DNA from: an uncultured virus (IMG/VR IMGVR_UViG_2061766007_000671)
Taxonomy: Duplodnaviria; Heunggongvirae; Uroviricota; Caudoviricetes
Length of the DNA: 20,000 nucleotides
Virus record (IMG/VR): IMGVR_UViG_2061766007_000671
Reading direction: 5' to 3' (one strand)
Shown here: positions 1 to 20,000 of the stretch, piece by piece
How the letters are laid out: every line of letters starts with the position of its first letter
Numbering within the stretch: the stretch's first letter is position 1
Notes under the pieces: generated by a model
The model's database searches: none
The model's input: only the letters and a program-made list of their open reading frames with translations
What the model was told of the DNA's origin: nothing
Translations under genes and position numbers: made by a program

Positions 1-78
1 GCCGCCTATGATAACTCCGGTGACGGGATCGTCGCAGGTTATCTCTTTCAAAATGTTGTCGATTTGGTTTATGCTCAT
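1..78 (-). CDS. Hypothetical protein, 5' part only (MSINQIDNILKEITCDDPVTGVIIGG...), runs off the window
   Basis: ATG at 78-76 overlaps the TAA stop of the upstream ORF (TAATG); GAGAGAGGGG purine tract upstream; open to the window edge. Confidence 0.55.
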   Translation of the reverse strand, partial: MSINQIDNILKEITCDDPVTGVIIGG

Positions 79-296
79 TAAAAGCCGTCCCCTCTCTCAT
101 GTCTCATATTCTCTGTTTCCATCTCGTCAATCGTTCGCGTGAGCTTCAAGCACATCGCACTCAACTCATTTCTGGCATTGGCCAACTCCTCGATAGCGTC
201 TGCGGCCTGCTCCATATAAATCACCGCCATGCCGTACCGCGTCCCATGTTTAGAACATTCACGCAGCGTACTTACCAGTTCCGTATAATCAGCCAT
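78..296 (-). CDS. Small hypothetical phage protein (72 aa, coiled-coil, 'EQAADAIEEL' type)
   Basis: ORF with GGAG RBS, packed between neighbours. Confidence 0.7.
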   Translation of the reverse strand: MADYTELVSTLRECSKHGTRYGMAVIYMEQAADAIEELANARNELSAMCLKLTRTIDEMETENMRHERGDGF

Positions 297-298
297 AG

Positions 299-703
299 TT
301 ACTCCACCTTCTCAATCTTCACGGCGGGTTCTTTGCCCCAGATGTATACGGACGCATCCGTTGTCCAGTGGTCTTTCGGCTCCGGCCTCTCCAGATACTG
401 CTGATGCCGAATCACAGACCAGATGTCCTCGGCGTTAATCATGCTCTCGGTTTTGTCGCACTGCCACGGCTGCGCAATGCGGAAGCCGGTCTCGAAGACC
501 ATCTTTGCGGCATCGCGCCGGTGGAGGAAGTCATCGAATTTCTGGTCGTTCTTCGGATCATCCTTGTCGTACTCCCAACCGGCCAACGCCACCTCATCGG
601 TGAAGTCCCAGAACTGTCCCATTCTGGTGCGGAAATAATCTTCCAACGCCACCTTGATGACATTGAGCTGGACTTCATTAAGTTCAAGTTTATATGTACT
701 CAT
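299..703 (-). CDS. Hypothetical protein (134 aa)
   Basis: ORF with GGAGGTG RBS; start abuts upstream stop. Confidence 0.75.
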   Translation of the reverse strand: MSTYKLELNEVQLNVIKVALEDYFRTRMGQFWDFTDEVALAGWEYDKDDPKNDQKFDDFLHRRDAAKMVFETGFRIAQPWQCDKTESMINAEDIWSVIRHQQYLERPEPKDHWTTDASVYIWGKEPAVKIEKVE

Positions 704-903
704 TTATCCCCACCTCCATAATTTTTCTCCCACCACGCCTTTGCTTCTTCCGGCGTGTCGAAACTCATGTCGCCCATGAGGAGCGCCTGCTCCACCCACG
801 GCTTTCCGTAGGCGTAGCCGATGGGGCGGATCGTACCGTCCTTCTCCTGCACATAGTTGGTGTATAGCATCAGATTCGTGCTGTTATCACCGTAGGTAGT
901 CAT
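700..903 (-). CDS. Hypothetical protein (~67 aa, MTTYGDNSTN...)
   Basis: Start re-assigned to ATG 903 (ATGA overlap with ASCH stop, GAGGTGG RBS). Confidence 0.65.
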   Translation of the reverse strand: MTTYGDNSTNLMLYTNYVQEKDGTIRPIGYAYGKPWVEQALLMGDMSFDTPEEAKAWWEKNYGGGDK

Positions 904-1400
904 CCATCCACCTCTTCCACATATGTCCATGATTGCGGCGCTCTTTTCAGATTGCATTCCGTACAAGATTCGCATGGGGAGTACAGCGCATAAACATGAG
1001 CGCATGGCGCTGTCTGCTCTGTGCGATTCCACCGCTTGAACTCAGAAATCTCTTTCGGCTCTGCGTACAGCTTCAAGTCCGTGATATGCCAACCATAGAG
1101 CGTCTTGCCCTTGGCATACTCATACAGTTCTCTCGGTGGAACGAGACTGCCAAGGGAGAGTTCCGCAAAGTCTGCACGGCGTGGCTGAAACGGGTCGCAC
1201 CAGTCGCAGATGAACTCGCCGATGACATACCCAGTCCATCCGTGGTATTTGATAGGGTCATCCATTTTGGTGCAGTAGATGTAGCACTTGAACGGCGGCA
1301 GAAGTTTCGGCTTAGTTTTGCGCACCTCAATGGTTTTCTTGCCGGAAGCAATCAGTTCGCACCACTTCGGATTGATACTGATAAGCACCGCCTGTTTCAC
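900..1400 (-). CDS. ASCH (PUA-like) domain protein
   Basis: N-terminal LISINPKWCELIASGKKTIEVRK carries the ASCH GxKxxExR signature; later VIGEF and LYGWHI motifs. Confidence 0.85.
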   Translation of the reverse strand: MKQAVLISINPKWCELIASGKKTIEVRKTKPKLLPPFKCYIYCTKMDDPIKYHGWTGYVIGEFICDWCDPFQPRRADFAELSLGSLVPPRELYEYAKGKTLYGWHITDLKLYAEPKEISEFKRWNRTEQTAPCAHVYALYSPCESCTECNLKRAPQSWTYVEEVDG

Positions 1401-1428
1401 TCTTCATCCTCCCTGTCGATGTAGGTTG

Positions 1429-1896
1429 TCATTCATCATCGTCCTCGGAGAAAAGCGCGTTGAGCAGTTTCTTGTACCGATCAGCCGCTTCGTGGGAAGC
1501 ATCGAACACTTCCCAACCATCTCCCAGTTCTTCCGCAATTCCCTGCGCCATACTCTCGTAGTCGAACACCATACCTTCACCGAGTGAACCGAAAATAGGA
1601 TCGCCGTGATTCCACCCAACGAACGCTGCGTAGGTCTTGTCACCGTTGGAACTGATTACCATGAAGTCACCGGGCATCTCATGGATGGCGCGAATCTCAT
1701 CGGGCGTCTTGGCGTTTTTCAGTTCTTCCTGATACAGAAACCGTACAATGTCGTTGTAGGCGAGATGCACCATGGCACGATGGTCTTTGTCAAAACGGCT
1801 GTAGTTCGTGTCAACATTCTTGCGCAGATAACGAATATGCTCACGCAGTTCCCTCTCGCGGATATACCTCTGTCCGCCAATTACGATCTTCTTCAT
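1429..1896 (-). CDS. Hypothetical protein (155 aa)
   Basis: ORF with GGAGG RBS, protein-like composition. Confidence 0.7.
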   Translation of the reverse strand: MKKIVIGGQRYIRERELREHIRYLRKNVDTNYSRFDKDHRAMVHLAYNDIVRFLYQEELKNAKTPDEIRAIHEMPGDFMVISSNGDKTYAAFVGWNHGDPIFGSLGEGMVFDYESMAQGIAEELGDGWEVFDASHEAADRYKKLLNALFSEDDDE

Positions 1897-1986
1897 TTAA
1901 TCTTCCTCCCTATCAATATGTATGTGTATTGCCGTGACGATGCACAGCGCGGTGAACATTATCAGGTAGATGCCGAGGTCAATCAT
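1897..1986 (-). CDS. Micro membrane protein (29 aa, MIDLGIYLIMFTALCIVTAIHIHIDREED)
   Basis: Manually read ORF exactly filling the gap between two genes; one hydrophobic helix. Confidence 0.45.
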   Translation of the reverse strand: MIDLGIYLIMFTALCIVTAIHIHIDREED

Positions 1987-2281
1987 CGGCGCTGTCCTTT
2001 TTGGCTATTCCGTTTGCCCGGTTCTTGTACCGCTGCGGAAGATCGAGCACCGTGATGAGCGTGAAGTCGTGGAATATCCAGACCTTCTCACCCCAGACCC
2101 GGATATTGTTGGCGCTCTCATTATAGTAATAAAGAGCGTCCAGATATCGGCGCAGACTGCCGGAGAAATCCTGGCGCGTGTATCCGTCGGTCAGTGCTTT
2201 CCGCGCCATCTTCGTTACAGCGCTGCGCTTGACGCCCGTGCGCTTGCGCAGTCTTTTGTCGGCGTGTCGCGTGATTTTCAT
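1979..2281 (-). CDS. Basic hypothetical protein with ITRHADKR N-terminus (DUF4258/RelE-like fold candidate)
   Basis: TxHAxxR motif and terminal 'TLITVL' strand; GTATGA overlap with upstream stop. Confidence 0.55.
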   Translation of the reverse strand: MKITRHADKRLRKRTGVKRSAVTKMARKALTDGYTRQDFSGSLRRYLDALYYYNESANNIRVWGEKVWIFHDFTLITVLDLPQRYKNRANGIAKKDSADD

Positions 2282-2658
2282 ACGGCGTTCACCGCCTTTT
2301 CGATGGCCTCGATCTTGCGATTGATTTTGTCGCGCTGGGTACGAAGGTCAACGTACTCATAGTTGCCCGCATCCCACGCAATGAGATCGCCGTCATGGTA
2401 TTCCTCCGGCATCTCAAAGCAGCTCTCCCAGTTGTGGATAGCCCGGAAAAGTTCGACGGCTTTCTCCTCGTTGCGAATGACGAAATACATGAACTTTTCA
2501 TATACTTCGTCCAACCTGAACGGGATGATGTTAAACTCGTCATCAAGAAAGATGACGGCTTCATTGGCGTCGTCGAACCGATGCTCGTAGGCGTAGCAAT
2601 CCGCCTCGGAGTAGAACTCTTCTCCGTCATCTGCGACGTATGTGATTACTTTCTTCAT
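2278..2658 (-). CDS. Hypothetical phage protein (126 aa, YVADDGEEFYSEADCYAYE)
   Basis: ORF with AAGGAG RBS; N-terminal 'YxAxDGxxFxxExxCxxYE' pattern. Confidence 0.75.
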   Translation of the reverse strand: MKKVITYVADDGEEFYSEADCYAYEHRFDDANEAVIFLDDEFNIIPFRLDEVYEKFMYFVIRNEEKAVELFRAIHNWESCFEMPEEYHDGDLIAWDAGNYEYVDLRTQRDKINRKIEAIEKAVNAV

Positions 2659-2692
2659 GCTTTCACTCTCCTTATCTCCTTTTATTAATTGA

Positions 2693-2825
2693 AACTACAC
2701 ACAAATTCAGCGTTGGCATTCCTTTCGGATTCTCGCTTCAACGATCACCGCCTGCACTTGCGAGGTCTTACACGATCTCCACGAGCGTTGGGTTTGGGTG
2801 TGCCCCACCCTACCGTATCTGAAAG
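2693..2825 (-). ncRNA. TnpB omegaRNA/reRNA (scaffold to ~2713, predicted guide 2712-2693)
   Basis: Non-coding stretch directly 3' of tnpB with IS200/IS605-type scaffold motifs GTAGGG...ACGCTCGTGGAGA..GTAAGAC...CGTTGAAGCGAGAATCC; hairpin GGGTG-GGGCA-CACCC whose loop can pair with 3' TGCC(AA). The true 5' end may lie inside the CDS. Confidence 0.7.
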
Positions 2826-3941
2826 CTACGCCAACAGGCGCAGACCCTCATTTAAGATGTTTGTTGCGGCGTTGATGTCACGGTCGTGGACAGTGCCGCA
2901 TTCCGGGCAGACCCACGAGCGGACGTTCAAATCCTTTGTGTCCTTGTTCTGGTAGCCGCAGTGGGAACATAGTTGGCTGGACGGGAAGAACCTGTCCACC
3001 ACGGAGATTGTTTTGCCGTACCACGCAGCTTTGTAATCCAACTCTCTGCGGAACTCGTAGAACGAAGCGTCGGACACAGCCTTGGCAAGATGATGGTTAC
3101 GGCGCATACCGTCAGCGTTCAAGTCCTCAATGCATATCACATCGTAGTTGCGTATCAATTCCGTAGTCAGTTTCTGCATATTGTCTCTCCGCTGATTGGA
3201 AATGTGTTCATGCAACCGTGCGACCTTGACGCGCTGCTTTTCCCAACGCTTGCTCCCCTTTGTTTTTCGAGAGAGTTCACGTTGTAGACGCGCTAAACGC
3301 TTCTCGGCTTGATAGGTGTATCGGTTGTTAGGATACTTCACTCCATCCGATGTGATAGCCAGGTCTTTGATACCGAGGTCAACGCCTACCACTGCGTCAG
3401 TTTTGGGAAGAGGATTGATCTCTACATCAGTGCAACAGACAGATACATAATATTTTCCAGATGGGAGCTTTACTATTGTTGCGTGAGTAATCCTACCATG
3501 CACGTCTTTACTTCTGGAAAACCGTATCATACCAACTTTCGGGAATCGTATGTAGTTACCCTCTATCCGAATTCCATTACTATTATTTGAAGATGTATAT
3601 GACTGACGATTTCTTTTTTTGGTTTTGTACTTTGGAAAACCCTGCCGTGTGAATTCGTGATTGCAGGCCAAGAACCTGCTAAACGAATCTTCCAAATTCT
3701 TTAGTGCCCACTGTAAGGAGGTTGAGTCTGCATCCTTGAGCCAGGGGTATTCTGCCTTTAGGGGCCGCAAAAGACTCGCACACTCATAATAATTGAGCGT
3801 TTTTCTATACTCCTTGTACTCCAAAATTCTACGTTCAAGAAAGTAGTTAAATACAAACCTCGCACAACCAAACATTTTTTCGATTTCCACTTCCTGCTCT
3901 TTGTTTGGGTATAGTCGAAACCGATACCTACAATAACTCAC
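2826..3941 (-). CDS. tnpB: RNA-guided endonuclease TnpB (IS200/IS605/IS1341 family), 371 aa
   Basis: N-terminal [11 protein letters not shown]...[10 protein letters not shown]; RuvC-I GVDLG, RuvC-II IEDL, zinc finger CSHC...CPEC, Ruv[12 protein letters not shown]; all three catalytic acids present. Confidence 0.95.
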
Positions 3942-4135
3942 GAACTACCCTCCCGTGCGTCTTCGTCTTCTTCGCAACAACGAACTGGCGGATGACGGTC
4001 TCTGAATTTGTGCTGTCGGTTTTGTCTGCACCAATCGCATGAGCCGTGGTTGCGGCAGGTGCAGTCGATGGCTTTGCTCCCACGGTACATCTGCCGCTTT
4101 TCTTTGTGGTGCTCTATAGCTTTATCAAGGCTCAT
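3938..4135 (-). CDS. Small Cys/His putative zinc-binding protein ([14 protein letters not shown]...[10 protein letters not shown])
   Basis: ATG 4135 with GAGGT RBS; CxNHGxCxxC motif; stop overlaps tnpB GTG start (GTGA). Confidence 0.7.
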
Positions 4136-4145
4136 GACGGATACC

Positions 4146-4354
4146 TCAAATGAAATCATCAAGTTTCATTTTCTTTTTTCGGCTTTGCTTTTTCAGGTCT
4201 TCCAAAAACTCTGGAACATTTATCATATACTTTGCCCCCGTCTTAATGTGGGGGATTGTTCCGTTCCTTACACCTTGACGAAGGTAGCACATAGATAACC
4301 CTGTGAGGTCGCTTACATCCTCTAACTTCGCAAAGTACACTTCTTTTTTGCCAT
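4146..4354 (-). CDS. Excisionase-like (HTH_17/MerR-type) DNA-binding protein; start ambiguous or frameshifted
   Basis: LEDVSDLTGLSMCYLRQGVRNGTIPHIKTGAKYMIN fits the xis-family winged HTH; the RBS-preceded ATG (4354) is out of frame by -1. Confidence 0.7.
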
Positions 4355-4371
4355 GTTTGTACACTCCTTTC

Positions 4372-5301
4372 TTATTTGTTGAACACATTTGCCACAGCCA
4401 TCGCCGGGGCGTTCACGCTGAACCGTGCGGCGTAGATCTTCGTGGTCGCCACGCTTGCGTGACCCATCGTCTCGGAGATCAGCTCCATCGGCACGTTGTT
4501 CTCCAGAAGCACCGACGCATAGCAGTGGCGCATGGCGTGGGAGCGGCAGGACTTGTCCTCTCCAAGCACCGCCTTGGTGTAGTACTTGATGCGCTCGGAC
4601 AGTTCCACCCTGGTCATCTGATTCCAGTTCCCACGCTTGTCCACAGAGCCGAAGAGCCAGTCTTCATCCCCGGCGGTACTCGGACGCAGACCGCTCTCCA
4701 GATACGCTCTCACGGCGTTCTGTGCCGCCTGAGAGAAGACCACGGCGCGGGGCTTGTCGCCCTTGGTGTCCTGCGGAAACGCCACGCCGTTCTCCCAATC
4801 CAGATCGCACGGACGGAGAGAACGAATCTCGGAGTTGCGAAGCCCCGACTGGAGAAGCATCGTGACCTCTGCCTTTTCGCGCAGCCATGTGGGAGATTTC
4901 CGGCCATGCGTCGGCTTCTCGCAGTTGATGAGAACCTCGGCATCCTCATCCGTGAGAACGTGCTCATACGGCTTGCTCCGCTCCGTGTTCAGCTTCTTCT
5001 TGGAGGGCATCATGTCCTCGTCGAAGAACGGCGCGTCCACGATCTCGCGGCTCACGGCGCGGTTGGACAGCGCCCGGATGTGCGTGAGGTACAGCGCCAG
5101 AGAAGTTGCCTTGACACCTGCGTTGTCTGCGAACTTCCACACCGCGTCCATGCAGACATCGGCGTATCCGTTGCGCTCCATGCTCTCACGGAGCAACTGG
5201 AACGTCTTTGTGTAGCTCTTGATACTGTCCGCAGACAGTTCGTTGCGCTTCATGGTGGTCACATAGGCTTCCACAGCCCTATCGTATTTTTCAAACATCA
5301 T
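4372..5301 (-). CDS. Tyrosine recombinase/integrase (XerC/D-like, 309 aa)
   Basis: Catalytic motifs SGLRNSE (R), TKGDK (K), SHAMRH (HxxR), MGHASVATTKIY (H, Y); AAGGAGAGG RBS. Confidence 0.93.
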   Translation of the reverse strand: MMFEKYDRAVEAYVTTMKRNELSADSIKSYTKTFQLLRESMERNGYADVCMDAVWKFADNAGVKATSLALYLTHIRALSNRAVSREIVDAPFFDEDMMPSKKKLNTERSKPYEHVLTDEDAEVLINCEKPTHGRKSPTWLREKAEVTMLLQSGLRNSEIRSLRPCDLDWENGVAFPQDTKGDKPRAVVFSQAAQNAVRAYLESGLRPSTAGDEDWLFGSVDKRGNWNQMTRVELSERIKYYTKAVLGEDKSCRSHAMRHCYASVLLENNVPMELISETMGHASVATTKIYAARFSVNAPAMAVANVFNK

Positions 5302-5335
5302 GTCCTCTCCTTTCTTGTCCGTTGTTGTGCAGGTC

Positions 5336-5485
5336 TTACTGCCGGTTAATCATCTTGTTGAATTTCTCTACGGCTTCCTTTACATTGTCCGCCTGGATTC
5401 TGTGGCGCGTGACTTCGTACTCATCTCCGGCGAGATTGAGATACACTACGACGGTGAACGTATTCTTCGTCACCTGATTTTTCAT
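5336..5485 (-). CDS. Small hypothetical protein (49 aa, MKNQVTKNTFTVVVYL...)
   Basis: Manually read ORF filling the intergenic gap. Confidence 0.5.
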   Translation of the reverse strand: MKNQVTKNTFTVVVYLNLAGDEYEVTRHRIQADNVKEAVEKFNKMINRQ

Positions 5486-5493
5486 CTTTCCGT

Positions 5494-5823
5494 TCAGAAC
5501 CACGGCTGTGTCTCCTCTTCTTCCGGCTCTTCCGGCACATTTTCAAATTTGGTTACGACTTCCTGCCGCACGGTAACGACGCCAACAACGCCGACCACCT
5601 TTGCCGGAGGGAAGTAGCCGCCGTTGGCTTCGCACAGAACTCTGGTGATTTTGTCTGATGCCAGCCAGTTCTCACAGAACGCCGTGACGATGTGCTCACC
5701 GGCGCGGTCTTCCACGCACAGCTTGTCGCCGGGGCGAATGTCTTTGTCGAGCGGCAGCTCGTAGAGGTACGCCCGCTTCGTGAAATTGGGGTGCTTGCAG
5801 TAGACCAGGTTGCGGTATCTCAT
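5494..5823 (-). CDS. Hypothetical protein (109 aa)
   Basis: ATGA coupling to upstream gene, AGGAAG RBS. Confidence 0.7.
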   Translation of the reverse strand: MRYRNLVYCKHPNFTKRAYLYELPLDKDIRPGDKLCVEDRAGEHIVTAFCENWLASDKITRVLCEANGGYFPPAKVVGVVGVVTVRQEVVTKFENVPEEPEEEETQPWF

Positions 5824-6185
5824 CCTTGCACTTCCTTTCGTTTTTCTTCCAGATATTTCTGAATCTGTTTTTCAAGCCTGACAACAGCGGAACTTTTTCT
5901 TCGCAGACAGGCGAAATCGGCAAGCACATCCAGCGCACCCTCCGTATCACGAAAGTGGCTGTACATCTCCGCCAACTCTTCCAATGAGTAGCCGTATGTC
6001 TTCTCCGGCTCCTTCTTTTTGGTAGCCTCCGTCTGGGCATTCATCATAGGGCTGAACAAATCCGATCCGCCTATTGCGCGGCGTCTCAGCCTTGCGTAGT
6101 CCACTCCGATAAGCCTTGCAAAGTCCGCCATTGTCATCACCTCTCCCCTGTACATCACATAATACTTGTTGTTTATACTGTTCAC
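5820..6185 (-). CDS. Putative DNA-binding (HTH-like) protein
   Basis: YRGEVMTMADFARLIGVDYARLRRR resembles small phage HTH modules; GTG start at 6185 chosen because the longer frame overlaps a terminator. Confidence 0.55.
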   Translation of the reverse strand: MNSINNKYYVMYRGEVMTMADFARLIGVDYARLRRRAIGGSDLFSPMMNAQTEATKKKEPEKTYGYSLEELAEMYSHFRDTEGALDVLADFACLRRKSSAVVRLEKQIQKYLEEKRKEVQG

Positions 6186-6234
6186 CGCCCTTCGTTGACG
6201 GGGTATGATAACACGGTTGTCAAGCGGATTCGGA

Positions 6235-6268
6235 TAAAAAAAGAGCCGCACATTTCTGTGCAGCTCTT
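6235..6268 (-). terminator. Rho-independent terminator
   Basis: Minus strand AAGAGCTGCACA-GAAA-TGTGCGGCTCTT followed by TTTTT, 20 nt after the stop of 6289..6954. Confidence 0.8.
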
Positions 6269-6288
6269 GGCTGTGTTTGTGTGGAGTT

Positions 6289-6954
6289 TTACTTGAAGTC
6301 GTCCCAGATGTTTATGAGTTGGAAGACAGCCACGGCCACTCCGTTCTCGACGGACATCCGGGCATCGTCAGCAATCTTCTTCATCTCGGTGAGCGCCGTT
6401 TTCTCAGCGCTGTTCAGATTTTCAGAGAAGAACACGAGCTTCACCTGTGTCCAGTTGGACTCATTGTCGAACACCGGGAGTCCGAGAAGCAGTACGTCCG
6501 CATTTTTGCCCAGTATTTCTGCGTATCTTGTGAGCAAAGCCGCCTTTGTTTTTGCTTCCCGGTTTTTCTTCGTGCCTTTATTGCCGCCGACTACGGCGTT
6601 GGAAACCATTTCGACAAAGTTGCTGTCGTTGAAGCCCATGTCCGTGAGAATCTTGACAGCCTCCTCAACCGTCATCACTTTCTGGCTTGAAACAAACCGA
6701 AGCGCATCGTCGATGTCCAGTTCTACGCCGCACTCATGAGACTCCAACATCTGCTCCGTCGCCAGATCTATAATGTCGCGGTCGGTGATCTCCGGGTGCT
6801 TCTGCATCAGCTCCCGAATATAGCCGCGCTTAAAGTCAAACTTATCCTGCTCAAAATAAGCTATCAGCTCATCATTATCACGCATTTTTTCAACTTCCCG
6901 GTCTACAGAATCCCAGTCGATTCCGTCGAAAATCTGGTCCCATGTATTGTCCAT
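6289..6954 (-). CDS. Acidic hypothetical protein (221 aa), moron-like
   Basis: Long ORF with AAGGTG RBS, own promoter and terminator. Confidence 0.8.
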   Translation of the reverse strand: MDNTWDQIFDGIDWDSVDREVEKMRDNDELIAYFEQDKFDFKRGYIRELMQKHPEITDRDIIDLATEQMLESHECGVELDIDDALRFVSSQKVMTVEEAVKILTDMGFNDSNFVEMVSNAVVGGNKGTKKNREAKTKAALLTRYAEILGKNADVLLLGLPVFDNESNWTQVKLVFFSENLNSAEKTALTEMKKIADDARMSVENGVAVAVFQLINIWDDFK

Positions 6955-6986
6955 TTGCGTATCACCTTTCTACAGATTTTGAAATA

Positions 6987-7020
6987 ATTATAGCGGCCTG
7001 ATATCGAAATATCAAGCCGC
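6987..7020 (-). promoter_or_regulatory. SigmaA/sigma70 promoter embedded in a 28-bp inverted repeat
   Basis: TTGATA (7015-7010) - 17 nt - TATAAT (6992-6987); GCGGCTTGATAT-TTCG-ATATCAGGCCGC at 7020-6993. Confidence 0.8.
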
Positions 7021-7698
7021 ACTTTTCCGCACAGGGAGAAGCAGTCCGTCTCCCTTTTCGCTCTTAAAGATGATGGGTTTCGCCAACCCGTCGCAGGTAG
7101 CCACCGCACCGGGCAGAAGATCGACCATGTCCTTGAGCCANNNNNNNNNNNNNNNNNNNNNNNNNNNNNNNNNNNNNNNNNNNNNNNNNNNNNNNNNNNN
7201 NNNNNNNNNNNNNNNNNNNNNNNNNNNNNNNNNNNNNNNNNNNNNNNNNNNNNNNNNNNNNNNNNNNNNNNNNNNNNNNNNNNNNNNNNNNNNNNNNNNN
7301 NNNNNNNNNNNNNNNNNNNNNNNNNNNNNNNNNNNNNNNNNNNNNNNNNNNNNNNNNNNNNNNNNNNNNNNNNNNNNNNNNNNNNNNNNNNNNNNNNNNN
7401 NNNNNNNNNNNNNNNNNNNNNNNNNNNNNNNNNNNNNNNNNNNNNNNNNNNNNNNNNNNNNNNNNNNNNNNNNNNNNNNNNNNNNNNNNNNNNNNNNNNN
7501 NNNNNNNNNNNNNNNNNNNNNNNNNNNNNNNNNNNNNNNNNNNNNNNNNNNNNNNNNNNNNNNNNNNNNNNNNNNNNNNNNNNNNNNNNNNNNNNNNNNN
7601 NNNNNNNNNNNNNNNNNNNNNNNNNNNNNNNNNNNNNNNNNNNNNNAACGTAGAACCGCGCAGGCATTGCTGTACAGCTTTTCAATGTTGATTGCCAT
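7012..7698 (-). CDS. Hypothetical protein interrupted by an N gap (may be more than one gene); C-terminus ...KPIIFKSEKGDGLLLPVRK
   Basis: AAGGAG RBS and start at 7698; C-terminal 42 aa visible; middle unknown. Confidence 0.45.
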   Translation of the reverse strand: MAINIEKLYSNACAVLRXXXXXXXXXXXXXXXXXXXXXXXXXXXXXXXXXXXXXXXXXXXXXXXXXXXXXXXXXXXXXXXXXXXXXXXXXXXXXXXXXXXXXXXXXXXXXXXXXXXXXXXXXXXXXXXXXXXXXXXXXXXXXXXXXXXXXXXXXXXXXXXXXXXXXXXXXXXXXXXXXXXXXXXXXWLKDMVDLLPGAVATCDGLAKPIIFKSEKGDGLLLPVRKSAA

Positions 7699-7710
7699 AT
7701 CATACTCCTT

Positions 7711-7947
7711 TCAGTACTCGCAGATATACAGGTCTTTGTAGATTTTGATGTGCTCCGGCAGATTGGCTTCAATCATGTCGAGCAGTTCCTGCCCATTGGT
7801 CTGGACGCCAAACATCAAGGACTTGACTCCGTAGTCCTTATGATAAAGCCACGACTCGCACCATCCGTCTTCCCTACGGATGACTTCGACTCGCCAGTCA
7901 CCGCCGACATCATACAGCTTTACCGCCATTGTGCAGATTTTAGTCAT
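7711..7947 (-). CDS. Hypothetical protein (78 aa)
   Basis: GGAGGAG RBS, ATGA coupling. Confidence 0.7.
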   Translation of the reverse strand: MTKICTMAVKLYDVGGDWRVEVIRREDGWCESWLYHKDYGVKSLMFGVQTNGQELLDMIEANLPEHIKIYKDLYICEY

Positions 7948-8156
7948 TTGCCTTTCTCCTCCTCATAATTCCTGATGTATTCCTTGCACTCCGCTATGGT
8001 AGTCAGAAGCGGATGCTTGCCACACTCTTTGAGTCCGTCAATCTCATACAGCGGTACAAGCTTCGTGGTATAGCACCGAAACCGATTGAGGACATTAACC
8101 TCAGTCATGGTCGTGGTCGGTCGAAAAACAAAGCCGTGGTATTTGTATTCTTTCAT
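7944..8156 (-). CDS. Hypothetical protein (~70 aa, MKEYKYHGF...)
   Basis: Start re-assigned to ATG 8156 with GGGGGTG RBS. Confidence 0.65.
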   Translation of the reverse strand: MKEYKYHGFVFRPTTTMTEVNVLNRFRCYTTKLVPLYEIDGLKECGKHPLLTTIAECKEYIRNYEEEKGK

Positions 8157-8224
8157 ATCAGTTTCACCCCCGCGCACAGCGCCATCAGCAACGTGGCAAT
8201 CGCCACAATAATGTTCGCCATCAT
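8153..8224 (-). CDS. Micro hydrophobic peptide (MMANIIVAIATLLMALCAGVKLI)
   Basis: ATGA-coupled at both ends, GGAGG RBS; single hydrophobic helix. Confidence 0.45.
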   Translation of the reverse strand: MMANIIVAIATLLMALCAGVKLI

Positions 8225-8595
8225 TCTTCCTCCTCTCCTTTGTACGGCTCTGCGGAAATCGCAAGCGTTCCGTTTACTCCAAGGCAATCCTCGCCGTCGT
8301 CGTCGAAGTCAAGCTCCTCCAACCACGCAAGTTCGCCGCGCAGAATCCACTGCGTCTGTCCTTTCTCTGCGTAGGTGCGTCCCCAGTTTTTGTAGAACTC
8401 CCAGTCGCGTTCTGCCGATTCCTTTGTTTCGTATCTTCCTACACAAGTAGGATTAAAGGAGTTGCTCGTGATTCTCGTGTCGCAGGACATATAGGTGTCG
8501 AAGATTTCGTCCGCGCTCATACTCGGAATCAGATTCTTTGAAGTCGTTCCCATGCGGAACTGGAAATCATCCAAGTAGATTTCGTATTTGGTCAT
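8221..8595 (-). CDS. Acidic hypothetical protein (~124 aa)
   Basis: GGAGGTG RBS; first gene after motif copy P1. Confidence 0.7.
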   Translation of the reverse strand: MTKYEIYLDDFQFRMGTTSKNLIPSMSADEIFDTYMSCDTRITSNSFNPTCVGRYETKESAERDWEFYKNWGRTYAEKGQTQWILRGELAWLEELDFDDDGEDCLGVNGTLAISAEPYKGEEEE

Positions 8596-8610
8596 GCCTT
8601 TCACCTCCAC

Positions 8611-8670
8611 CCCATAGGGAATAATATCGTAAAATTCGGACAGTCATTTTGCACAAATTTGTGCAGATTT
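8611..8670 (-). promoter_or_regulatory. Repeated promoter-like motif P1 (class A)
   Basis: GTCCGAAT-N12-TTCCCTATGGG with upstream TTTGTGCAAAATGAC; perfect palindrome TGCACAAATTTGTGCA at 8650-8665. Confidence 0.6.
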
Positions 8671-8702
8671 CGTTGTGCATAAATATTCATTTGCGAGAAT
8701 AT

Positions 8703-8945
8703 TTATGCATCAGCGACCATTTCAATGGTGACACTGTTGCTATTGGTATAGATAGCGTTTACCTCCAGATCCTCGTAGTCGGAGACGAACACCCAGTTGC
8801 CTCCGCCCATGTGGTATTCCTCGCTCTCTTTCAGACCGTCCGTCCATCCTATCGTTTTAGTATCGATATGCCCGTCTTTATACAGCTCGGCAAGAGTAAC
8901 CTTCCCGCAGATGCAGACAGACTTCATCAGTTCACCCAGGGTCAT
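8703..8945 (-). CDS. Hypothetical protein (~80 aa, MTLGELMK...)
   Basis: GGAGG RBS, ATGA coupling. Confidence 0.65.
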   Translation of the reverse strand: MTLGELMKSVCICGKVTLAELYKDGHIDTKTIGWTDGLKESEEYHMGGGNWVFVSDYEDLEVNAIYTNSNSVTIEMVADA

Positions 8946-9154
8946 ACAGATTCCTCCCAGCTGTCGTTCGTGTGGATGATTTTCACCTCTGCCCTTTTGC
9001 AAGCCTCGTCATTGACAAGAAGGACAACTGCGCCCGCCGCTGACGTTTCCAACGAACAGACGCAGTCTCCTCTGTGCTTGCCAATGGCCAATCCCTTTTC
9101 CCACCGGGTCGAGTAGAATGTCCCGGCATTTGTTTTCAGCCACAGCATTTGCAC
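8942..9154 (-). CDS. Hypothetical protein (70 aa)
   Basis: AAGGAG RBS. Confidence 0.6.
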   Translation of the reverse strand: MQMLWLKTNAGTFYSTRWEKGLAIGKHRGDCVCSLETSAAGAVVLLVNDEACKRAEVKIIHTNDSWEESV

Positions 9155-9162
9155 ATCTCCTT

Positions 9163-9324
9163 TCAGCAGATAATCTGCTCGATCACTTCCGTGGAGAGCT
9201 TCATGGTCTCACCCTCATAGGTGAACCACGCGAACCCATCGGAAAAACTGACAACGCTGCCGTCCTTGTCCTCGCCAAGGTCAAGGATAACGGTCTCGTC
9301 TTTATCACGGTAAATGATACACAT
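9163..9324 (-). CDS. Hypothetical protein (53 aa, MCIIYRDKDETVILDL...)
   Basis: Manually read ORF with GGAGGTG RBS filling the gap. Confidence 0.6.
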   Translation of the reverse strand: MCIIYRDKDETVILDLGEDKDGSVVSFSDGFAWFTYEGETMKLSTEVIEQIIC

Positions 9325-9340
9325 TCTTACACACCTCCCC

Positions 9341-9796
9341 TCAGAATATTTTGTCGTTTACGCTGAGAAATGCGAGGTTCTTGTCGGCCCGAATAGTGTC
9401 GGCGAACATCGAGAGACTCTTGAGCATATCGGCGAAGAGCAGTTCTTCCCAGTTCTCAGCCGCCCAGTCCACATGGGCATGTCCTGCGTCTCCGATATAA
9501 TCATCAGCATAGCCGAAAGATTCCCACTCCCACGGGTCGTCCGTGTCGCCGCACTTCACACAGATGAAGTAATCGCAGACTGGCGTAGCTTCTTCAAGAT
9601 ACTCAGACGCCTCTTCCACCGTGTGGATGTTCAGTTCGATGTCGAGATACCCAAGCTCAAGCATGGCAATGCCCCTCACGTCACAGAGAGATGCGGCGCT
9701 GGCGGTCTTTGTCAGCCTGTTATCTGCCAGTTCTTTGCGCAGATCTTCATCGATGTCGCAGTTGAATGTGCACGTCATTTCTTTGCGCATCTTCAT
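9341..9796 (-). CDS. Acidic hypothetical protein (151 aa)
   Basis: AAGGAGGT RBS. Confidence 0.75.
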   Translation of the reverse strand: MKMRKEMTCTFNCDIDEDLRKELADNRLTKTASAASLCDVRGIAMLELGYLDIELNIHTVEEASEYLEEATPVCDYFICVKCGDTDDPWEWESFGYADDYIGDAGHAHVDWAAENWEELLFADMLKSLSMFADTIRADKNLAFLSVNDKIF

Positions 9797-9802
9797 ACCT
9801 CC

Positions 9803-10231
9803 TTACGAGTAGCTTTTGCCGTCAACGTAGATCCAGTAGTCGCCGATGTTGTGCTTGCGCTCGGCGGCATCCACAGCACTGTCTTTGTCGAATGACCAGA
9901 CCTCGTAGGTGGCAGTCAACTGCACTTCGTATTTGTGGGGCTTGGGGATGTCCGGGGTGAAGCCGCGTTCCACGGCGAAGTCGTACAGTCCGTCGGTGTC
10001 ATCTGCCGTGGACTCGTTGAAAAACCAGTCATCGAAGTCTTCGCCATCGAATCCCTCCGGGCACTGGTTGTACCACGCCTCCACGATAGAGCGCGGGAAC
10101 TCCACTTCCATCATGTTGTCGGGCGTGTCAAAGAACGGGTCGTCAAAGTCCATGCCATATTTCGACATGTACGGGGTCACCGTGCTTTTGTAAATGGTTA
10201 CCTCAAGCATCTCTTCTTTGCAGTTCTCCAT
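9803..10231 (-). CDS. Highly acidic hypothetical protein (~142 aa)
   Basis: TAATG coupling, GGAGGTGG RBS. Confidence 0.7.
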   Translation of the reverse strand: MENCKEEMLEVTIYKSTVTPYMSKYGMDFDDPFFDTPDNMMEVEFPRSIVEAWYNQCPEGFDGEDFDDWFFNESTADDTDGLYDFAVERGFTPDIPKPHKYEVQLTATYEVWSFDKDSAVDAAERKHNIGDYWIYVDGKSYS

Positions 10232-10503
10232 TAGCATTCCACCTCCACAATTTCTGCTGTGCTTTTCCAGTACTTTGTGTTCTCCGGGTTTTTGTACGTC
10301 CAGTTGCGCTTGGCATCGCACAGGCGGTCGTAACCGTACTCACGAATTCCATACATCCCCAAAGTCGATGGGAATCGCGCATGGCTTCCCTCTATGCCAA
10401 GCACTTGGTTTCCTTTGCCGTGCCAGTAAATGCTGACCTCTCCTGCGAAGCTCGGGTTCTCCGGCGTTGCCACGCTCGTCTCTTTTACGATGTACTTTAC
10501 CAA
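10231..10503 (-). CDS. Hypothetical protein (~90 aa)
   Basis: TTG start at 10503 after GGAGGAGGG RBS. Confidence 0.6.
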   Translation of the reverse strand: MVKYIVKETSVATPENPSFAGEVSIYWHGKGNQVLGIEGSHARFPSTLGMYGIREYGYDRLCDAKRNWTYKNPENTKYWKSTAEIVEVEC

Positions 10504-10921
10504 TCGTCTCCCTCCTCCCAACGCTCCGGGGGCAGAAGCTCCTGCNNNNNNNNNNNNNNNNNNNNNNNNNNNNNNNNNNNNNNNNNNNNNNNNNNNNNNN
10601 NNNNNNNNNNNNNNNNNNNNNNNNNNNNNNNNNNNNNNNNNNNNNNNNNNNNNNNNNNNNNNNNNNNNNNNNNNNNNNNNNNNNNNNNNNNNNNNNNNNN
10701 NNNNNNNNNNNNNNNNNNNNNNNNNNNNNNNNNNNNNNNNNNNNNNNNNNNNNNNNNNNNNNNNNNNNNNNNNNNNNNNNNNNNNNNNNNNNNNNNNNNN
10801 NNNNNNNNNNNNNNNNNNNNNNNNNNNNNNNNNNNNNNNNNNNNNNNNNNNNNNNNNNNNNNNNNNNNNNNNNNNNNNNNNNNNNNNNNNNNNNNNNNNN
10901 NNNNNNNNNNNNNNNNNNNNN

Positions 10922-11155
10922 TGTCATGGTCAAATACGGGCCGACATAGTCGCAGACACGATGTGGATCTACGTCGTGCAGTTCCACAAGGTGCTCCGGG
11001 TCATTGTAGTAGTGATGGCCCTGCCCGTCGTCGGTGCTGTAGGCCATGCCGTTGAAGTAGATGGTGGTGTCAATCCACATCTCCCGGTCGAGCAGGAACT
11101 GGCGGATTTCCTTGGCAAGCTTGCGCACTTGGGGCTTAGTCAGCTTCTTCTGCAT
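10922..11155 (-). CDS. Hypothetical protein, 5' part (MQKKLTKPQ...), 3' end in N gap
   Basis: GGAGG RBS; open frame up to the gap. Confidence 0.6.
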
Positions 11156-11537
11156 TTTTAGTCTCCTCCCAGTCATAGAATTTCCAGTCTTTTTTGTAGG
11201 CGGCGCTGTTGACATACACGTCAATCGCACAGCCGTATAGGTTCTGAAAATCGCACGACGCAAAGTCCTGCGCCATCTGCTCTGCGCTGTCATACTCCTC
11301 AACGTATCCGGGCCTCGGAGTACCGTCGATGAAGTTGTACACGAGACGGTAGTGGATAACGTCGGCATTGATTTGCAGTTCTTTATCCAGTACTACTTCT
11401 TCCCATTCGCTGGAAAGTTCTTCGGAGGAGACCTCGGTGTAAAGCACACCGACCTCCGTCGGCTTGCTGAAGTCGGCCTTGCATCCGTACTCCCGCATGC
11501 AGAAGTCGTCGATTGCGTCGCGCAGTTCTTTGTTCAT
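11136..11537 (-). CDS. Acidic hypothetical protein (133 aa)
   Basis: GGAGGTGG RBS, ATGA coupling. Confidence 0.7.
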   Translation of the reverse strand: MNKELRDAIDDFCMREYGCKADFSKPTEVGVLYTEVSSEELSSEWEEVVLDKELQINADVIHYRLVYNFIDGTPRPGYVEEYDSAEQMAQDFASCDFQNLYGCAIDVYVNSAAYKKDWKFYDWEETKNAEEAD

Positions 11538-11884
11538 GCGCCCACCTCCTCAAGCATATCACGTCGGATGTATTTGTACGCATCTTCAAAGCAGTCGTGC
11601 TCTGACTCGCCGGAAATCTGGTCGAGCATATACTTGCGGTAACGGTACGCCACCCGGCTGAGAAGCTCCGGGTCGGAGCGCAGGGCGTTGAGCCGCTCCA
11701 TCTCCGGGTCATTGTCGGCGCATCCGTCGGCGGAGTACATGGCGAGGTCGAGAACATAGTCCTCGTCCCACTGGTGCTCCTTCTCGTAGTAGGCATCCGC
11801 CAACTCCTGCGACGTAAGCTCAATCTCCACCCGGCACGTTCCCTCGCCGGGTTTCATGGACACGAATTCTCTGTAGATTTTCAT
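11534..11884 (-). CDS. Acidic hypothetical protein (~116 aa)
   Basis: GGAGGAG RBS, TGATG coupling. Confidence 0.7.
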   Translation of the reverse strand: MKIYREFVSMKPGEGTCRVEIELTSQELADAYYEKEHQWDEDYVLDLAMYSADGCADNDPEMERLNALRSDPELLSRVAYRYRKYMLDQISGESEHDCFEDAYKYIRRDMLEEVGA

Positions 11885-12057
11885 CAGCACTCCTCCAAGA
11901 GTCTGTTGGCCTCGTCGTACAGCGACATCATGCCGCTGATTTCAGCCTCGATTCCCATCGCCGCCAAGCGGTTCTCCAGTTCTTCGACGGCATCCTCCAA
12001 ATTCTCGGCCATCGTGACGATGCCAAGCTTCGCGCCGTTGCAGATGAGTTGATTCAT
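11884..12057 (-). CDS. Hypothetical protein (57 aa, MNQLICNGAKL...)
   Basis: Manually read ORF, coupled at both ends, AAGGAGG RBS. Confidence 0.6.
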   Translation of the reverse strand: MNQLICNGAKLGIVTMAENLEDAVEELENRLAAMGIEAEISGMMSLYDEANRLLEEC

Positions 12058-12527
12058 GCCACGCCTCCTTCCAGTTCTCTCGTGTTGTAGCAGTAGCAGT
12101 ACAGATTGTAGATGCCGGGGGTCGCGTTCATCCGCATGATGAGCGAGTAAATGCTGTGGGTCTTGTTGTATGTGTCCGGGAACACATCCATGCGGAAGAT
12201 GTAGTTCTCCCCGCAGTAGGATTCGTTCTCCTCACGCGCGTGGGGGTAATCCCGAAAGCACCGCCGCATCTCGGAGCGGTTGCGCAGCGGCGTGATTTCC
12301 CCCGCCTCCCGGCGGAGCATGTTGATAGCGTCGTCGAAGACGTCCTTGAATTCCTGCGTCTTCAGCTCCGGGTTGTGGTCAGTCCACGATGCCCAGAATC
12401 CGTCCCCGGAACGCCCGAAGTCTGCACGAAGGTGGCCGATGCATTTGTAGATCTTGTCGCCCTCCTCGCAGGAGTAGGCAAGCTTGTGCTCCTCCTTAGG
12501 AGCGGGGAAAAAGTACCAGTTCATCAT
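12054..12527 (-). CDS. Hypothetical protein (IGHLRADFG...YNLYCYCY type), of a kind seen in clostridial mobile elements
   Basis: AAGGAG RBS; family resemblance from memory only. Confidence 0.7.
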   Translation of the reverse strand: MMNWYFFPAPKEEHKLAYSCEEGDKIYKCIGHLRADFGRSGDGFWASWTDHNPELKTQEFKDVFDDAINMLRREAGEITPLRNRSEMRRCFRDYPHAREENESYCGENYIFRMDVFPDTYNKTHSIYSLIMRMNATPGIYNLYCYCYNTRELEGGVA

Positions 12528-12541
12528 GGACAGCACTCCTT

Positions 12542-12871
12542 TCAGTCGAGGTAGGGGAAGTAATCCCACTCACCGAACACGGCGACTTCCGGGTAGCTCC
12601 CGGCGGGAGACTCCTGCCACCTCTGCTTCTTCTCCGACCAGCGGAAGGTCTTGCGCCGCCCGTTAGGGTCATCCTCGATGTAGTCGGGCAGGGTGTCGTA
12701 GTACCGCGCCCCAAGGAAGACGGGCTTCGCCGCCCGGACGGTGATGACGTTTCCCTTCACGGTCTCAACCGTATAGGGATTGCGCACTGCGCGGACGTAG
12801 TACGCATTGCAGGGCGTGTATGTGTAGAGCTTCTCGCCGGGGACGGGGATGTGCTTCGTAGGCATATTCAT
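12542..12871 (-). CDS. Hypothetical protein (~109 aa)
   Basis: AAGGAG RBS before ATG 12871. Confidence 0.7.
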   Translation of the reverse strand: MNMPTKHIPVPGEKLYTYTPCNAYYVRAVRNPYTVETVKGNVITVRAAKPVFLGARYYDTLPDYIEDDPNGRRKTFRWSEKKQRWQESPAGSYPEVAVFGEWDYFPYLD

Positions 12872-12879
12872 CTCTCCTT

Positions 12880-13251
12880 TCACTCGCTGACAATCTCGAT
12901 GTCGATGTTGTTGAATGCCTGTGCGAATGCCGCCACGATATCCTTGAAGTAGCGGCACTTCTTCTTGTTGAGCTTCACCTTGGTGAACTTGTTGTAGGGC
13001 GTTTCGTAGATGTTCTCACCATATCCCTTCTTCTTGTTCAGCCCAAGGCAGTTCTTCATGTGCTCCTTATCGGCGAAGAACCCGAACAGGCTGTACATGT
13101 TCTCACCCTTCTCCTCGTACTCGTGAAGCATGATGAGGTAGCAGTTCCCATCGTACAGGGAGATGGTGAATTCCCTGTCCTCTTCCTCCGGGTGCTTCTG
13201 CACCAGTGTCACCTCGCCGCACTTGTCGGCCCACTGCCAGTTCAAAGACAT
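12880..13251 (-). CDS. Hypothetical protein (123 aa)
   Basis: AAGGAG RBS. Confidence 0.75.
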   Translation of the reverse strand: MSLNWQWADKCGEVTLVQKHPEEEDREFTISLYDGNCYLIMLHEYEEKGENMYSLFGFFADKEHMKNCLGLNKKKGYGENIYETPYNKFTKVKLNKKKCRYFKDIVAAFAQAFNNIDIEIVSE

Positions 13252-13266
13252 ATCTGCACTCCTTTC

Positions 13267-13461
13267 TCACATCACGCCGCCAAGCGACGTGGTAATCCAC
13301 ACCAGTTTTCCGTCACTCTTCTGAACGTAGTACTCGTTCCCGACCTCGTCGGTGTACCACCGAAGCCCGAAGTCCTTTTCGTAGTTCCCTTCGGGCATCC
13401 TCTTCAGTTTTCCAACGACCTCCCAGTCGAACACGGCCTTGGCCTGTTCGCGTACCGTCAT
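13267..13461 (-). CDS. Hypothetical protein (~64 aa)
   Basis: AAGGAGG RBS; first gene after motif copy P2. Confidence 0.65.
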   Translation of the reverse strand: MTVREQAKAVFDWEVVGKLKRMPEGNYEKDFGLRWYTDEVGNEYYVQKSDGKLVWITTSLGGVM

Positions 13462-13478
13462 GTGAATTCCTCCTTCCA

Positions 13479-13541
13479 CCCTATAGGGAATTGCTCGGTC
13501 GATTTGACACGCTCATAAGGTTACAATTTAGTTACAGATTT
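13479..13541 (-). promoter_or_regulatory. Repeated promoter-like motif P2 (class B)
   Basis: GTGTCAAA-N12-TTCCCTATAGGG with upstream TGTAAC-N5-TGTAAC. Confidence 0.65.
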
Positions 13542-13753
13542 ACTACGAGCCGGGACAGCTCGGTGAACTTGTCCAACACATCCCCAAGGGAGTTGTCCAG
13601 TTCTTCAAGGATGATGTCCGCATCCTCGGCCCACTCGGCATCGCCGTGCCACAGCTTGATGCCAAGGTCTTTGACGGTCTTGCCAATGTCCTCAAGCTTG
13701 AACTCCATGCTGTCAAGCTGATAGGAAAGTTGTTCCCGTACTTCCTCCGCCAT
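13532..13753 (-). CDS. Acidic helical hypothetical protein (~73 aa)
   Basis: GAGGAGGTG RBS before ATG 13753. Confidence 0.65.
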   Translation of the reverse strand: MAEEVREQLSYQLDSMEFKLEDIGKTVKDLGIKLWHGDAEWAEDADIILEELDNSLGDVLDKFTELSRLVVNL

Positions 13754-13766
13754 GTTATGCACCTCC

Positions 13767-14030
13767 TCAGACAACACGGATATAGATGGGATGCGTCTCC
13801 CAACTCTTCCTCGTAAGCACACAACCTCGGGAGTACAGGATATATTCGATGGCATCCTGTAGCTCTCCGAAGTCAGATCCATAGATGTTGGACGCGCCCT
13901 CCGGGTCTTCCTCTTTTTCCGGGTTCTCGATGGTTATGCCGCGCTTCTCAAGGAAGTCCTCAAAGGCCTCGATAATATCGGTCTCGGTCTCGATGAGCTG
14001 ACGGTTGTCGTTCTCTGTGATGACAATCAT
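13767..14030 (-). CDS. Acidic hypothetical protein (87 aa)
   Basis: AAGGAGGTG RBS. Confidence 0.7.
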   Translation of the reverse strand: MIVITENDNRQLIETETDIIEAFEDFLEKRGITIENPEKEEDPEGASNIYGSDFGELQDAIEYILYSRGCVLTRKSWETHPIYIRVV

Positions 14031-14042
14031 GTGCGCACCTCC

Positions 14043-14423
14043 TTATTCAAATATGCTGATGTACGCCTCGACCTCTTTTGTGAGACGCTTATAGTCCTCG
14101 GCGGTCGGATGGTAAACATACCAATCCGCCTCCCGGTCAATCCAAATGTGCGGGTAAATCCCGTCCCGAAAGTTGGGGTTCGTCGTGGGCTTTTTGCCAA
14201 AGAGGTTGGCGAACTTCACGACGTTCGTGTCCACCTCCCCGGTCTTGGCGTTGACTGCCCGGAGCATCAGTGCGTCGTAGTTGTCCCTGCTGAACGTGTT
14301 GTACAAATCCACACGGATTTTCACGTCGCCCAGTTTGATGTACGCGCTGTTCCCTACGAAAACCTCGCCCATAGCAAGCGGGCGAACGATTTTCTGTACC
14401 TCGTTTTTGAGAGTCGTCGGCAT
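14043..14423 (-). CDS. Hypothetical protein (126 aa; NPNF..GIYPHIW...WYVYHPT motif)
   Basis: AAGGAGGTG RBS. Confidence 0.75.
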   Translation of the reverse strand: MPTTLKNEVQKIVRPLAMGEVFVGNSAYIKLGDVKIRVDLYNTFSRDNYDALMLRAVNAKTGEVDTNVVKFANLFGKKPTTNPNFRDGIYPHIWIDREADWYVYHPTAEDYKRLTKEVEAYISIFE

Positions 14424-14435
14424 ATTTGCACCTCC

Positions 14436-14840
14436 TTAAAATTCGCACCACGAACGCCCGTGCCGCACCGCATTCTCCGGGAGAGGATACGGGACGCATT
14501 CCTGTGGGGCTTCTAATATGTATCCCCACTTACCCTTGCCACGGCAGTCGTGCTTACTTCCCCAAGGGACAAGCGTGTCCTCCCGGTACATATCCCATAG
14601 GTCAGCGGGAATGAATTCTGCATCACTGATATACACAGTGCCAACGACGGTCGGCTTTTTACCCCGCCCGGTGCTGACTACGGCCACGCGCTCACCAACC
14701 AACGCGCGGAGCATGTTCTTGGAGCGCGTCTCCATGGTCTTATTTCCCCTCATGATTTCCTCGACATAGGTAGACTCAAAGCATCCTGCCCATGTCACCA
14801 ATCTTAGGCGTTCGTCATTGTTGATGAAGAATCCCTTCAT
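14436..14840 (-). CDS. Second ASCH-like domain protein (~134 aa)
   Basis: YVEEIMRGNKTMETRS carries the GxKxxExR signature, plus VVGTV and WGYIL; GAGGAGGTG RBS before ATG 14840. Confidence 0.75.
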   Translation of the reverse strand: MKGFFINNDERLRLVTWAGCFESTYVEEIMRGNKTMETRSKNMLRALVGERVAVVSTGRGKKPTVVGTVYISDAEFIPADLWDMYREDTLVPWGSKHDCRGKGKWGYILEAPQECVPYPLPENAVRHGRSWCEF

Positions 14841-14851
14841 TCCGCACCTCC

Positions 14852-15184
14852 TCAGATGAAGTCGGAGACGCTCATGCCCGGAGCGTCCCACGGATTTGCA
14901 GAGCTGTAGTCGCCCCCGGTGACGGAGCGGATGTACTCCTTTTCCCAAGGGTCTACATACTCCTCCCAGTCATCTCCGTAGGGGTCTTCCTCCGTTTCCT
15001 CGGCCTCGCTGACCTCGCCCAAAAGGTTAAAGAAGATGTTAGTGCATCCACACTCTCGCAACTCCCGGAGACGGTTGTCCAGTTCTTCATTAGTGCCGAC
15101 GAAGAATTCACTCTCGTTTTCCTCGTCGGGGAAGAATCCATTCACGTCGTGCCAGTCCCGGATGATTTCCCACTCGTAGCGCAT
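14852..15184 (-). CDS. Very acidic hypothetical protein (110 aa)
   Basis: AGGAGGTG RBS, TGATG coupling. Confidence 0.7.
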   Translation of the reverse strand: MRYEWEIIRDWHDVNGFFPDEENESEFFVGTNEELDNRLRELRECGCTNIFFNLLGEVSEAEETEEDPYGDDWEEYVDPWEKEYIRSVTGGDYSSANPWDAPGMSVSDFI

Positions 15185-15324
15185 CAGAGCACCTCCTGTA
15201 CAGTTCTCTTCCCGGTCTTGGTGTCGTACACCAGTCTCAGCCCGGTGAATTTATTCTCAAACTCGATGACTCCCGGCTGAATCTCCCGCAGGAAAGCAAA
15301 GCCACTTTTGTAGATGATATCCAT
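15184..15324 (-). CDS. Small hypothetical protein (46 aa, MDIIYKSGFAF...)
   Basis: Manually read ORF with GAGGAGG RBS. Confidence 0.55.
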   Translation of the reverse strand: MDIIYKSGFAFLREIQPGVIEFENKFTGLRLVYDTKTGKRTVQEVL

Positions 15325-15328
15325 ACTG

Positions 15329-15625
15329 TCAATCCTCCTCGCTGGATGCGCTGACAACGCCGTCGCAGTACAGCCCGCCGTCTTCCTTCGCTCCGACCAT
15401 TACGGAGAGGAAAGTCTCCATAAGCTCGGCAAAGTTCTTGTCATCCTCGACGTACCACATGGCCTCGTCATCGTCGCTCTGAATCACAAGGTCTCCGTAG
15501 GCGATGTCGCCATCGCCCACCCCAAGGACAAGCCATTCCTCAAAGACCTCCTCATTGTTCACGTTGCGGCAGATGTACTCCATCGCCTTGACCAGCTTCG
15601 CACGTTCCAGTTTGTTCACGCTCAC
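15329..15625 (-). CDS. Acidic hypothetical protein (~98 aa)
   Basis: AAGGAGG RBS, GTGA coupling. Confidence 0.7.
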   Translation of the reverse strand: MSVNKLERAKLVKAMEYICRNVNNEEVFEEWLVLGVGDGDIAYGDLVIQSDDDEAMWYVEDDKNFAELMETFLSVMVGAKEDGGLYCDGVVSASSEED

Positions 15626-15978
15626 GCCTCCTTGCCCATGTGTTTGTGGATCTCGTCCATGTTGAAGCGGTACTCCGGGTAGGCGCACCACCCGCTGAAT
15701 CCGAATATCCCGGTCGGCTCGGCGAGGCCGTTCTCCTCTAACCAGTCGGGCAGGAACGGAGCATCGTTGGTGTCCACGAATCCGCAGTTCTCCCCGGNNN
15801 NNNNNNNNNNNNNNNNNNNNNNNNNNNNNNNNNNNNNNNNNNNNNNNNCGAAGTCCTCATCCTCGGCCAACAGGCCAAGGTATAGACGGTTCTGTCGCTT
15901 GAAAACGTACTTGCTTTCGGTGATTTCGGCGGGGAGCACCTCGCCAGTCCACGGGCATTTTACATTAAGCATTTGCAT
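15622..15978 (-). CDS. DUF4313-like protein (N gap inside)
   Basis: GFVDTNDAPFLPDWLEENGLAEPTG..GFSGWCAYPEYRF resembles the DUF4313 consensus (FVDTNN.P...L..NGLA.PTG....SGF..YP.Y.F). Confidence 0.7.
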   Translation of the reverse strand: MQMLNVKCPWTGEVLPAEITESKYVFKRQNRLYLGLLAEDEDFXXXXXXXXXXXXXXXXXXGENCGFVDTNDAPFLPDWLEENGLAEPTGIFGFSGWCAYPEYRFNMDEIHKHMGKEA

Positions 15979-16264
15979 CATCCTCCTCAAAAACTTTGTC
16001 CAGTCTGTTATGCACAGCCTCGCTCCAAGTGAGCACTTTGCTCACCACATCCTCGTAGGAATCCCGGAACGGATACCTTACGTTCAGCGCATCATCAACG
16101 GCCTCGTACAGAGTTTCGTCGTAGTAGTGGCACTGAATCTCGTCCCACAGATACTCAAGGGACAGCATCCTCGTGCTGATTTCGTCGAGCAATTCGTTCG
16201 CCCGTGTGGCAAGCTTCAACGCCTCGGCCTTGCGGTTCTTGCTGATGTCGATTTCTACCATCAT
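15965..16264 (-). CDS. Acidic hypothetical protein (99 aa)
   Basis: GAGGAGG RBS; first gene after motif copy P3. Confidence 0.7.
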   Translation of the reverse strand: MMVEIDISKNRKAEALKLATRANELLDEISTRMLSLEYLWDEIQCHYYDETLYEAVDDALNVRYPFRDSYEDVVSKVLTWSEAVHNRLDKVFEEDDANA

Positions 16265-16280
16265 GTGAGCCTCCTCTCAC

Positions 16281-16342
16281 CCCATAGGGAACGGCAGAGT
16301 GCATTTGACACACCCTGCCGTTCGTCATTTTGCACAAACTTT
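16281..16342 (-). promoter_or_regulatory. Repeated promoter-like motif P3 (class A) inside a long inverted repeat
   Basis: GTGTCAAA-N12-TTCCCTATGGG, upstream TTTGTGCAAAATGAC; arms GAACGGCAG...CTGCCGTTC. Confidence 0.65.
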
Positions 16343-16963
16343 TTATTCGTCCATCCAGTACGTCCACCGGGTCAGCTTGGACAGCCCGTACCGCTTCAGA
16401 TACGCGCGGCACTTCTTCAGATGGGAGGCCGCGACACGTTCGTATGCATCTCGGAGCAGTGCCACGTCCTCGTCCGTGCAGACGTACCCCTTTGTACGCC
16501 CTCTGAAGATAAGTTCCTGCCCCTTCAGAGCAGGGAGATACGCCTCGCCGCCGACAGCATCCAGTACGTCGGTTATCCGCATGATGTTCAGTCCCCGTAG
16601 CTGTCGCGTGTTTCCGCACAGCACTGCCATGCACGTCAGTCCGTGCATACTCAGATTCTGAAGCACGTTTTCGTACTCCTTCATGTTCTCCCGGATGAAA
16701 TGCGCCTCGTTCTTCCCGGCGTTGTGGCACTCGCGGCTTGCCTCCTCATAGGTCGGGCCAAAGCCCATGTCACTGTACCCGAAGCAAAAGCGGGTGCAGA
16801 CCCGCTTCTTTTCGATTCCCACCATGAGACCGTTGGACAGCTTCACCACCTCGGCACACTGCTTCACGCAGTAGTCCGCCAAGTCTTCGCCGTATCCCTC
16901 CTCGATGTGAGCGACGCGATACTCTTCCATCAGCGCCGCATCTTTGCAGTTCTTCTTGGGCAT
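16343..16963 (-). CDS. Hypothetical protein (~206 aa, ends YGLSKLTRWTYWMDE)
   Basis: AAGGAG RBS before ATG 16963; first gene after P4. Confidence 0.75.
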   Translation of the reverse strand: MPKKNCKDAALMEEYRVAHIEEGYGEDLADYCVKQCAEVVKLSNGLMVGIEKKRVCTRFCFGYSDMGFGPTYEEASRECHNAGKNEAHFIRENMKEYENVLQNLSMHGLTCMAVLCGNTRQLRGLNIMRITDVLDAVGGEAYLPALKGQELIFRGRTKGYVCTDEDVALLRDAYERVAASHLKKCRAYLKRYGLSKLTRWTYWMDE

Positions 16964-17004
16964 GTCTCTGCTCCTTTCATTTCGTTGTGGCCTCGCGGCC
17001 TCCA

Positions 17005-17068
17005 CATATAGGGGAATTGCTTCCCGTGTTTGCGTCATCATTTGCGGTTACAAATGTTTACAGTTTTC
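17005..17068 (-). promoter_or_regulatory. Repeated promoter-like motif P4 (class B)
   Basis: GACGCAAA-N12-TTCCCCTATATG with upstream CTGTAAACATTTGTAACC. Confidence 0.65.
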
Positions 17069-17455
17069 AGTGCATCGTAAACGCCATGTCCCGCAGGATG
17101 TTCTTGCCGATGCTCATGTCCCTGTTTGCGTCCGTGTAGCGCTCGTCCGGGCGGAAGTATACGGACTCCTCACCTTTCTCAAGGCAGATGTCCCCGTAGA
17201 TGTCTTTGGATACCCACCTGTCAAAGGACAGAGAATCGTACCCGTCCCCGTATACAGACTCGCAGATTTCAAACTGGTAGTGACTGACCTTTTCCCAGTT
17301 CTTCCCGGCGTTGATGGCAAGNNNNNNNNNNNNNNNNNGTCCGATACGCATGTATCCTTACTGAAATCCGTGCGCACCTCATAGGTGCTCGTGTGCTTCT
17401 CTCCCTTCGCGTAGCGCTCCAGCACAAGCTCGGCAGAGATTACTTTCTTCTCCAT
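17067..17455 (-). CDS. Hypothetical protein (~129 aa; joined across a 17-N gap)
   Basis: AAGGAG RBS, MEKKVISAEL...; frame changes only across the gap. Confidence 0.6.
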
Positions 17456-17478
17456 GTGAAATGCTCCTTTCCAGATCT

Positions 17479-17871
17479 TCAGCCGACGATGCGGCAGTTC
17501 CACTCGCTCGTGCGCCGCCCATCCTCAAACTCGGCGTATGTATTCTTCACTCGCCCGTAGCAGTCGCGCCAGTCGTACACGCGCCGCACCTTGGCGATAG
17601 TCCCGTGCGGAATCTTGCGGCCCTTGACCACCTCCACCACGTCCCCGGCCTTGAGAAATCCAAGGTGCTGACTGTTGCACCATTTTCTGTAGTGCTCCTT
17701 CGCCTCCATGTCGATGGGGGTGTAGTAAAGCTCGTCGTTGTCGTTTCGACCGTCTTCGTAGTCGTAGTCGCGGACGCACTCGGTCTTTGTCTCATGCGTG
17801 ACCGGGTTGTACAGCAGAGCGACCACATATGTGCCGCCCGCCTCGCCCACCTTGTAGAACCTGTCCTCCAT
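17479..17871 (-). CDS. Hypothetical protein with C-terminal KOW/SH3-like motif (130 aa)
   Basis: GDVVEVVKGRKIPHGTIAKV. Confidence 0.7.
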   Translation of the reverse strand: MEDRFYKVGEAGGTYVVALLYNPVTHETKTECVRDYDYEDGRNDNDELYYTPIDMEAKEHYRKWCNSQHLGFLKAGDVVEVVKGRKIPHGTIAKVRRVYDWRDCYGRVKNTYAEFEDGRRTSEWNCRIVG

Positions 17872-17889
17872 TTCTGTGCAGTTCTCCTT

Positions 17890-18105
17890 TCACTTTCGGG
17901 GCACGTCGGCCTCGGTGTTGTACGGCATGCTCACGAACGCAGGGCGAATCATATCCCACGCGCCTTGGTAGGAGCGGCCCGGAATCTTGTCCCAGATGGG
18001 AGTCGCCGTCTTGCAGTTCTTCAGCACTTGCCCGGCCTTCTCGTGCCCGCGCATAAGCTTGGACATCTCGGCCTGTGCCAGTTTGCGGTAGCGTTTTGCT
18101 GTCAT
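17890..18105 (-). CDS. Basic hypothetical protein (~71 aa)
   Basis: AAGGAG RBS before ATG 18105. Confidence 0.6.
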   Translation of the reverse strand: MTAKRYRKLAQAEMSKLMRGHEKAGQVLKNCKTATPIWDKIPGRSYQGAWDMIRPAFVSMPYNTEADVPRK

Positions 18106-18342
18106 GGTAGATGCTCCTTCGATATGTAAATTTTGCGGGCGGGCAGTTCCGTTGCGCGGGGGCTTGTCGTGCGGTAAACCATTCNNNNNNNNNNNNNNNN
18201 NNNNNNNNNNNNNNNNNNNNNNNNNNNNNNNNNNNNNNNNNNNNNNNNNNNNNNNNNNNNNNNNNNNNNNNNNNNNNNNNNNNNNNNNNNNNNNNNNNNN
18301 NNNNNNNNNNNNNNNNNNNNNNNNNNNNNNNCCTGTCTCCCC

Positions 18343-18412
18343 ATCCCATAGGGAATTTCTATGGGATTTTGTTCCGCCTCCTTTCCCGTCAATTTGCACA
18401 AAATTTTTGCAG
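18343..18412 (-). promoter_or_regulatory. Repeated promoter-like motif P5 (class A)
   Basis: GGAACAAA-N12-TTCCCTATGGG, upstream TTTGTGCAAATTGAC; inverted repeat ATCCCATAG...CTATGGGAT. Confidence 0.6.
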
Positions 18413-18416
18413 TGCC

Positions 18417-18575
18417 TCACGCCACCGCGACGATTCCCCACTCCTCCCCCGGGTACAGCCGCCGCGCCTCGGACAGGGCGACCTGTGCCGTCAGCATGTC
18501 GCGCGTCCCGCGCCCGAATGAATATGGTTTCCCGATGATGCGGACGTAGTACGTCACGCCCTTGCAGAGCTTCAT
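18417..18575 (-). CDS. Small hypothetical protein (52 aa, MKLCKGVTYYVRII...)
   Basis: Manually read ORF with AAGGAG RBS. Confidence 0.55.
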   Translation of the reverse strand: MKLCKGVTYYVRIIGKPYSFGRGTRDMLTAQVALSEARRLYPGEEWGIVAVA

Positions 18576-18587
18576 GCAGTTCTCCTT

Positions 18588-18785
18588 TCAGTTGAAAAAG
18601 TACACCGTGTACGGCATGGGTTTGCTGTTCTCGATGCGGGATTGATACGGCATGCCGTCCACCCGCGCCTCCGCCGGGTCAAAGTACCGCTTCAGATACC
18701 TCCCGTACTCGCGACAGCGCCGATGCGGACTGCTCAGATACTCATCCATAAGCCGCATGTATCTGTCGCGCTCATCGCGCGTCAT
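18588..18785 (-). CDS. Basic hypothetical protein (65 aa)
   Basis: GGAGGAGG RBS. Confidence 0.6.
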   Translation of the reverse strand: MTRDERDRYMRLMDEYLSSPHRRCREYGRYLKRYFDPAEARVDGMPYQSRIENSKPMPYTVYFFN

Positions 18786-18808
18786 GTGCGCCTCCTCCTT
18801 CCAGTTTT

Positions 18809-18931
18809 TCAGAGTCGATTGCTGTCAATCCATTCCGCGCGGCGGAGAATGTTCCGCCACTCGNNNNNNNNNNNNNNNNNNNGCAGGTAATTCCGATACC
18901 ACCTCCAGTCGGTCGCGCTCCAGTGCTTCAT
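18809..18931 (-). CDS. Small Trp/Arg-rich protein (~40 aa, MKHWSATDWRWYRNYL...; N gap inside)
   Basis: AAGGAGG RBS directly after P6. Confidence 0.5.
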   Translation of the reverse strand: MKHWSATDWRWYRNYLXXXXXXXEWRNILRRAEWIDSNRL

Positions 18932-18947
18932 GCTGTCGCCTCCTTCC

Positions 18948-19011
18948 GCATATAGGGGAATTTCGCCCCAGTTTTGCGTCAAAAAATCGGTTACAAATTC
19001 CTACAGATTTC
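18948..19011 (-). promoter_or_regulatory. Repeated promoter-like motif P6 (class B)
   Basis: GACGCAAA-N12-TTCCCCTATATG with upstream CTGTAGGAATTTGTAACC. Confidence 0.65.
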
Positions 19012-19027
19012 CGGGCAATGATACCCA

Positions 19028-19219
19028 TCAAAACCGTCCGCCCGCGCGGACGGCTTTAGTTGATACCATTACGCAAGGGCGACGNNNNNNNNNNNNNNNN
19101 NNNNNNNNNNNNNNNNNNNNNNNNNNNNNNNNNNNNGCGGCTTTGCGCGTCCGCCCCCACTCTGTGCGCGTGAATTTCTCGCCGTTTTTCAGCGTGACAT
19201 AGATCGTGTGAATACTCAT
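19028..19219 (-). CDS. Small hypothetical protein (MSIHTIYVTLKNGEKF...; N gap inside, end uncertain)
   Basis: GGAGG RBS before ATG 19219. Confidence 0.5.
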   Translation of the reverse strand: MSIHTIYVTLKNGEKFTRTEWGRTRKAXXXXXXXXXXXXXXXXXXRRPCVMVSTKAVRAGGRF

Positions 19220-19443
19220 AGGTAAATCCTCCATTTCTGTGCAGTTCTTCATCCGTAGATGCGGGCCATGCGCTTTTCAAAGCGCGTGACGGCGGCNNNN
19301 NNNNNNNNNNNNNNNNNNNNNNNNNNNNNNNNNNNNNNNNNNNNNNNNNNNNNNNNNNNNNNNNNNNNNNNNNNNNNNNNNNNNNNNNNNNNNNACAGAC
19401 GTGCTCATTCTTCCCATGATGTGCGCCGCGCCTGTACAGATTT

Positions 19444-20000
19444 TCAGTGTTCTTTGCAGTAGACGGTCTCGCCTACCACGCAACCTTTGTGCAGATTTTT
19501 GCACACGTCGCAGTTGCCGGGGCAGTAGAACCCGGCGGGCGGGGTCTNNNNNNNNNNNNNNNNNNNNNNNNNNNNNNNNNNNNNNNNNNNNNNNNNATTC
19601 CGCGCCACTCGGAAAACATGACGGTGAAGTTTTCCGGGAGCGGCCCGTTCTCGGAAATCCAGTCGTTCACGATGCCGTACATTTTCGTGTACGTCCAAAT
19701 CGTGAAGTCGGGATGCCGCCGCGCGATTTTCACCATGCGGTCGAAATAGTCCGCATCGACGATGTCCCCGGCGACGTGCCAGCGGAAAAACNNNNNNNNN
19801 NNNNNNTCCGGGAGAAAAAGCCTTCCCGGTCTTTTTTGAGGACGGTCAAGTTGCGCATCCGCGCGTCAATCACCGTCCCGGGATACTGGGCGCAAGCTTT
19901 GATGTCGTAGCATATCCACTTGCATTCCTTGCAGTTGCCGCAGGAAAGTACGGGCATAAGTGAGACGTTCATCACGCGCCCGATTTTTCGATTCCCGCCG
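19444..20000 (-). CDS. Gp88-like Cys-rich phage protein, 5'-truncated by the window, two N gaps
   Basis: Stitched across gaps: GNRKIG..SL.PV.SC..C..C...CY, FRWHVAGD, WTYTK, LPENF, CPGNC..C; matches the Gp88 family pattern (N.K.G / CY / FRWHxxGD / W.YT). Confidence 0.7.

Follow-up and report, generated by a model that had tools for sequence, protein, structure and literature searches.

The tnpB gene in the window, as we call the whole 20,000-nucleotide stretch of DNA from an uncultured virus that was analysed here, raises the question of whether it belongs to a transposon, mobile or decaying, or has become a fixed gene of the phage that carries it. The initial annotation had proposed the latter, with mobility lost and the RNA function kept, giving a phage-encoded RNA-guided nuclease. 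Our comparisons of sequences support this proposal, and it survived three refutation tests, which concerned a short right-end hairpin in mobile copies, an ordinary empty site in related phages, and a later end of the RNA scaffold.

The tnpB gene and its surroundings

The predicted product of tnpB contains the Pfam domains HTH_OrfB_IS605 (E 2e-16), OrfB_IS605 (RuvC, 9e-29) and Cas12f1-like_TNB (6e-25), all above the curated cut-offs, and the nearest solved structure is that of ISDra2 TnpB (PDB 8H1J/8BF8, E 2e-96). The three RuvC acids that had been read from the sequence, D188 (GVDLG), E272 (IEDL) and D355 (DRD), are invariant in an alignment of the window TnpB with 38 homologues (39 sequences), as are the zinc-finger residues C325, C328, C345 and C348, and all invariant columns are kept in the window protein. 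Protein P0002 is 89% identical to it without gaps, the tnpB copies in X5 and X6 have indels solely as +1/-1 pairs, and the best TnpB match among GenBank phages shows 52% identity. The hallmarks of TldR, an inactivated RuvC or a truncated C-terminus, are not seen, as the protein is full length with both the triad and the zinc finger intact.

The start codon was thought to overlap the stop of the gene upstream, and GTGA is indeed found at 3941-3938 (Table 1). This upstream gene, a small Cys-rich phage gene with 283 homologues at E<=0.001, ends in an acidic tail encoded by the 57 nt before tnpB. The 57 nt match none of the left ends or loci compared, and native tails of the same kind are found in P0133, P0147, P0128 and L124. 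Since the stretch natively ends a conserved phage gene, tnpB is placed as a translationally coupled gene, and it begins exactly where the following phage gene would begin. A single insert covering 3998-2675, with the 57 nt as a "leader", was also considered and is ruled out because the "leader" is the tail of the upstream gene. On the other side, homology to relatives that have no tnpB restarts at GAGATAAGG (2678), and the fusion of the downstream gene to the Cys-rich domain in four relatives is a single ORF of 178–182 aa. A scan for promoters and terminators near the module gave counts at the level of shuffled sequence, with no signal above it.

The small gene just downstream of the integrase is read as excisionase-like from its position and sequence, and this putative gene and the integrase, which together span 4146..5301, are read as the mark of a temperate element. 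That the element is a phage is indicated, on limited evidence, by the integrase, a few PHROG matches and related viral-type contigs. The setting is best explained by a temperate phage-like element of the bovine gut that has the TnpB-omegaRNA module in its early operon.

Table 1. Coordinates of the module, its parts and the neighbouring genes in the window
Feature	Position	Strand	Remarks
Downstream gene	2278..2658	-	126 aa; 4 relatives have it as an in-frame fusion with the Cys-rich domain
AT-rich spacer and ribosome-binding region, AGTTTCAATTAATAAAAGGAGATAAGGAGAGTGAAAGC	2659..2696	-
Putative 16-nt guide, CGCTGAATTTGTGTGT	2697..2712	-	near-copy, in antisense, of the HKFRDK codons in the neighbour gene of tnpB-less relatives
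TGCCAA	2713..2718	-	corresponds, with a mutation, to the conserved right-end terminus TGTCAA
omegaRNA scaffold, ends in TGCCAA	2713..2850	-	from alignment and covariation; 5' limit approximate, overlaps the 3' end of tnpB
Mini-hairpin UCC-GAAA-GGA	2720..2729	-	replaces the 8-9 bp TnpA-binding subterminal hairpin
Hairpin GGGTG-GGGCA-CACCC	2796..2810	-	loop G2804-A2801 pairs with U2718-C2715 (pseudoknot)
tnpB	2826..3941	-	371 aa, GTG start; RuvC D188/E272/D355 and CxxC..CxxC intact
Cys-rich small phage gene	3938..4135	-	65 aa with acidic tail; stop TGA overlaps the GTG of tnpB
Acidic-tail coding stretch	3942..3998	-	57 nt; native phage sequence, hairpin-free, not a transposon left end
Carrier's own target-like copy	4000..4015	+	12/16 to the guide; ACGGT in place of the relatives' CTTAT
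Small gene just downstream of the integrase	4146-4388	-	no Pfam match; PHROG of unknown function only
Tyrosine integrase	4372-5301	-	profile matches

The omegaRNA scaffold and the transposon ends

An omegaRNA scaffold had been recognized downstream of tnpB, and its pairing exceeds chance: in a 10-sequence covariation alignment with 31 pairs, 95.7% of the scaffold cells hold standard pairs compared to 32–46% when the partners are slid, and 11 pairs show double changes, a level reached by none of 500 shuffles. The omegaRNA structure appears to be kept under selection. No Rfam family matches the window scaffold, and its single-sequence fold has a z of -0.78. The pseudoknot suggested between the terminal TGCC (2718-2715) and the GGCA loop of the hairpin at 2810-2796 is real and covaries. 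G2803-C2716 is a compensated pair, where a T>C change of the window in the terminus is matched by A>G in the loop, and the pseudoknot pair 50-160 is A-U in seven sequences and G-C in two, the window and L002. A different end, GTAGTTTCAA (2698-2689), which resembles a B-type right-end terminus, was considered and rejected. As the pseudoknot covaries with TGCC instead, the scaffold should end at TGCCAA (2713), and the later TTCAA (2689), which the initial annotation had held open, is disfavoured.

The subterminal hairpin of the right end is the binding site of TnpA (Y1). The long hairpin described as typical of IS605/IS1341 right ends is present, as GAATCCCC..TTTAG..GGGGAGTGTCAA, in all seven relatives with the same type of scaffold that have a left end or tnpA. 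The window has GAATCC-GAAA-GGAA-TGCCAA at 2732-2713, with the 3-bp stem and GNRA loop at 2729-2720, exactly as described at the outset; compared by eye with L018 and L021 its hairpin is 13 nt shorter, and the leftover 3' arm is remodelled at five of eight positions. The same short hairpin could have pointed to an ordinary element if found in mobile copies, but none was found, the seven full-hairpin relatives all carrying tnpA or a left-end hairpin. Other reduced hairpins occur only in L002 and L003, both of them single-match copies that lie in prophage-like contexts and have no left end. Among the genomes of the relatives, G003 has 13 TnpB matches and G001 and G002 have one each, and the genome with 13 is among those of the seven full-hairpin relatives.

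The reported absence of tnpA and of a left end also holds. Y1_Tnp matches none of the 49 ORFs in the window, and tblastn of the window with three TnpA proteins from related loci gave a best E of 0.84. Upstream of tnpB there is no left-end subterminal hairpin, the 57 nt there being the gene tail, and no TAM 5' of the gene on its own strand. Four relatives have tnpA (L001, L015, L021, L025) and five have a left-end hairpin (L015, L016, L018, L025, L043), located 15–17 nt after TTTAT or TTTAC.

These results bear directly on the simplest reading, an ordinary IS200/IS605-family insertion that is still mobile and has as its guide the DNA to its right. The presence of TnpB and of the family omegaRNA scaffold agrees with it, but the window has none of the features of a mobile IS that were sought, namely tnpA, a left end with a TAM, a right-end hairpin with the terminal motif, and an excision that restores TAM plus guide. 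The cleavage motif is mutated, and tnpB-less relatives never join the upstream flank to the guide. This reading is already contradicted, and we consider it very improbable. What the locus does have, the loss of tnpA and of LE/RE together with a fixed guide, is the state of TldR-type loci.

The guide and its near-match in tnpB-less relatives

The guide had been placed at 2712-2693 with a length of 20 nt. Its sequence and position stand, while the guide as defined by homology is 16 nt long (2712-2697), which is also the reported length of the mature ISDra2 guide (PMC8612924, in the part drawn on here). Compared with the antisense strand of the relatives it matches 14 of 16 positions in L084, L089, L090, L091 and L085, and 13 of 16 in L083. 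The match starts in the exact guide register, the homology ends after 16 nt, and cTTAT lies directly 5' of it in five of the six relatives, where the carrier's own copy has acggt. The codons of the carrier are GAC CGT compared to GAT AAG in the relatives, and the TAM-like TTAT is therefore absent from its own copy.

The motif CTTAT of the relatives agrees with TTTAT at four of five positions. TTTAT has been shown experimentally to be the TAM of ISGst2 TnpB2, which tolerates mutations of the TAM very poorly, according to the part of the source used here (bioRxiv 10.1101/2023.03.14.532601). The left end is flanked by TTTAT or TTTAC in five A-type and seven B-type loci, and the TAM of the window TnpB is predicted from relatives with N-terminal halves that are only 38–51% identical to its own.

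As a control, the 19,985 16-mers of the window were compared to the antisense strand of the six relatives with a threshold of at least 14/16. Any such match is found for 201 of them, and only the 16-mer starting at 2712 matches at least four relatives; it is also the sole one with TTAT in at least three. The control replaces an 11-mer test of the 80-nt junction region (P ~0.001), which was weakened when the 57-nt "leader" turned out to be a native gene tail. Inverted matches of 11/12 arise by chance in two of 12 control loci, and the 11-mer alone thus proves nothing. No native inverted copy is present at the 3' side of the Cys-rich gene in 12 tnpB-less loci, and neither the L002 nor the L003 guide is matched at 12 or more of 16 positions within its own locus. 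The candidate target of the window would resemble that of a homing endonuclease, being located in a conserved neighbour gene and differing in the carrier's own allele (13–14/16 with TTAT in five of six, compared to 12/16 without TTAT in self).

The distribution of the module is patchy. None of the 12 related rumen contigs, six of which cover the site, contains tnpB, and it is absent from an X7 contig. In X5 and X6, from the metagenomes of other studies, tnpB is found at the same site with a right end of the same length. The upstream gene of X6 is L084-like beyond 4087 and its downstream gene diverges at 2654 (loose ends compared by eye), indicating that the module and short flanks are located in another backbone. 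This switch of backbone would be indirect evidence only for a copying of the gene together with flanking markers. In five tnpB-less relatives the upstream gene is joined to a point lying 34–38 nt past the end of the scaffold, and the "guide" is therefore no flank in the usual sense; ..TTCAGAGA is joined to TAAGGAG.., and the 16 nt of the guide are absent in that orientation. An ordinary empty site, with the upstream flank joined to the guide, was sought in related phages and not found. There is no near match to the window among GenBank phages. Neither the downstream protein nor the integrase nor the right-end pattern found anything in scans of viral_contigs, and a scan with TnpB found one relative bearing tnpA. 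The pattern of the Cys-rich gene gave seven distant loci, informative only on native tails and on the absent native inverted copy, and the fused ORF, when searched against 400 genomes from the class of G001, gave four distant matches, none of them informative on the site.

Taken from these comparisons, the reading that we prefer, with about an even chance of being right, is an immobilised, nuclease-competent TnpB with a hard-wired guide against rival phages, which would make it an RNA-guided free-standing homing or exclusion nuclease. The fuller version, in which a nuclease-active TnpB has turned into a phage homing or exclusion endonuclease, with an internal 16-nt guide against the antisense strand of the rivals' neighbour gene and with self-protection by codon changes that remove the TAM, is put forward more tentatively and has somewhat less than an even chance. 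The operon transcript would yield the omegaRNA with its fixed 16-nt guide, and TnpB loaded with it would recognize TAM and target in co-infecting or superinfecting relatives that have no module, and cut them. The carrier would be spared, having lost the TAM in its own copy and matching the guide less well. The break might either kill the rival (exclusion) or be repaired from the carrier genome, in which case the rival would receive a copy of the module with short flanks, as in homing. Counting against this reading are the guide mismatches in the sampled alleles, the deviation of CTTAT from the family TAM, the absence of promoter or terminator signals above shuffles, and the lack of a comparable guide match in L002 and L003. 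Both the register and the TTAT hint that the module descends from an ordinary insertion made by TnpA into such a gene, on its antisense strand, after which a rearrangement may have kept just the guide. The initial annotation had called TnpB domesticated and had named host DNA, a defence locus or a competing element as the target. The module is fixed and immobilised as proposed, and the 13–14/16 near-match makes a competing phage the likely one of these targets; with such a target the module would be selfish or competitive rather than host-serving, and "domesticated" is perhaps the wrong term.

The same origin is the starting point of the main rival reading, a less probable one, in which a non-autonomous IS605/IS1341-type element is simply decaying. 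TnpA would have inserted it at TTTAT| in the antisense strand of the Cys-rich gene, and after rearrangement it would remain as a functionless passenger with 16 nt of old flank, its ORF and RNA looking intact through recent decay or hitch-hiking. An ordinary insertion leaves exactly this register and a TTAT beside the match, the locus is known as a hot spot of mosaicism, and each of the six target alleles sampled departs from the guide at position 2, which adjoins the TAM, as well as at one or more other positions. However, decay does not readily account for a compensated change in the pseudoknot or for a hairpin that is remodelled into a GNRA mini-stem and not simply deleted, and the ORF is open in copies that have diverged by 4–11%, with paired indels. 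The translational coupling of tnpB to a phage gene, a kept flank of exactly guide length and the absence of the TAM from the carrier's own copy also speak against it.

It is unlikely, and clearly more so than decay, that the module is an active fixed-guide RNP with another job, such as targeting a defence locus, some unrelated element or the DNA of the host, long-range pairing with the operon RNA to control processing or translation, or binding without cutting as TldR does. There is complementarity between the guide and the upstream gene's transcript, and the part of the TldR report used here describes fixed-guide TnpB derivatives of prophages that can regulate host genes and a phage paralogue that escapes by TAM and seed changes (bioRxiv 10.1101/2023.11.30.569447). 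Against this, the nuclease residues are intact, unlike in TldR, the only near-match found is a rival allele with a TAM-like motif, this match is in a coding region and not in a promoter, and the window contains no further match of at least 12/16 flanked by TTAT.

TnpB biology has two poles, mobile elements guided by their own insertion flank on one side and the domesticated Cas12 and TldR with dedicated guides on the other. If the preferred reading is true, an immobilised and catalytically intact TnpB with an internal anti-rival guide sits between them. It would be a missing step from selfish transposon homing to dedicated RNA-guided weapons, and would imply that TnpB guides are fixed and retargeted in nature without CRISPR arrays while nuclease activity is kept, and that phages use TnpB as T-even phages use protein homing endonucleases. 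The filled, empty and self-immune alleles would then form a natural series for studying homing versus exclusion as well as TAM and seed tolerance. The GNRA-capped substitute for the TnpA hairpin is a natural example of omegaRNA minimisation, and even if the guide is a dead relic, the locus cleanly documents an IS that lost both ends and kept its RNA.

Comparison with known systems

The TnpB proteins of IS200/IS605 elements (ISDra2, ISGst2 TnpB2) share with the window the domain set, the RuvC triad and the zinc finger, a scaffold that overlaps the 3' end of the gene, a pseudoknot adjoining the guide, a guide of about 16 nt and the family TAM TTTAT. The logic would also be shared, the insertion-bearing allele being immune and the other allele the target. 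The window differs in having no tnpA, left end or TnpA hairpin and in its mutated end motif. Its guide is carried inside the module, whereas the IS200/IS605 guide is whatever is found to the right of the element once it has inserted, and its predicted target is on the opposite strand of a neighbour gene about 1.3 kb away and not the element's own empty site.

In the limited collection of literature that was searched, no phage TnpB was found that is immobilised, nuclease-active and directed against rival phages. As far as the part of the report used here goes, TldR is likewise phage-borne, has lost tnpA and LE/RE, has a fixed adjacent guide, and a related sequence of the phage itself escapes via TAM and seed changes (bioRxiv 10.1101/2023.11.30.569447). 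It acts as a repressor of a host promoter and no longer has the RuvC site, in contrast to the window with its intact catalytic residues and a near-match in a coding segment of rival phages.

T-even phages have free-standing homing endonucleases (Seg/Mob, "intronless homing") that resemble the module in several respects, judging from the part of PMC13565253 used here. Their genes are wedged between conserved phage genes, the target is in a conserved neighbour gene of relatives without the endonuclease, self is spared by substitutions, and the distribution is patchy with short co-transferred flanks. The difference is that the window TnpB is predicted to recognize its target by a 16-nt RNA guide and a TAM and not by protein. 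The TnpB-driven spread of IS elements ("transposon non-restorative homing", PMC13565253; plasmid gene drive, PMC11870625), in the parts of these sources used here, depends on intact IS ends, a flank-derived guide and the canonical orientation, unlike the window, but as in the mechanism proposed here an RNA-guided cut of the element-less allele is followed by copying from the element-bearing one.

Genes of the tnpB region

The window genes are small, mostly unannotated and all on the minus strand, with a few PHROG matches. Public runs place the window in bovine gut metagenomes, and it is treated here as a temperate phage-like element. The small gene located downstream of the integrase we read as excisionase-like; it is missing from X5, a tnpB-carrying metagenome contig from another study, which skips 252 nt (window 4126-4379) and has 15 other letters instead. 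Two ORFs, 900-1400 and 14436-14948, match phrog_3136 of unknown function (E 3e-26 and 1e-4) and are possible paralogues within the element.

Features of the tnpB region and antisense matches of the guide in alleles of the Cys-rich gene
Feature	Coordinates	Strand	Remark
Tyrosine integrase	4372-5301	-	
Small gene downstream of integrase	4146-4388	-	no Pfam match
Cys-rich small phage protein gene, upstream of tnpB	3938-4135	-	widespread family, 283 matches
tnpB, full-length TnpB	2826-3941	-	three Pfam domains above cut-offs
Right end	2732-2713	-	GAATCC-GAAA-GGAA-TGCCAA (sequence read)
Guide, 16 nt after TGCCAA, CGCTGAATTTGTGTGT	2712-2697	-	matches antisense strand of Cys-rich gene
Match, window's own copy	4015-4000		12/16, acggt directly 5'
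Match, L084, L089, L090, L091			14/16, cTTAT directly 5'
Match, L083			13/16, cTTAT directly 5'
Match, L085			14/16, tttgt directly 5'

Residues D188, E272 and D355 of TnpB and its four zinc-finger cysteines are invariant in comparison with 38 homologues, and the nearest solved structure is that of ISDra2 TnpB. No Y1 transposase was found in the 49 ORFs of the window, nor in any of its reading frames. In this TnpB family residues 1-170, the N-terminal half, which we take to be the part reading the target-adjacent motif (TAM) and the heteroduplex, vary far more in the protein alignment than the C-terminal half does; window TnpB is 38-51% identical to every relative but P0002 in the former and 74-92% in the latter, and the other members among themselves 49-86% and 84-90%, which points to modular exchange or rapid evolution in the N-terminal half. 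The backbone of X5 is 98-99% identical to the window but its tnpB only 96%, with differences common to X6, a second such contig (e.g. 2863, 2916-2919, 3108-3114 and 3135), among them paired +1/-1 indels; an exchange of the C-terminal half thus seems to have taken place, either in the window or in X5/X6.

Loss of both transposon ends

The 19 C-terminal residues of the Cys-rich protein are of a type that homologues carry natively (compare ..RDKRPPVEED, ..RDRLPPEREDEE and, with a stop that overlaps the next gene's start, ..RDRHQAEEGE*), so tnpB starts exactly at the place of a downstream phage gene. The initial annotation saw no room for a left end, and indeed none is left at all; the native tails of the homologues rule out that the 57 nt upstream of tnpB belong to an insert. 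The GTG of tnpB overlaps the TGA of the Cys-rich gene and is preceded, 7 nt upstream, by GGGAGGG, which we read as a ribosome-binding site. The HKFRD(K/R) codons of the Cys-rich gene form a module junction (window 3999-4015 and 2659-2678; tnpB-less relatives L083-L091; homologous proteins P0122-P0147) and are followed in relatives directly by the downstream domain (in a fused 178-182 aa ORF), by a 150-nt extra ORF (L085, P0122, P0134), or by acidic tails of many kinds; the extra segment of the window is flanked by a 4-nt GAGA repeat.

Among TnpB relatives drawn from 185,579-species genome contigs one group has the scaffold of the window, and seven of its loci (L009, L015, L016, L018, L021, L025 and L043) end in GAATCCCC..TTTAG..GGGGAGTGTCAA, with conservation ceasing directly past TCAA. 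A tnpA is located directly upstream in four related loci (L015, L021 and L025 of this group and the viral contig L001), a matching left-end hairpin is present in five, and the genome of L018 contains 13 TnpB matches. The right-end hairpin of the window is missing 13 nt and the remaining arm is altered at 5/8 positions (by eye, against L018 and L021 in the alignment), the remnant being UCC-GAAA-GGA. In a 10-sequence alignment the omegaRNA scaffold has 31 pairs, in 11 of which both sides have changed; 95.7% of cells are paired, a share that falls to 32-46% when the partners are slid. The predicted pseudoknot between the loop of hairpin 2810-2796 and 2718-2715 was confirmed, the T>C change in TGTCAA being offset by A>G in the loop. 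The paired scaffold and this compensation show that the omegaRNA stayed under selection, while both features needed by TnpA, the hairpin and TCAA, are gone. The closest genome matches, L002 and L003, have lost the right-end hairpin in two other ways, L002 (3577-3712) reading CCCC-ACGG-GG with the pseudoknot compensated as in the window and L003 (3585-3719) having an AT-rich stub; both are from MAGs and have no hairpin of a left end in the adjacent 260 nt, and each is the sole TnpB match of its genome and neighboured by prophage-type genes (Sak, CI/Cro-like, PDDEXK). The segment GTAGTTTCAA (2689-2698), 15 nt past the scaffold end and overlapping the end of the 20-nt guide first proposed (2712-2693), resembles the right-end terminus GTAGTTCAA of the B-type relatives (L010, L017, L019), but is not supported as the scaffold end.

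The guide and the allele of tnpB-less relatives

Twelve related contigs from JGI metagenomes were found through the integrase (79-91% aa identity), and none of the 12 carries tnpB. The site lies within six of them; in L083, L084, L089, L090 and L091 the Cys-rich gene reads ..CA(C/T)AAATTCAGAGATAAGGAG.. directly into the downstream gene, as a single 178-182 aa ORF in all of these but L083, and L085 has a different small ORF there. X5 (2623-3954, 53 differences) and X6 (2654-3560 and 3595-4087) have tnpB at the same site, and as all their gaps fall outside the right end they share the short hairpin. X7, a contig without tnpB, joins 2307 to 4043 by 414 other letters. Past 4087 the upstream gene of X6 resembles that of L084, and from 2654 its downstream gene departs from the window; by this comparison of loose ends by eye, the module and short flanks lie in a different backbone.

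The reverse complement of the guide corresponds to the codons for HKFRDK in the Cys-rich gene of the tnpB-less relatives; in guide orientation the sequence is absent from them, and a native inverted copy downstream of the gene was found in none of 12 tnpB-less loci of the gene family. The homology stops past 16 nt, the guide length reported for ISDra2 TnpB (PMC8612924). When every window 16-mer was compared with the antisense strands of six relatives, 201 of 19,985 matched somewhere at 14/16 or better, and the 16-mer from 2712 alone matched at least four relatives; no other had TTAT immediately 5' of the match in three relatives or more. The family motif TTTAT/TTTAC, which flanks the left end in five loci with the scaffold type of the window (A-type) and in seven B-type loci, is the experimentally determined TAM reported for ISGst2 TnpB2 (bioRxiv 10.1101/2023.03.14.532601). 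The Cys-rich gene of the window reads GAC CGT where the others have GAT AAG. The X6 self copy has a synonymous TTC>TTT at window 4004, which would leave guide position 5 mismatched as well.

The module is immobilised, and the ORF kept intact in copies 4-11% diverged, the compensated pseudoknot, a hairpin remodelled and not merely deleted, and the translational coupling of tnpB together indicate that it probably still is a working nuclease. Its guide would then be fixed. The only near-target found is the neighbouring gene in its rival allele, where the match has the right register and adjoins a TAM-like motif that the carrier's allele does not have. We give about an even chance to the reading that such a fixed-guide module works in the manner of a free-standing homing endonuclease, through a guide RNA. 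Against it, guide position 2 is mismatched in every sampled allele, the motif is CTTAT and not TTTAT, and the TAM is taken from relatives that share only 38-51% identity with the window TnpB in the N-terminal half. The main rival, which we consider less likely, is a relic: an old TnpA insertion in a Cys-rich gene of this kind, on its antisense strand, left its flank as the 16 nt, and a later rearrangement moved the remnant here. The register and the TTAT are just as compatible with this origin, but it accounts less well for the exact retained guide length, the compensation in the RNA and the self allele that lacks a TAM. Homing and relic may also be stages of one history.

Comparison with known systems

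The literature already has homing by TnpB at empty sites, IStrons, a gene drive on plasmids and TldR, and phage co-infection homing has been named as a concept in a review; a full-text literature search returned no description of a phage TnpB that has lost its ends but kept its nuclease residues and carries an internal guide against the neighbour gene of rivals. Prophage TldR is similar in that a phage paralogue escapes via TAM and seed changes, but it is nuclease-dead, unlike the window TnpB with its intact residues. The free-standing homing endonuclease of intronless homing, as presented in PMC13565253, follows the same logic, for which the version in the window would use a guide RNA.
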